DNA of 64,000 nucleotides from Candidatus Calescibacterium sp. (GCA_032249135.1 JAVVGL010000001.1:144283-208282); one strand, 5' to 3'; shown: positions 1 to 64,000, counted from the first letter of the stretch. Numbers and translations: made by a program. Notes: generated by a model not told the origin, from the sequence alone.

Positions 1-753
1 GTAGCTACCCGAAATAAAAATGATGAAAGTTTCTCTTAAAATTATTTCGCTTTCACCTTTTAGAGAAATTTCCAAAATCCTACCTCGCTTTAGGAACCCA
101 TCCTTTTCCTCTATTTTTCTTAACTCTATCTTCTCCTCTTCTCCTTCTGGTATTCTCTCCTCTATTTTTTCCTCCCTTTCTTTTTCTTTTTCTTCTATTT
201 TTTCCTCCTCTTTTCCAAGTCTTTTAGTTTCAATTTCCTCTTCAATCTCTCTTTTGAGCTCTTCAATTTTTTCTTCAATTTTCTCAATTTCTTCTGCTCT
301 TTCGACTTTTTCCTTTTCTCCTACTTTCTCTAATTCCACCTCCTCTACCTCCAATATCTTTCCTTCTTCTTCTATTTTTCCCATTTCATTCTCTTCTCTC
401 TGTTTCTTTTCTTCCTTTCTTTTTTGGCATTCCGAGAGGAGTTCTAATAATTTTTCTGATTCTGGAAAGACCATAGAACCTTCCCTTAAAACTCTTTCCG
501 CCTCTTCTAACTTACCTGATTCTATTAATGCTCTGGAATAGTTGAGGAGAAGGTTCAAGTTTTCAGGATATTTTTTGTAAAGTTCACCGAAAACCTCAGA
601 TGCTTTTTCAAATTCCTTCTTTTTGAAAAGTGCTATGCCATATAGGTTGTATAATTTATCATCCTTTGATTTTGAATACTCTTTCTCCGCAAGCTCTATC
701 GCTTCATCTATTTTTCCCTCTTTTATAAGATTCTGAATTTGATAAAAGATCAT
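1..753 (-). CDS. Partial TPR-repeat protein with long Glu/Lys-rich linker; runs off the window edge (following domain possibly AIM24-like)
   Basis: Not in ORF track. My translation from ATG 753 is open to position 1: MIFYQIQNLIKEGKIDEAIELAEKEY...LYNLYGIALFKKKEFEKASEVFGELYKKYPENLNLLLNYSRALIESGKLEEAERVL (TPR-like), E/K-rich coil, then GRILEISLKGESEIILRE. Confidence 0.7.
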   Translation of the reverse strand, partial: MIFYQIQNLIKEGKIDEAIELAEKEYSKSKDDKLYNLYGIALFKKKEFEKASEVFGELYKKYPENLNLLLNYSRALIESGKLEEAERVLREGSMVFPESEKLLELLSECQKRKEEKKQREENEMGKIEEEGKILEVEEVELEKVGEKEKVERAEEIEKIEEKIEELKREIEEEIETKRLGKEEEKIEEKEKEREEKIEERIPEGEEEKIELRKIEEKDGFLKRGRILEISLKGESEIILRETFIIFISGSY

Positions 754-805
754 CAGAGAAAATTTTAAAAATGGAACAGTTTATATTCAAGTTATATTCA
801 AGTTT

Positions 806-1708
806 TTAAGATTCGTATTCAAGTTTCCTTTTGAGCTCCTCCCTTTGCCTCATAAGCCAATACTCTCTTATAATTTTTCTATCGCCCTCCGATATTTCTG
901 TGAATTGAAGACCAAGTCGGGTTTTCTTTTGCTCCCCATCACCTATAAACCTTACCTCCGCTTTCGTAGAAACTATTGCCCACTCATGTTTTTTCTGATT
1001 TTCCTTTGTTGGAAGCCTGAAAGATAACCTTACTATGTCCATCATCTTCACCCTATCCTTCGGGACTTCAACATCTAATCCCATCCCGTTTTCGTTTATA
1101 TCTACCATATTGCCTTTGAATACGCCGCCCCATGGGAACTCAATATTTACCTCTATTGGCTCTGCGGGATTTGGCTTAACTCTGAAAGCGGACCTACCAG
1201 CCTTTCTTTCTATCTTTTCTGGGAAGGAAAAAATAAGAGATGTTTTGTATGTGCCTTTGAAGATTGACTCAAATGAATATTTACCAAAAGAGTCAGAATA
1301 CTCAAACTCAACTTTATCTCCAACTTTCAACTTTTCCTTATATTTCGGATTTTCAAATTCTTTCATCAAAACTATATACTCTCCTCCCTTCGTCATTGCG
1401 ACTTTTTCTACTGTGGTAAAGTAAGACCTTTCGTCCCCTGGGATTTTGGCTTTGAGTGGCAGTTGGTACTTAGCAAGCTCCTGGATATGTTTTATTCTTA
1501 CTGGTTCTTTATGGAGCTCTTCAACATAAAAAAGTGCTACCTCTTTCTGTTCTGCTCCTTCTTGCATATTTATAATTTTATTAATTTTTTCTTTATTAAT
1601 TTTTTCTTCTGAAATATTCTTTGCAAAAATCTTTTGGAAATTTTGTTTTTCATATTTTTTCTTTTCTTCTTCATCTTTTTTTCTTGCAAATAAACTTCCA
1701 AAAATCAT
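806..1708 (-). CDS. PilZ-domain (c-di-GMP receptor, YcgR/flagellar-brake-like) protein
   Basis: RxxxR (RSAFR) and D-x-[S/N]-x-x-G (DINENG) motifs, C-terminal RLGLQF; SD AAAGGAGGTG upstream. Confidence 0.8.
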   Translation of the reverse strand: MIFGSLFARKKDEEEKKKYEKQNFQKIFAKNISEEKINKEKINKIINMQEGAEQKEVALFYVEELHKEPVRIKHIQELAKYQLPLKAKIPGDERSYFTTVEKVAMTKGGEYIVLMKEFENPKYKEKLKVGDKVEFEYSDSFGKYSFESIFKGTYKTSLIFSFPEKIERKAGRSAFRVKPNPAEPIEVNIEFPWGGVFKGNMVDINENGMGLDVEVPKDRVKMMDIVRLSFRLPTKENQKKHEWAIVSTKAEVRFIGDGEQKKTRLGLQFTEISEGDRKIIREYWLMRQREELKRKLEYES

Positions 1709-2035
1709 GTTTTTTTCACCTCCTTTCTATTTTATATCGTAATTATTGTTAAAAATATTTTCCAAATTTTCAAGATTTTTTCCTCAAATTTATTTTTTGA
1801 TAAAGAAAAATCCATTAATTTTTGTTTATTCTTTTATCAAAATTGATAAAATAGTTAGTAAAGCTAAATAACAATTTCAAGATTTGAATTTAAAAATCAG
1901 CTATGTACATTATGCATTTTTTATTTTTTATTATTTTATTATTTTTTATTCGGAAATTTTGAGAGTTCAATTTATTTATCTTTTTTCTTTTTTTGGAATT
2001 TTCATACCTTGAAACTTATTTTACAATTTTTCTAT

Positions 2036-2383
2036 ATGAGAAAGATTGCTGATATATCCTCTGCTCTTTCTGATATTTTGAAAGAATACGATAAAGAAAT
2101 TTGGGCTGAATTTGTAATATCAAATAACTGGAATAAAATAGCTGGTAAAAAGAGAAAAGCCTATTCTTTAAAGTTGCGAGGAGGAATACTGAGAATTTCA
2201 ACTCCTGACTCAACTTTACGCAATTTTCTCCTGAATCAGAAAAAACTTGTTTTAGATAAGATAAATGAAATACTCGGCGAGAAAATGGTGAATGATATAG
2301 AAGTTTTTGGAATCAGCCAACCCATTTTCAAGATGTTCTCACAAAAACTGAAAAGTAAAGAAAAAACAAAAGAAGGAGAGTAA
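2036..2383 (+). CDS. DUF721/DciA-family protein
   Basis: W..I.G...A..L.LRGGIL.I......R..L..QK..VL.KIN...G...V.DI pattern; ATG 2036 preferred over TTG 2009. Confidence 0.65.
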   Translation: MRKIADISSALSDILKEYDKEIWAEFVISNNWNKIAGKKRKAYSLKLRGGILRISTPDSTLRNFLLNQKKLVLDKINEILGEKMVNDIEVFGISQPIFKMFSQKLKSKEKTKEGE

Positions 2384-2546
2384 AAAAAGAATAAAGAATA
2401 AAAAAAGAATCAGGAAAGAAAAAATAAAGAAAAAATGGTAAATTCAAAAAGTGAAAGTATAGGTAAAAGAAAATAGAATGTAGAAAGAATGAATAGATAG
2501 GAAGAAGGAGAAGGAAAAGAAGAAGAAAAGGTGGAAGAAGAGGAAG

Positions 2547-3005
2547 ATGATGATGAAAATTTTCAGATGGATTGGATTTTTTATAGTTGAACTTTATATT
2601 GCGCTCAAAAATATTTTTGGCAAAGAAAAAGCTCTCAAAATTATGAAGAATTTTATGACCCTTTTAGGAAAGACAAGAGCCCCAGTGATGGCAAAAATCC
2701 TCAAGGTAAATCCATCAGATATATCTTCTTTAACAAAAATACAAGATGCAGAAGATTTAATATTGGGAGTAAAAGGTATCTGGTCTGAAAGAGAAAAAAA
2801 TCTAGCTATAAAAGATGAACTTTTCTGTCCTTTTGCTCAGAAACTGAAAAGACACTCAGAATTTTGCCACATACTTGTGAAAGAGTTTGAAATAGCTACT
2901 TTTAGAACTCTCAATCCAAACTATGAATTAGAAATTGAGGGGAAACTTCTTTCAGATGGAGGGAAATATTGTAGATTTATTCACAAGATAAAACAAAGTA
3001 AATAA
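2547..3005 (+). CDS. Hypothetical protein with CP..C..C motif (ATC-hydrolase/V4R-like ligand-binding fold)
   Basis: FCPF...EFC...LSDGGKYCRF pattern. Confidence 0.5.
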   Translation: MMMKIFRWIGFFIVELYIALKNIFGKEKALKIMKNFMTLLGKTRAPVMAKILKVNPSDISSLTKIQDAEDLILGVKGIWSEREKNLAIKDELFCPFAQKLKRHSEFCHILVKEFEIATFRTLNPNYELEIEGKLLSDGGKYCRFIHKIKQSK

Positions 3006-3016
3006 CTTCTTTATCT

Positions 3017-4741
3017 ATGAATAAAATCGTAATCGGAGCGGATCACGCAGGTTTTGAGCTGAAAGAGAAAATAAAACTGTTTTTAAAAGAGAAAGGATTT
3101 GAAGTAGAAGATAAAGGAACTTTCTCACACGATAGAGTTGATTATCCTGATTTTGCCCGTCTCGTCGCAGAAGATGTATCGTTGGGTAAAGCTGATCTAG
3201 GAATACTTGTGTGTGGTACGGGAATAGGGATGAGTATAGTTGCGAACAAGTTCCCCAAAGTCAGAGCTGCCTTGATTTTCAACGAATACACTGCAAGAAT
3301 GGCAAAAGCACACACAAATGCAAATATACTTGTGTTTTCCGGAAGGGTTATATCACCAGAATATGCAAAGGTTTTGCTTTCTACTTTCCTTGAAACGAGT
3401 TTTGAAGGAAATCGCCATCAAGAAAGAATAGAAAAAATAATTGATATAGAAAATGAAATATTGAACTCTTTCGCTTCCTATTTCAGAGAACTACGGAGAT
3501 TTGATCCAGAAGTTTTTGATGCAATAGTCAAGGAAGTAGAGAAACAGGAAACTATGATAAATCTTGTGGCTTCAGAAAATCTCACAAGTTTGAGAGTCCT
3601 TTCAGCTCTTTTTAATCCAATGAACAACAAATACGCAGAAGGCTATCCGGGGAAAAGATATTATGGAGGATGCGAGTTCGTTGATGTTGTTGAGGAATTA
3701 GCCCGAGAGCGAGTTAAAAAACTTTTTTCAGCAGAATATGCAAATGTGCAACCTCACTCGGGAACACAAGCTAACCAGGCGATTTATCTTATGTGCCTTG
3801 AACCGGGAGATAAGATTTTAAGTATGGATCTTGCTTCCGGGGGACATCTTTCTCACGGTGCTCGTGTTAATTTTTCTGGGAAGCTATATAAACCGGTCTT
3901 TTATACTGTCGACCGCAAAACCCATCTTATAGATATGGATATGGTCAGAGACATTGCTAAAAAAGAAAGACCGAAAATTATAGTTGCTGGTGCCTCATCT
4001 TACCCAAGAGCAATAGATTTCAAAGCTTTTTCCGATATAGCAAAAGAAGTTGGAGCTTTCTTTCTGGCAGATATTGCTCACCCTGCTGGACTAGTTGCTG
4101 CAGGATTTTATCCTTCTCCTGTACCCTATGCTGATTTTGTCACATTCACAACGCACAAAACTTTGAGGGGACCAAGAGGTGCTGTAATTTTGTCTCGGTC
4201 CGAGTTTTCAAAGAAAATAGATTCTGCTGTCTTCCCGGGCTCGCAAGGAGGCCCATTTATGCATGTTATAGCAGCAAAAGCTGTGTGCTTCAAAGAAGCT
4301 ATGCAACCTGAATTCAAAAATTATGCAGAACAGGTAATAAAGAACGCCAAAGTTCTTGCTGATGAATTTATGAAAAGAGGTTATAAGGTTATAACAGGAG
4401 GAACAGATTCTCATATAGTCCTGATTGATGTGTCATCAAAAGGAGTATCAGGTGGGGATGTTGAGCGAGAACTATATAAAGCCGGTATAGTTTTGAATAA
4501 AAATGTTATACCTTTTGACTCAAGACCTCCTATGAACCCATCTGGAATAAGAATAGGAACTCCTGCTGTTACAACGAGAGGAATGAAGGAAGAGGAAATG
4601 AGACAAATTGCTTCAATGATAGATGAAGTGATATCTTCTGGTTTTTCAGAAGAAGTTATCTTGAAGGTGAGAAATTCCGTTGCAGAACTTTGTAGAAGGT
4701 TTCCATTTTATTCAGATTTCATACAAAAAGTCCTTTCATAG
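3017..4741 (+). CDS. rpiB-glyA: Fused ribose-5-phosphate isomerase B / serine hydroxymethyltransferase
   Basis: N-term GADHAG, DYP, CGTGIGMSI.ANK, FEGNRH (RpiB); from ~aa 155 LVASEN, NKYAEGYPGKRYYGGCE, TTHKTLRGPRG, GIRIGTPA (SHMT); single frame. Confidence 0.95.
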   Translation: MNKIVIGADHAGFELKEKIKLFLKEKGFEVEDKGTFSHDRVDYPDFARLVAEDVSLGKADLGILVCGTGIGMSIVANKFPKVRAALIFNEYTARMAKAHTNANILVFSGRVISPEYAKVLLSTFLETSFEGNRHQERIEKIIDIENEILNSFASYFRELRRFDPEVFDAIVKEVEKQETMINLVASENLTSLRVLSALFNPMNNKYAEGYPGKRYYGGCEFVDVVEELARERVKKLFSAEYANVQPHSGTQANQAIYLMCLEPGDKILSMDLASGGHLSHGARVNFSGKLYKPVFYTVDRKTHLIDMDMVRDIAKKERPKIIVAGASSYPRAIDFKAFSDIAKEVGAFFLADIAHPAGLVAAGFYPSPVPYADFVTFTTHKTLRGPRGAVILSRSEFSKKIDSAVFPGSQGGPFMHVIAAKAVCFKEAMQPEFKNYAEQVIKNAKVLADEFMKRGYKVITGGTDSHIVLIDVSSKGVSGGDVERELYKAGIVLNKNVIPFDSRPPMNPSGIRIGTPAVTTRGMKEEEMRQIASMIDEVISSGFSEEVILKVRNSVAELCRRFPFYSDFIQKVLS

Positions 4742-4781
4742 ATTTTTTCTTGAAATTTCTTATACTTTCTCTTAAATTTAT

Positions 4782-5279
4782 TCACTCGACTTCTTCCTTT
4801 ATTCCTGATATTTCTCTATGTCTTTCTAATATCTTGTGCGGATCAATAAGAGTTATTGAACCTCGCGGAGTATTTACTCTTCCTATTATTATTTCTCTGA
4901 ACTTTATGCCCACTTTTGGTGCCTCAGATATTGAATTTGGAGATATAGTTTCAATAAAGACATTATCAGCAATCAAACATACTGGTGATACATCCTTCAA
5001 AGCCCTAACTATTATTCCTAATTTTTGGCTTATTTGTTCCTTTATTTCTCCTATTTCAAAGAAAGATAAAATATCAAATACTGGAACTATTTCTCCCCTG
5101 ATATATATAAGTCCTTTTAGGTATTTTATATCAGAATGAACATACAAAATATCATCTGATAGTTTTATCACTTCTTCAAGGTATTCTATACCTAAGCCAT
5201 ATATTTCCTCTCCTACACTTGCACATATTATCTTTATATCTTTCTGGAAAGATGGAAGAACTCTTAATTTTTCCCTCAT
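4782..5279 (-). CDS. cheW: CheW-like chemotaxis adaptor
   Basis: YGL.I..L.EVI, KGLIYIRGEIVPVFD, LIAD.V motifs. Confidence 0.75.
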   Translation of the reverse strand: MREKLRVLPSFQKDIKIICASVGEEIYGLGIEYLEEVIKLSDDILYVHSDIKYLKGLIYIRGEIVPVFDILSFFEIGEIKEQISQKLGIIVRALKDVSPVCLIADNVFIETISPNSISEAPKVGIKFREIIIGRVNTPRGSITLIDPHKILERHREISGIKEEVE

Positions 5280-5333
5280 AAAATAAAATTTAAAAAAGAG
5301 ATTCAATAAAAACTTGCATATTAAAATAAAGTG

Positions 5334-6365
5334 ATGTCAAGAGAGGAAAAAGATGTAAGCGAAAAATATGAGGTTGCAACTTTGGCAGGTGGTTGCTTTT
5401 GGTGTCTTGATGAAGTATTTGATAAAATAGAGGGAGTTATTGAAACAAAAGTTGGTTATGCAGGCGGATTTAAAGAGAATCCAACTTATGAAGAAGTTTG
5501 CTCAGGAACTACAGGACATCTTGAAGCTATTCAAATAAAATTTGATCCAACTGTTTTATCTTACAAAGAAGTTCTTCTTATTTTCTTTATGAATATAGAC
5601 CCACAAGATCCGGATGGTCAATTTGCAGATAGAGGTCCGCAGTACAGAACCGCTATTTTTTATCATAACGAGGAACAAAAATACATCGCAGAGGAAACAA
5701 AAAAGTACATCGAAAAATTATTTGGATATGTTGCAACCGAAATAAGACCTTTTGTAAATTTCTATCCTGCCGAAGAATACCATCAAAAGTACTTCAAGAA
5801 AAATCCAATAAGGTACTGCCTTTATAAATTCTTTTCTGGAAGGGAAAATTTCGTAAAAAACATATGGGGAGATAAAATCTTTTTCAAGTTAAAGCAGCAT
5901 CCAAAATATAAAAGACCACCAGATGATCAGATAAAAAAACTATTGACCCCTTTACAGTACTATGTGACACAAGAAGGTGGAACAGAACCACCATTTGAAA
6001 ATGAGTATTGGAATAACAAAGCTCCCGGAATATATGTTGATGTTGTGTCCGGAGAACCCTTATTTTCTTCTCTTGACAAATTTGACTCTGGAACTGGTTG
6101 GCCATCTTTTACAAAACCTCTTGAACCAGATAACATAATATATAAAGTTGATACAAGTTATGGGATGATAAGAATAGAGGTAAGAAGTAGATATGCAAAT
6201 AGCCACTTGGGACATGTTTTTGACGATGGTCCTCCTCCAACTGGTTTGAGGTATTGTATAAATTCAGCTGCTTTGAGATTCATCCCACTTGAAAACCTTG
6301 AAAAAGAAGGATACGGAGAATATGTAAAACTCTTTGAAGAGAGAAGCAAAAATAAAAGCAAATAG
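5334..6365 (+). CDS. msrAB: Bifunctional peptide methionine sulfoxide reductase MsrA/MsrB
   Basis: [19 protein letters not shown] (MsrA); [30 protein letters not shown] (MsrB). Confidence 0.95.
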
Positions 6366-6375
6366 TTAGTAATAA

Positions 6376-7233
6376 ATGAATAACTATAATTATCATCAGC
6401 TTCACGATATTCTTGCAGTTACAGTCTCCTACAACAATTTTGAAGGTTTAAAATCTTTGTGTGAAAATCTTCTTTCCCAAAGTCTTAAACCTAAAAAAAT
6501 TTTTGTTGTTGATAATGCGTCAGAAGATGATACGCCAAAGATAAAAGAGCTTTTTCCTGAATTTGTGATATATAAAAGACTTCCAAAAAACTTAGGAGCA
6601 GATGGTGGATATTACTATGCTTTATCTTTTGCATATAAAATTTCCGACTTTATCTTTACAACAGATGATGACACTTTGTATCAGGAAGATGCCCTACATG
6701 AACTTTTTTTTGGTTTCTTGGAGCTTGAGAAAAAATTCTGTGTCGGAGCTGTAAGATGTGCATGGGAAGGATTTGAAGGAAATGAGCCGAAAGAGGTTTT
6801 CTCTTCTGTCTGGACAGGAGTTCTTTTTAAGTCAGCTGTTTTAAAAGTTGTTGGGTTTCCTCGCAAAGATTTTTTTATATATGGCGGGGATGATGAATTC
6901 TTTACAAGAATGACAAAAAAAGGCTTCAAATTTTTTCTTATTCCATCGGCAAAATATCTTTCAAGACCATCGCGACATAAAGCTCAATATTCTGTTTTTG
7001 GAAGAAAGATAAGTTTTTACCCTGATGATTTCAGGCTTTACTATTCAATAAGAAACGAAACTTTCATATACTCGCGCATCAAAAGAAAAGACTTTCTAAA
7101 AGTTTTGAGGAGAATCTTAATCCTGTCTTTAATAATCAGAGATAAAAACAAAGTAAAAACTATCTTTGAGGGATTTTTTGATGGGATTTTTGGAATACTC
7201 GGAGAAAATAAAAAGTACTCTACAAAAAGATAA
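6376..7233 (+). CDS. GT2-family glycosyltransferase
   Basis: VVDNASED, N.GADGG, TDDD, FFIYGGDDEF motifs. Confidence 0.85.
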   Translation: MNNYNYHQLHDILAVTVSYNNFEGLKSLCENLLSQSLKPKKIFVVDNASEDDTPKIKELFPEFVIYKRLPKNLGADGGYYYALSFAYKISDFIFTTDDDTLYQEDALHELFFGFLELEKKFCVGAVRCAWEGFEGNEPKEVFSSVWTGVLFKSAVLKVVGFPRKDFFIYGGDDEFFTRMTKKGFKFFLIPSAKYLSRPSRHKAQYSVFGRKISFYPDDFRLYYSIRNETFIYSRIKRKDFLKVLRRILILSLIIRDKNKVKTIFEGFFDGIFGILGENKKYSTKR

Positions 7234-7253
7234 AAAGAAAAAAACTTTCATTT

Positions 7254-9038
7254 TCAAATATCAATCCTTACCTCATATATATAGAATTTTTTCGTTCTAT
7301 ATATCTCTTTTAGGAAAAACTCAGATTCTGTTTTTTCCCTCTCCCTTATTACATATTTTACTTCAAACTTATTTATGAGTTCTTTTAGTTTATTTCTATC
7401 TAATTTTTCAAACTCTTCAAGAAATTTTTCTTGAATTTCTTTTTTATTTTGCGGTTTTTCTATCGGGATTCCTATCTCGCCCATGATTCCCCTGAGTTCA
7501 TATATGGTTGGATTTTCTCTCAAAAGCTCAATATAATTTGCAACAATACTTTTTACTTCCTCCAAATCAAATCCTTGGAGTTTCATATCAACTATATTTC
7601 TTTCAAAAATTTCTCTATCTCCTATGTAAGTGAAAATATATGTCTTTGGGTTAAGCTGTGGGATTAGAGTTTCTCTAAAAATTACAGCCGACAAATTTTT
7701 TGGTAATGATATGACTTCATTTTCTTTTACTTTGGTTTTTATAAAATCTGAGATCTTATCATACTCACTTTTCAAAATAATTTGTTCTCTTACATGTTTC
7801 AAAGTTGCAACACTTTCAATAAATATTTTTTCCGATGATACAAAGATTCCACAGAATAACGCTGGAACCACAAAGCTTATTGTCAAGTTTGCAGCTGGAC
7901 TTACATAATCAAGAACATTTTTCAATTTTGTCCTTGAAACTACATCATATATAGCAGAAAATATAGCTATAATAGAGAAAATGTAGAAAGCGTAATAAAA
8001 ATGTCTTTCTTGTATTGTTATTTTTGTGATAGCGTTTTGATAACCTAAAATCAAACCAGAAATCAGGATAAAAAATAAAACTTTTCCTTTCCATCCCTTC
8101 CGCAAAAGATATGAGGCTGAAATTACACCTAAAACAATAATTACATAGTTTCTTTTTTCCTGAGCAAATTCAAATCTTTCCGCTCCAAACTTTGTAAAAA
8201 GAATAGCTCTCATCAACATAGCCTCTGAGTTAGGGTTCTGTGTTTGAAGAAAATTAAATACGACTGCTGGTAAAGCTACAAAAAAAGCAATCAATGAAAT
8301 TTGTATTAGCTCTTTTCTCTTTCCTTTTGAGAAAATAAGTAAAAGGAAGATAAAAAGTAGAGCATGTATATAGTAGTAAAATTGACCGTAAAAGTTCAAA
8401 CCAAATATTATACCGCAAATTATCTTTTCTTTAAAATTTAGATTTCTTTTGTCATCAATTCTTATGATAAAGTACACAAATAAAATAAAGAGTAAGATGA
8501 GAGGATTAGGATTAAATGCTCTGTGAATTATAAAACCAAAAAAAGCGGAGTGAGGAAAATTCATATCTCCTTGAGCAAATTTTAGAAGAGGAGAGACATT
8601 TAAGACTATGATGGAAAGTGTAAGAAAAGCAAAATGACTTTCTTCAATAAATCTTTTTATTACGGCAAATGTCAGCAGAGGTATAAATATAACTCCAAAA
8701 ATTTTCAGGAAAACATTAACATACGAAAAACTGTGGAAAATCTCATATACTGCTCTACAAAGGAGCAAAAATAGTGGCAAAGTAAAACATTTTTCATTTT
8801 TTACCTCACAAAACCCACATCCGTGTATAAAAATATTTATCCAGTTATCTTCATCTCCCGACATTGTGAAGGGGAAATCATACTTTATGACAAGATATAA
8901 ATAGGGGAGAAATACGAGCGATGAGAAGGCAAGTAATCCTGCTATTTCGTAGAAGGAAAAAACTTTTCTACTTCTATTTTCTTGGACTAATTCTAATCTT
9001 GATTTCTTGTCTTTGACAGCTTTTTCCGTTATTCTCAC
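7254..9038 (-). CDS. Polytopic membrane protein, possibly GT-C-fold glycosyltransferase
   Basis: Many hydrophobic segments, acidic GDED motif after first TM, soluble C-terminal domain ending VKYVI...YIYEV; next to a GT2 gene. Confidence 0.5.
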   Translation of the reverse strand: MRITEKAVKDKKSRLELVQENRSRKVFSFYEIAGLLAFSSLVFLPYLYLVIKYDFPFTMSGDEDNWINIFIHGCGFCEVKNEKCFTLPLFLLLCRAVYEIFHSFSYVNVFLKIFGVIFIPLLTFAVIKRFIEESHFAFLTLSIIVLNVSPLLKFAQGDMNFPHSAFFGFIIHRAFNPNPLILLFILFVYFIIRIDDKRNLNFKEKIICGIIFGLNFYGQFYYYIHALLFIFLLLIFSKGKRKELIQISLIAFFVALPAVVFNFLQTQNPNSEAMLMRAILFTKFGAERFEFAQEKRNYVIIVLGVISASYLLRKGWKGKVLFFILISGLILGYQNAITKITIQERHFYYAFYIFSIIAIFSAIYDVVSRTKLKNVLDYVSPAANLTISFVVPALFCGIFVSSEKIFIESVATLKHVREQIILKSEYDKISDFIKTKVKENEVISLPKNLSAVIFRETLIPQLNPKTYIFTYIGDREIFERNIVDMKLQGFDLEEVKSIVANYIELLRENPTIYELRGIMGEIGIPIEKPQNKKEIQEKFLEEFEKLDRNKLKELINKFEVKYVIREREKTESEFFLKEIYRTKKFYIYEVRIDI

Positions 9039-9109
9039 GATAATATTTTACTTTTTTGAATTTTATTTTTGTTTGTAAAATATTTTTAAAATTTCCAGCT
9101 TATATAAAA

Positions 9110-10396
9110 ATGGGAACTTTTCACTTTTTGGTTCCAAATTTGGTTCTATTTATTGTACTTTCTCTTATTGCTACAAGAAGGATCGGGAAGTTTGAGCTGA
9201 AAATATGGCAAGTGATGACAGCAGGGGCAGTTATAGTCATTCTTACTCAAAGTATATCTTTTGAAGATGCATTTTACGCAATAGATTTTGATGTGATGCT
9301 TTTCCTTTTCAGCATGTTTGTTATAGGAGCTGCTCTTGAATACGGAGGCTTGATGGATGATTTTATCAAATCTATATCAAGTAAAATAAGAAATCCTCAC
9401 ATCGTTTTGTTTTTCGTTATTTTAGTTATGTCTCTATCTTCTGCTCTGCTTATGAATGATACTATTGCTGTTATAGGGACGCCAATTGTTCTTCGTATAG
9501 CCAAAAAGTATAATTTGCCAAAAAAAATTCTTTTGCTTTCGTTAGCTTTTTCGGTGACTTGCGGTAGTGTTATGAGTCCAATAGGTAATCCTCAAAACTT
9601 CATTATAGCAAATCATATAAAAGATAAAAACCAATTTTTTGTATTTATCTGGTATCTTGCTTTACCTACGTTTATTAACATTTTTTTGACTTTCCTTTGG
9701 ATTGAGCTTTTGCTGAAAAAAGGTGGTTTTGCAACAAAAGAATTTTTTAAAACAGAATTAGCTCAGGTTGTTCATCAAAGTTCAGATGAATACACTCATC
9801 AAAGAGATAAATCTCTTTATTTCCTGTCAAAGATATCTTTGCTCTTTCTTTTATTTCTGATAATTTTAAGCGTTGTTCTTTCTTTTTTTGGTGTTAATTT
9901 GAAACTCGTTCATATCACCTTGTTTTCTGCTCTACCTATTTTGCTTTTTTCAAAAAAGAGATTTTTTATATTGAGAAAAGTTGATTGGCATACTCTTTTA
10001 TTTTTTGCTTCTATGTTTGTTTTGATGAAATCTGTGTGGCAAACTGGGCTACCTGAAAAAATTATAAAAGATTTGGGTGGGAACCTATTGACCTTGGAGG
10101 GAATTTTTGCTTTGAGCTTGATTTTAAGTCAAGTTTTTTCAAATGTTCCTCTTACCATGCTTTTTCTACCTATGATTGAGGGTGCTTCGGAAATTCATCT
10201 TATGGCTCTTGCGGCTGGAAGTACCATAGCAGGGAATTTATTTATACTCGGAGCTGCAAGCAATGTCATAATAATTCAAGGAGCCGAAAAGAGAGAAGGC
10301 GAAACAATTACATTTTTTGAATTCGCAAGGGCAGGAATTCCACTAACAATGATAAATTCTTTGGTATACTACATTTTTTTAGTAGCTTGTTGTTAA
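9110..10396 (+). CDS. ArsB/NhaD (SLC13-like) anion permease
   Basis: SALLMNDT, GSVMSPIGNPQN, SNVP, AAGSTIAGNL..GAASN motifs. Confidence 0.85.
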   Translation: MGTFHFLVPNLVLFIVLSLIATRRIGKFELKIWQVMTAGAVIVILTQSISFEDAFYAIDFDVMLFLFSMFVIGAALEYGGLMDDFIKSISSKIRNPHIVLFFVILVMSLSSALLMNDTIAVIGTPIVLRIAKKYNLPKKILLLSLAFSVTCGSVMSPIGNPQNFIIANHIKDKNQFFVFIWYLALPTFINIFLTFLWIELLLKKGGFATKEFFKTELAQVVHQSSDEYTHQRDKSLYFLSKISLLFLLFLIILSVVLSFFGVNLKLVHITLFSALPILLFSKKRFFILRKVDWHTLLFFASMFVLMKSVWQTGLPEKIIKDLGGNLLTLEGIFALSLILSQVFSNVPLTMLFLPMIEGASEIHLMALAAGSTIAGNLFILGAASNVIIIQGAEKREGETITFFEFARAGIPLTMINSLVYYIFLVACC

Positions 10397-10500
10397 AATG
10401 AAAGTTGGTAAAACAAAAATTCTGTGATTTCAAATTTCATATCATTTCAAAGTATTGATATGGTGTTTTTTGACCCTCCAAAACTTCTCCCAATTGATAA

Positions 10501-12213
10501 TTAAAAATCATCAATGTTGACAAAAAATATTCCTTCGGGTTGTTGCCAAATTAATCCATACTTCGTGAAAATGCCATAAGTTCCTTCGTGAATTATCCTG
10601 AAATCTTTGAAATCTAATGTCTCATCTCCAGAAGAAATCGCTACTTTACCACCCTCTATCCATGTCACATATATCTTATTACCTATAACAACTATCTCTG
10701 GCTTCTCTGATTTTATCCCCGGACTTTTTGATATATTCCTGATTTTGAATTTTTTGGCATTTTCTGCCCCAAAATCCGGCATTCCTGAGTAATCGTATGT
10801 GATAACCTTTCCATCGGGAAGTTTTAATGTTGACGCCCCAACAAGAATTGGAGCTTGCAGTATAAGAACCTCATGTTCTCCCTCTATAACTCTTTCAAAA
10901 GCCAAATAGAAATTTTTTGTATCAGTTGCGCAAGAAACATATTTTACATCAGAAAGATACGCTGGAATATAAAATGGTTCTAACTCCCTATCAGAAAACT
11001 GAGGATATGAGCGTAAAATATTAATTACATCCAAAAGCTGGCGCTTAAACTGAAAGACCTTCACTCTGTATCCGAACCCATCGCTCCATACAGCATAAAA
11101 GTTTCCTCCTCCACCGCATATTCTTGGATGTATCTCAAATGGTATTTGTAAATAACAGGACTCGCAATAGGTATAAGTCATAATTTCTGAAAATGTTTCC
11201 CCAGAATCTTTTGAATATGAGCACTTTACTCTTGCATCTCTAACCCCCTTGTTGTAATAGCAAATCATAACTTCTCCTTTGTCTGCAAATATATCTGGGA
11301 AATAACCATTATCAAAACTTGCTTTGAACTTAAAAGATTTGGAATCTAATTTATATTTCCCATAGTAAAATCCAGAGCCAGCGCTTGCAACAGAATGCAG
11401 AATATCACCATCTAAATCTATTCTTATAGATGCCTGTCCAAAATAGATAGTCTTTAATTCACGATTTACCATTACTATTGCCTCGGAATTTACAAGGTCA
11501 TTCCATGCAACTATCAATCCATCAGAATCATCAACATCAAATGGAACTTCTGAATACACATTGGTTATAGATGAGGCAGAAAAGACATACACTGCATCAG
11601 TGACATATCCACCATATCCATCAGTGCAAATAAGAGTGTGCTTAAATTTTCCTGATGTTGTAGGTGAAAATGGGAATTCTCCGGGAATTTGTATTTTGAA
11701 ATCACTTACACCATCGGAGTAAAAATCAACAGAACAAATTACTTTATCTCCGTCTGGGTCGTATCCATCAACTTTTATTTTCAAACTCTCTCCCGGGGTT
11801 GTCACATAGTTTTTATTAGTAGATATATATGGGGTGTTATTTTCTGGGAAAACTTTGATGGTAGTGTAAGATTTTGCTATGCTTTTGCCTGTCACAAGTG
11901 TAGCTGATACAACAAAAACAGTCTCTTCTGAGACTTTATATGTATGTTCAACATAGGGAACGGTTGTTTTTTCTGAAGAACCATCTCCAAAATCCCAAAT
12001 GATTTCAAATTTGTCAGAATATGCAATTGAGGCATAAAATTTGACAGAAAGAGGACTTTTTCCTTCGGTAGGATAAGCATAAATAAAGATAGAAGATCTT
12101 TCAATTTCAATTACTCTTTCCTTGCAGTAAAAAGTAAAAAACAACAAAATACTTAAAAAAGTAAGCGAAAATTTCTTATTCGTATTGCAATTTAACATCA
12201 ATTTCAAACTCAT
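10501..12213 (-). CDS. PKD-domain putative lipoprotein with C-terminal propeller-like (BNR/sialidase-like) region
   Basis: Signal ending FFTFYC; G.SPLSVKF, WDFGDG, HTY (PKD); DPDGD Ig-like motif; YSKDSGETF Asp-box. Confidence 0.65.
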   Translation of the reverse strand: MSLKLMLNCNTNKKFSLTFLSILLFFTFYCKERVIEIERSSIFIYAYPTEGKSPLSVKFYASIAYSDKFEIIWDFGDGSSEKTTVPYVEHTYKVSEETVFVVSATLVTGKSIAKSYTTIKVFPENNTPYISTNKNYVTTPGESLKIKVDGYDPDGDKVICSVDFYSDGVSDFKIQIPGEFPFSPTTSGKFKHTLICTDGYGGYVTDAVYVFSASSITNVYSEVPFDVDDSDGLIVAWNDLVNSEAIVMVNRELKTIYFGQASIRIDLDGDILHSVASAGSGFYYGKYKLDSKSFKFKASFDNGYFPDIFADKGEVMICYYNKGVRDARVKCSYSKDSGETFSEIMTYTYCESCYLQIPFEIHPRICGGGGNFYAVWSDGFGYRVKVFQFKRQLLDVINILRSYPQFSDRELEPFYIPAYLSDVKYVSCATDTKNFYLAFERVIEGEHEVLILQAPILVGASTLKLPDGKVITYDYSGMPDFGAENAKKFKIRNISKSPGIKSEKPEIVVIGNKIYVTWIEGGKVAISSGDETLDFKDFRIIHEGTYGIFTKYGLIWQQPEGIFFVNIDDF

Positions 12214-12234
12214 TCTAATCGTTTCTAAATTAAT

Positions 12235-13944
12235 CTATTTTTCTAAAACTTCAATGCGCTGGTAAACTCCCGAAATAAGGTCACAGCCCAATTCTTCAGC
12301 CGGCATATTTGGTCTCCAATATCTATTACGGCAATAGCAAGGAGGAAGAATTGGGCACACTTCATAATAAGAAGATGCAGGATATAAGCGAGGTTTATAA
12401 ACGAAAATAATAGGAATGTCCATGTATTCTCTTTCTAAGATAATAAAGTCCCAATCTGTGTAGGAGGGAGGGGGATATTCATCTATCCATTTGAAAAATT
12501 GAGCGTAAATATAGATGTATAAATTTCCATCTTTATAATAAATTTTTTCTACAAAATTGTGATCTCCTCTATAATCCCAATCGTTATATAAGCCTATGGC
12601 AAGTATAAACTTTTTTGAAAAATCAACCTTTATCTCATCTCCGGAAGAACATATCAGCTGATTTTCCGTTGTTATTTTATAGTAAAGAATTGTAACTCGA
12701 GTCGGGTAAATAATATCTTTGAATTCCGGAGTTTCACATATTACATTCCGTAAAATTACTCTTAGTTCTTTTGGAAATTTTGCTTCCATGTAAGTAGGAC
12801 ATGGGGTCATATAAGTATAAATGTATGTAGATGAAAATTGATAATTGTTAGGAAATGTTAAAGGGCAGATATATTCCGCTTGTATTTTTCTGTCATCATC
12901 AACTTTTCCGTCGCAATCATTATCTATTCCATCTTGCTCATCTTGTAAATCAAGAACCCCCGGATTTATTTTTGGATTTTTATCATCACAATCTCCTGAA
13001 AGAGTTGTGATGCTCCCAGAGAATTTAAATGTTACTCCTTCGGGGAAAAATGTTATTCCTTCGGGAAATTTAGAATCACATATTAAAACTCCTTCTGGAA
13101 CACCATATCCATCTCCATCATTATCAGAATAAATCCCAAAACAATCCAAACAAACTTCATTTGAGAATCCGGAATCACCTCCTAAACCATAAGATATAAC
13201 GCGGTAGCAATGTTTTCCCTCTTCCTTTTCCCCAACTTCAAAAGATGTAACAGAAGAAGGAGAAATCCATATCGCCACAAACTTATCTTTAACATTCTTT
13301 AAAATCTTAAAACCGATTTCTCTATCTTCGCCATTTTTATTTTCCTTTTCATTATTATTATCTTCCTTTTTCTGCCATTCTAATCTTATCTTATTACTAC
13401 TATTACCGTCAATAATTTGAAGTTTTAGGTTTGAGGGAGAAGGTGGAGGAGGTATTTCTTGTTCTACTTTGGAAATTTCAGCACAAGCTTTTCCTAATTC
13501 TATTTCTCCCCCCTTACCAGATTTTGCTTTCACCTCCCAGCAATACTTTTTCCCAGGTTTCACATCACCATCGGGATAAAAAGTAATTGAAGATGGGAAC
13601 AAAGCGAGAAGTTCTTTTCCACCGTCTATTACTCTTGAGACCTCGTATGAATCCACTTTTTCTTTTCCTTCCCATTTGATAAAAACAAGTTTTGATGATA
13701 AAAATTCTAATTCTATTCCCTCTTCATATATTATTTTTATTTTATCTTCTCCCTCCTTTGTTTTCTCCATTTTATCTTCTCCCGTCTCTATCTTCTCTTC
13801 ATTTAGATTGTGTGTTGCTTTATTTTCTTGAAATTCTCCTACTTTTTGGATTTTGTTTTCTCGTTTCTCCTCTTTACATAAAAGTAAGAGAAACAGAAGA
13901 GAAAAAATAGAAAAGAATTTTTTTATTCTTGTTTCCTTTACCAT
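12235..13944 (-). CDS. Putative lipoprotein with two FN3 domains and a MopE-like DCDD..NCDG metal-binding motif
   Basis: LLLLLC signal; PG.KYCWEVKA and YRVISY..GGDSGFSNEV (FN3); DNDGDGYG, GDCDDKNPKINPG..DGIDNDCDG. Confidence 0.65.
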   Translation of the reverse strand: MVKETRIKKFFSIFSLLFLLLLCKEEKRENKIQKVGEFQENKATHNLNEEKIETGEDKMEKTKEGEDKIKIIYEEGIELEFLSSKLVFIKWEGKEKVDSYEVSRVIDGGKELLALFPSSITFYPDGDVKPGKKYCWEVKAKSGKGGEIELGKACAEISKVEQEIPPPPSPSNLKLQIIDGNSSNKIRLEWQKKEDNNNEKENKNGEDREIGFKILKNVKDKFVAIWISPSSVTSFEVGEKEEGKHCYRVISYGLGGDSGFSNEVCLDCFGIYSDNDGDGYGVPEGVLICDSKFPEGITFFPEGVTFKFSGSITTLSGDCDDKNPKINPGVLDLQDEQDGIDNDCDGKVDDDRKIQAEYICPLTFPNNYQFSSTYIYTYMTPCPTYMEAKFPKELRVILRNVICETPEFKDIIYPTRVTILYYKITTENQLICSSGDEIKVDFSKKFILAIGLYNDWDYRGDHNFVEKIYYKDGNLYIYIYAQFFKWIDEYPPPSYTDWDFIILEREYMDIPIIFVYKPRLYPASSYYEVCPILPPCYCRNRYWRPNMPAEELGCDLISGVYQRIEVLEK

Positions 13945-14012
13945 AGATAAAACGCCTCCTTTAATCTAAAAAATCTAAAATTCATACTTATATTTTAAAT
14001 CATCATTTAAAC

Positions 14013-17000
14013 TCAGTTGCAGGTTGGATAAGCTTCACATTTGCCAGTTGATGGATTAAAGCTTCCGCCAGCGCAAGTCGGATTTCGCTTACACAAACGT
14101 GAAGCAGGATCATCAAGAGGACATGTCCATCCACACTCTATACCATCATCATCACACGATACCTCTGTCCATCCAGAAGGGCAACTATTTATGCTACTGC
14201 ACCAGGTATTACAACCTCCGTTAATTCTGTAATAGCACGTTTTATCTTCTGAGCTGTACCAACACCTACTCTTAGCTCTTTCGTTACAGCTTTTACCAAT
14301 ATAACCAGAACAGCCATCGCAATCGCTATCGTTTGGTTCTCTCTCACATTTTCCAGTTGATGTATTTAATGTATATCCACTTGGGCATTTTGTTGGGGGG
14401 CAAATTGACGAGTTAGAATCATCACAATCAACGCATGCGCGACAACCATCGCCATCATTATCTGCCTCCCAGCTTGGAATTACTCCATCACAGTTATCAT
14501 CAATCCCATTACATATTTCAGGTGCTCCAGGATGTATAGATGAAATTAAATCATTGCAATCTCCCGCACATATGCGCCAACCGTCTCCATCTAAATCTAA
14601 TTCATTCCAAGGTACTACGCCATCACAATTATCATCTATACCATTGCAAGATTCTGGTGCTCCCGGATGTATTTGATCGTTATAGTCTTTGCAATCATTA
14701 TTGGCAGTAACATATCCTGGGGGACCCGGGGGACACGCCTCTATAGGTGAGTGACCGATGCACCACCACACACAAAAGGTCCAAAATGATTCGCAACAGT
14801 ATAAATAGTCGCCAGTTCTTCCATATCCATCACCATCATCATCATACCAGTATGTGACTTTCACTCCTTCGTCTATTTGTCCATTGCAGTTATTATCTTT
14901 ACCATCGCATACCTCTGGATTTCCTGGAAATTTTGCAGAATCCTTATCATCACAATCTCCTTGGCAAATTCTATATCCATCTCCATCTTCATCCTTTTCG
15001 TTTGTGATATCCCCATCACAGTTATCATCCTTTCCATTGCAAATTTCAACTGCATCGGGATGAACGGAACTATCTGAATCATCACAATCTAAGTCATTTG
15101 CCACATATCCTTGTGGTTGAGAAGGAGCGAAAACTAACTCATTAGGATCACCATAGCCGTCGCCATCTGCGTCTTTATAAAATGCAACAAGTATTTGAAC
15201 TTGTCCCTCAACATATTGTGACCAAAGACCAGTCGTATCTTTTACTCTATATCTTACTGTGTATATTCCTGGTGAATTATAAGTATGAGATGTTTCTTTA
15301 CATACTCCCAGTTCACATACTCCCAAAGTTTCGCACACTCTTAGTGCTTCCTCCGTTATTGAGCCTATAGTAGGATTCGTTCCATCTCCAAAATCCCACT
15401 CACATTCTTCGATTAAATTTCCATCTTGTTCATAGAAGCTTCCTTTAAAATCTACTTTTACACCTCCACTGGGGAATTTTAAGAAATAAAAAGGAAGTAT
15501 CTTTTCCCCCACTGCACAAATTTGGCCAATGCTGGGATCCGGATCTGGATAACATATAGTAAAATTAGCAGTTGGTGGATTATCAGGAACACTCACATCA
15601 AAAAATGGTAATCTAGTTCCATCAAGTGAAAATGTGTTTCCATTTGCTCTTATTGTATAAAAGAACCTTATTGTTTTTGTATTATGGTCAATAAACCTTC
15701 TGAATCTCCGATTCTTTATATATATACTTGGCCGAACTTTCTCCGCTCTCAAGTTGCTGAGGTTCCATAAACCCCTTAGCTGCGGAACACCAGTTCTTGA
15801 TAAAATAAACATATCATCTCCGCATAGTTGATCCCCTTGCCATGGGCAGTTTGAGTTTGGTGTAACTATTAGATCATAATTTGCAGACTCCCCAGGAAAT
15901 GCATAAAAAATAGGAGATATTATACCTATCATAGATGAACCCTCTATTCTATCCAGCATAATGGAAGGTGTTCTACTTATTTCTGCAAGATATGCTGAGG
16001 CTATGGTTCCAAGTCTTATTTCATCCATTAAATCTTGATTTTCTATTGTATCGGTGGCACAATCCAGAAAAGCATTGAAGAATGACTCTATGCTAGAATA
16101 ACCCGCACCCACAGATCTTATAGCACACTCTGCAAGCTTATCAACTATATCACCGTACCTATTTCTTAAACGCCAAAGAAATGAATACCAAAGACCTCCA
16201 TTATAATGTGACTCATTTATAAGGTCAGATCGCAGAAAAGTTCTGTTATTTATAGCATTATCAAAAGTATAATTATTAGGATTTGCTCCTAATATATTAG
16301 CCCAATCTCTTATTGAAACTGCATAGATTTGCCTTTTGTATAAATTGACCATAACATCAGCAAAGTAATCTGCAATACCCTCTGTAAGACTTCTATAAAG
16401 ATCTCCCCATCTTTCTTTTTCACATTTTACCACATGGCAGTGGTGAGCATGTGAATATTCGTGGAAAACAACGAAAGGAGTTCTTGAAGCAAGAAATCTA
16501 CAAAGAGTTATGTTATAACTAACATCCGCCAAAAATGGATCTCCAGGGGAAAAACCAGCATTTTGGCATTTTCCATATGCACATATGTTTTTTGGCGGCC
16601 AACTTCGTTGTGGTTCTGTGTATCTTCTGTAATCTACATAAAGAGTTTCTATAATTGTTTGAGTGGCTCTATCCCCGAATCTTGAAGCATCGTCGAAAAA
16701 TCTCCCTGCCATAGTTGCCCAGAAATATGCTGAAGCCATTTCAAATTCATGCGGATTCATAACAGGGTCATAACAGAAATCTCTATCTGGTTCATTTATT
16801 ACCGGAGGAGGTTGGCATGTCCTTCCCGGACACAACTCATCGCACCGGGAACAACAGTAGTCTTTAGGATCTGAAAATATACAGCCCAGTAGTGTAAAAA
16901 CGCCAATAGTGCACTCTTGACTATAAGAAATACATTGATTACAGTAAACTGGTCCTTCATAAGTGAGATCAGCATCTGTTACTCGTCTTACATATTTCCC

Positions 17001-18766
17001 AGATAAATTTTGACCGGTAACATCTGGAAATCCAACTCGGCTAACACTACTCGTAGGACAAGCCGTCATGTTGTCTGGTTCACGTTGGAATTGCTGTTCA
17101 GCTGTACATATACATCCACACCAATCAGTACATGGGGGAAGCTCCGAGAAGATGAGGTCAGAAATTTCCACAAGACTTCCATCAAAAGCATCAATCCATA
17201 CCCAAAACCTTCTTGCAATAGTAAGAATGAGAATTTTGTACGCCAAGTGTAAAATCCCATTTTTATCCCTTATTATTGTCAAGTAATATATTGGAGGAGC
17301 AAATTGTAATTCTTCCGGTTGCAGTGAAAATAATGAAAAAATACGAGACAAAACATCTCTTGGGCTTAACTTAGGTATTGTTGGAAAAGTTTCAGGAATA
17401 ACATAATATTCTCCGAATATCGATCTAGGATTTCCTTCTGAATTAGTCCTCACAATAAGTTCGGTTTCCACTGGAATTCCTTTGAAAAACTGTTTAAACC
17501 TTATAAATGAAGCGTAACCTAAATTTTCAACTTCCTCTATTTTTAAATCTCCAAGATCTTCCTTGAAACCATAAACATCTTTAAGCTCGCTCAAAAAAGC
17601 TACTACTCCCTCTATTGTTCTTATGCCTTCATAAGATACTATTGTAAAATATGAAAAAACAAGGGCAGGGTTACCTGCCTTATCTTTTATCTTCACTCGA
17701 AGATTATGTGTATTTTCTGTAAGCTGTTCAGAAGGTGTAAAGTAAGCTCTGTTTTCCTCAACCCGAAATTTAGAAGTAATCTCCTCCCTATCCAAAAATA
17801 TTCGGAAAGATTCTTTAAGAATCCCTGATGTTTCATCCCAGAATTCAATCAAAAAATATGGAGTTTTACTTTGTATCAAAGCTCCGTATTGAGGTGATGA
17901 AACAACTATAAAAGGAGGCACTGTATCTAATACAAGAGATGCTCTTTCTGTCCTCATCTCTCCTACCTTCTTTATCATTGTTCCACCATTTCCTAACTCA
18001 TCCTCTCTTTCAACAAGAAGATAAACAGTGTAATAGTAAGCTCCGTCTGGTTGAATTTTACCTTCAAAATCCTTCCCATTCCATATTGTTTTCATGTTTT
18101 TTCTTACATAGTGACAAGCTTTACCTTGCTCAATAGGTTTTAAGTCCCAAGTAACGCAATCAAAAGGAGGCAAGATTTCTTCTTTGAATGAGGAAAATTC
18201 ATTTATTAGCTTCCCTTTTTCATCATAGATAGAAAGCGACCATGTCAGAAAGTATCTTTTTACATCTCCTTTACCTTGTGATTGAAGTGCATCTGTATGC
18301 TTTACAAGAACTATAAAAGAAAACTCAACTTCATCAAGATGTCCATCACCATTTGGGGAGAAATAATCGGTTGATCTATCAAATTTTCTCAAACATACCT
18401 TTCCAGTTTCATCACAAACTGGGGATTGAAGTGGAGATGCAGTAATTGTTAGTGGTCTTGAAGGTGTGATTTTTACACCCTCAAAAAAATGGTTTGGAAT
18501 AGGCTTTTTCTTCGTATACTTTCCTCCAAATACAGCAATGGGATTCCCAAGAACATCATTCCAGTCAGCTTTCCAATTACCTCCATTTTTTCTGTTAAAT
18601 TCCTCAAAAGCTTTCATTTGATCTTTTGTTGGTTCCCCAGTAGAAGCATTATTGGAAATCACTGCAATAGATATCAGCAAAATAGAGGATAATATAACTC
18701 CGTAAAGATTTAGGCTCCCCCCCCAGCCTTTTTGCTATCTTTTAGCATTTTTCTTTCCACTTTCAT
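14013..18766 (-). CDS. Large secreted Zn-metallopeptidase (M4/M36-like) with Ig-like, propeptide, PKD and MopE-like repeats; 5' end frameshifted at G8 tract (continuous ORF 14013..18680)
   Basis: FSPNGDG and WNGKD..G (FlgD-Ig-like); F.QF.KGIPVE and W.WIDAFDG (FTP/PepSY); HEYSH plus LTEGIADYF; WDFGDG..HTYNSPGIY; four full DCDD..PGA.E.CNG.DDNCDG-type repeats. Confidence 0.75.
18717..18724 (-). repeat. G8 homopolymer in signal-peptide coding region of the large peptidase
   Basis: cccccccc on + strand; G9 or G6 would join ATG 18766 to the main ORF. Confidence 0.9.
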
Positions 18767-18889
18767 AATTTAAAATATAATCATTTTTTGTTTTGTTGTG
18801 TTGAAATTTGAGCAGTCAAAAATTTAAAACTAACCTCTTTTTTTCTTTTTTGAATTTATTTGAAGTTTGCGTAAAGAGGTTTGTTTTTT

Positions 18890-18965
18890 TGGAGCGGGTG
18901 ACGGGACTCGAACCCGCGACCCCTGCCATGGCAAGGCAGTGCTCTACCAACTGAGCTACACCCGC
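18890..18965 (-). tRNA. tRNA-Gly(GCC)
   Basis: GCGGGTGTAGCTCAGTTGGTAGAGCACTGCCTTGCCATGGCAGGGGTCGCGGGTTCGAGTCCCGTCACCCGCTCCA; 76-nt cloverleaf, anticodon GCC, encoded CCA. Confidence 0.98.
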
Positions 18966-19078
18966 AATTGAATAAAATATTTTAATCAAAAGTATAAATT
19001 TTATCACTAAAACAAAAATTTCTTTTTTTAAACAAAAAGTTTTTTCTTTGCTCCTTTTTGCTTGTTCTTTTTTGCTTT

Positions 19079-19954
19079 TCAAACTCTTTCTTTTATTTCT
19101 TTGCCAAAAATTCCTTCTGGTCTCAAAGCTAAGAATATAAGCCCCACAAGAAAAACAAAAGCAGTTTTGTATTTTATAGAAACATAACCTCCGAATAAAG
19201 TTTCTGTTATTCCAACTATCAAAGAACCTACGATTGCACCGGGAGGACTATCAAGCCCTCCTATGACTGCTCCTATAAAAGCCCTCAGGAATGGATCAAA
19301 CATAAAAAACTGGTCTACAAAATATAATGGAGCTATTAAAAATCCTGCGATTCCAGCTGTGAAAGTTGAAATTGCCCATGTGAAACCTATTATCCATCTT
19401 GTTTTTATTCCAAGTACCCTTGCCATATCTAAGTTTTGAGATATAGCTCTCATAAATATTCCTACTTTTGTGCGCATCACGACAAAGTAAAGAATTGCCA
19501 TCAAAATTAAGCTTGTTGAACTCGTTAAAATAAAGCTCTTTCTCATTTTAAAGTCTAAAATTTGAGTTTCCCCTGTGAATGGAGAATTCAGAGCTTTTGG
19601 ATCTGGTCCCCATATTGCGATTTCAACAGTTTGAATTAAAAATGAGATGGCTATTGTTATTATTGTAAGCCCAAGAGGAGAGACTCCTCTTCTTTGTCCT
19701 TCGTAGAGAATAAAAAAATATATAAGAAATGCAAGAACGCTGCTTATCAGCGAACCGATCAGTCCGTAAAGAATAAATTGGGAAGGAGTTATTATTTTAT
19801 CACCTATCAGAGATAGAGCTATGAAAGTTCCTAATGTAGCAAAATCCCCATGGGCGAAATTTAAAACCCGTGTGGTTCTATATATCAATACTATACCTAA
19901 GGAAACCAAGGCATATATAAATCCTACTTCTATACCCAGTATGAAATAACTCAT
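19079..19954 (-). CDS. livH: Branched-chain amino acid ABC transporter permease
   Basis: YALVSLG..LIY..TRVLNFAHG; G..MRA.SQN...A..LGI; GGLDS.PGA. Confidence 0.9.
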   Translation of the reverse strand: MSYFILGIEVGFIYALVSLGIVLIYRTTRVLNFAHGDFATLGTFIALSLIGDKIITPSQFILYGLIGSLISSVLAFLIYFFILYEGQRRGVSPLGLTIITIAISFLIQTVEIAIWGPDPKALNSPFTGETQILDFKMRKSFILTSSTSLILMAILYFVVMRTKVGIFMRAISQNLDMARVLGIKTRWIIGFTWAISTFTAGIAGFLIAPLYFVDQFFMFDPFLRAFIGAVIGGLDSPPGAIVGSLIVGITETLFGGYVSIKYKTAFVFLVGLIFLALRPEGIFGKEIKERV

Positions 19955-20069
19955 CTTTTCCTTTCTCCCTTGCCTTATTTTATTGATTTATATATTGATT
20001 TTGCTGTTTTTTATTTTTTGTTTATATTTTTTACTTCTTTAACTTTTATTTTTCTCTCTTCATTTTTTG

Positions 20070-20807
20070 TTAATCTGAGTTTTGGAAGACTTTTTTCAGC
20101 AAGCTTGCGTCTCCCTCAATTTTTTCTATTTCTACCTTCAAGCTCCCAAGAGTAAAGTTAAGTTGCATCTTTACAGGGAAAAGATTTTCCTTATCTAACC
20201 AAACTAACCATTTCTCTTTTGGTTTTATGGGACCTTTTGTCTCAACATCAGCTCCTAACTCAACAATTTTTGATTTAAAATTCCCCAACCGAGAACTCAC
20301 AATTTCCTCACCAACCAAACTATACGAAATGTAATAGTACTTATCTTCGTAGAAAATTTTCAATATACCGTTTTCGTATTTTGTAGCTTCTTTATATAAA
20401 ATAAGACTTGCAGTATGAGGATCAACAAACCCATCGTTTAAGAATTCCCCAAACTCTTCTGTTTTTTCCTTCCGCGCATAAATCACCTTTTTCACATATA
20501 TTTTATCTCCCTTGAAGATGTAATATTGATCTCTTCTGAATCCAATTTCATCCTGATGATAAAAGAATTTTTTTGGTTTGAGCTCCTGCAAATCTATTAT
20601 AGACCAACCAAAATTATGCACCTTTTTTACGATATTACCGAAACTTAAAGTTTTTGCTAAACTTGATATTACAAAATTTTCCCCATCTTTTTTATAACCT
20701 ATGCAAATCTGAGCTGTTGGGAAGAAAATAAAATAAGCTTTGTAGCATGTTTTCAGCTCTTCTATATTAGCTATAAAATACAAAAAAATCAAATAATAAT
20801 GAAACAC
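20070..20807 (-). CDS. DUF3108-like exported protein
   Basis: N-terminal hydrophobic segment, DP..A, G.F....V, VWLD....PVK...G pattern. Confidence 0.55.
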   Translation of the reverse strand: MFHYYLIFLYFIANIEELKTCYKAYFIFFPTAQICIGYKKDGENFVISSLAKTLSFGNIVKKVHNFGWSIIDLQELKPKKFFYHQDEIGFRRDQYYIFKGDKIYVKKVIYARKEKTEEFGEFLNDGFVDPHTASLILYKEATKYENGILKIFYEDKYYYISYSLVGEEIVSSRLGNFKSKIVELGADVETKGPIKPKEKWLVWLDKENLFPVKMQLNFTLGSLKVEIEKIEGDASLLKKVFQNSD

Positions 20808-20835
20808 AAAAATAATTTTAGTCTGGAAATTTCAT

Positions 20836-23025
20836 TTATTGTTTGAGACTCATAATGCTGTCGGGAAGATGTCTATTTAATTTTGTTCTATCACCCAATT
20901 GTCCCTCTCCATTTGCTCCCCAGCACCACAGAGATCCATCTTGCTTTATCGCACAGGTATGAGAACCACCAGATGATACATCCGATATATCTCTCATAAT
21001 TTCAACTGGGTAAGTTTTATCTTTGTTTGTTCCATCACCAACTTGACCTGTAAGATTTCCTCCCCAACACAAAAGAGTACCATCTCTCTTTACCGCACAA
21101 GTATGTTTATGACCTGTTGAAACTCGCAAAATATCATTTGTAATTAAGATAGGAATATTTTTATTTTTCCTGGTTCCATCTCCTAATTGTCCGTCTCCAT
21201 TTGCTCCCCAGCACCACAGAGATCCATCTTGCTTTACCGCACAAGTGTGTGACCCACCAGCCGATACATCTATTGCCCCATTCATAATTTCAACCGGATA
21301 TGTTTTATCTTCGTAAGTTCCATCTCCAACTTGCCCATATTTATTCCATCCCCAACACCAAAGTGAGAAATCCTTCTTTATTACGCAGGTATGGAAAGCA
21401 CCGGCAGCTACTCGCAAGACATCCGTGGTAATTAAAACAGGGAAATTTTTTCCATCAAAAGTTCCATCACCTAATTGTCCTTCCTCATTTCCTCCCCAAC
21501 ACCAAAGTGAGAAGTCTTTTTTTACCGCGCAGGTATGTCTATAACCTGCTGAAACTTGCAAGACATCTGATGTAATTAGAACAGGAAAGTTTTTATCTTC
21601 AAAAGTTCCGTCTCCAAGTTTCCCTTCCTTATTTTCCCCCCAACACCACAAGGAATTATCCTTTCTTACGGCACATGTGTGAAGAGAACCTGCGGAAACT
21701 TGTATTACATCAGAGGTAATTTTGACAGGATAGTTTTTATTTTCATAAGTTCCATCGCCTAACTGACCATATCTATTTGCTCCCCAACACCAAAGTGAGT
21801 TATCTTGTTTTATCACACAAGTGTGCAATGCACCTGCTGAAACCTGCAATATTGCGGGAAGAATAGCAACTGGCAAATTTCTATCCTCAAAAGTTCCATC
21901 ACCGAGCTGTCCTTCCTTGTTTCCTCCCCAACACCGCAAAGAACCATCGTATCTTATTACGCATGTATGCCTATAACCCGCTGAAACATGCAAAACTCCG
22001 AGAGAAACTATTGTTGGCAAATTTTTGTCTTCAAAAGTCCCGTCTCCCAATTGACCTTCCCAGTTTCCTCCCCAACACCAAAGTGAGGAGTCGCTCTTTA
22101 CTATACAGGTATGCCTATAACCTGCTGCAACTTCAATGACATCGTTTGTGATGAAGACAGGAAAATTTTTATCTTCAAAAGTTCCATCTCCAACTTGTCC
22201 ATATTTATTCCACCCCCAGCACCAAAGGGATTTATCTTTCTTTATCGCACAGGTATGAGATTCTCCTGCTACGACTTTGATGACATCGTTTGTAATGAGG
22301 ACAGGAAAATTTTTATCTTCAAAAGTTCCATCTCCGAGTTGCCCATATTTATTCCAGCCCCAGCACCAAAGTGAGTTATCTTTCTTTATCGCACAGGTGT
22401 GGAAAGCCCCTGCTGCAACTTGCAAAACGCCGGTGGTAATTGTCACTGGTTCGTCTTTGTTTATATATGATCTGTCACCCAGTTGCCCTTCCCAGTTCCC
22501 TCCCCAACACTGAAGTGTTCGGTTTTGTTTCTTTATTGCACAAGTGTGGAAAGAACCAACTGCAACATCTAAAACATTGAAGGTAACAAAAACGGGAAAA
22601 TTTTTGTTTTTTGTGGTTCCATCTCCAATCTGTCCATATTGGTTCCATCCCCAGCACCATAAAGAGGCGTCCTTCATTACAGCACAAGTATGAAAAGCCC
22701 CCGATGAAACCTTGGAAACTTTGGAAAAAATTTTATTGGCTAAATTTTTATTTTTATATGTTCTATCACCTAATTGCCCGAATTCATTCCATCCCCAGCA
22801 CCAGAGAGAACCATCTTTCTTCAGAGCGCATGTATGAAAAGCTCCTGAGCTAATTGAAATTATATCCGATAAAGCTTCCGATATTAGAGCTTTTTCTTTT
22901 TTCATCTCTGATTTGAATAGTGTGAAAGATAAAATACAGAAGATGGGACTCAAAATTTTTATTATGATTTTGCTTTTCCTGTTCTCTGATGCATCAAGTC
23001 TTCTCCTATTTACTCTGAAATTCAT
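20836..23025 (-). CDS. RCC1/BLIP-II repeat protein, 14 repeats of ~48 aa
   Basis: 14 copies of AG..HTCA.K.D.SLWCWG.N..GQLGDGT..P. Confidence 0.9.
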   Translation of the reverse strand: MNFRVNRRRLDASENRKSKIIIKILSPIFCILSFTLFKSEMKKEKALISEALSDIISISSGAFHTCALKKDGSLWCWGWNEFGQLGDRTYKNKNLANKIFSKVSKVSSGAFHTCAVMKDASLWCWGWNQYGQIGDGTTKNKNFPVFVTFNVLDVAVGSFHTCAIKKQNRTLQCWGGNWEGQLGDRSYINKDEPVTITTGVLQVAAGAFHTCAIKKDNSLWCWGWNKYGQLGDGTFEDKNFPVLITNDVIKVVAGESHTCAIKKDKSLWCWGWNKYGQVGDGTFEDKNFPVFITNDVIEVAAGYRHTCIVKSDSSLWCWGGNWEGQLGDGTFEDKNLPTIVSLGVLHVSAGYRHTCVIRYDGSLRCWGGNKEGQLGDGTFEDRNLPVAILPAILQVSAGALHTCVIKQDNSLWCWGANRYGQLGDGTYENKNYPVKITSDVIQVSAGSLHTCAVRKDNSLWCWGENKEGKLGDGTFEDKNFPVLITSDVLQVSAGYRHTCAVKKDFSLWCWGGNEEGQLGDGTFDGKNFPVLITTDVLRVAAGAFHTCVIKKDFSLWCWGWNKYGQVGDGTYEDKTYPVEIMNGAIDVSAGGSHTCAVKQDGSLWCWGANGDGQLGDGTRKNKNIPILITNDILRVSTGHKHTCAVKRDGTLLCWGGNLTGQVGDGTNKDKTYPVEIMRDISDVSSGGSHTCAIKQDGSLWCWGANGEGQLGDRTKLNRHLPDSIMSLKQ

Positions 23026-23255
23026 TATTCAGGATAAATTTTAGCAAATTTGCTCCAATCATTAGACCAAGTCGGAATAACTCAAAAATTTGCAAAATAC
23101 TTATTTACATCTCTCAACATTAAAATAAAATATTTATTAATTCCACGAGGAGATTGAATCAAAGATTAAAAATGCATTTTTATTTGTTTAGTGATTATTT
23201 TTGTTTTTATTTGAATTTTTGCTCCAAAAATTTTATCAAAAGGAGGTAAGCAAAT

Positions 23256-25193
23256 ATGGCGAAGAAAAGACCAATAGGGATTGACTTAGGAACAACAAAT
23301 TCGGTTATAGCTACTATGGAAGGGAGCGATGTCAAAGTTATTCCTTCCGCGGAAGGTCCAACTACTGTTCCATCTGTTGTGGCGTGGACTCGTGAAGGAG
23401 AAGTTATAGTTGGTATTCCCGCAAAACGACAAGCAATAGTAAATGCTGAAAACACAGTATATTCAATAAAAAGATTCATGGGGAGAAGCTATGATGAGGC
23501 ACAAGAAGAAGCTAAAAGAATGCCTTACAAGGTTGTAAGGGGTCCACACAACGATGCCCGAGTTTATATTCCAGCTGTCGGAAAAGAATTTTCTCCGCCG
23601 GAGATCTCGGCTTTCATTTTGAGAAAGCTCGTGAGAGATGCAGAAGCTTATCTTGGAGAAAAGATAACCGATGTCGTCATCACTGTTCCCGCATATTTTA
23701 ACGATGCTCAAAGACAAGCAACAAAAGCAGCAGGTGAAATTGCAGGTTTGAATGTGTTGAGAATAATTAATGAACCAACAGCAGCAGCACTCGCTTACGG
23801 ATTTGAGAAAAAAAAGAAAGCAAGAGTCGCAGTTTATGACCTTGGTGGAGGAACATTTGATATATCTGTTCTTGAAATAGGAGATGAAGTAATAGAAGTA
23901 AAATCAACGGGAGGAGATACTCATCTTGGAGGAGACGATTTTGATCAGGAAATAATAAACTGGCTTATAGAAGAATTCAAAAGAGAGACCGGAATTGACC
24001 TTTCAAAAGATAAGATGGCTCTGCAAAGACTAAAAGAGGCAGCAGAAAATGCGAAAAAAGAACTCTCTTCAAAGCTTGAAACAGAAATAAATTTACCATT
24101 CATCGCTGCTGATGCAACAGGTCCAAAACATCTTGTAAGAAAGCTCACACGCTCGCAATTTGAAAGAATGATAGAAAAGTATATAAACAGAACCCTTGAG
24201 ATTATAGATAGAGTGATAAGAGATGGTGGCTTCAAACCCCGCGACATAGATGAAGTTATACTTGTTGGTGGTTCAACGAGAATTCCAAAAATTCAGGAGG
24301 AGTTGAAGAATTTCTTTGGTAAAGAGCCGATGAGAGGAATAAATCCAGACGAAGTTGTAGCCGTTGGAGCTGCTGTTCAAGCTGGTATAATTTTAGGTGC
24401 AGCAAAAGATATACTCCTACTTGATGTTATCCCCATATCTTTGGGAGTTGAAACTTACGGAGGAGTATTCACAAAAATAATAGAGAAAAATACAACAATT
24501 CCTATAAGGAGGTCTGAAATATTCACAACTGCCGAAGATAATCAAACTGTTGTTGAAATTCATGTGCTACAAGGAGAGAGACCACTTGCAAGAGATAACA
24601 GAAGCCTCGGGAGATTCTACCTTGAAGGAATTCCACCTGCACCTCGTGGAGTTCCAAAAATAGAAGTGACTTTTGATGTAGATGTGAACGGGATTCTTAC
24701 AGTTTACGCAAAAGAGTTATCAACTGGAAAAGAAGCATCAATAAGAATAGAGGGTTCAACAAATCTCACAAAAGAGGAAATTCAAAGGATGATGGAAGAA
24801 GCAAAAAGGTATGAAGAAGAAGACAGAAGGAAGTTGGAATTAGTTCAGGAGAAAAATAAACTTGACTCTCTTGTATATCAACTTGAAAAAACTATAAAAG
24901 AATTCAGAGACAAAATTCCTGCTGATTTGGTTTCTGATGCAGAAAGAATAATCCAGCGTGGAAAAGAAGTTTTCAGAAATTCAAATGATATAAATGAAGT
25001 CAGAGGAATGATGAGAGATGTTGAAAATGTAATGTCTCGCATATCTTCTCATATATATCAACAGAATATTGGTGGAACACAAACAGGAGGAGGATACACT
25101 AGCGGAAGCTATTCAGGCGGAAGTTCATCAGGTGGAAATAGCGGTAGTTCATCATCTTCCGATAATGTTGTTGATACTGATTGGAAAAAATAA
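23256..25193 (+). CDS. dnaK: Chaperone DnaK (Hsp70)
   Basis: [55 protein letters not shown]. Confidence 0.98.
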
Positions 25194-25262
25194 AATCTAA
25201 AATTGAAAAATAATTGTTCGTTTGAAATATAATCTTTCTGTAATCATATAAATTTCATTATT

Positions 25263-25928
25263 ATGGCTAAAAAGCAAGCAGAATTAATAAAATTTAGAAT
25301 ATCAGAAGATACAAAAATCAGAAAGAGAGGAAAAAAGACAAGGGAAAAAATTCTCAAAGTTGCTACAAAGCTTTTTGCAAAGTATGGATTTGCTGGGACA
25401 AGTATGGATGAAATAGCTGAGCGCGTTGGTATAAGAAAAGCATCTTTATATCATCATTTTTCAAGCAAACAAGAAATATATGAAGAACTCATAGAGAGAG
25501 TTTTCGCAGAAATAATTAAAATATTTCAAGTTTCTTTTTCATCAGGCGATATATTGAAAGATGCGGAAAATTTCATAAGCAAAATAATGAATTTTATCCT
25601 TCAAAACGAGGACTATGTCAAAATACTTTTGAGGGAACTTTTAGACGAAAATCTTCCTGTAAAGCAGTTTGCATTAGAATATGTTCCGAAAATCCTATCA
25701 TTTGGTTCAGAGATATTAGAGAGAGGCAGAAAAGAAGGGATTTTTAAAGAAAATGTTGATCCTATCCAGCTATCAATAACACTAACAGGAGCTATAATTA
25801 TCTACTTTGTTTTCAGACCGGTTATAGAACCTTTTATAAAGTCTCCTTTTAGCAAAAAAGCAATTGCAGAAAGAGTAAAACACATTTCAGATGTTATATT
25901 ATATGGAATTCTGTCTAATAGAAATTAA
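25263..25928 (+). CDS. TetR/AcrR transcriptional regulator
   Basis: A..LFA..GF.GTSMDEIA..VG...ASLYHHF.SK HTH. Confidence 0.92.
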   Translation: MAKKQAELIKFRISEDTKIRKRGKKTREKILKVATKLFAKYGFAGTSMDEIAERVGIRKASLYHHFSSKQEIYEELIERVFAEIIKIFQVSFSSGDILKDAENFISKIMNFILQNEDYVKILLRELLDENLPVKQFALEYVPKILSFGSEILERGRKEGIFKENVDPIQLSITLTGAIIIYFVFRPVIEPFIKSPFSKKAIAERVKHISDVILYGILSNRN

Positions 25929-25942
25929 GCGGGAAAAAGAAA

Positions 25943-26695
25943 ATGGGGGCAGAAACAGAATTTTTTAGAGAAGATGGGAGAAGATTTGATGAGATAAGAG
26001 AGGTAAAAATTGAATTGAATTACATAAAATGGGCAGAAGGTTCATGCCTTATATCTTTGGGAGATACTCGGGTTATTTGTACCGCCTCCATACTCAACAC
26101 AGTTCCAGCTTTTGCCAAAGAGAAAGGTATAGGATGGATTTTTGCCGAATACTCTATGCTCCCAAGATCAGTTGATGTAAGGACATCACGAACACAAAGC
26201 GGTAGATCCTACGAAATTCAAAGGATAATAGGTAGAGCCCTGAGAGCTGTCTGTGATTTACACTTACTTCAAGAGAGAACAATAGCAATAGATTGCGATG
26301 TTATTCAGGCAGATGGAAGCACTCGCTGCGCATCAATTATAGGAGGATTTATATCTCTTTTCCTCGCTCTTTACAGGCTCTGGAAAGATGGAATTTTTAT
26401 CACATTCCCAATAACACAACTTGTCTCCGCTGTATCCTGTGGTATAGTGAATGGAGTAAAGATGGTAGATCTTACATACAAAGAAGATTCAAATGCTGAG
26501 TGTGATATAACAGTTATATCAACTAACAAAGGTTATTTGGTTGAAGTGCATGGGGGAGTTGAAAACGGAGGACTCATAACAAAAAAAGATTTTGATGAAC
26601 TTGTTGAGATGGGAATTTCAGCAAATATGAAATATATGGAAATAGAGAAAAAAGTTCTTGAACCTTATATCAAAGAATTAAACCTAAATTTTTGA
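25943..26695 (+). CDS. rph: Ribonuclease PH
   Basis: AEGS...G.TRVICTAS, AEYSMLP, GRS.EIQR.IGRALR, DCDVIQADG.TR.ASI. Confidence 0.95.
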   Translation: MGAETEFFREDGRRFDEIREVKIELNYIKWAEGSCLISLGDTRVICTASILNTVPAFAKEKGIGWIFAEYSMLPRSVDVRTSRTQSGRSYEIQRIIGRALRAVCDLHLLQERTIAIDCDVIQADGSTRCASIIGGFISLFLALYRLWKDGIFITFPITQLVSAVSCGIVNGVKMVDLTYKEDSNAECDITVISTNKGYLVEVHGGVENGGLITKKDFDELVEMGISANMKYMEIEKKVLEPYIKELNLNF

Positions 26696-26813
26696 CCTTA
26701 AAAGAAACCCAGTTATCAATCAACCATTAATCAATAATTAACTAAAAAATAATAAATAATTAATCAATCAATTATTTCCTATCAGTCGGTTATTCAGCTT
26801 AATAAAAAATCAG

Positions 26814-27494
26814 TTATTCAACTTTAAAAAACGGGGGAAGAACTTCTGTTTTGTGTTTCACATCTTTTTGGCACATCAGCGCAAAAAAATCTGATTTAGA
26901 TAGAGGTGAATGATGAAAAAACTTTAAGAACACTGGTTTCAATCCTACCTTGTAAAAGTTTGAGAGAACCTCCCCAAGTCTAAAAGATGGATAGACAACA
27001 TATACCCTTCCCTCCTTTTCCAAAATGTTTGAGGATATTTTTGCAAGTGTTTTGAGGTCAAGGTGTATTTCCCATTTTGCTATATCTGACTTTTTTGAAA
27101 TCTTTCCCTCTCCTCTCGGTAAGTAGGGAGGATTAGAGACTACAATATTGAACTTCTGTTTGAAGTTTATTTGTTTTATATCACCGCATATTATATGAGC
27201 TTTCACATTATTATTTTTGTAATTTAAACCTGAAACCAAAGCCATTTTTTTATCTATTTCTACCGATACAAGAAATTTTTCGCCTTTAAGCCACCTTGAA
27301 AGTAAAATCGTTATGATTCCACATCCGCTCCCTATTTCAAGTAATTTCTTCTTCTTATCTTCTATTTTATTTTCTATCTCTGCCGTGAATTTTGCAAGAA
27401 AAATTGAATCATCTGAGAACTTCCATTTATCTTTCAACTGAAATATGCTTACATCAAAAATTTTAGTTTCTTCAAGTTCATATTCTTGGAACAT
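26814..27494 (-). CDS. SAM-dependent methyltransferase (tRNA1(Val) A37 N6-MTase, TrmN6/YfiC-like)
   Basis: FS.DS..LA.F, LEIGSGCG, SNPPY. Confidence 0.8.
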   Translation of the reverse strand: MFQEYELEETKIFDVSIFQLKDKWKFSDDSIFLAKFTAEIENKIEDKKKKLLEIGSGCGIITILLSRWLKGEKFLVSVEIDKKMALVSGLNYKNNNVKAHIICGDIKQINFKQKFNIVVSNPPYLPRGEGKISKKSDIAKWEIHLDLKTLAKISSNILEKEGRVYVVYPSFRLGEVLSNFYKVGLKPVFLKFFHHSPLSKSDFFALMCQKDVKHKTEVLPPFFKVE

Positions 27495-27660
27495 AAGACC
27501 AAAATAATAAAATAAAATAATAACCTAAACATTGTTGTTTAGATGATTTTGAAAAAATCCGGAAAAACTCTGAATTTTCCTAAAACCTCCAAAATCACAA
27601 ATTCTTGACTTCTTTATCAAAAATGATTATTGTTTTTTATATAGAGAAAGAAAAATAAAA

Positions 27661-27667
27661 AAGGAGG
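27661..27667 (+). promoter_or_regulatory. Shine-Dalgarno for ATG 27678
   Basis: AAGGAGG 10 nt before ATG. Confidence 0.8.
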
Positions 27668-27677
27668 AAACCAAAAA

Positions 27678-30600
27678 ATGTCTGCGAATGTAAAGAGAGA
27701 GAGAGAGAGAGGTTGGACGGAAGCTCAATAGAGGATACCTCACTTCCTTCTTCTTCATCTCTCCTTTCTCCCTTTTCTCATTTTTCTCTCTTTTATTTAT
27801 TTTCAGTTGCCAAAAAGAATCAAAAAGCAAATTTTTCATATCAGAAAAAGGTGGAGTTGTTGAAAAAGATGAGTTGAAAATAGTTATTCCAGATGGTGCT
27901 TTGGATGAACCAAAAGAAATTGAAATCAAAAAAGTAAAAATGAAAGGTGCAGTAGGTCCCGCATTCCAAATCTCTCCCGACATCAAATTCAAAATCCCTG
28001 CCGAAATATCTATAAAATATGAAAATAATAGCAATATCAACATCAAAACACAACAAAAAATAAAAGAAGAAGAGTTTTTGAGAATTGCTTTCTATGATAA
28101 TGATAACAAAACTTGGGTACCTTATGAAAGCTATTTTGATGGACAAAGAGTTTTTGCAAAAACAGACCACCTTTCAACATGGGCTATCGTGAGCGATATG
28201 CTCTTCCCTGACCCTTCATCCTCATTCTCATCTTCTTCTTCATATGAACCACCAGCGGGTGAAGTCCCGCCACTCAAAGTAGAAGAGTTCAGTGTGCAAA
28301 ATTTTAGAATGTCATCAAGATTTTCCCAAAAGAGTGAATCAGAACTCAGCTATGAGGAGTTTTCAATTGGGAATTTTGCATCAATTTTGAGGGTAGATGA
28401 AGAAGGGAATGTTTGGTTTGCAGAACATGGATTTTTGAACCAATACGCAACTTATATTGGAAAACTTGATACAAGAACTGGTCAGGTGAAACTCTGGTGG
28501 CTTCCAGCTGGAAATTGGGTATCAGATATAGAGGTAAAAGGCAGATATGTTTGGATAGTTTTGAGGTTAGGTCCTGACCTTGTGAGGTTCAACATGGACA
28601 CAGAGACTTTCAAGTATTTCAGGGTTCCATCATATATAGGAAGTTGGCCATATGAGATAGATTTTGATGGAGATGGGAACATATGGATGACGGTGACAGT
28701 AGGGAGAGCGGTAGCAAAGTTTGATGTGAGACAAGAAAGTTTTGTTTTTTATTTCAGGATACCAGTTGGTTGGTGGACAGCGGGAGTGAAAGTAGATGGT
28801 AACAAAGTATGGGTGACAGAGACATATTCTTGCGTAGGACCGTTCATTTACTATGTGAATGAGGGGAGGTTGAAACAGCTTTACCCATCAGAAAGATTCT
28901 GTCCCGGGACATTTTACATTTTGGAGGGAAAAGCGGTAGGAGGTATGGGAGGAGATAGGTTAGGGATTTTGGATGAGGAAGGAGTATTAGATGTTCATGG
29001 GATAGGATTAGAGTTCAGTGGATGGATGGGAGTAAGAAAGGAAGATAGGAGTGTGTGGGCAGGGGGAAATAACTATGTTTTTTGGTATTCGGTAGGAGAA
29101 AGGATGATAAGAGGTAGGGCAAATTTTGAGAGTGGAGCAGGAGTGATAGCGGTGGAGGTAGATTTTGAGGGGAATGCGTGGGCAATTTTGAGGAATGTAA
29201 AGAAGGTGGTGAAGATAAAGTCAAAACCTGTTGTTTTAGGATGTGATAAGACATGCGGAGGTGGAGATGAGCAAACACCACTTGTTCATATAGGGCATAA
29301 TCTTCATGTAAATTTAGTCTCAGGTAATCTTTATGAGGTTTTCCCTCTATTTGAATTTGATCCCGATTCATTGGGTTTGCAAGTTAGCTTGATTTACAAT
29401 AGTTTAGACGAAAGTTCATCGTCTTTAGGACCAAGGTGGAGAACAAATTGGGATATAAGAATTATTCCCAAAGGGGAAGATTTAATTCTTATTTGGGAGG
29501 ATGGAAAAAGAATAATCTACAAAAAAGTTTCACAAGGTACCTGGATATCGGATGAAAGAACAGCTTTCAAATCTATTCCCAAAATAACTTTTGATGGTTC
29601 TAACTATATTCTCCACCAAAGGGGAGGAACAATAAGAAAATTTGATAACGAAGGTAAAATTATTCTTATTGAAGATAGGAGAGGAAACAGATGGAATTTC
29701 ATATATGAAGGTAATTTGTTAGTTAAGATTGTTGATCCTGTTGGGAGAAACATAGAATTCAAATATTCTGACGGAAAATTAAAGTCAATCAGAGATCCCA
29801 TAGGAAATGAATGGGAATTTAGTTATGATGAAAGCGGTAGACTTGCTGCAATAAAAGACCCTCTTGGTGGTACTACTCATTATATTTACGACAATATGAA
29901 TAGAATAATTGAAAAGAAAGATGCTCTTGGGGTTCCTTTGAGGATAGTTTACGATGAAAAAGGTAGAGTTGCTAAATCAATAGATATGAAAGGACACGAG
30001 CTTTCCATAGCTTATAGTGGCAATACTGTTATCTTAACCAGCAGAAGAGGAATTACCCAAAGAATTGAGGTTGATAGTAATCTTAATGTTATTAAATTGC
30101 AAAGCGATCAATTGGGTAATACATATAGATTTGAGTACGATGAAAGGGGAAATCTTATAAAGCAAATTACTCCATCTGGATTAAAGTTTGAGTATAAGTA
30201 TGATGATGAAGGAAACTTGGTACAAATAAAAGAACCCACAGGTGCAACCAAAAGCTATAAGTATAACCAATTCGGAGATATTGTGGAATATAAAAACGAG
30301 GCAGGTGGTATTTGGAGATATGAATATGATGAAAAAGGAAATCTTATAAAGGAAATAGATCCTGTTGGAAGGGAGAAAAAATTCTTCTACAGCACCTTGG
30401 GAAACTTAACTGCAACAATTGATCAACTCGGAAGAGTGTGGAGATATTCGTACGATGAATATGGTCATCTCAAAGAAGAAATAGATCCACTAGGAAATGT
30501 TAGAAAATACAGCTATGACATACTTGGAAGATTGATTTCACAGAAAAGTCCAAGAGGATATACAGTAACCTACGAGTATGACGCTCTTGGTAGATTGATA

Positions 30601-33600
30601 AAATTCACCGATCAATTAGGAAACAGCTTTATTCGGGTTTATAATTCTCGGGGAGAAGTTATATATAAAGAAGATCCTCATGAAGGAAGGTTAAGACTTT
30701 ACTACGATTACAATATGAACCTCACAGCTGTTGTCGATGAACTTGAAAGAATTGGATATATGAATTACGACCATGACGGGAATCTTATTGAGAAAATAGA
30801 TTTTGGTGGGGGTAGATGGGTATTCTTTTATAATGAATCAAATCTCCCAGTAAAAGCAGTAGATCCACAAGGCGGTGAATGGAATTTTGAATATAATGGA
30901 GATGGAAAAAGGATCAGGGAAATTCTACCTTCCGGTGCCGAGACAAAGGTAATATTAGATGAAGCCGGAAGAATAGCGAGAGTTGAATTTTACGATGGAG
31001 TAATTCTTACAAGAACTTATAACATAATGGGACTTATAGTTGAGGAATCTATAAATGGTTTAGCAACACGGTATGAATATGATCTTGCAGGTAATCCTGT
31101 AAAGGTTGTCAGCCAAGATGGCTCAATCATATTTTATGATTTTACTGGTAGAGTTACAGCTACTACTGATCCTGCTGGCAATGTAACCTTATATCAATAT
31201 GACTTTTTGGGTAGGCTGATAAAAGAGGTGAAGCCAGATGGAGGAATTTATGAATACTCTTACGATTCCGAGGGTAATTTGATATCTAAAAAAGATCCTC
31301 TAGGTAACATTACAAGATATGAATATGATGCTTTGGGTCGAGTTATAAAAATCATAGACCCCAAAGGTGCTGAAACATCTTTTACATATGCCCCAAAAGG
31401 GAATGTCACTTCTATAACAGATCCGTTGGGAAGAAAAACACTTTACTACTATGATGCTTTAGGAAATGTTACGGCGGTTGTTGATCCTTCTGAAAGGGTG
31501 ACAAGATACATTTATGATTCAGCGGGAAATGTCATAGCAATTTTGGATCCTGACGGAAGGTGGGTTAGTTTCAAGTATGATACATTAGGGAGAGTTATAG
31601 AAAAAAATATCGGTGGAAGGATTTGGAAATATAAATACGATATAGGTGGTAATCTCATATCCGTTATAGATCCTCTGGGGAATGAAACAAAATATACATA
31701 CGATATTTACGGGAGAATAGTTTCAGAGGAGGATCCACTGGGCAGGGTTATACACTATAAGTATGATAAGTTCGGAAATCTTATAGAGAAAACATACCAT
31801 AACAACATCAGAATATCCTATAAGTACGATAAATTTGGGCGTGTTATAGAAAAGGTTTATCCTGACAACACAAAGGTAACTTATGAATATGATAGAGCTG
31901 GTAGGTTGGTGAGAGCAAAGAATAAGGATATTGATATTTCAAAAACATATGATTCTATGGGTAGGATAAGAGAAAACACATTGAAACTACCTGGATTCCC
32001 ATCTTTCACTATCTATTATGAATATGATCGGCTTGGGAGGAGGACAAAAATGATAGATCCTTTTGGTGGGGTTTTCAAATATTACTATGATGAAACAGGA
32101 AACTTAATATCTCTTGTGAACTCCGAGGGAAGGGAGTTTAGGTTTGAGTATAATCTTGCAGGTGAAAGAACGAAGGTAATATATCCTAACGGTATCGTTG
32201 CAGAATATTCATATAACGGATGTAATGCTGGCTGCAAAAGTAGTATGAGAGTTTCTAATATAACAATAACCAAAGATGGAAAGGAATTACTGCTTTCTTT
32301 TTCTTATAAATATGATGGGAGCGGGAATGTTACAGAAGTTGAAGAACCAGATAAAATTATTTCCTATTTTTATGATGACGCTAATGAGCTTGTTGGAGTA
32401 GATGTAAAGCACAAAAGAAAGGAGGAAAAAGATTACTTGTTCAGATATTTTTATGATCTTTTTGGGAACAGGGTTGGTATGAAAATTGAATCAAAAGATG
32501 AAGGTCTCCCTTTTGACCCTAACTTGCAAAGAACTCTGGATGGATTTCCAAAACTTAAACATCCGTTAGAAATTTTCTATCTATTTGACAATGCTAACCA
32601 AATCATTTATGAGGAGGCAAGAAGGAGGAACGGAAGTACATATTATAAAGTTTTTTATGAATTTGATCCTGTTGGGAACCTTTCAAGAAAATTAGTCCAG
32701 AATTTTGAAGGTGGCAAAGTTGAGGAATTTTTAACTGAGTACATATATAACTTTGAAAATAAACTTAAAAAGATTATCTACCAAAAAGAAGGGGAAAAGA
32801 AGGAAAACTCGTTTTTGGTTTCTGACATAGATTCAAAAGTTTATAGGAGGAGTGATAGTAAAGGGGAAGTCAAATACTTTATATATGATGGAGAGAATAT
32901 TCTTGCAGAACTTGATGAGAAGGGGAATTTACTAGCAAGATATACTTTTGGTCTTGGGGTAGATGAGATTTTGGGGAAGATTGAATTTAAGAAAAAAAAC
33001 GGAAAAGGGAAAAACGGGAATGGAAAAGGCGAATCACAGAAACAGAAAAATGAATTTTTCTACCATGTGGATGGAACTTTGTCTGTAAGAGCTATAACAG
33101 ATGAAAGAGGGAATTTGGTAGCAAAGTATGATTATGATCCGTTTGGACGACCATTAAAGGTATGGGGAGGGGAAGAGGCAAGGGAAAACGTATTTTTATT
33201 TGGAGGTAGGGAATATATTCCAGAGGCAGGGATTTATGATTTCAGAGCAAGGGCGATGGATCCAAGATATGGAAGATTCACGCAAAAGGATCCAGTATTG
33301 GAGGCAGGGGGAGAGGATGGTAAAAGAAGACTTATTGAAAGGGGAACATCAAAGTTGTTCTGGAATCCATATGTTTACGCTGATAACAATCCGCTCAGAA
33401 ACAAAGATCCTTTTGGGCTCTACATAATACTTTGTGATACAAGAGATAAGAGGGTATGGAGAGCAACAAGAATTGTTGATAAGAAAATATTCAAAGAAAA
33501 GTGCGTTGGAGGTGGATGGCCATTTGGTTTGGGAAGTTGCCTCAGGAGAATTTCATATACTGTGACAATAAAATGTGCAAGAATGGATCGTTGTGGTAAA

Positions 33601-33828
33601 GCTTTTCATATCATAGATGTTTGGCTCAAACATGGTCTTGTCTTCAGTAAAAGTGCCGACGAAAAAACAGTAACGAACTGTTTACCATGCTTAAAATCAA
33701 TGACAATAGAAGAGGTAATTGCATCAACTATATTACATGAAATGGTACATGTCTGCTGCAGGGGTGAGAATACTGCGGATAGGTGTGAGAGAAAATGTTT
33801 TTGTGGTTCGGACGAAAAATGTCCATAA
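27678..33828 (+). CDS. RHS/YD-repeat polymorphic toxin-like lipoprotein (ZU5-like, Vgb/NHL-like propeller, DUF6531-like, YD shell, RHS core, HEXXH tip); frameshifted at (AG)9 (track ORF 27874..33828)
   Basis: IP.GAL..P..I, F..PAEISI.Y (ZU5-like); G.VWF/WMT propeller blades; VNLVSGNL..YNS..LGPRW; many Y.YD..G.L repeats; YDPFG, YDFRAR..DP..GRF.Q.DP, NPYVYADNNPL...DPFGL; ILHEMVH. Confidence 0.9.
27694..27711 (+). repeat. (AG)9 dinucleotide repeat at codons 6-12 of the RHS gene
   Basis: agagagagagagagagag; (AG)10 or (AG)7 would join ATG 27678 to the main ORF. Confidence 0.9.
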
Positions 33829-34952
33829 ACCATAGCATGGTTCCGTTTTTTCTATTTCTGTTATTATTATTTTATTTCCCACTTTCATTTCATAGTTGTA
33901 TTACTTATTGGTGTCATTATACTCCCAATTATGATCCAGTGTATATTGAAGGTAAAATTTATTTCGTTGATGTTAGGGGAACGCTTTACATCATAGACCA
34001 ACAAGGTAAAGTAGATAAGATAAAATTGGTAAAGGAAGGAGAAAAGGTAGAGGAATGGGGGATATTTTATCGTCCAATAGTACCTTGTGGCAACAGAATT
34101 TTTATAAACATAAAAGAGCAAAGCATCATATCACTGAACTACCAAGGCGAACTAACAGAATATAAGGTTGAAGAAGCTAAATTTTCTCCTTACTTCTTCC
34201 TCTATTGCACAACACAAGGCTTATTTATGATAAACCAGGATATTATGATTCCCCCAGATAATAGAATAATGAGAATTTTTGACATCTCTGACTTACTTTC
34301 TCCAAATAGGGAAATAAAACCAAAACTTTTAGGCGAATTTGATAAAGTTTGCGAACCTCTTGGAATCAGAAATTTCTTTCCTTTTCCTTCTTCCAATATT
34401 TGGCTTATTTGCCGAGATAAAAACTATAATTATAAAGTTTTCAAATTTGATCCTCAAACCTCCAATTTTTTTGAAGTATCAGAGTTTGCAGGATTGTATT
34501 CAACTTTGATTTATGATAGTATAATAATACGTGTCAAAGGATTTTGGAGTGAAGGTAAGTATATTTATGCTATTATAGCAAGAGACATAAGTGGAAATTT
34601 ATTATGGAAAAGAGAATTTGATCACTACTGGGAAAGATCATTTTTAATTGGAGGAGCAATAGTAATGTTAAGACAGGATATTAAAGAACATCATAGGCAA
34701 ATCAAAACAATTTTGGAAAAATATATTTTCCTATCTCCTTATACCGGTGAAGTACTTTTAGAGAAGGATATAAGATTTGAGGTACCAGGATATATAATTG
34801 GTGAAGAAATAACTCCTGAATGGGAACTTTATATCATATGGATTAATGAAGAAAAAGCAAAAAAGGAGATATTGCTACTTGATCTGAAAAATGGTGGAGT
34901 AAAATGGAAATTAGATTTAGATTTCGCTCCTCCCACGTGCATTAAAAAATAA
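33795..34952 (+). CDS. PQQ/BamB-like beta-propeller putative lipoprotein; candidate immunity protein 1 (start may be 33819 or 33837)
   Basis: Hydrophobic signal ending FHSC; GNLLWKR, LSPYTGEVL, LDLKNGGVKW; abuts or overlaps toxin stop. Confidence 0.6.
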   Translation: MFLWFGRKMSINHSMVPFFLFLLLLFYFPLSFHSCITYWCHYTPNYDPVYIEGKIYFVDVRGTLYIIDQQGKVDKIKLVKEGEKVEEWGIFYRPIVPCGNRIFINIKEQSIISLNYQGELTEYKVEEAKFSPYFFLYCTTQGLFMINQDIMIPPDNRIMRIFDISDLLSPNREIKPKLLGEFDKVCEPLGIRNFFPFPSSNIWLICRDKNYNYKVFKFDPQTSNFFEVSEFAGLYSTLIYDSIIIRVKGFWSEGKYIYAIIARDISGNLLWKREFDHYWERSFLIGGAIVMLRQDIKEHHRQIKTILEKYIFLSPYTGEVLLEKDIRFEVPGYIIGEEITPEWELYIIWINEEKAKKEILLLDLKNGGVKWKLDLDFAPPTCIKK

Positions 34953-34968
34953 TGAATAGTTTAGAAAA

Positions 34969-36300
34969 ATGCATTTGTATAATATAGTTGTACTAATACT
35001 AATTTTAATCTTTAATCTTTTAATCTTTACTCCATTTTGCTCCAATGATCAGGTCTTAAAGGAAGTTTTTTCTTGTCTTACTAGGTGGTATATTGAATGT
35101 ACACATCCTCCATACGAGTTATTACTCTGCAAAGATAAAATTCTTTTCTTAGATAGAAATGGAAGGCTTTGGAGCATTTCATCATCTGGTAATATAGATT
35201 GGGTAAAAAATACCGGCATTAAGAGAAATTTTTATGATGCTCTGCTAGCATGTGATGACTTTTCCATATATGTGGTCTCCAAAAACCAAATCATATCAGT
35301 TGATTTTGAAGGAAATATCACAAAAAGATATAACCTTGATTTCAAAGAAGAGTTTCATTTCAATGATGCTGTATTTATTGGCAAGAAACTAATTTTAATC
35401 TCACGGAGAAAAATTCTTGCTTTTGATATTGATAAATGGAAAATGATATGGGTAAAAGATGCTACTGAAAACTCTTTTCAGGATTTCACCTCTATTTCAG
35501 AAAATCAAGCTATTTTCTCTTCTAATTCAAACATATATAAGATAGACTTGCAAACAGGTGATGTAATCAACAAAATCTCATTAGAGGATTACTTCAAAGA
35601 AGAAAGATGTATTTTTCATATGCCTGTGGTGAATAAAGATTATGGTTATGTAGATGGTGTCTATTACTATCATGAAAACAAGTATCCTTCGCCACTATCT
35701 TATATATGGTTAAGATGTTATTATTACATTGATGGTAAAAGAAAAGAAAAGATTTTAGGTATTGAACCTGAAAATTTCAATATAGTCTTTCCTCCAACTG
35801 AAATTCCTAAATTCGGTCAGGTAGTTGGGATTTTTCAAGATAAATTGATTCTCGCAGATAATTTTCAAAATGGCAGCACCATCACTCTATACGCTTTGAG
35901 CGTTACCGGAGAAATTTTGTGGGAAAGAAAAATAGAAGGAATTGAATTTTTTGGTACAGTTCAACCTGGAGATGTTACAATTTATATATCAAAAGGTTAC
36001 AAGACAATATTTTTAGTTTATCCCTTTACCGGGGAAATTTTACATAAGACCACTGATATAAATATCAATTTTCATACTTTTACAAGAAAAGGAGCAGATG
36101 AAATAGGTGAGCTTTTAGATATAAAGAATGCAAAGTTGTATCTTTTATGGATTTACGGAGATGCATATGAGGAGAGAAAAGAAAGGAAAGGACTTTTGAA
36201 ATTAGATTTGAAAGAAGGGAAAATGGAATGGAATACTGAGATAAACTTTACCGAACCAGAGTGTCATAGAGATAAGATGCCAATAAGGTGGTATAGATAA
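34969..36300 (+). CDS. PQQ/BamB-like beta-propeller putative lipoprotein; candidate immunity protein 2, paralog of previous gene
   Basis: Signal ending TPFC; IDLQTGDV, TGEILWER, VYPFTGEIL, LDLKEGKMEW. Confidence 0.6.
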   Translation: MHLYNIVVLILILIFNLLIFTPFCSNDQVLKEVFSCLTRWYIECTHPPYELLLCKDKILFLDRNGRLWSISSSGNIDWVKNTGIKRNFYDALLACDDFSIYVVSKNQIISVDFEGNITKRYNLDFKEEFHFNDAVFIGKKLILISRRKILAFDIDKWKMIWVKDATENSFQDFTSISENQAIFSSNSNIYKIDLQTGDVINKISLEDYFKEERCIFHMPVVNKDYGYVDGVYYYHENKYPSPLSYIWLRCYYYIDGKRKEKILGIEPENFNIVFPPTEIPKFGQVVGIFQDKLILADNFQNGSTITLYALSVTGEILWERKIEGIEFFGTVQPGDVTIYISKGYKTIFLVYPFTGEILHKTTDININFHTFTRKGADEIGELLDIKNAKLYLLWIYGDAYEERKERKGLLKLDLKEGKMEWNTEINFTEPECHRDKMPIRWYR

Positions 36301-36314
36301 CCTACAACAAACTA

Positions 36315-36725
36315 CTACTTATCTGATGATTTTTCTTCTTCTGTTTTTGGTTTCAATCTTTGTTTTATTTCTGGTAAAACCTTTTCTGCTATATCTGGAA
36401 TAAGGTTTATCGCTTTTTCTAAAAGTGCGGATTGCGGTTTTGATGTTGAATGAAATACGGCTTGACCTTCATCTGTTATGACAAGCAATCCTATTGGCTC
36501 AACCGATATAGCTCCACCAGAAGCCCCGATTTCTTTTTCAGACCGAGAACCAGCCATAAATCCTATCTTCAACTTAGAAAGTGGAATAATACATGCTTTC
36601 CCAACTGTTATAGGCTTTCCGACAATTGTTTCGGAACTTACCACATCTTTTATTCTCTGAAACAGAGAATCAAGAATACTCTCAAGACCCGATGTATTAC
36701 TTTTCCCTTTTTCTTTTTCCTCCAT
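36315..36725 (-). CDS. GerW/YtfJ-family protein
   Basis: TIVGKPI.VG...IIPLSK..IGF.AG...GASGG.ISVEP.G.LVI. Confidence 0.8.
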   Translation of the reverse strand: MEEKEKGKSNTSGLESILDSLFQRIKDVVSSETIVGKPITVGKACIIPLSKLKIGFMAGSRSEKEIGASGGAISVEPIGLLVITDEGQAVFHSTSKPQSALLEKAINLIPDIAEKVLPEIKQRLKPKTEEEKSSDK

Positions 36726-36829
36726 AATAAAGAAATTAAAAATAAAAGCTGCTTTTTTCTTGCTTTTGCAAGAAAAGCTTTATTTTAAAAAAACATAATC
36801 TAAAACAGTGAGCTTTAATATTTTTTACT

Positions 36830-38407
36830 ATGGTGATATTTTTTATCACAATCATAATGTTTTTTACGGAGTATGTACACCCCGCAAAAATCCTATCAAC
36901 TTTCCCGACTTTTCAAGATAGCACCCCAGTAGAGAGAATAATCAAAAGGTTCCTCAATCCAGAAGAAGAACAAAAAGGGAAAGAGGAAAAAATGAAAAAT
37001 GAAAAAGAAGAAGAAAAAGAAGATAAAGCAAAGGGAAAAGAAAAAAACAAAGAAGACGAAAATAAAAAAGACAAAAGCATCATAGAAAGCAAAAAAAAGA
37101 GTGATTCAGAAGAAACTATTCAAAAAGCTCCAGAAGTAAGAAAGAATTTATCTGATAAAGTTTATGTAATCCAGGTTGAAGGTGCGATAAGTCCGCCGGT
37201 TGCTGAATTTATAGTAGAAGGAATAGAAACTGCCCAGAAGGAAGGAGCAAAACTTATTGTAATTCTTCTTGATACACCGGGGGGCTTAGATCTTTCAATG
37301 CGTAAGATAATTCAAGCAATAGAATCATCGTATGTTCCCGTTTGTGTTTTTGTCTGGCCTGTTGGAGCTCGTGCAGCATCTGCAGGAACATTCATAACTA
37401 TTTCAGCTCATATTGCAGCTATGGCTCCCGGAACATCAATAGGAGCAGCTTCACCAGTTATGATGGGGGGACAGCAAATAGATGAAAAACTCAGAAAAAA
37501 GATAGAAAATGACGCAATTGCATATATAAAGGCACTTGGAGAAAGGCACGGAAGGAATACAGAATGGCTCGAAAAAGCTGTAAAAGAAGCAGCAACTCTA
37601 ACAGCAGAAGAAGCTTTGAAAAATAATGTAATTGATATTATTGCTGAGAGCATCTCTGAACTTATAAAGAAAATAAATGGGATGAAAGTAAAAACTCCCG
37701 CAGGTGAGATTGCAATTGAAATCTCAAACTATGAGATAGTAAGATTTGAACAGAACATAAAACATAGAGTATTGAGGGTTATATCAGATCCAAACATAGC
37801 ATATATTCTTCTTATGATAGGAATATGGGGCATATTTTTTGAACTTGCAAACCCAGGTGCTATTTTTCCGGGAGTAATAGGCGCAATATGTCTTATTTTA
37901 GGACTATATTCTCTTCAAACCCTCCCTGTAAATTGGGCTGGACTTTTACTAATTGTTATGGCTATAATTCTCTTTTTGCTTGAAGTCAAATTCCAATCTG
38001 CTGGAATTTTAGCTCTTGCAGGAATAGGTAGCATGATTTTAGGTTCCTTGATGCTTTTCAAATCTCCCGAGCCTTTTTTACGTGCCTCCATGAAAGTGAT
38101 AATTTCATCAACATTAGCAACTGCTGCGTTTTTTGTTTTTGTAGCATACAAAGGTTTGAAAGCTCAGATGAGAAAATCCTTTGTAGGTCTTGAAAGCCTA
38201 ATAGGTGAAGTCGGAGAAGCAATAGCTGACTTTAAAGATGGAAAAGGAAAAATTTTCATATCAGGAGAGATATGGGATGCAGAGCTTAACTCACCACACC
38301 AGGAAGAAATAAAGAAAGGAGAAAAAGTGAAGATTATTAATGCAACTGGAATGAAGCTCATAGTAGAAAAAATAGATAGGAAAGGGAATCAACAAAACAA
38401 AAACTAA
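36830..38407 (+). CDS. nfeD: NfeD-family membrane-bound serine protease (ClpP-like + TM + OB fold)
   Basis: LDTPGGL..SMR.I, RAASAG, AAMAPGT.IGAA.PV, GRN..W, GEIWDA. Confidence 0.9.
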   Translation: MVIFFITIIMFFTEYVHPAKILSTFPTFQDSTPVERIIKRFLNPEEEQKGKEEKMKNEKEEEKEDKAKGKEKNKEDENKKDKSIIESKKKSDSEETIQKAPEVRKNLSDKVYVIQVEGAISPPVAEFIVEGIETAQKEGAKLIVILLDTPGGLDLSMRKIIQAIESSYVPVCVFVWPVGARAASAGTFITISAHIAAMAPGTSIGAASPVMMGGQQIDEKLRKKIENDAIAYIKALGERHGRNTEWLEKAVKEAATLTAEEALKNNVIDIIAESISELIKKINGMKVKTPAGEIAIEISNYEIVRFEQNIKHRVLRVISDPNIAYILLMIGIWGIFFELANPGAIFPGVIGAICLILGLYSLQTLPVNWAGLLLIVMAIILFLLEVKFQSAGILALAGIGSMILGSLMLFKSPEPFLRASMKVIISSTLATAAFFVFVAYKGLKAQMRKSFVGLESLIGEVGEAIADFKDGKGKIFISGEIWDAELNSPHQEEIKKGEKVKIINATGMKLIVEKIDRKGNQQNKN

Positions 38408-38445
38408 AAAGCAAAAACATAAACAAAAAATAATCACCGAAAACT

Positions 38446-39195
38446 ATGTTAGTAATACCATCAATAGATATAAAAGAAGGAAGAGTTGTAAGATTGTTTC
38501 AGGGACAACCAGATAAAGAGATAATATCAATTCCTAATCCCGAAGAAGTTGCAAAGACGTGGAAGGAAAGAGGGGCAAAACTTGTCCATATCGTAGATAT
38601 TGACGCAGCTTTCGGAAAAGAAAACCAGGTAAAAATAATAGAAAAAGTTATAAATTCTGGTCCCAAAGCAACAGTAGGAGGAGGAATAAGAGATTTCAAA
38701 ACAGCAGAACTTTACATAAAAATGGGAGCCTTTGCAGTCGTTGTATCAACCATGTTCTTTGAGAACAAAAAAGATTTTATGAAACTCCAAGAGCTCTATC
38801 CAGAAAAAATAATTTTAGCATTTGATTTTGATGAAAATTTCCGTGTATCTATAAGAGGTTGGCAAAATAAAACAGAACTTTCTGTTGCTGATAAATCAAA
38901 AATAGAAAAGTTAGATTTAGAGAAAATAAAGGGTTTTTTATTTACCGCTGTTTTCAGAGATGGAACTTCAAATGGAGTAGCAAAAGAACACTTTCGGAAA
39001 ATTTCCGAAGTTTTCAAAATAAAAGAAGTAAAAGAAAAAGAAGAGGAGAAGAAGGAAAAAGATCAAAAAATCTTTATAGCATCTGGAGGTATAAGTTCTT
39101 ACGAAGACCTAAAATTCTTGAAAGATCTTGGATTCTGGGGAGCCGTTGTTGGAAGAGCATTCTATGAAGGAAAAATTAATGTTTTTGAGATTTAA
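38446..39195 (+). CDS. hisA: HisA ProFAR isomerase
   Basis: IPSIDIKEG.VVRL.QG, H.VD.D.A, VGGGIR, RDGT..G, ASGGI, VGRA.YEG. Confidence 0.88.
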   Translation: MLVIPSIDIKEGRVVRLFQGQPDKEIISIPNPEEVAKTWKERGAKLVHIVDIDAAFGKENQVKIIEKVINSGPKATVGGGIRDFKTAELYIKMGAFAVVVSTMFFENKKDFMKLQELYPEKIILAFDFDENFRVSIRGWQNKTELSVADKSKIEKLDLEKIKGFLFTAVFRDGTSNGVAKEHFRKISEVFKIKEVKEKEEEKKEKDQKIFIASGGISSYEDLKFLKDLGFWGAVVGRAFYEGKINVFEI

Positions 39196-39313
39196 ATAAA
39201 AAAACAAAAATTAAAATGAGAAAAGGTAAGAAGATAAAAAGGGAAAAAATAAAGGAATGAAAAATAAGAAAGAAAAAATAAAGAAATGAAAAATAAAAAA
39301 TTAAAGTTCAATT

Positions 39314-40252
39314 ATGGAGGATAAAAAAATAAAACTTATTGTGAATCCAAAATCAGGCGGAGGTGATGGCAAAAAGATTGCAAATTACATATCAGAAAAA
39401 TATCAGCATCTATTTTCTGAAATAGTTTTTACCTCCGGTCCAGGTGAAGCAATAGATTTAGCTAAAAACTCTGAGAACTTTGACGCAGTGTGTTTGATAG
39501 GAGGAGACGGAACACTAAATGAAGTTATAAATGGAGTAATGCAAATAGATGAGAAAAAAAGACCAAAGGTAGGAATAATTCCGGTTGGGACAGGAAATGA
39601 TTTCATAAAAACAATTGGAATAAGCAAAAATCCAGATGACGCTATAACGACAATTTTAAACATGAAAACAAAAAAGTTAGATGTTGCAATTTGTAAATTT
39701 TTAGATTTTTCAGGTAAACCCCAAAAAAGATACTACATAAATATAGCGGAATTCGGAATGGGAGGTGAAGTTGCAAATCTTGTAAATAAATATGGTAAAA
39801 TATTTAAAGGAACTATTCCATTTTTATTATTTGCTCTCGTATGTAATTTCACATTCAAAAACAAAACCGTGAGAATAAAAACAGATTGCGAGGATGAAAA
39901 ATTTCAAGATATTGAAGCAAATATAAGAGTTGTCGCAGTAGCAAACGGTAAATTTTACGGAGGAGGAATGCAGATAGCTCCATACGCACAACCAGATGAT
40001 GAATTACTTGACGTAGTCATAGTAAAAGATATGAACTCTATTGAAACTTTAAAAAACCTTCCCCTCCTTTACAAAGGAGAAAAAGGAGTGGAACAAGCGA
40101 AGAAAACAGGGAAGGTTCTTTATTTTAGAGCAAAAAAAGTTGAGGTTTTTGAAGCTGAAAATCTTATGATAGAGATGGAGGGAGAAGTTCCAGGACACAC
40201 TCCAAAATATTTTGAAATAATACCAAAAAGTATAGATTTCATAATCCCATAA
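39314..40252 (+). CDS. Diacylglycerol/lipid kinase family protein (YegS/BmrU-like)
   Basis: VNPKSG, GGDGTLNEVING, P.GTGNDF, NG.FYGGG. Confidence 0.9.
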   Translation: MEDKKIKLIVNPKSGGGDGKKIANYISEKYQHLFSEIVFTSGPGEAIDLAKNSENFDAVCLIGGDGTLNEVINGVMQIDEKKRPKVGIIPVGTGNDFIKTIGISKNPDDAITTILNMKTKKLDVAICKFLDFSGKPQKRYYINIAEFGMGGEVANLVNKYGKIFKGTIPFLLFALVCNFTFKNKTVRIKTDCEDEKFQDIEANIRVVAVANGKFYGGGMQIAPYAQPDDELLDVVIVKDMNSIETLKNLPLLYKGEKGVEQAKKTGKVLYFRAKKVEVFEAENLMIEMEGEVPGHTPKYFEIIPKSIDFIIP

Positions 40253-40296
40253 TTTACTGTAAATTACATTAAAAGTATAAGATAAGGAGATAAAAA

Positions 40297-41127
40297 ATGT
40301 CATCAAAGCCAGAAACAGTTATTAAACCTCCCAACAGGTTTTTGGGGGTATTTGATATAAAAGAGCTAAGAAGAAGGATAGATCTTCTTTTTGCATTTGC
40401 GGAAAGAGATATAAAAGTAAGATATAGGCGTACATTGATAGGTATAGGTTGGGCTATTATACAGCCTTTGTTTCAGATGATAATTTTCTCCATTATTTTT
40501 GGAAAGTTTGCAAAGCTTGAAACTGGGCAAATCCCCTACCCTGTTTATATATACTCAGCTTTGGTACCATGGCAATTTTTCTCCCGGTCCCTTACGGAGG
40601 CAAGCATGTCAGTAGTGGGTAATGCAAGTATTATATCAAAGATATATTTTCCCCGGGTGATTTTGCCTTTGAGCGTAATTTTATCAGCAGGATTTGACTT
40701 TTTGTTTGTTTTCGCAGTCTTAATACTTCTTATGATAATATATGGCATTTTTCCATCTTTGAACATAATATTTTTCCCTCTATTTTTGATATTGCAACTT
40801 ATGTGTGCTCTTGGAGTTGCTCTTTGGCTTGCTCCAATAAATGTAAAATATAGAGACGTAAAATACACATTACAATTTTTAAACCAATTATGGTTTTTTG
40901 CAACCCCAATAGTTTATCCACCCCACATAATACCAGAGAAATGGAGAGTAATCCAGTTTTTCAATCCCATGACAGGAGTAGTTGAGGGATATAGATGGTC
41001 ACTTTTAGGAACTCAACCGCCAGAACTATCACACCTTCTAATATCAATATCTACAATTCTTTTACTTTTCATAAGTGGATTCATATATTTTCACAGGCAA
41101 GAAAAAGATTTCGCAGATATAGTATAG
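40297..41127 (+). CDS. wzm: ABC-2 polysaccharide export permease (Wzm)
   Basis: RDIKVRY..T..G..W..IQP, KIYFPR, YRD, F.TPIVYP, NPM. Confidence 0.88.
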   Translation: MSSKPETVIKPPNRFLGVFDIKELRRRIDLLFAFAERDIKVRYRRTLIGIGWAIIQPLFQMIIFSIIFGKFAKLETGQIPYPVYIYSALVPWQFFSRSLTEASMSVVGNASIISKIYFPRVILPLSVILSAGFDFLFVFAVLILLMIIYGIFPSLNIIFFPLFLILQLMCALGVALWLAPINVKYRDVKYTLQFLNQLWFFATPIVYPPHIIPEKWRVIQFFNPMTGVVEGYRWSLLGTQPPELSHLLISISTILLLFISGFIYFHRQEKDFADIV

Positions 41128-41181
41128 AAAAAAGAAAATAAAAGTGCTTAGTTGTAAAATATTGTTTTCCATTGCATATAT

Positions 41182-41616
41182 TCATCTTATGAATACTTTT
41201 TTAATTTCAGATTTTTTCCATTCAAGGTAATCTTTTATTATTTGTGAGTGGTCAAATACAAGTTTGTCAAAAGGAATCTTATCTAAATCAAAAACAAAAG
41301 CTCTTTTTGCATCATCTCCTGCTTTCAACTCCTGAGTACTATCCGCCTCTCCTACAAAAACTAAGGTCACTACATGTCCCCTTGGGTCCCTTTTTGGATC
41401 AGAATAAACGCCCAAAAATCCTTTTATTTTCACATCAAGACCTGTTTCCTCTTTTGCCTCCCTTCTTGCTGCATCTTCAACTTTTTCCCCTATCTCTATA
41501 AATCCACCCGGTAGAGCAAAACCTCGCGGCTCATTTAATCTTTCAATAATGACTATTCCGTTTTTGTATTCTATTATTGTATCAACTGATATGAGAGGAG
41601 TTTTTGGTGGTGGCAT
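41182..41616 (-). CDS. Nudix hydrolase (ADP-ribose pyrophosphatase-like)
   Basis: Nudix box PGGFIEIGEKVEDAARREAKEETGL; RDPR; FDH. Confidence 0.92.
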   Translation of the reverse strand: MPPPKTPLISVDTIIEYKNGIVIIERLNEPRGFALPGGFIEIGEKVEDAARREAKEETGLDVKIKGFLGVYSDPKRDPRGHVVTLVFVGEADSTQELKAGDDAKRAFVFDLDKIPFDKLVFDHSQIIKDYLEWKKSEIKKVFIR

Positions 41617-41634
41617 AATTCTGATCAACAAATT

Positions 41635-42093
41635 CTAATCAACAACTTCTATTCCCATACTTTTTGCTGAACCTTCTATTATTCTCAAAGCAGCCTCGAA
41701 AGAATTCACTTTGAGATCTGGTAATTTTATTTTTGCAATTTCTTCTAAATCTTTTCTTGTAATTTTACCTACAATTTTTCTTCCGGGAGCTCCCGAACCT
41801 TTTTCAAGTTTTGCATACTTTAAAATCAAAGCAGATGTGACCGGAGTCTTTATTATGAAATCAAAAGACCTATCTTTATACACTGTTATATGAGCTGTAA
41901 CAGGCATACCTTTCGGGAAATTTTTTGATGCATCATTAAATCTTTTGCAAAATTCCGCTATATTTATTCCTCTTTGACCTAAAGCTGGACCAATTGGAGG
42001 AGCTGGGGTTGCTTCTTGGGCAGGAATTTTCAATCTGAATTTTGCAACAACCTCTTTCGCTCCTCCGCCCGCCGGTTTCTTTTCTGCCTTCAT
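41635..42093 (-). CDS. rplK: 50S ribosomal protein L11
   Basis: [41 protein letters not shown]. Confidence 0.95.
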
Positions 42094-42214
42094 AAAATTT
42101 CATTTTACCCTTCTCAAATTAAAAAAGAATAATTTCAAGAATTATTTTCCGCAAGTTCCGATTTTTTGTTCAGAAAAAATCACAATTTACCGAACATCTT
42201 AAATTTTGTCTGAT

Positions 42215-42721
42215 ATGGAAACTCGTCCAAAAATTGCAGTTTATCCCGGGACCTTTGATCCCATAACACTTGGGCATGTCAGTGTTGTGAAGAGAGGACT
42301 TTTGGTTTTTGATAAAATTATAGTAGCAGTAGCAAGAGATACTCATAAAAATACATTTTTCTCGTTTGATGAAAGATTCCAAATTCTGTGTGAAGTTTTC
42401 CAAGATGAACCGAGAATTGAAGTGAGAAAATTTGAGGGACTTTTGGTTGATTTCGTAAAAGAAGTTGGAACAAATATCATTTTAAGGGGATTGAGAACTG
42501 TTTCAGATTTTGAGTATGAGTTCCAGATGGCTCTTACCAACAGAAAACTTGATAACTCAATAGAAACTGTCTTTATAATGGCAGAGGATCATGTTTCTTA
42601 TTTCTCTTCTTCCCTTGTCAAAGAAATAGCAAGATTAGGCGGTGATATAAGCCATCTTGTACCTCCACCTGTGATAAAATGGTTTGAAAAAAAAGGCTTA
42701 AATATTTCAAGAAAAAAGTAG
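42215..42721 (+). CDS. coaD: Phosphopantetheine adenylyltransferase
   Basis: YPGTFDPIT.GH, RGLR..SDFEYEFQMA, SSSLVKE. Confidence 0.96.
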   Translation: METRPKIAVYPGTFDPITLGHVSVVKRGLLVFDKIIVAVARDTHKNTFFSFDERFQILCEVFQDEPRIEVRKFEGLLVDFVKEVGTNIILRGLRTVSDFEYEFQMALTNRKLDNSIETVFIMAEDHVSYFSSSLVKEIARLGGDISHLVPPPVIKWFEKKGLNISRKK

Positions 42722-42731
42722 AGCCCTAAAC

Positions 42732-42992
42732 TTACTCGCTTTTTTTTCTACCTCTTTTTGATTCAAGCCAATTCAGTATCTTTTGCCTAATCTCCTCATC
42801 AATTACATTTTTTGCATCATCTTTCTCAATCACTTTCTTCAATACTTCTTTTTTCTCCGGTGCTGATAATGTAAGTTTAAACTCTATACCAGCTTCTGTG
42901 CAGAGATCCCTTAAAGTTTCAGAAAAACTCTTCCTCCAGAACCTTGAAAGTTTTTCTATTATATCGTTAAATTCTTTATCTGTGAGCGCCAT
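42732..42992 (-). CDS. Small hypothetical protein
   Basis: 86-aa ORF, typical composition, fills gap co-oriented downstream of bioB. Confidence 0.55.
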   Translation of the reverse strand: MALTDKEFNDIIEKLSRFWRKSFSETLRDLCTEAGIEFKLTLSAPEKKEVLKKVIEKDDAKNVIDEEIRQKILNWLESKRGRKKSE

Positions 42993-43070
42993 ATTGAATT
43001 AATTAATTAATTAATTAATAAAATAAAAATCCAGAAAATTTTTCTTGAATTTTTTATGCTTTTGAAATTC

Positions 43071-44138
43071 TTATGCTTTTGCTTCTACTTTCATATTTGA
43101 TAATACTATATTTGCTTTTTCCTTTATATGATCCGGAAGCTCGAGCCCCAAAGATAAAGCGAGTTTCCAATCTTCTTTATAATCTTGCCCCAGAGTTGTA
43201 AGGTAGTTTCCAACCATAAGGTCGTCTGCTCCTGCTTTAATTACCCAATCTTGCTTACTTCCAAAAACAACCTCTCTGCCCCCTGCCACTTTTATTTGCT
43301 TTGTTGGATTTACAAACCTCATCATAGCTATGCACTTTGCTGCTTCCTCTGGAGATATAATTTTTTGATTTTCCAAAGGCGTGCCAGGTCTTGGATTGAG
43401 AAAATTTATTGGAATTATTTTCGGATCAATCTTTTTAAGTTCAAAAGCTATCTCAACCCTATCCTCATTCGTTTCTCCCATACCGAAAATGCATCCACAA
43501 CACACACCTATTCCTACTTGCTTGAGTATATTTATTGTTCTTATCCTATCCTCATATGTATGCGTTGTGCAAATTTTTGAGAAGAACCGCGGAGATGTTT
43601 CTATGTTGTGATTTGAGTGGTCAACTCCTGCGTCTTTGAGCTTAATAGCTTGTTTTTCAGTGAGCTCCCCTAAAGTTGCGTCAGGAGATATTCCCGGAAC
43701 ATTTTTTCTTATTTCCCTTACCATCTCGCATATTATTTCAACTTCTTTATCAGTCGGACCTCTTCCAGATGTCACTATTCCAAATTTTGTTGCCCCCATA
43801 TCATAAGCCTCCTTTGCCCTCCTTACTGCTTCCTCAACGCTAATTAGAGGATATCTTTTTATTTGTGTTTTCCACTTGGTAGATTGGGCGCAAAATTTGC
43901 AATCCTCGGGACACAATCCACTTTTTGCATTCACTATTGCGCAAAAATCTATTTTATTACCTCTGAACTTTTCCCTTATTTGCGTAGCACATTCAAAAAG
44001 TACTTCAAGATAATTTGATGGAAAGTTCAAAATCATCATTGCTTCATCCTTTGTTATCTCTCCCCCATCAAGAACCTTCTTTGTCATCTCCCTTATCCTT
44101 TTCTCATACTGGTTCTCTGTAAATACCATTAGTCTCAT
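43071..44138 (-). CDS. bioB: Biotin synthase
   Basis: NAKSG.CPEDCKFCAQS radical-SAM motif, HN.ETS, PINFL.P.PGTPL, GNYLTT.G. Confidence 0.96.
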   Translation of the reverse strand: MRLMVFTENQYEKRIREMTKKVLDGGEITKDEAMMILNFPSNYLEVLFECATQIREKFRGNKIDFCAIVNAKSGLCPEDCKFCAQSTKWKTQIKRYPLISVEEAVRRAKEAYDMGATKFGIVTSGRGPTDKEVEIICEMVREIRKNVPGISPDATLGELTEKQAIKLKDAGVDHSNHNIETSPRFFSKICTTHTYEDRIRTINILKQVGIGVCCGCIFGMGETNEDRVEIAFELKKIDPKIIPINFLNPRPGTPLENQKIISPEEAAKCIAMMRFVNPTKQIKVAGGREVVFGSKQDWVIKAGADDLMVGNYLTTLGQDYKEDWKLALSLGLELPDHIKEKANIVLSNMKVEAKA

Positions 44139-44282
44139 AATCTTATTATTTTCTTCTTTCTTGTAAACCTCAAAATTTTTTCGGGAAACTTTCTGTAAAA
44201 AATTTTTTTGAGAAAAAAATCGGAAAAAAGATAATGCTTTTTTGTAAATACCCAGAAGAATGATATAATTTTATTTTGCTAT

Positions 44283-45242
44283 ATGGAAGAAAGGAAAAAA
44301 AATATCATTTTTTTTGCGGTAGTTCTGTTAATCTCATTGTTATCTTTACTTTATCTTGCGTCAAAAATAGGGAAAATATGGAGTGGAGGATACAAAACCA
44401 TATACGCAAAATTTGAGAATATTAAAGGACTCGCAGAAAAGGCAGAAGTCAGACTTGGCGGAGTAAAAGTAGGATATGTAGATAAAATGAAAATTGAACT
44501 TGATAAAGAAAAAATTTCAGTCAAACTTGAAATGAAAATAAAAAAAGATGTTCCTTTAAGGAAAGATTTTGAAGCCCAAATAAGAATGAAAAGCCTTCTC
44601 GGAGAAAAATTCGTAGAACTTGTCCCAACAGGAAAAGGAGATATTTCTCCTGCACCGGATGGTTTTACAATAGAGAAAACAAAAATTCTGTTTGAACCTG
44701 ATGAGCTTATAATGTCTTTTGAACCCTTCATAAAAAGTTTGGATCCACAAGTCATAAGGGAATTAGCAAACATAGCCCCAGAGCTTGTAAAAAATATCAC
44801 CCCTTTAATTCAAAATACCTCTGAACTCATAGAAAAACTTGACAAAACCCTTGAAGAATCAGCAAAAATTGTGAGTGGATTGGAAAAAACAATAAAAGTT
44901 GGAAATGAGATGCTAGAACTACTTGCTTACAATAAAAACAATATAGAAAAATTGCTGCGTGTGTCTCCAGAATTGGTTCAAAATATAAACAACTCTATAC
45001 CTGAACTTCTTACAACAGTCAAAAGTGTAAATGAAACTTTGGCATATCTTAACCAAAATCAAAAAGATAGTTTCTCTCGCATATTTGAGATAACTCCGCA
45101 AGTTCTTTTAGAAACTCAAAAGCTCCTCATTAACCTCAATAATATGATGCCAGAATTCCAAAAAGTAATGACAGAAGCCATACCTATGATAAGAAAACTC
45201 AACGAAATATTAGAAAAGGGAGTGAAAGTAAGAGTGTTTTAA
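44283..45242 (+). CDS. MlaD/MCE-domain protein with helical extension
   Basis: N-terminal TM; F..I.GL...A.V..GGVKVG.V; LLGEKFVEL.P. Confidence 0.88.
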   Translation: MEERKKNIIFFAVVLLISLLSLLYLASKIGKIWSGGYKTIYAKFENIKGLAEKAEVRLGGVKVGYVDKMKIELDKEKISVKLEMKIKKDVPLRKDFEAQIRMKSLLGEKFVELVPTGKGDISPAPDGFTIEKTKILFEPDELIMSFEPFIKSLDPQVIRELANIAPELVKNITPLIQNTSELIEKLDKTLEESAKIVSGLEKTIKVGNEMLELLAYNKNNIEKLLRVSPELVQNINNSIPELLTTVKSVNETLAYLNQNQKDSFSRIFEITPQVLLETQKLLINLNNMMPEFQKVMTEAIPMIRKLNEILEKGVKVRVF

Positions 45243-45244
45243 AA

Positions 45245-45863
45245 ATGAGAAACGAAAAAAATTGAAAAAGCAATAAAGACAATAAAAGGCAAAATTGAAA
45301 CAAGAGGCTTAAAAGTTGTAAAGGTAATTCTTTTCGGTTCAAGAGCAAAAGGAACACCAAAAGAAGATTAGTGACTGAGATTTTCTAATTTTATAATTGA
45401 TAAAAGATTTGGATAAAATACAAAATGGAACATAATTATCAAAATCAAACGGGAACCTGCACCCCTGAAAATACCCAACGACATCATTATTAACCCAGTA
45501 AGAGAGTTTTAAGGACTAAACTCTCCGAAACCATTTACAAATGCAATTTGTTTTCATTGCCAGCAATGTGTTGAGAAGTACTTAAAAGCATATCTTACTT
45601 TTTTGGGAAACCTTTTAGAAAAACGCATGACCTTGCAGAACTGATAAATAAATGGTAGAATTAGATAATGATTTCCAAATCCTTTTTGACATGAATGTAG
45701 ATAAATTGACTCAATATGCAATAGATGCAAGGTACCCGCAAAAGTTTTTTCTCCCAGATATTCCTGATGCAAAAGAAGCGATTGAAATCAAAAAGCGATT
45801 GAAATCGCAGAAAAAGTTATAAATTCCGTTATTGAAAAATTAAAAAAAAGGAAAATTTTTTAA
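45245..45863 (+). pseudogene. Decayed MNT (nucleotidyltransferase)-HEPN toxin-antitoxin pair
   Basis: Fragments KIEKAIKTIK..IE.RGLKV.KVILFGSRAKG.PKED* and PFTNAICFHCQQCVEKYLKAYL..PFRKTHDLAELI match 50310..51055, with stops and frameshifts. Confidence 0.85.
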
Positions 45864-45973
45864 AGATTAGAAAAATATGGAGGAATCATAGGAGTTGAAG
45901 GTTTTATTTTGGGAAAATTTTGTATATTACCTAAAAGAATTTTAATTCAGATATAATAATAAAGAGGATTTAG

Positions 45974-46753
45974 ATGGATATTTCCACTCTAAATCTTATA
46001 ATAGGAGCAATTTCTACTATCCTAATTATATTTTCATTTTTAGTATTTATAACTTCACCCCAATCTACCACCGATTATGATAGAGAAAGAGTAGAAAAAG
46101 AAAGTAGCTCTGTCCCAGAGGCTTTAAGAGGAATTTATAATGCAGTTGGGAATTGGTTATATTGGATAGTTTCAAAATCTAAATTTCTCCATAATATAAA
46201 CCCACAAAGCTTATCTTTTATGGGACTTGTACTAAACTTGCTCGGTGCTCTATTTATATCTGCTGAAATCATATCCCTGGGAGCAATATTTATCACAGGA
46301 GGTGGAATTTTAGACATAATAGATGGAAAAGTAGCAAGAGAAAAAAGAATGGCAAAAAAATCTGGCAGCCTCCTAGATTCCGTATTAGATAGAATAGGCG
46401 AAATAGCGATATTTTCATCAATATGCTTTTTCCTGATGAAAAAAGGAGAATACACTTTTTCTGTAATAACTACGCTTGCTATGGGATTTTCTATGCTCGT
46501 AAGCTATGTGAGAGCAAAAGCCGAATCTTTGGGATTAAGTCCAAAAGAAGGAATAATGAGAAGACAAGAAAGAGTATTTATAATGGCAGTATCCTTGCTT
46601 TTGGATTCGATATTTCAATACATAACACAAAAAATAATTTTTTTGCCTTTCGGCATAGCAATAATACTTGTGGGAAGCTTCATAACTTCAATTATAAGAT
46701 TCAAAAAATCATATGATGAACTTGAAGAGAAGGGAAAAAAGAGTGAAAAATAA
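45974..46753 (+). CDS. CDP-alcohol phosphatidyltransferase family protein
   Basis: DIIDGKVAR......SG.LLDSVLDR; VSYVRAKAE; R.ER. Confidence 0.9.
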   Translation: MDISTLNLIIGAISTILIIFSFLVFITSPQSTTDYDRERVEKESSSVPEALRGIYNAVGNWLYWIVSKSKFLHNINPQSLSFMGLVLNLLGALFISAEIISLGAIFITGGGILDIIDGKVAREKRMAKKSGSLLDSVLDRIGEIAIFSSICFFLMKKGEYTFSVITTLAMGFSMLVSYVRAKAESLGLSPKEGIMRRQERVFIMAVSLLLDSIFQYITQKIIFLPFGIAIILVGSFITSIIRFKKSYDELEEKGKKSEK

Positions 46754-46817
46754 AAAAGAAAAGAAAAAATAATGAAAATTAATGAAAATTAATAGATAAA
46801 AATTAATAAGGAGACAC

Positions 46818-47576
46818 ATGTCTATGGAAATACAAAACAGTAAAATAAGAATAATGATTTTTAGAGGGGAAAGAGGGGAAGGTGATTTTAAAGAGTATGA
46901 GATACCGTATCAGGAAGGAATGGTAGTTCTTGATGCAGTTTTATACGTTCAAAGTAAAATTGATGGAGATATATCTGTAAGATGGAACTGCAAAGCTGCA
47001 AAGTGCGGGTCGTGCGCAGCAGAAATAAATGGAAAACCATCTTTGATGTGCAAAACAAAGGTTGCAGAATTAAAACAGCCAATAAAAGTTGAACCGCTTA
47101 AAGCTTATCCTCACATAAAAGACCTCGTAGCAGATACATCATGGAACCTAAAAACAAGAAGAAAAATAATAAAAGATGTTGGTTTCACCCCAAAGAAAAA
47201 CGCATCATGGATAATGAAGGACGAAGAAATAGAAAAAGGCAGAGAAATGAGAAAATGTATAGAATGTGCCCTGTGTCTTGATATCTGCCATGTTCTCCGA
47301 GAACACAAACTATTTGACAAATTCGTCGGACCAGCATATTTGGTTTTCACAGCTTATCTTGAATCACATCCTATGGATTCACTTGATAGAATTTCATATC
47401 TGAAAGAACAAGAAGGAATAATGTATTGCAATATAACGAAGTGTTGCACAGAAGTGTGTCCAGAAGAAATTCGCATAACAGACAACGCAATAATCCCGCT
47501 AAAAGAAAGTGTTGCGGATCAGTATTTTGATCCAATAAAAATGCTCCTGAGAAAGCTAAAACAAGCAGGAAAATAA
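46818..47576 (+). CDS. sdhB: Succinate dehydrogenase/fumarate reductase iron-sulfur subunit
   Basis: CKAAKCGSC, CIECALCLDIC, CNITKCCTEVCP clusters. Confidence 0.9.
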   Translation: MSMEIQNSKIRIMIFRGERGEGDFKEYEIPYQEGMVVLDAVLYVQSKIDGDISVRWNCKAAKCGSCAAEINGKPSLMCKTKVAELKQPIKVEPLKAYPHIKDLVADTSWNLKTRRKIIKDVGFTPKKNASWIMKDEEIEKGREMRKCIECALCLDICHVLREHKLFDKFVGPAYLVFTAYLESHPMDSLDRISYLKEQEGIMYCNITKCCTEVCPEEIRITDNAIIPLKESVADQYFDPIKMLLRKLKQAGK

Positions 47577-47609
47577 AAAACTGAGGAAGTAAAAAAATCA
47601 TAAAACAAA

Positions 47610-48449
47610 ATGGAACAAGTTGAAAGAGAATTTGAAATAGGGGAAGAAGGAACAAGGAAATGTTATTTAGGGAAGGATTTAATTTTTATTTCTGGTCCAT
47701 GTGTTATAGAGAGTGAAGAATTTACCTTAAGATGTGCTGATACTCTTTTGAAAATTGCGGAAAAGCATAAAATACAACTTATTTTCAAAGCATCTTATGA
47801 CAAAGCAAATAGAACGTCAATAAAATCTTTCAGAGGACCTGGGCTCGAAAAAGGACTTGAAATTCTGAAAAAAGTTAAAGAGAAAGTTGGTCTCCCAGTT
47901 TTATCAGATGTTCACTGCAAAGAAGAAGTAGAACCTGCATCTGAGGTATTAGATGTAATACAAATTCCGGCTTTCCTTGCAAGGCAGACGGATTTACTCA
48001 TAAAAGCCGGGAAAACTCAAAAACCGCTTAACATAAAAAAGCCTCAGTTCGTATCTCCTGAAAGCACAAAATACATAGTAGAAAAAGTTTTGACAACGGG
48101 AAACAAAAAAATAATGTTGTGTGAAAGAGGATATGCATTTGGATATGGAGACCTTATTGTTGATTTCAGAGGGATACCAATAATGAGAACTTGGGCAAAT
48201 ATAATTTTTGATGGAACTCATAGCGTACAAAAACCATCAGCAGGAGAAGGAATATCAGAAGGTCAAAGGTGGCTTGTTCCTTTTCTTTCAAGAGCAGCCG
48301 CAGCAGTTGGAGTTGATGGTTTTTTCTTTGAAACACACCCAGAACCAGAAAAAGCTCTATCTGACCCAAAAACATCAATAGACTATAAAATGTTTGAAAA
48401 AATAATAGAAGAAATAAAAAGAATAAAAGATGCTCTGAACCATATATGA
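47610..48449 (+). CDS. kdsA: KDO8P synthase
   Basis: GPCVIES, KASYDKANRTS, QIPAFL.RQTDL, D.THSVQ. Confidence 0.96.
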   Translation: MEQVEREFEIGEEGTRKCYLGKDLIFISGPCVIESEEFTLRCADTLLKIAEKHKIQLIFKASYDKANRTSIKSFRGPGLEKGLEILKKVKEKVGLPVLSDVHCKEEVEPASEVLDVIQIPAFLARQTDLLIKAGKTQKPLNIKKPQFVSPESTKYIVEKVLTTGNKKIMLCERGYAFGYGDLIVDFRGIPIMRTWANIIFDGTHSVQKPSAGEGISEGQRWLVPFLSRAAAAVGVDGFFFETHPEPEKALSDPKTSIDYKMFEKIIEEIKRIKDALNHI

Positions 48450-48589
48450 AAAATCTTTATGACCTGAAATGAAATAATTTTATGAAAAACATAATTCAAA
48501 TCCTCAAAAAAAATTCCGATTAATTTAAAATATGTCTGGGGGAAAGGGGGTAAAGAAGGTTCTTTCCTCAAAAAAGGAGGAGAGAACCC

Positions 48590-48820
48590 ATGAGATGTAT
48601 AAAATGTGGAGGAATTATGTTTGCAGAGTTTTTGATGACAAAAGAAGGGGCATTAAAAATTCTCAAATGTATAACCTGCGGAAGAATAACGGATACATTA
48701 TCTGAACTTAACAGAATCAATCCACCACCCCCACCGGAAAGGCGTGGAAGAAAGCCCAATCATCTAATAAAAGAAATAAAACTTAAACCAATATCAAGAA
48801 GAAAAAGAGCAACAAAATAA
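48590..48820 (+). CDS. Small zinc-ribbon protein with basic tail
   Basis: MRCIKCGG.M...KCITCG; SD AAGGAGG upstream. Confidence 0.65.
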   Translation: MRCIKCGGIMFAEFLMTKEGALKILKCITCGRITDTLSELNRINPPPPPERRGRKPNHLIKEIKLKPISRRKRATK

Positions 48821-48825
48821 TAGTT

Positions 48826-50184
48826 TTATTTTTTACCTTTTGATTTTTTATCTTCTTCATCGTATATTTTGAGTATGTAGTCAAGAGATTTTATTGTTCG
48901 TTGAAGGCGTCTTTCAATTGAGAAGGCATGACCAAAAAGTCCTTCCATATTTGCAAGCTTTATTGCATGCTCCGAAACTTCTATCATTCTCCTCCTTGTG
49001 AAGAAAATTATATTTGTTTTTTTCACAAAATCTTCAACAGAAAGTCCGGATGCAAATCTTGCTGTTCCTCCTGTTGGCAAAACATGACTTGGACCAGCTA
49101 TGTAATCTCCAATGGCAGGTGGAGAATTTACTCCAATAAAAATAGTTCCCGCATTTTTTATTTGTTTCGCAACCTTCATCGGGTTTCTTGTGAGAACCTC
49201 AACATGCTCTGGAGCTATCCTATTCACCAAATCCACTGATTCCTCAATAGATCTTGTCTCAATTAATGCACTTTGAGATCTGAATGCCTCCTCTATTATC
49301 TCCCGCCTTGGCATTATTTTCATAAGGAAATAGACTATATTTTTTATTTGATGGAGATAAGGTCCAACATGAGATATAGCAACGCATAATGCTCTTTCAT
49401 CATGTTCAGCCTGAGCTATTATATCTATTGCGGGTATGAGAGGATGAACTGAACCATCACAAATTGCGACAAGCTCCGAAGGTCCAGCTATAAGGTCAAC
49501 GCCTACTGAACCTTGAACAAGCCTTTTGGCAGTTGCAACATAAATATTACCAGGTCCGGCTATTTTATCTACGGCAGGAACAACATCTGTTCCAAAAGCA
49601 AATGAAGCAATAGCTTGCGCTCCGCCTATCTTGAATATCTTGTCTACTCCCACTACTTTCGCTGCAAAAATCGTATATGGATTTATCTTCCCCTGAACAG
49701 CAGGAGTAGCAAGGTATATATTTTTTACTCCTGCAACCTTTGCTGGAATTGCGGTCATGAGTACTGTTGATGGGTATCCTGCTTTTCCCCCGGGACAATA
49801 TAAACCAACAGACTCCAAAGGTATAACTACTCTCTCTATTTTTGCTCCTTTTTCTTTGTAGATTACATTACCCGGAAAAGTTGATTTATGATATGCCTCA
49901 ATTCTTTCAGCAGCTTTTTCTATCGCTTTTCTATCTTCTTTTGTCACATATTTTTCTGCTTCCTCAATTTCCTTTTTTGTCATCACAAGATTTTCGGGGG
50001 AAACAGGATTCCACCCATCAAATTTCCTTGTGTATTCAATGAGAGCTTTATCTTTTCTTTCCCTTATATCAATGATTATCTTCCTTACCCTATCTTCAAT
50101 TGTAGAATCCGGCGATATATTTCTTCTTAATATTCTCCTGAAAATCTCTCCGAACTCCTCACTCTTTGTTGATACTATTATCAT
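48826..50184 (-). CDS. hisD: Histidinol dehydrogenase
   Basis: PGGKA.YPSTVLM, GGAQAI, GPGN.YV..AK, AGPSE, QAEHD, APEH, GDY.AGPSHVLPT. Confidence 0.96.
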   Translation of the reverse strand: MIIVSTKSEEFGEIFRRILRRNISPDSTIEDRVRKIIIDIRERKDKALIEYTRKFDGWNPVSPENLVMTKKEIEEAEKYVTKEDRKAIEKAAERIEAYHKSTFPGNVIYKEKGAKIERVVIPLESVGLYCPGGKAGYPSTVLMTAIPAKVAGVKNIYLATPAVQGKINPYTIFAAKVVGVDKIFKIGGAQAIASFAFGTDVVPAVDKIAGPGNIYVATAKRLVQGSVGVDLIAGPSELVAICDGSVHPLIPAIDIIAQAEHDERALCVAISHVGPYLHQIKNIVYFLMKIMPRREIIEEAFRSQSALIETRSIEESVDLVNRIAPEHVEVLTRNPMKVAKQIKNAGTIFIGVNSPPAIGDYIAGPSHVLPTGGTARFASGLSVEDFVKKTNIIFFTRRRMIEVSEHAIKLANMEGLFGHAFSIERRLQRTIKSLDYILKIYDEEDKKSKGKK

Positions 50185-50210
50185 ATCATCTCAAAACCAA
50201 AAAAGAAAAG

Positions 50211-50318
50211 AAAAAATAATTTTGAGATCTGATGCAAAATTTTATTTTCTTTCAGATTTTTTGAGAAAGTCAAACAAAATTTTGAGAGCAAGATAAGAAG
50301 CTAAAATCTTCAAATTTT
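50211..50318. repeat. 108-bp direct repeat, copy 1 (duplicate of cinA 3' end)
   Basis: 106/108 identical to 51073..51180 by manual alignment. Confidence 0.95.
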
Positions 50319-50723
50319 ATAATCAAATCCAATTTCTTTTAGCTTTCTGATGATAAAGTTTCTAACTTTCTTAGCTATTTCCAATGCTTCTTTTGCTTCT
50401 TCAATAGATGGGATGTAAAATTCATCAGGATATCTTATATCAACTGCATATCTTGTAAGTTTAGCAGCATTTAGGCTATAAAGAATTTCAAATTCCTCAT
50501 CTACCTCCTTACACAATTCAATTAGTTCAGATATATCATGTGTTTTTCTAAAAGGCTTACCTACAAATGAAAGATAAGCTTTTAAATATTTTTCAACACA
50601 CTGCTGTGAGTGAAAACATATAGTGTTTGTAAATGGTTCCGTGGTAGATAATTCATCCTCTGCAGTTTTTAAGTCACCCTCTGCCAAAAAAATCCACCCT
50701 TTAACTGTTTTTTCTTCATTCAC
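50310..50723 (-). CDS. HEPN-domain protein (toxin of MNT-HEPN pair)
   Basis: W...A..DL..A, CFHSQQ.VEKYLKA.L, KTHD, RYP; GTG start overlaps MNT stop. Confidence 0.92.
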   Translation of the reverse strand: MNEEKTVKGWIFLAEGDLKTAEDELSTTEPFTNTICFHSQQCVEKYLKAYLSFVGKPFRKTHDISELIELCKEVDEEFEILYSLNAAKLTRYAVDIRYPDEFYIPSIEEAKEALEIAKKVRNFIIRKLKEIGFDYKI

Positions 50724-51055
50724 AACTCTATTCCTTCTTTTAGTACATAATATGTAATCCTTCCAACATCACATTTGCTTTCTTCTACCTCATCCTCTGA
50801 TTTCAGAATTATATCATTGGGTATTTTTAGCTTTGCCAATTTTATTTTTATGTCATCAATAATATTCCACTTTTCATTAAATCCCAATTTTTTATCAATA
50901 ATTACAAAAAAATCCCAATCACTATCGTCTCGTGGATTCCCTTTTGCTCTGGAACCAAAAAGTATTATTTTTTTTACTTTCAGTCCCTTACTTTCTATAG
51001 TTTCCTTTATAGTTTGTACTGCCCTTTGTATCTTGTTTCCGTAATTTTTATCCAT
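50720..51055 (-). CDS. Minimal nucleotidyltransferase (MNT antitoxin)
   Basis: LFGSRAKG.....SDWD (GSx10DxD); EG..L C-terminus. Confidence 0.92.
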   Translation of the reverse strand: MDKNYGNKIQRAVQTIKETIESKGLKVKKIILFGSRAKGNPRDDSDWDFFVIIDKKLGFNEKWNIIDDIKIKLAKLKIPNDIILKSEDEVEESKCDVGRITYYVLKEGIEL

Positions 51056-51072
51056 AGCAAAATCAGGGATCA

Positions 51073-51180
51073 AAAAAATAATTTTGAGATCTGATACAAA
51101 ATTTTACTTTCTTTCAGATTTTTTGAGAAAGTCAAACAAAATTTTGAGAGCAAGATAAGAAGCTAAAATCTTCAAATTTT
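51073..51180. repeat. 108-bp direct repeat, copy 2 (functional cinA 3' end)
   Basis: Matches 50211..50318. Confidence 0.95.
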
Positions 51181-52345
51181 TCCTTCCTATGTTGAAGAAA
51201 AATTCAAAAGATTCAACTTGATTGTCTGGATAAGCAAAACCTATATAAAATAGTCCGGGATTTTTTCCCTCTAATTTATCTGGACCAGCCACACCAGTTG
51301 TTGATATACCAATATCAGATTTGAATTTTGATTTGACTGCTTTTGCAAGCTCACGAGCACATTCATGTGAAACCATGCCAAACTTCTCTATCACATCTTT
51401 ACTCACCCCCAAATTTATTTTTGCATCTCGAGTATATACAATTTCCCCACCCTTAAAATAAGATGATGCGCCTCCAACATCTGTGAGCATATTTGATAAT
51501 TCTCCTCCTGTAAAAGATTCGGCAACAGAAACTGAAAATCCACTCTTTTTCAGAAAATCTGAAACTACCTCTTTAAAAGATTTTTTCACATCGTCGGAAT
51601 ATATATAACTCCCCAGATGAAGTTTTAATTTATCTACAAACTCAAAAAAACTACTTTGTGTTTTGCCCAAAATCCTCAACATAACCTCCGGAAAAGATGG
51701 AAAGTAAGAGATTCTTATAACTGAATCTGGAATGCCTATTTGATTTATTTGATTTTCTATTTGAGTCTCCGTCAGCCCAAAAATTTTGAATATAACTTTT
51801 TCAACTTTGAACACATCAGGAAATTCTTTTTTTATATCTTCAAGAACAAATTGTTCAAACATCGCTGAAAACTCAGAGGGGACCCCGGGGAGGAAGTAAA
51901 ATTTTTTTGCTTTTTTTGATATTTTGAAACCAAAAGCTGAACCGAGTGGATTTGGAATAATTTCTGCACCTGAAGGAAATGAACATTGAATTTTAAGGTA
52001 TTCAGGAATATCATCAAACCTCACTCCAAATCTTTCTTCAAGTTTTTTTTTCATAATCTCAGTAGCCTCATCGTATTGTTTTAAAGGTAAAGAAAAATAT
52101 TCACTTGCAACTTTGCGTGTAATGTCATCTGATGTTGAACCAAGTCCACCAGAACAGATTATAAAATCAGAAAACTTTTCTGCGTTTTCAAGAGCAAACT
52201 TTATGTCATCCTTTCTATCACCTACAACCTGCAAATAAAGAGAAAATCCAAAATCATAGAGCTCAGAAGCAACTGATTTGAAGTTCTTTTCATCTGTAAG
52301 ACCCGAAATTATCTCCTCACCTATCACAACAAAAGCTATTCTCAT
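51104..52345 (-). CDS. cinA: CinA-like protein (MoCF-like domain + NMN deamidase PncC)
   Basis: G.E..SG, VGD, GGLG.T.DDIT, LPGVP.E, AES.TGG, G.S.YF.GG, STTGVAGP. Confidence 0.92.
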   Translation of the reverse strand: MRIAFVVIGEEIISGLTDEKNFKSVASELYDFGFSLYLQVVGDRKDDIKFALENAEKFSDFIICSGGLGSTSDDITRKVASEYFSLPLKQYDEATEIMKKKLEERFGVRFDDIPEYLKIQCSFPSGAEIIPNPLGSAFGFKISKKAKKFYFLPGVPSEFSAMFEQFVLEDIKKEFPDVFKVEKVIFKIFGLTETQIENQINQIGIPDSVIRISYFPSFPEVMLRILGKTQSSFFEFVDKLKLHLGSYIYSDDVKKSFKEVVSDFLKKSGFSVSVAESFTGGELSNMLTDVGGASSYFKGGEIVYTRDAKINLGVSKDVIEKFGMVSHECARELAKAVKSKFKSDIGISTTGVAGPDKLEGKNPGLFYIGFAYPDNQVESFEFFFNIGRKNLKILASYLALKILFDFLKKSERK

Positions 52346-52689
52346 TTTTTTATATATCTAACCCAAATTGTTAGTTAATCAGAAAATCAATCAATAATAG
52401 ATATTTTAAAATTAAAGCTGAGGAAGAAAAGAAAAAAGCAAAACCTCTTTCATCTTCGTTTAAAGGAAGACGTAGGGGCAGAAGCTTCTGATTTAGAAAC
52501 GCCACAATTACTATTTTAGCTTTTTTATTTTCCGGTAGCAATTTAAAAAACTCCTTCTTTTTTTGAACTATTTAGGGAGATCCCTTTATAAAGAAATTGT
52601 AAGGTTTTTTCCATAAAAAATTTTTGATATCTTCGAAGATATTTGGAAATTAGTCTTTTTACAAAATTTTTGGAAATTTGTTTTTCAAG

Positions 52690-53139
52690 CTATGGAATTA
52701 TCTCAGGGGTTATATACCAAATTATAGACCAGTTTTTTTCTTGGCGTACAAGACACAATGGGGCAGAATAGCGGAATTTTACAGTCTCTATTTCTTGGTT
52801 CCCAAAAATTAGCAAAGATGTAAGTTTTGAAAGATGAGGAAGATGTCCGACTAGCATTATATTGTCAATTTCTTCAAGTCTTTTGAGCCATATTGTAGGG
52901 TCATCGTTTGGGTTAAGTCCATCCACCGCTCGTAAAGGAGATTTAAGATATTGTGAAAAAATTTCTGCTGTTTGTTTTGCACGAGTTTTACCGCTATGCA
53001 CTATCTCATTTACTTTTACTCCTGCTGATGCCAAAAATTTTGCAATTTTTTCGGTCTCAGAAATCCCTTCAGGAGTTAATTTTCTTTCTGGGTCCTCTTG
53101 TTCTGTAAAAGCTTTGCCGTGTTGAACCAAAATAATCAT
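52690..53139 (-). CDS. sixA: Phosphohistidine phosphatase SixA (QHG variant)
   Basis: LVQHGKA, R.LT..G, HS.K.RA.QTA, LVGHLP; ATG 53139 preferred. Confidence 0.88.
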   Translation of the reverse strand: MIILVQHGKAFTEQEDPERKLTPEGISETEKIAKFLASAGVKVNEIVHSGKTRAKQTAEIFSQYLKSPLRAVDGLNPNDDPTIWLKRLEEIDNIMLVGHLPHLSKLTSLLIFGNQEIETVKFRYSAPLCLVRQEKNWSIIWYITPEIIP

Positions 53140-53170
53140 AAATTTAATGATAAATTCTTCTTTTCTAAAT

Positions 53171-53926
53171 TCATTTTTTCCTTTCTCTTTCAAAAAATAT
53201 TGCTCGTCCAAGTCTTACTATTGTTGCTCCTTCTTCTATTGCTACTTCAAAATCATCTGACATTCCTGCCGAAATTTCTGCTAACATATTTTCTGGTACT
53301 CCTTTTCTTGCGCATTCTTCTTTTATTTTCATAAGTTCTCTGAAATATTTTCTTGAATCTTCTTTATCTTTTGGTGGAGGAGGGATAACCATAAGTCCGC
53401 ATATCTTCACATGCTTTGGTTCAAATTCTAACGCTTTCTCAAAGAATTCAAATACATTTTCTGGCATGATTCCGCTTTTTGTTTGCTCTTTTCCTATGTT
53501 TATCTGAACAAGGACTTTTATTTCTTTTTGTGCTGCAGAACATCTTTTTTCAAGTTCTTTTAGAAGTTCAATTGAATCAAGTGAATGGAGGTACTCAAAA
53601 TTTCCTGGGATAAATTTTGCTTTATTTTTTTGAAGGTGTCCGACAAAATGCCATGTAATTTTCAATTCTTTCAGCTCATTTATTTTTTTCAGAGCCTCTT
53701 GAACATAGTTTTCTCCAAAATCTCGGATTCCCCCTTCATAAGCGAACTTTATAAAATCAGAGGGAAATGTTTTAGAAACCGCAACTATTTTTATTTCATT
53801 TTCATTTCTTCCTGAACGTTCGCATGCTCTTTTTATTCTTTCTTTTACATTTTTTATGTTATCAAGAATTTTCTCTCTTATTTCATTTAACTTCTCCTTA
53901 TTTTCTTTGATTTCAAAACTTTCCAT
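53171..53926 (-). CDS. yggS: PLP homeostasis protein YggS/PipY
   Basis: VAVSKT, FGENYVQE, WHFVG.LQ.NK, GMSDDFE.AIEEGAT.VR.G. Confidence 0.95.
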   Translation of the reverse strand: MESFEIKENKEKLNEIREKILDNIKNVKERIKRACERSGRNENEIKIVAVSKTFPSDFIKFAYEGGIRDFGENYVQEALKKINELKELKITWHFVGHLQKNKAKFIPGNFEYLHSLDSIELLKELEKRCSAAQKEIKVLVQINIGKEQTKSGIMPENVFEFFEKALEFEPKHVKICGLMVIPPPPKDKEDSRKYFRELMKIKEECARKGVPENMLAEISAGMSDDFEVAIEEGATIVRLGRAIFFERERKK

Positions 53927-53929
53927 AAT

Positions 53930-54778
53930 TCAGAATGTGAAATCATAAATAAAAAATGGATTCCATTCAATATAGTTTTCTCTTATTGATTTTTCAAGTG
54001 AAGAAATCATTTCATCAAATGTTTTTACCTGCTTTAAAGTAACATTTATTTTCCAGTTAAGTTCAGAGGGTCTCGGCGGGATTTTATCTTTTAGTTCTCC
54101 TGATCTTATTGCGAGTATCCAAAACACAGGCATTTCAAATCTTTCTGAAATTCTGAAAGGTAAATCTGTTATTTTTGTTTTCTCTCCAAAGATTTTAGTT
54201 TCTTTTGAACCGGGGATAGGTCTGTCTACTAAAAACACAAGGGCTTTTTCTCTTTTATCTTGCTTTAATTGTGATAGCATGTCTTTCAAAGATGAAAATA
54301 AGTTTAATCCGAAGTTTTTTCTTGTCAAGTTGAAAAATATTTTTTCTGATTTTTTTTGAAGATTTTCAACTAAAACATTTATCTTCACTCCTCTTTCAGA
54401 AAAATATAGAGAAACTGCTTCAGGAATTCCTATGTGCCCAGAGACAGCAATTACTCCCGAGTTCTTTATGCTTTCTTCAAATAATTCCTTTTCTTTTGGA
54501 CTTTCAAATTCTATCTCTACTATACCATTTTTACCTTTTAACTTTGGGAAGAGAAGAAGCTGGAAATGATATAGTGTATGATAGAAAAAAACCGAATCTA
54601 TTTCTTCCTCTGCTATTTTTCTTTTGAGAACTACTTTGAGATTTCTTTTGGCAATGTCGTACCTTCTAAAGCCTCTAAATCTTCCGTTTTTCTTTTCTAT
54701 TTTTGAGATAAGAATTGCTACCCTGTCAATTGATTTCTCAAGAATTTTTTCAATTGTTCTTTCAACATTTGTATTCAC
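53930..54778 (-). CDS. LpxL/HtrB-like lysophospholipid acyltransferase (divergent)
   Basis: SGHIGIPE (H-x4-E), LVDRP, FG, LE..IR....W. Confidence 0.65.
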   Translation of the reverse strand: MNTNVERTIEKILEKSIDRVAILISKIEKKNGRFRGFRRYDIAKRNLKVVLKRKIAEEEIDSVFFYHTLYHFQLLLFPKLKGKNGIVEIEFESPKEKELFEESIKNSGVIAVSGHIGIPEAVSLYFSERGVKINVLVENLQKKSEKIFFNLTRKNFGLNLFSSLKDMLSQLKQDKREKALVFLVDRPIPGSKETKIFGEKTKITDLPFRISERFEMPVFWILAIRSGELKDKIPPRPSELNWKINVTLKQVKTFDEMISSLEKSIRENYIEWNPFFIYDFTF

Positions 54779-54791
54779 TATTTTCTACAAA

Positions 54792-55385
54792 TCACATTTT
54801 TAGTTTTCCAAAGTCCTCTTCTGATATTATATCGAGCAAAACATCTTCTTTTTCTTTTGCCACTTGTGAAGGTATTCCTTTGAGGAATTCAGAACTTCTT
54901 GTTTTATCAAAAACGATTTCATCAACATATATATCTGCTCCGACCCTCAAAGCTATAGCTATTGCATCAGAAGGTCTTGAATCTATTTCATATTCTTTTC
55001 CGTTGTGTTCTATATATAGTGTTGCATAATAGGTTGAGTGTTTGAGGTCAGATACTTCTATTTTTTTGAGTTTTATTCCCAAGGTTGAGAATATATTTTT
55101 TATGAGGTCGTGAGTGAGAGGTCTCTCAAACTTTATACTTTCAAGTTCCATCATTATTGCATTCGCCTCGTTTATGCCTATCCATATCGGCAAAAATCTT
55201 TCACCGTTCTCCTCCTTCAAAACAACAGCTGGGGTTTGCGTAATATTATCTACCACTACCGTCGCAACCACCATCTTTATTTTTGAAGACTTTGACTTTT
55301 TACCCTCTGATTCTCCTCCCAACTCAGATCTTAACTCCTCCTTTTCCTTTAATTCTTTCTCTTTCTCCTCCTTTTTTTCTTTCAT
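54792..55385 (-). CDS. Bifunctional nuclease family (DUF151) protein
   Basis: LPIWIG..EA.AI, RPLTHDL, DSRPSDAIA.ALR. Confidence 0.92.
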   Translation of the reverse strand: MKEKKEEKEKELKEKEELRSELGGESEGKKSKSSKIKMVVATVVVDNITQTPAVVLKEENGERFLPIWIGINEANAIMMELESIKFERPLTHDLIKNIFSTLGIKLKKIEVSDLKHSTYYATLYIEHNGKEYEIDSRPSDAIAIALRVGADIYVDEIVFDKTRSSEFLKGIPSQVAKEKEDVLLDIISEEDFGKLKM

Positions 55386-55512
55386 GCTTTGAACCTCCCT
55401 TATCTATATAATTTTATCATGTTTTTTTATTTTTTGTCTTTCTCTTATATTTTGACCTTGTTTTTTGTCGTGTTTTTTATTTTCTACCGTGTTTTTTTAT
55501 TGGTATAGTCCA

Positions 55513-55794
55513 CTAAGTTTTGAGAATGCAGTTATCTGTTCCGAAAGGGTTTTTTATATATCCATCTGCTTCCGGGTCATTTACATATTCTTTGCCATCT
55601 ATTACATATCTGAACTCAAATTCTCTTCCCACCTCAAAAGTTTTAGTAATGTAAAATGTACCATCTCTTTTTCTTTTCATTCTTTCTGGTTGCCAGCTAT
55701 TCCAACTCCCAATTATTTCAACATACTCAGCTTTTTCTGGCTTTATCTGAAATGTCACCTTACATCTTTTGCCTTTGTATTCCTTCTTTATCAT
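55513..55794 (-). CDS. Isoamylase early-set/CBM48 glycogen-binding small protein
   Basis: CKVTF, V...G.WN.W..., FRY..DG...NDPEAD.Y..NPFG..N. Confidence 0.85.
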   Translation of the reverse strand: MIKKEYKGKRCKVTFQIKPEKAEYVEIIGSWNSWQPERMKRKRDGTFYITKTFEVGREFEFRYVIDGKEYVNDPEADGYIKNPFGTDNCILKT

Positions 55795-55887
55795 TTTTTT
55801 ATCTCCTTATCATTTTCTTAAACCAATTAATCATTTATTTTTTCTAAAAAATTTTTAGTAAAGAACAGATTATTTTTTGTTGCCAAA

Positions 55888-56353
55888 TCAATACTTGAAA
55901 TTGATTTTTTCTTTTTCTCTTAGATCATCCATTTTTTTGATGGAGATTTTATCACATTTGGCTTCAATTGAGACTGTCTCTATATAAAAAGCTGTGTCTT
56001 TATCTGAAATCAAAAATGCGTTATCGTATAAGAATTTACCTCCGTAAGATGAGTTTGCATCTTGTCCATAATTTTCAACAAGTTCTATTATTTTGCTTAA
56101 AGATTCTTCCGATTTTTCTGATAATTCAAGAGCTATTCTTAACTCGCTTATTCCAATCTCTCCTACCCACATCCAAAAAGGTTTAGCAAGTATTACCTGA
56201 AATTTCCTTTTGTACTTTGGAATTTTTATTTAAGTTGCTCTTTCATATTTCGGAGTTAGAAAAACAAATCTCTGAGTTTCAAGATTAAGGTCTATCAGAA
56301 TTCTTTCCCATTATCTTTACTTTGCTTCCCTTTGCAAATACAATATTACACAT
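55888..56353 (-). pseudogene. Peptidase C69 (secernin/dipeptidase) pseudogene
   Basis: MCNIVFAKGSKVKIMGKNSDRP* from ATG 56353; other frames give IPKYKRKFQVILAKPFWMWVGEIGISE and LRIALE...YGQ..N....Y.N.FLI.D...A...ET; truncated. Confidence 0.8.
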
Positions 56354-56465
56354 TGTTAGATTTCACAAAAACTCATTTCAGAAATTTAGGATATATTGAA
56401 TAATTCAAAAATTACACAAAACAAAAAGCAAAATGATTATATTAAAAAAGAGGAGGTGATAAGAA

Positions 56466-56843
56466 ATGAAAGTAAAAAGCATATTGACAATAGCAACTTT
56501 GGTAGTAGCAGGTGTTATATCAGTCAAATCAGATGTTTTCCCTTGCGGTGGAGGCAAAACTCACGGGCCGGAAGTCAAATCTGCCCCAACCTTTATGTCT
56601 CCTGTGATGCTCATGAGCGCAGAATCTGAAACGATAGAGAAAACAATAAAAGTAGAAGGAATGGAATGCGCAAACTGTGCAAAATCAATAGAAAGGTCTG
56701 TCAAAAAAGTAAATGGAATTATTGAAGTTAAAGCAGACTACAAATCAGGAACATGCAAAATAAAAGCTAAAAAAGATGTTAATATGGAGGAAGTATTTAA
56801 GGCAATAGAAAAAGCTGGTTTTAAACCAGTAGGCGAAATATAA
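56466..56843 (+). CDS. Exported heavy-metal-associated (HMA; CopZ/MerP-like) protein
   Basis: Signal peptide, GMECANC motif; SD GGAGGTG. Confidence 0.85.
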   Translation: MKVKSILTIATLVVAGVISVKSDVFPCGGGKTHGPEVKSAPTFMSPVMLMSAESETIEKTIKVEGMECANCAKSIERSVKKVNGIIEVKADYKSGTCKIKAKKDVNMEEVFKAIEKAGFKPVGEI

Positions 56844-57006
56844 AAAAACAACACAACAAAAAAAATAACACAAAACAAGAAAATAACCAGAAGCCAATTT
56901 TTATATTTTTTATATTCTGATTTTGTTCAATTTTTCCTGAAATTGCATAAATTTTGAAGTCCAATTTTTATTTTTCTTTTACTTTAACCAAGGGGGGTAT
57001 AAAAAT

Positions 57007-57990
57007 ATGTGGGCGTGGCACTTTTATGAGAGAAAAAAACCTGTAAGAATAAGAAGGTCAGAACTTACATGTCCGGGAAACAACATGAAAATGATGATAA
57101 AAGCAGCTGAATCAAATGCTGACTGGGTAATGTTTGACCTTGAAGACACAGTTCCACCATCAGAAAAAGAAAAAGCAAGAGAATTAGTAGCCGAAGCACT
57201 GAACACACTTGATTTCAAAGGAAAAGTGAGAGCATTTAGACCAAATAATCTCAGAACACGATACTGGTATGAGGATATAATTGAAGTAGTATCAAAAGCC
57301 GGGCATAATATAGACATAATTGTTCTGCCAAAAATATATGGTCCAGAAGAAGTTGCTGCTGTTGACCAGCTTCTTACACAGCTTGAAAGAAAGCTTGACC
57401 TTGAACCCGGCAAAATTGGTCTTGAAGTTCTTATAGAAACTGCTCAGGCTCTTGTGAGAATAAAAGAAATATGTGAAGCTTCTCCAAGACTTGAAGCTTT
57501 AATTTTCGGTGTAGCAGATTTTTCAGCATCAATCGGAGCAAGAGAGATGAAAAAAGACCAACACATAAATTTCCTCTATGCAAAACAGTGTGTAGTAGTC
57601 CACGCAAAAGCTTACGGACTTGATGCGATAGATTGTGTCACATTAGATTTCAAAGATGCAGAAGCAACAAGAAGAGATGCAGAATGGGCAGCAAAATTCG
57701 GATTTGACGGAAAATGGGTAATTCACCCAGCTCAAATAGATATTGTAAATGAAGTTTTTACACCATCAGATGAAGAAATAAAAAGAAGTCTCAAAATAAT
57801 AGAAGAATACAGAAGAGTTGAAAAAGAAAAAGGAGCATGGGCATTAGCAATTGATGGGGAAATGGTTGATGCCGCCACAATACGAGTTGAATTCAAAAAA
57901 CTCCTCGCCGCTAAAAAAGCCGGAAAACTTGAAAAACTTGACATCCCAAAAGATATTTTTGAAGGCGTAGAGTTTGAAATAAAATATTAA
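57007..57990 (+). CDS. CitE-family CoA-ester lyase (citryl/malyl-CoA lyase-like)
   Basis: RRSEL..PG, FDLED.V, IETA, FG.ADF..S.G, GF.GKW.IHP.Q, G.MVD.A. Confidence 0.88.
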   Translation: MWAWHFYERKKPVRIRRSELTCPGNNMKMMIKAAESNADWVMFDLEDTVPPSEKEKARELVAEALNTLDFKGKVRAFRPNNLRTRYWYEDIIEVVSKAGHNIDIIVLPKIYGPEEVAAVDQLLTQLERKLDLEPGKIGLEVLIETAQALVRIKEICEASPRLEALIFGVADFSASIGAREMKKDQHINFLYAKQCVVVHAKAYGLDAIDCVTLDFKDAEATRRDAEWAAKFGFDGKWVIHPAQIDIVNEVFTPSDEEIKRSLKIIEEYRRVEKEKGAWALAIDGEMVDAATIRVEFKKLLAAKKAGKLEKLDIPKDIFEGVEFEIKY

Positions 57991-58072
57991 AAAAATATTT
58001 TTGGATTTTGTATCACACCAGATTATCACCACTATCTTTTTCTGATTTCTAAATTTATTATACGATTTCAAT

Positions 58073-58732
58073 ATGGCTTCGGAAGAAAAAAATAATAGAA
58101 AGAAGATTGATAATAATCACGAAGATAAAGTGATATATTTCCCCGAAGATAGAATTGAAATAATAAAAAATAGTATAGAAAACATAATAAGAGCAATAGG
58201 AGATAATCCTGAAAGAGAGGGATTAAGAAAAACTCCTGAAAGATACGCAAGAGCTCTCACAGAAGTGCTATCTGGATACTTTCAATCACCAGAGGAAATA
58301 ATAAATGGAGCTATCTTTGAGCAGGATTACAGCGGAATGGTTATTGTAAAAAATATAAGATTTTTCAGTATGTGCGAACACCACATCTTACCATTTTTCG
58401 GAATATGCTCAGTCGCATATTTCCCCCAGGGCAAAATAATAGGACTTTCAAAAATACCAAGAATAGTGAAATTTTTTGCAAGCAGATTACAGGTGCAAGA
58501 AAGAATGACGGAACAAATAGGTAAATTTATTGAGCAAACCGTTAATCCAGAAGGCGTAGCGGTCTATATATCTGCGTATCATCTGTGTCTTGCTATGAGA
58601 GGAGCAAAAAAAGAAGATGTCAAGATGGAAACCCTATATTTTTCCGGAAAGTTTGAAAGAGACCTTGAACTCAAAAAAATATTCCTACAACAAATAAGAG
58701 ATACCAGTAGCGACAACATGAGCTCAATCTAA
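58073..58732 (+). CDS. folE: GTP cyclohydrolase I
   Basis: REGL..TP.R, S.CEHH.LPF.G, GLSK..R, RLQVQER.T, H.C..MRG. Confidence 0.96.
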   Translation: MASEEKNNRKKIDNNHEDKVIYFPEDRIEIIKNSIENIIRAIGDNPEREGLRKTPERYARALTEVLSGYFQSPEEIINGAIFEQDYSGMVIVKNIRFFSMCEHHILPFFGICSVAYFPQGKIIGLSKIPRIVKFFASRLQVQERMTEQIGKFIEQTVNPEGVAVYISAYHLCLAMRGAKKEDVKMETLYFSGKFERDLELKKIFLQQIRDTSSDNMSSI

Positions 58733-58824
58733 TAGAATAAAGAAAAATAGAGAAATAAATAAAACAAAAGTTTTTATTGAAGAAAAAACAAACAAACAGG
58801 AAAAATAATAATTAAATTTATACT

Positions 58825-59067
58825 ATGGAAACTCCAGAAAATATTCCCATCACGAAAGAATTAGACCTCCGAGGCACAATATGTCCGATGAACATAATTA
58901 TTGCAAAAAAAGAGATAACAAAAATGAAAAAAGGAGAAATACTGAAAATAATTGTTGATTTCCCAGGAGCAAAAGATGATGTATCAAAAAGCCTACAAAA
59001 AGAAGGTCATAAAATTTTGAATATAAAAGAATATCAAACCCACGCAGAAATAATAGTTCAAGTTTAA
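58825..59067 (+). CDS. TusA/SirA-family sulfur carrier
   Basis: LDLRG..CP motif, GE.L....D. Confidence 0.85.
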   Translation: METPENIPITKELDLRGTICPMNIIIAKKEITKMKKGEILKIIVDFPGAKDDVSKSLQKEGHKILNIKEYQTHAEIIVQV

Positions 59068-59233
59068 GAAAAATAATGGTTTAGGTTTAAAAAATCAAAA
59101 GGAAAAACAAAAATCCCAGAAAACAGAAACTGGAAAGTCTGAACAAAAATTTAGGGGAAAAATTTTTGATTTTATTGTAATTTCTGCTATAACTTCTAAA
59201 ATGTCAAGCAATTTTTAAAGGAGGTGAATCAAA

Positions 59234-59614
59234 ATGAAAAGACTTTCTAAAACAAACATGATATCTAATAAAACAGGAAGGGTTTTATTTATTTTGGCAG
59301 CATTAATAGGTTTTGTAGGAGCTCTCGCAGGGAATGTATTAGCAGCAGAAGAAGTTCAAGCAGCAGCACAAGCTGCATCAGGTCAGCTCAGAGAGTTTGG
59401 TCTCGCAATAGGTGCAGGTTTAGGTCTCGGATTAGCAGCAGCAGGTGGTGCTCTCGCTCAAGGTAGAGCAGTCTCATCAGCTATGGAGGGGCTCTCAAGA
59501 AATCCGCAAGCATCAGATAAGATGTTCCTTCCTCTCATTTTAGGTTTAGTTTTTATTGAATCTTTGGTTATATATACCCTTGTTATTGCATTCTTCTTGC
59601 AAGGAAAAATATAG
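59234..59614 (+). CDS. atpE: F0F1 ATP synthase subunit c with N-terminal extension
   Basis: GxGxG helix, QG...RNP loop, IESLVIY; SD GGAGGTG. Confidence 0.93.
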   Translation: MKRLSKTNMISNKTGRVLFILAALIGFVGALAGNVLAAEEVQAAAQAASGQLREFGLAIGAGLGLGLAAAGGALAQGRAVSSAMEGLSRNPQASDKMFLPLILGLVFIESLVIYTLVIAFFLQGKI

Positions 59615-59628
59615 TTTTTTAAAATTTG

Positions 59629-59660
<32 letters not shown>

Positions 59661-59743
59661 TAAGCTTTTATAAAGTTAAGTTGCTCTGTAGCAATTAGGG
59701 GAATAATGTTAGGTCCTGATTGATTTTCAGGACCGCCATAAAA

Positions 59744-61162
59744 ATGGTGCGTATTCGGTGGGACAAATATGAGAACCTAAGTTATGTAAAGACTTTCCAT
59801 TTTGTGGGGGTCGGGGGAAGCGGAATGTCTTCCCTCGCCCACATTCTTTTAAAACAAGGGTTCAAAGTATCAGGTTGCGATTTAAATTATTCCGAAACCA
59901 TAAATAAGCTTGAAAAAGAAGGATTAGAATTTTTAGGAGAGCATGATAAATCTCATGTAGAAAATTCAGATGTCATTGTTTTCTCATCAGCAATACCAAA
60001 AGATAATCCCGAAATAATTGAAGCAAAAAGGAAGAGAAAAATTATTCTCAAAAGGATAGAACTACTTGCAGAAATACTCAAATTCAGATACACAATTGCA
60101 GTTATAGGCTCACACGGAAAAACCACAACTACAACTCTTATTTCCCACACATTAGAAAAAGGTGGAAAAAATCCACTCGCAATAATAGGTGGAGTAGCAA
60201 AAAATGGAGAAAAAGTAAATATTGATAGCAACATAGCGGTAGTTGAAGTAGATGAATCAGATAACGATTTTCCAAAAATAATACCATATGCAACAGTCAT
60301 CACAAACATAGATAAAGAACATTTAGAAAAATGGGGAGGATATGAAGGACTAAAAAAGGCGATACTGAAATTCGCAAAATCTGTTCCAATATGGGGTTTC
60401 GTAGTCGTAAATATAGATGACCCGGGAGTAAAAGAAATAGTAAATAAAATCCCAAGAAAAGTCATAAGATGTTCCGTAGAAACAAAAAAAGACATTGAAT
60501 TTTATGCAGAGAATATAAAGCTTGGTCAAAAACCCTGCTTTGATATAGCTATAAAAATAGGAGAAGTAGAAGGTAAAATAGAGAACATAAAACTTGGTAT
60601 CCCGGGACTACACAATGTATCTAATTCGGTTTTGGCTTTTGCCACAAGCTATCTTTTAGGAGTTCAGCCAGAAAAAATAAAGGAAGCTTTTGAGTCTTTT
60701 GAAGGAGTAAAAAGAAGAATAGATATTGTATTCAGAAAAAACGGAGTTTGCGTGATAGATGATTATGCCCACCACCCCACAGAAATCAAGGCAACTTTGA
60801 AAACAATAAGAGAAAACTTCAAAGGGAAAATTTTTCTTATCTTTGAACCTCATAGGTTCTCAAGAGTTTATATGCTAAAAAATGAATTCGCAGAAGCTCT
60901 CAAAATCGCGGATGAATGCATCATAACAGATATATATCCGGCATCGGAACAAAACACATACGGAATTTCAGCGCAAGACATAGTAAATCTTATAAATTCA
61001 AATGAAAGCGAAAAAAAATCAGTATATATCCCTTTTGACTCAGTAGTTGAAAGCGCAGAGAGACTCTTTCAGAGGGCAAATGAAGGAGATGTTATAGTTT
61101 TTATGGGAGCTGGAAAAATCAAAAATGCTCTATCAGATTTTCTAAAATCAAAAAACGTGTGA
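59744..61162 (+). CDS. murC: UDP-N-acetylmuramate-L-alanine ligase
   Basis: HFVG.GGSGMS, GSHGKTTTT, E.DESD, G.HN..N, DDYAHHPTE, F.PHR.SR. Confidence 0.95.
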   Translation: MVRIRWDKYENLSYVKTFHFVGVGGSGMSSLAHILLKQGFKVSGCDLNYSETINKLEKEGLEFLGEHDKSHVENSDVIVFSSAIPKDNPEIIEAKRKRKIILKRIELLAEILKFRYTIAVIGSHGKTTTTTLISHTLEKGGKNPLAIIGGVAKNGEKVNIDSNIAVVEVDESDNDFPKIIPYATVITNIDKEHLEKWGGYEGLKKAILKFAKSVPIWGFVVVNIDDPGVKEIVNKIPRKVIRCSVETKKDIEFYAENIKLGQKPCFDIAIKIGEVEGKIENIKLGIPGLHNVSNSVLAFATSYLLGVQPEKIKEAFESFEGVKRRIDIVFRKNGVCVIDDYAHHPTEIKATLKTIRENFKGKIFLIFEPHRFSRVYMLKNEFAEALKIADECIITDIYPASEQNTYGISAQDIVNLINSNESEKKSVYIPFDSVVESAERLFQRANEGDVIVFMGAGKIKNALSDFLKSKNV

Positions 61163-61229
61163 AATCAAAAGAAGCAAAAAATTTTCTCATTTAAGAAAAA
61201 TTTTTCTTTTAGAATAAATTTTCTATGTT

Positions 61230-61709
61230 ATGGATGAAGCATTAAAGAAAAAAGTTTTGAGGAAAATCCATTACGGACTCGCAGTAGCTACATCATCAAA
61301 CGGAAAAGATACAGCATCTGGAACAATAAATTGGCTAACTCAGGCATCGTTCAAACCCCCAGCTGTTGCAGTAGTAATAAAAAAAGATTCATTTTTACAC
61401 AATGTTATATCTGAATCTTCCGTTTTCGCTATAAACATAGTTGGGAAAGACCAGAAAGATATGGCTCAAACTTTCTTTAAGGGACACTCAGTTGAAAATG
61501 GAAAACTTGGAGGATATGAAATATTTACAGGAAAAACCGGCTGCCCAATTATAAAAGATTCAGCAGGAGCTTTTGAGTGCAAAGTAATAGGTAGATTAGA
61601 TTTTGGAGGAGACCACGAGATTTTTGTAGGAGAAGTCGTTGAAGTTCATGATTGCAAAGACCTTGAACCTCTATCTATGAAAGAAACTGGATGGTACTAC
61701 GGCGGATAA
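61230..61709 (+). CDS. Flavin reductase-like FMN-binding protein
   Basis: W.TQ.SF.PP, G.TG.PI, GDH..FVGEV, YYGG. Confidence 0.88.
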   Translation: MDEALKKKVLRKIHYGLAVATSSNGKDTASGTINWLTQASFKPPAVAVVIKKDSFLHNVISESSVFAINIVGKDQKDMAQTFFKGHSVENGKLGGYEIFTGKTGCPIIKDSAGAFECKVIGRLDFGGDHEIFVGEVVEVHDCKDLEPLSMKETGWYYGG

Positions 61710-61808
61710 AGTAAAAAAATTTAAAATTTTTCCTGATTTTTTCAACACAAAATCTCCACAGAGCTACTATTAGAAAAATTGGACCTGTGATTTGTGCTAA
61801 ATATTATC

Positions 61809-63077
61809 ATGCCAGAAATTATAATAGAAGCACAAGGTGTATCAAAGAGCTTCCCATATGGAAAAAATGGAAAAATAGAAGTTATATCTCCTATTGATAT
61901 CAAAATATGTGATGAAGATTTTTTGGTTATTTTGGGACCATCAGGTGCCGGAAAATCAACACTTTTGAGAATACTTAGTGGAATAGAAAAGCCATCAACG
62001 GGAAAAGTTCTTTACAGAGGTAAAGATATTTTTGAAGTCAAACCAAAAATAGGATTTGTATTTCAAACATTCGCACTCTTACCTTGGCTCACCGTTTTAG
62101 AAAATGTTCTTTTAGCAATTGACCCAAATTTAGATGAGAAAGAAAGAGAGAAAAAAGCATTAGAGGTATTGGATATGGTAGGATTAGATGGTTTTGAAAA
62201 TGCTTTACCAAAAGAGTTATCTGGTGGTATGAAACAAAGAGTGGGAATAGCCAGAGCAATCGCAGCTGACCCAGAGGTCCTCTTTATGGATGAACCTTTT
62301 TCAAATTTAGATGTCCTCACAGCCGAAGCTTTAAGAAGAGATTTTATAGAAATGCTCGCAACAAAAAAAATCAGGATTAAAGCCTGCGTTCTGGTAACAC
62401 ATAACATAGAGGAATCAATAATGTTAGGTAAAAGAATTATAATTTTGAGCAAAAATCCCGCAAAAATAATCTCAGATATAAGTATTGAACTTCCATATCC
62501 ACGAAACATAAAAAAACTTCAAGACCTTGTAGATAAAATTCACACGATAATATCTGAAAATGTAAGGGAAACTCCAACAATAAAAAAGAAAGTAAAGTAT
62601 ATAAGGTTGCCAGATGTTAGCCCCACAAGTATAATAGGTCTTCTTGATATACTCACAGATGTATTCGCTGAAAATGAAAAAATAAATATCTTTGAGATAT
62701 CACAAAAGTTTATGTTAGATGTTGATGACCTATACCCTATTTTAGAGGCAGCACAGATTCTCAATTTTATTGAGATAAAGGAAGGAGATGTTATAATAAC
62801 AGAAACAGGAAAAGAATTTGCAAAAGCTGACCCTGTAAAGCAAAAAGAAATCTTTGCAAAAGTTTTGACCGAAAATGTACCACTTACAAAAGAAATAGTA
62901 AGCGTACTATCAGCAAAAAAGAATAAGAAAGTAAAAGCAGATTTATTCTATGACATACTTAAAGAACACTTCTCAAAAGATGAAGCAAAAAAACAATTTG
63001 ATATAATAATAACTTGGGGTAGATATGCAGAAATATTTGAATACAATGAAATAAAAAAAGAAATATATATACCGTAA
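61809..63077 (+). CDS. NitT/TauT-family ABC ATPase with C-terminal AAA-associated domain
   Basis: [26 protein letters not shown]-term DDL.P, WGRYAE. Confidence 0.9.
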
Positions 63078-63102
63078 GCCCAAAGAATTTATCTAAAAAA
63101 AT

Positions 63103-63533
63103 TTATCTCAAAAGCTCCTTGATTGATCCTGTTCCGGTTTCCTGAAATCCTTGGCCCCCAGTTTCTGGAATCTGGAACTCCCCCTTTTCTAATTCTTTCC
63201 TTTCACTTTTTAACTTCTCCAACTTACTTTTTGCTAACTCAATTTCTTTCTCAAGGTTTCCGATGATTTTCCTTGACTTGATTTCAAATTTCCTTATTTG
63301 AGCTATTTTTGCCTCCTGCAAAAGTTTATTCAATCTCTCCCAATCCTCAGGAGAATACTCCTTTAAATCTTCTACCTCTTTCAGTTTCTTCTCAACCTCA
63401 AATATATCTTTTTCGCTACCTTTTGAACAGGAAAAAAGATAGATAAAGAAAACAAAAATAATTAATTCCCAAAGTCCCCAAAAAACCAATCTTTTAGTTT
63501 TATTGAAAACAAACATCGTTTTTTCTGATTTCA

Positions 63534-63534
<1 letters not shown>
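63103..63534 (-). CDS. Hypothetical coiled-coil lipoprotein
   Basis: Hydrophobic stretch ending YLFSC; abuts the PII gene. Confidence 0.5.
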
Positions 63535-63878
<344 letters not shown>

Positions 63879-64000
63879 TTACCTCCTTTTTTTTCTACTA
63901 TTTTATCCACAATTTTATTTTAAACATTTCCTAAAATTTTTCGCTTTTATTTGCTTACATATTAAAAGCTTTTTCACCGTGTTGAGAAGAATCAAGCCCT

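Follow-up and report, generated by a model that had tools for sequence, protein, structure and literature searches.

A proposed slipped-strand switch at the head of a lipoprotein-type RHS toxin family in an uncultured hot-spring bacterium

INTRODUCTION

In WapA of Bacillus subtilis, in PAAR-Rhs effectors, and in the Tc TcB-TcC proteins, a shell encloses a polymorphic toxin that is released at a DPxGL-type site, and an immunity gene lies downstream. WapA is a Sec-exported RHS toxin that functions independently of a type VI secretion system (T6SS). The catalytic motif of ZU5 autopeptidases is of the HFS type and lies toward the domain's C terminus. Contingency genes are known from Helicobacter pylori, whose outer-membrane protein genes carry CT/AG repeats, and from Neisseria, in which opa carries CTCTT and pilC poly-G.

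Two published accounts describe architectures related to the one reported here. Passages of Raoelijaona et al. (2026; PMC13018210) present teneurin-like proteins (TLPs) that join a beta-propeller to a YD shell with a PxxxxDPxG autoproteolysis motif, and whose Gram-negative members have a predicted Sec/SPII leader. According to the same passages, TLPs are T6SS independent, their C-terminal domain of ~15 kDa is polymorphic, and the adjacent downstream gene encodes the immunity protein. Excerpts from Zhang, de Souza, Anantharaman, Iyer, and Aravind (2012; PMC3482391) describe an N-terminal ZU5 autopeptidase, with its catalytic motif written as “CxH,” on large RHS proteins that often also carry beta-propellers. 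These excerpts further report Sec-dependent export of ZU5-RHS toxins and HExxH tips (Tox-MPTase1-5) on RHS proteins.

Here we describe a locus that had been annotated as a candidate new polymorphic toxin system. Its domain combination is not new, since the excerpts from PMC3482391 already include ZU5 + beta-propeller + RHS, and the passages of PMC13018210 already include an SPII lipoprotein with propeller and YD shell. What is new is a proposed repeat switch and a head module common to several toxin genes, both absent from the initial annotation. Neither is mentioned in those passages of PMC13018210, and a literature search found no tie between such repeats and RHS toxins.

RESULTS

Domain organization of the RHS gene

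The window is a 64,000-nucleotide stretch from a metagenome-assembled genome of Candidatus Calescibacterium sp. (GCA_032249135.1; 2.1 Mb, 51 contigs, 87% complete), and it carries a polymorphic RHS toxin operon (Table 1). The initial annotation had listed a lipoprotein-like signal, a ZU5-like domain, a Ser-rich linker, a Vgb/NHL-like propeller, a DUF6531-like segment, a YD shell, an RHS core, and a 135-aa tip, followed by two exported propeller genes. With the exception of the ZU5 assignment, which is discussed below, each of these elements was recovered, and the reading of the locus as a toxin operon with a Sec/lipoprotein-type leader is supported.

Table 1. Features of the RHS locus, in window coordinates
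Feature	Coordinates	Strand	Basis or remark
5' head module (promoter region, RBS, ATG, (AG)n, signal, ZU5-like region, linker, propeller)	27575..29279	+	Nucleotide comparison
Promoter-like site TTGACT-17-TATTGT	27605..27633	+	Consensus scan
Shine-Dalgarno AGGAGG	27662-27667	+	Consensus
ATG start codon	27678..27680	+	Frame differs from that of RHS body in window assembly
RHS open frame	27694-33828	+	2044 codons, single uninterrupted frame (translation)
(AG)9 simple-sequence repeat, proposed slipped-strand switch	27694..27711	+	Between ATG frame and signal/RHS frame
Lipoprotein-like signal peptide (..FFSLLFIFSC|QKESK)	27712..27810	+	Translation; RHS frame, own start codon absent
ZU5-like region, putative	27811..28215	+	Weak profile/Atlas resemblance
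Ser/Pro-rich linker PDPSSSFSSSSSYEPPAGEVPP	28207..28272	+	Translation
Seven-bladed beta-propeller, virginiamycin-B-lyase type	28258..29220	+	AF2 + Foldseek; residues 189-509
DUF6531 (PF20148; N-terminal side of RHS shells)	29305..29520	+	Pfam E 4.6e-11, P0001 residues 538-609
YD/RHS repeat shell	29521..33132	+	Pfam RHS_repeat, NCBIfam YD_repeat_2x
Rhs-associated core, DPRYGRF...DP + terminal PLRNKDPFGL	33133..33420	+	TIGR03696 E 2.4e-14, residues 1814-1909
Cys-rich HExxH tip, 135 aa, 13 Cys, candidate zinc-peptidase toxin	33421..33828 (incl. stop codon)	+	HEMVH 33736-33750
P0002, exported beta-propeller, immunity candidate 1	33795..34952	+	Likely start ATG 33837, 8 nt past RHS stop
P0003, exported paralog of P0002, immunity candidate 2	34969..36300	+	Homology to P0002

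Profile searches of the RHS protein (P0001) matched Pfam RHS_repeat over 20 stretches (E = 4e-155) and NCBIfam YD_repeat_2x over 18, with partial matches to RHS_core. The core ends with NNPLRNKDPFGL (33385-33420), which has the PxxxxDPxGL form and lies directly before the tip. By analogy with other RHS proteins, PLRNKDPFGL would be the autoproteolysis site.

The leader is hydrophobic, is in frame with the RHS body, and carries a non-canonical lipobox (I-F-S-C) upon translation. In the genome, profile searches gave four matches to Lgt at three gene loci and also located LspA. For the region that follows, ZU5 is a tentative assignment: among named Atlas clusters, ZU5 is nearest (0.88; the family occurs on 30% of cluster members), but the Pfam score of 12.5 bits (E = 0.18) lies under the cut-off of 21 and the AF2 model has a pLDDT of <45. 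A PDB sequence search with this region gave nothing relevant. The region has no Cys and contains a DHLSTW motif (H-L-S) at 28165-28182.

The propeller is better defined. Its AF2 model has a pLDDT of 80-95 over residues ~150-470 of P0005 and contains 28 strands, which make seven blades. Virginiamycin B lyase (2z2n) is the best Foldseek match in the PDB (E = 1.6e-11, TM 0.84 by target, rmsd 2.8), and among the structural matches no NHL chain is seen before rank 47. The Pfam Vgb_lyase match (E = 0.001-0.003) is below cut-off.

The proposed independence from a T6SS agrees with the genome content, as neither TssC (VipB) nor PAAR was found across the whole 87%-complete genome in a search that took in these two components. 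Pfam likewise places no PAAR/VgrG-type domain in P0001. On the basis of the search for TssC and PAAR and of the domains of P0001, a T6SS Rhs effector was rejected.

A dinucleotide repeat separates the start codon from the RHS reading frame

The initial annotation had placed the start of the RHS gene at ATG 27678 and had overlooked the frame break at the (AG)9 tract. The ORF that begins at this ATG spans only 17 aa (MSANVKRERERGWTEAQ) and terminates at a TAG at 27729-27731, whereas the sole canonical-start ORF for the RHS body opens at TTG 27874, without a signal. Translation indicates that only n = 1 mod 3 places the ATG in one frame with the signal peptide and the body of ~2000 residues; the repeat is then read as (Arg-Glu)n within the n-region of the lipoprotein-like signal peptide. 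Because n = 9 puts the ATG out of frame, the window copy reads as OFF. Upstream, the promoter-like sequence is kept in the module copies described below and is similar to DNA preceding other exported-protein genes; promoter-type sites in the region as a whole (36 versus 35.3 by chance, consensus scan) are not above expectation.

The (AG)9 tract occurs once in the window, and none of 100 shuffles yielded one. The tract also exceeds every other dinucleotide repeat of the 2.1-Mb genome, none of which reaches 7 units. Among 12 sequences (the window plus metagenome loci L011-L021), tract lengths are n = 5 (one), 6 (four), 9 (three), 10 (three), and 11 (one), such that three of the 12 are in frame and n = 10 is the only in-frame length observed. 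In L011 (n = 10), translation from the ATG gives MSANVKREREREVGRKLNRGFLIFF..LIFSC-QKESK and a complete 2035-aa lipoprotein precursor ORF. Single AG units separate near-identical alleles (99.5-99.9% identity): L015 (n = 11) and L017 (n = 10) share 99.88% identity over 6737 nt with a single gap, and L013 (n = 5) and L014 (n = 6) share 99.54% over 6700 nt. Contigs from public runs end at the tract.

The tract displays three features of a simple-sequence contingency repeat, namely a location in the 5' coding region, a unit number that sets the frame, and lengths that differ among close relatives. We propose that it is a slipped-strand phase-variation switch. A comparable layout is present in a member of the genome's second, unrelated RHS family (contig C39), where an ATG and a G8 tract precede an out-of-frame lipoprotein signal, and another G8 tract (18717-18724) lies in the window's gene for a 1555-aa exported protein. 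Judging from these sequences, the start-repeat-signal design recurs independently in two unrelated genes.

A multi-copy head module joins different toxin genes

In all 11 metagenome loci that fully cover the region, similarity to the window is limited to 27575/27595-29271/29279. Module identity is 92.6-96.0% over 1685-1718 nt, and the flanks and RHS body have no match in these 11 loci. RHS paralogs with the common module differ in shell, tip, and downstream genes. Furthermore, L011 bridges the end of contig C37 (99.9%) and the start of C21 (99.8%) via a module copy, and L018 and L019 likewise bridge C16 to C5. These junctions indicate that the module is multi-copy within one genome. Contigs from public runs stop at 27624/27682 and resume at 29226, and in four runs the summed contig depth of the module is 2-10x that of its flanks, which we take only as a hint. 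The module was not found in six other genomes of the family (82-86% complete).

An alternative view is that these genes form a decaying pseudogene family, in which AG length drifts neutrally after inactivation and no functional switch exists. Nine of the 12 tracts are out of frame, and three in-frame tracts are what neutral drift would produce. Moreover, L015-L017 have a TAG right behind the lipobox Cys plus a frameshift, C5/L019 has an in-frame TAG, and L021 carries a TGG>TGA change. Because several alleles bear such irreversible lesions, part of the RHS family is decaying, and a remnant on C16 retains a downstream gene but no RHS gene.

However, all 21 pairs among seven copies give a module dN/dS of 0.07-0.17, and a ratio of ~0.1 means that the module is under purifying selection, including in copies whose ATG is out of frame. 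Bodies of 2044-2244 codons are intact in six of the 11 fully covered cases (window, L011, L012, L013, L018, and L020). The recurrence of the start-repeat-signal layout and the outlying tract length also argue against neutral decay. On balance, we consider this explanation unlikely for the family as a whole.

Tips vary and are matched by their own downstream genes

The initial annotation had called the tip a metallopeptidase and had proposed a check for variable C-termini among homologs. The tips do vary among homologs with a common N-terminus. Three proteins (P0013, P0015, and P0016) have the same propeller (86-95%) and different tips, and the window tip occurs in none of the 12 module-bearing loci (L011-L022), all of which have other tips. 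The metallopeptidase assignment was overstated and is tentative: its basis is an invariant HExxH, present in six of six tip-family members, and no peptidase family matches. Pfam gave no fitting family, with the rows for C4 (E = 0.014) and SprT-like (E = 0.24, HExxH stretch) at chance level, and there was no PDB sequence match. Nor is any Tox-MPTase model matched by the window tip; the sole score comes from the type-C tip, with E = 0.14 to Tox-MPTase3. There are five real relatives, among which HEMVH, several Cys, and other residues are invariant. P0007 carries a 60% variant of the window tip. Two other tip types are related to the window tip (hhalign 97.1% and 95.9%), and HExxH is common to types B and C. 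The tip is a member of a small, unnamed family of HExxH proteins.

Downstream, P0002 and P0003 each open with a hydrophobic signal ending in Cys, and they are paralogs (23% identity, E = 2e-14; hhalign 97.6%) with conserved Cys residues close to both ends. Five close homologs of P0002 were found in total, and one of them is 100% identical (371 aa, beginning MVPFF). The Atlas model of P0002 aligns with PQQ_2/BamB-type propellers (TM 0.52-0.64), and Pfam PQQ_2/ACSF4 propeller matches to P0003 (E = 4e-4 to 8e-4) are below cut-off. Because the downstream genes carry export signals, a toxin acting outside the cytoplasm, as had been suggested, fits the locus.

Five tip types were distinguished, and each is followed by its own exported protein type. 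No homology was detected among the proteins encoded behind tip types A, B, and C. On C16, a type-C downstream gene stands alone behind the module promoter, and because no type-C tip was found in the genome, we regard this gene as a putative orphan immunity gene. The co-variation with the tip suggests that P0002 and P0003 probably protect the producer.

These propellers could instead be BamB-like accessory lipoproteins for RHS export or assembly, or receptor partners. Such roles would suit their resemblance to PQQ_2/BamB-type propellers, and the excerpts from Zhang et al. (2012; PMC3482391) note that no beta-propeller was known among immunity proteins. Yet P0002 and P0003 follow the tip and not the export-side module, as their homologs are present in none of the 12 loci with other tips. 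The specific downstream gene type for each tip type and the persistence of an analogous gene without RHS on C16 also disfavor an accessory role, which we judge to be quite unlikely.

The protein could also serve in teneurin-like adhesion or recognition, with a Cys-rich HExxH domain that is structural or metal binding and not a toxin. Propeller and YD shell do resemble those of teneurin-like proteins in the passages of PMC13018210, the AF2 model of the tip is of low confidence (pLDDT 43.5, with HEMVH in a predicted helix at residues 96-113), and the tip domain also stands alone as a small lipoprotein (P0019). However, the intact Rhs core cleavage motif, the invariant HExxH, and the swapping of tips among similar genes in step with their downstream genes speak against this role. 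Orphan RHS tip cassettes also sit with their downstream genes behind the C21 gene, and arrays of them are present on C3 and C8. We therefore view this possibility as highly improbable.

DISCUSSION

Our preferred interpretation, which we hold to be reasonably probable, is that the locus belongs to a lipoprotein-type RHS toxin family of an uncultured hot-spring bacterium and that an (AG)n tract switches translation of the gene by strand slippage. Cells with the switch ON would send the precursor through Sec, attach lipid to its Cys, and place it in the outer membrane or on the cell surface. The N-terminal domain might cleave itself, and the propeller might recognize a ligand of the target cell. 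The tip would stay inside the YD shell until a cut after ..DPFGL releases it, and this 135-aa Cys-rich HExxH domain would then work as a zinc peptidase in a neighboring cell's envelope. In the producer's own periplasm, the downstream exported propeller paralogs would neutralize the tip. Because each paralog has its own tract, we propose that a clone expresses varying subsets of its toxin arsenal.

A frame break that merely reflects assembly or sequencing error in a gene that is always ON is barely credible: errors are common in repeats, and the source of the window is a 51-contig metagenome assembly, but 12 separate assemblies contain five tract lengths with identical flanks, the tract (22 nt or less) is below read length, and the JGI call of a 96%-identical homolog (1984 aa) also begins at the TTG past the tract.

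A more elaborate form of the switch model is tentative and, taken as a whole, rather doubtful. It envisions a stochastic combinatorial arsenal of a deep-branching hyperthermophile, in which a gene-converted head cassette, independent ON/OFF slippage, and persisting immunity genes, including orphans with the same promoter, would create bet-hedging minorities that bear different contact toxins in a clonal biofilm at ~80 C, with P0002 and P0003 as the first beta-propeller immunity proteins. This arrangement can be likened to Opa-type antigenic variation.

Polymorphic RHS toxins are usually seen as steadily made weapons bound to a secretion machine, and here a mutational on/off switch appears to be placed in front of one. 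If the switch model is true, the range of contingency loci would come to include interbacterial toxins and a candidate phylum without cultured members. The locus would also clearly exemplify an RHS delivery head that is routed as a lipoprotein and does not depend on a T6SS. Likewise, it would bring to light a new family of Cys-rich HExxH toxins, and exported propellers would join the immunity candidates.

Comparison with known systems

The proposed switch resembles the contingency genes of H. pylori and Neisseria in that the frame is set by a repeat placed after the start codon and ahead of the leader's hydrophobic core, repeat number varies among close strains, and paralogs have their own tracts. 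Those cases involve surface adhesins and pili of host-adapted pathogens, the class of surface antigens from which this switch type is known, whereas the gene here encodes an RHS interbacterial toxin of a free-living hyperthermophile from hot-spring biofilms. Unlike WapA, the protein has no cell-wall-binding domain, its leader is lipoprotein-like, and its head carries a Vgb-like propeller. Unlike in the hosts of PAAR-Rhs effectors, no PAAR or TssC was found in the 87%-complete genome.

The ZU5 proteins in the excerpts from PMC3482391 are tied to the SpvB/TcdB-TcaC route, whereas Pfam found no SpvB here. With TLPs, as portrayed in the passages of PMC13018210, the protein shares a lipoprotein-like leader, a propeller with a YD shell, a DPxG motif, and a varying tip, and a candidate immunity gene lies downstream in this locus. 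TLPs have the order FN-plug, NHL, and shell, whereas here a Vgb-lyase-like seven-bladed propeller (residues 189-509) precedes the DUF6531 plug (538-609); given this order and the best match to Vgb lyase, the TLP superfold order was rejected. Finally, the immunity candidates of this locus are exported propellers of ~40-50 kDa, which sets them apart from those of TLPs in the same passages (PMC13018210).

An RHS gene in a housekeeping neighborhood

The long open frame in the window contains 20 RHS_repeat stretches (E 4e-155) and 18 YD_repeat_2x stretches, as identified by profile searches. The same searches place DUF6531 at residues 538-609 (E 4.6e-11) and Rhs_assc_core at residues 1814-1909 (E 2.4e-14). 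The initial annotation put the end of the Rhs core, NNPLRNKDPFGL, at 33420, and this position was confirmed exactly; a C-terminal tip of 135 residues follows directly. As judged from its sequence, the frame is a genuine RHS polymorphic-toxin gene. Two further genes lie downstream (encoding P0002 and P0003), followed by a convergent YtfJ-like gene, and the flanks are of housekeeping character (DnaK, a TetR regulator, RNase PH, a methyltransferase, NfeD, and a HisA/F-like protein).

The genome that holds the window (G000) is metagenome-assembled, with 2.1 Mb in 51 contigs and 87% completeness. All public runs holding this stretch are labelled as hot-spring, sediment, or freshwater metagenomes. 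Separately, the window encodes a protein built from 14 RCC1 repeats (RCC1-like domain, E 4e-201), whose gene adjoins a DUF3108 gene. Poly-A runs 22-29 bases long lie between genes both in the window and on other contigs.

Features of the window, of its genome (G000, contig numbers with C), and of related loci
Feature	Sequence	Position	Strand	Remark
MopE/PKD-domain exported protein	window	14013-18680	minus	1555 aa
G8 tract of the MopE/PKD gene	window	18717-18724	minus	C8 on plus strand
RCC1-repeat protein	window	20836-23025	minus	729 aa
RHS long open frame	window	27694-33828	plus	2044 codons, single uninterrupted frame
(AG)9 tract	window	27694-27711	plus	between ATG 27678 and leader
Lipoprotein-like leader	window	27712-27810	plus	in RHS frame
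First downstream gene (P0002)	window	33795/33837-34952	plus
Second downstream gene (P0003)	window	34969-36300	plus
Poly-A run	window	59635-59660
Poly-A run	C1	805-829
Poly-A run	C2	32837
Poly-A run	C6	93246
Poly-A run	C18	35043
Module promoter, RHS remnant, and type-C downstream gene	C16	42950-44342		downstream gene of 436 aa, 90% identical, directly behind module promoter
Second, unrelated full-length RHS (L027)	C39	1559-8593	minus	2345 codons
G8 tract of the C39 RHS	C39	8568-8575
Orphan RHS C-terminal cassette array	C3	120899-126890		three ~450-codon cassettes
Orphan RHS C-terminal cassette array	C8	3-5274		three ~450-codon cassettes
Locus with the Rhs core of a related genome (L037)	G001, C28	6765-8760		different Cys-rich, membrane-helix-bearing tip
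In-frame TAG	C5	2313-2315
In-frame TAG	L019	6334-6336
TGG to TGA	L021	11246-11248

A repeat tract between start codon and leader

The initial annotation opened the gene at ATG 27678, which has AGGAGG 11 nt upstream. This ATG and the RHS body are in different frames, and translation from the ATG meets a TAG after only 17 codons; the break, an (AG)9 tract, had been missed. Beyond the tract lies the lipoprotein-like leader VGRKLNRGYLTSFFFISPFSLFSFFSLLFIFSC, which is in the RHS frame and is preceded there by no ATG, GTG, or TTG. In that frame the first canonical start, TTG 27874, comes only after the leader, and JGI's gene model of a homolog with 96% identity (1984 aa) begins at the TTG too. The tract is unique in the window, 0 of 100 shuffles hold such a run, and it is the longest dinucleotide repeat genome-wide, all others having fewer than 7 units. 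ATG and leader are joined only when the number of units is 1 mod 3. At 2 mod 3, the leader ORF spans 61-67 codons and its TGA overlaps TTG 27874.

The tract was compared in 12 sequences, namely the window and 11 metagenome loci whose N-terminal 495 residues are 94-97% identical. The number of units is 5 in L013, 6 in L012, L014, L020, and L021, 9 in the window, L018, and L019, 10 in L011, L016, and L017, and 11 in L015. The three in-frame tracts among the 12 amount to the proportion expected from neutral drift among lengths, which speaks against a clean switch. When in frame, as in L011, the gene reads MSANVKREREREVGRKLNRGFL...LIFSC-QKESK and forms a complete 2035-residue ORF. Furthermore, tracts differ by one unit between the nearly identical alleles L015 and L017 (99.88% identity over 6737 nt, one gap), and likewise between L013 and L014 (99.54% over 6700 nt). 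Contigs of four hot-spring runs covering 27000-36400 are cut at the tract, skipping 27683-27723, and tract heterogeneity is invisible in them. The spread of tract lengths is typical of a slipped-strand contingency locus, of which the window copy reads as the putative OFF state. Host-adapted pathogens provide the classical examples of repeat switches located in signal-peptide regions. Among the full-text literature matches listed, none ties such a switch to RHS toxins.

A head module common to several RHS genes

Nucleotide similarity to the window is limited in all 11 loci to 27575/27595-29271/29279 (92.6-96.0% over ~1.7 kb), with no match in the upstream flanks, RHS shells, tips, or downstream genes. 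The 3' border of this module coincides with the propeller/DUF6531 junction, between ..VLGCDKTCG and GG. Contigs of four public runs also break at the module borders, and their loose ends run into other contexts. Several loci map onto other contigs of G000. In L011, a module copy lies between the end of C37 (99.9%) and the start of C21 (99.8%); in L018 and L019, one lies between C16 and the start of C5. Both C21 and C5 start with an RHS fragment, and these joins identify the two fragments as bodies of further module-bearing genes; thus G000 has at least three such genes.

Across all 21 pairs among seven module copies, dN/dS is 0.07-0.17. Therefore, the module frame has been kept by selection, despite the OFF state read in most of the copies sampled. 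Searches with the ZU5-like and the propeller query did not find the module in any of the six further family genomes (82-86% complete). The head is an apparently gene-converted cassette common to several toxin genes.

An upstream element of ~100 nt (..CTTATCTGA..TTCAAAATCTTGACTT..AATGATTATATTTT) lies ahead of several genes whose products are exported (C39 8620-8730, C4 69168-69273, C1 106804-106901, the starts of C13 and C14, and the end of C46), and its counterpart region in the window is 27575-27640. This element may be a common strong promoter or regulatory element.

Structure of the propeller and ZU5-like region

The proposal of a Vgb-like propeller was borne out by structure prediction. 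An AF2 model built from a 13-row alignment has pLDDT 80-95 over residues ~150-470 of the mature N-terminus, where 28 strands make up seven blades. The top Foldseek match is virginiamycin B lyase 2z2n (E 1.6e-11, TM 0.84 by target, rmsd 2.8 Å). More distant propeller relatives (L009, L010, and L023-L025; 26-32% identity) were rejected as RHS proteins, being stand-alone secreted Vgb-like proteins.

The region preceding the propeller, a putative ZU5 domain in the initial annotation, scores 12.5 bits with Pfam ZU5 (E 0.18) against a cut-off of 21, and its pLDDT in the AF2 model is below 45. Its nearest named Atlas cluster is ZU5 (0.88), a family found on 30% of the cluster members. A search for ZU5 in PDB sequences returned chance-level matches only, such as myosin light chain (E 0.12). 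The region contains a DHLSTW motif, which we take to be reminiscent of the H-F-S self-cleavage site of ZU5 domains.

A family of HExxH tips

The tip holds 13 of the 20 Cys residues of the protein and one HEMVH. It matches no PDB sequence and no Pfam family; in Pfam, only the chance-level rows C4 (E 0.014) and SprT-like (E 0.24) came up. Only five real relatives emerged from a word-based search and from an exhaustive one across 1.84 billion representatives; P0017 and P0020 were discarded as repeat-driven false positives of the exhaustive search. P0006 is 96% identical, and P0007 (60%) has the same RHS end with a diverged middle. P0014 forms the end of an RHS protein of 1881 aa with 44% identity in the N-terminal region, and P0018 and P0019 are small proteins, the latter with its own lipoprotein-type leader. 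Invariant in all six sequences are HEMVHVC, several Cys residues, and a block of R-I-S-x-T-V-T-I-x-C and C-G-x-x-x-H-x-x-D-V.

An HExxH...AY.C.C.C motif is common to the window's tip (type A) and two other tip types of the same population, B and C. Comparison by hhalign gave 97.1% over 62 columns for A vs B, 95.9% over 31 columns for A vs C, and 84.8% for B vs C. The type C tip matches Tox-MPTase3 with E 0.14. The tip is a member of a new HExxH family. Because its AF2 model (6-row alignment, pLDDT 43.5) is too poor for a fold search, it is from the motif alone that we infer a zinc peptidase.

Tip types and their downstream proteins
Tip type	Loci	Downstream
A	window	P0002 and P0003
B	C5, L018, L019	two 383-398-aa paralogs, 66% identical mutually
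C	L015-L017, L020, L022	one 431-436-aa protein
D (without HExxH)		227 aa
E (membrane-helix-rich)		249-286 aa

Downstream proteins as immunity candidates

The two proteins encoded downstream, P0002 and P0003, are paralogous (23% identity, E 2e-14; hhalign 97.6%). Both start with a hydrophobic leader that ends in Cys, and they share conserved Cys residues near the two termini. P0002 has five close homologs only, and its Atlas model compares with PQQ_2/BamB-type propellers at TM 0.52-0.64.

Every tip type is paired with its own downstream protein, and none of L011-L022 carries P0002 or P0003. On contig C16, all that precedes the type-C downstream gene is a remnant of ~22 nt from the 3' end of a type-C RHS gene, with no RHS body, and the type-C tip was not found in G000 (87% complete). 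This gene fits the classical picture of an orphan immunity candidate, which would be driven by the head-module promoter. The absence of P0002 and P0003 from L011-L022, the tip-specific downstream types, and the C16 orphan together indicate that P0002 and P0003 belong with the tip rather than with the export head.

The downstream proteins of all tip types have a positively charged, hydrophobic N-terminal segment. Read by eye, these segments are probable export leaders, which argues that the toxins would act outside the cytoplasm. No relation is detectable between the downstream proteins of tip types A, B, and C and that of G001 (hhalign 0.3-9.8%). A complex prediction of the tip with P0002 residues 34-385, made with alignments, gave 0.02 against a mark of 0.32 and decides neither way. 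The downstream proteins are therefore candidate immunity proteins.

Decay within the family

Several alleles carry irreversible lesions, which also speak against a clean switch, so part of the RHS family is decaying. L015-L017 have a TAG directly after the lipobox Cys and a frameshift in the shell. The in-frame TAG of C5 and L019 is absent from L018, and the premature TGA of L021 is absent from L011. Because some alleles are interrupted and the sister alleles L018 and L011 are intact, the toxin genes are being lost in parts of the population. Reassignment of TAG was considered as an explanation for the in-frame stops and was ruled out, because one of the three in-frame stops is a TGA and because TAG terminates 192 of 1174 long frames; the organism uses the standard genetic code.

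Other toxin genes and export machinery

G000 has 10 Rhs-core matches. In the RHS gene on C39, an ATG and G8 tract are followed by a lipoprotein leader (..FLSFIDFGC) in another frame, and this is likely a second phase-variable RHS gene, to judge by its layout. Its leader region was not found in relatives. Its tip has HEGITWEA...LQDFFSHS motifs like the orphan cassettes on C3 and C8, whose Cys-rich tips contain HE.IT...LH..QDFW.HS motifs. The MopE/PKD-domain gene of the window has the same layout as the RHS gene, with the G8 tract between an ATG and a signal peptide that are out of frame with each other.

Lgt (three loci) and LspA are present in G000 (87% complete), and VipB/TssC and PAAR were not found there. 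An Rhs core was found in only one of the six other family genomes (82-86% complete). This RHS gene (L037) is followed by a gene whose 360-aa product has propeller-like repeats in addition to a lipoprotein-like leader and shows no detectable relation to P0002 or P0003.

Comparison with known systems

The observations of the initial annotation were largely right, apart from the gene start, and its interpretation was right in part. The claim of a new polymorphic toxin system did not hold, given the parallels in architecture and export in two published studies. Zhang et al. 2012 (PMC3482391) describe Sec-dependent RHS toxins with N-terminal ZU5 domains and beta-propellers, as well as HExxH tips (Tox-MPTase1-5) on RHS toxins; according to these authors, no beta-propeller had yet turned up as an immunity protein. 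Bacterial teneurin-like proteins (TLPs) are described by Raoelijaona et al. 2026 (PMC13018210) as having a lipoprotein leader of the Sec/SPII type and combining an NHL propeller with a YD shell; their tips measure ~15 kDa, and their immunity genes lie downstream. The literature searched on the present lineage mentions neither RHS proteins nor toxins.

The window protein resembles both systems in its predicted working. However, its domain order differs from that of TLPs, because the propeller precedes the plug and is Vgb-like. Relative to these systems, what is new here is an apparent repeat switch on an interbacterial toxin, an apparently gene-converted head cassette common to several toxin genes, an HExxH tip family, and exported propellers as immunity candidates.
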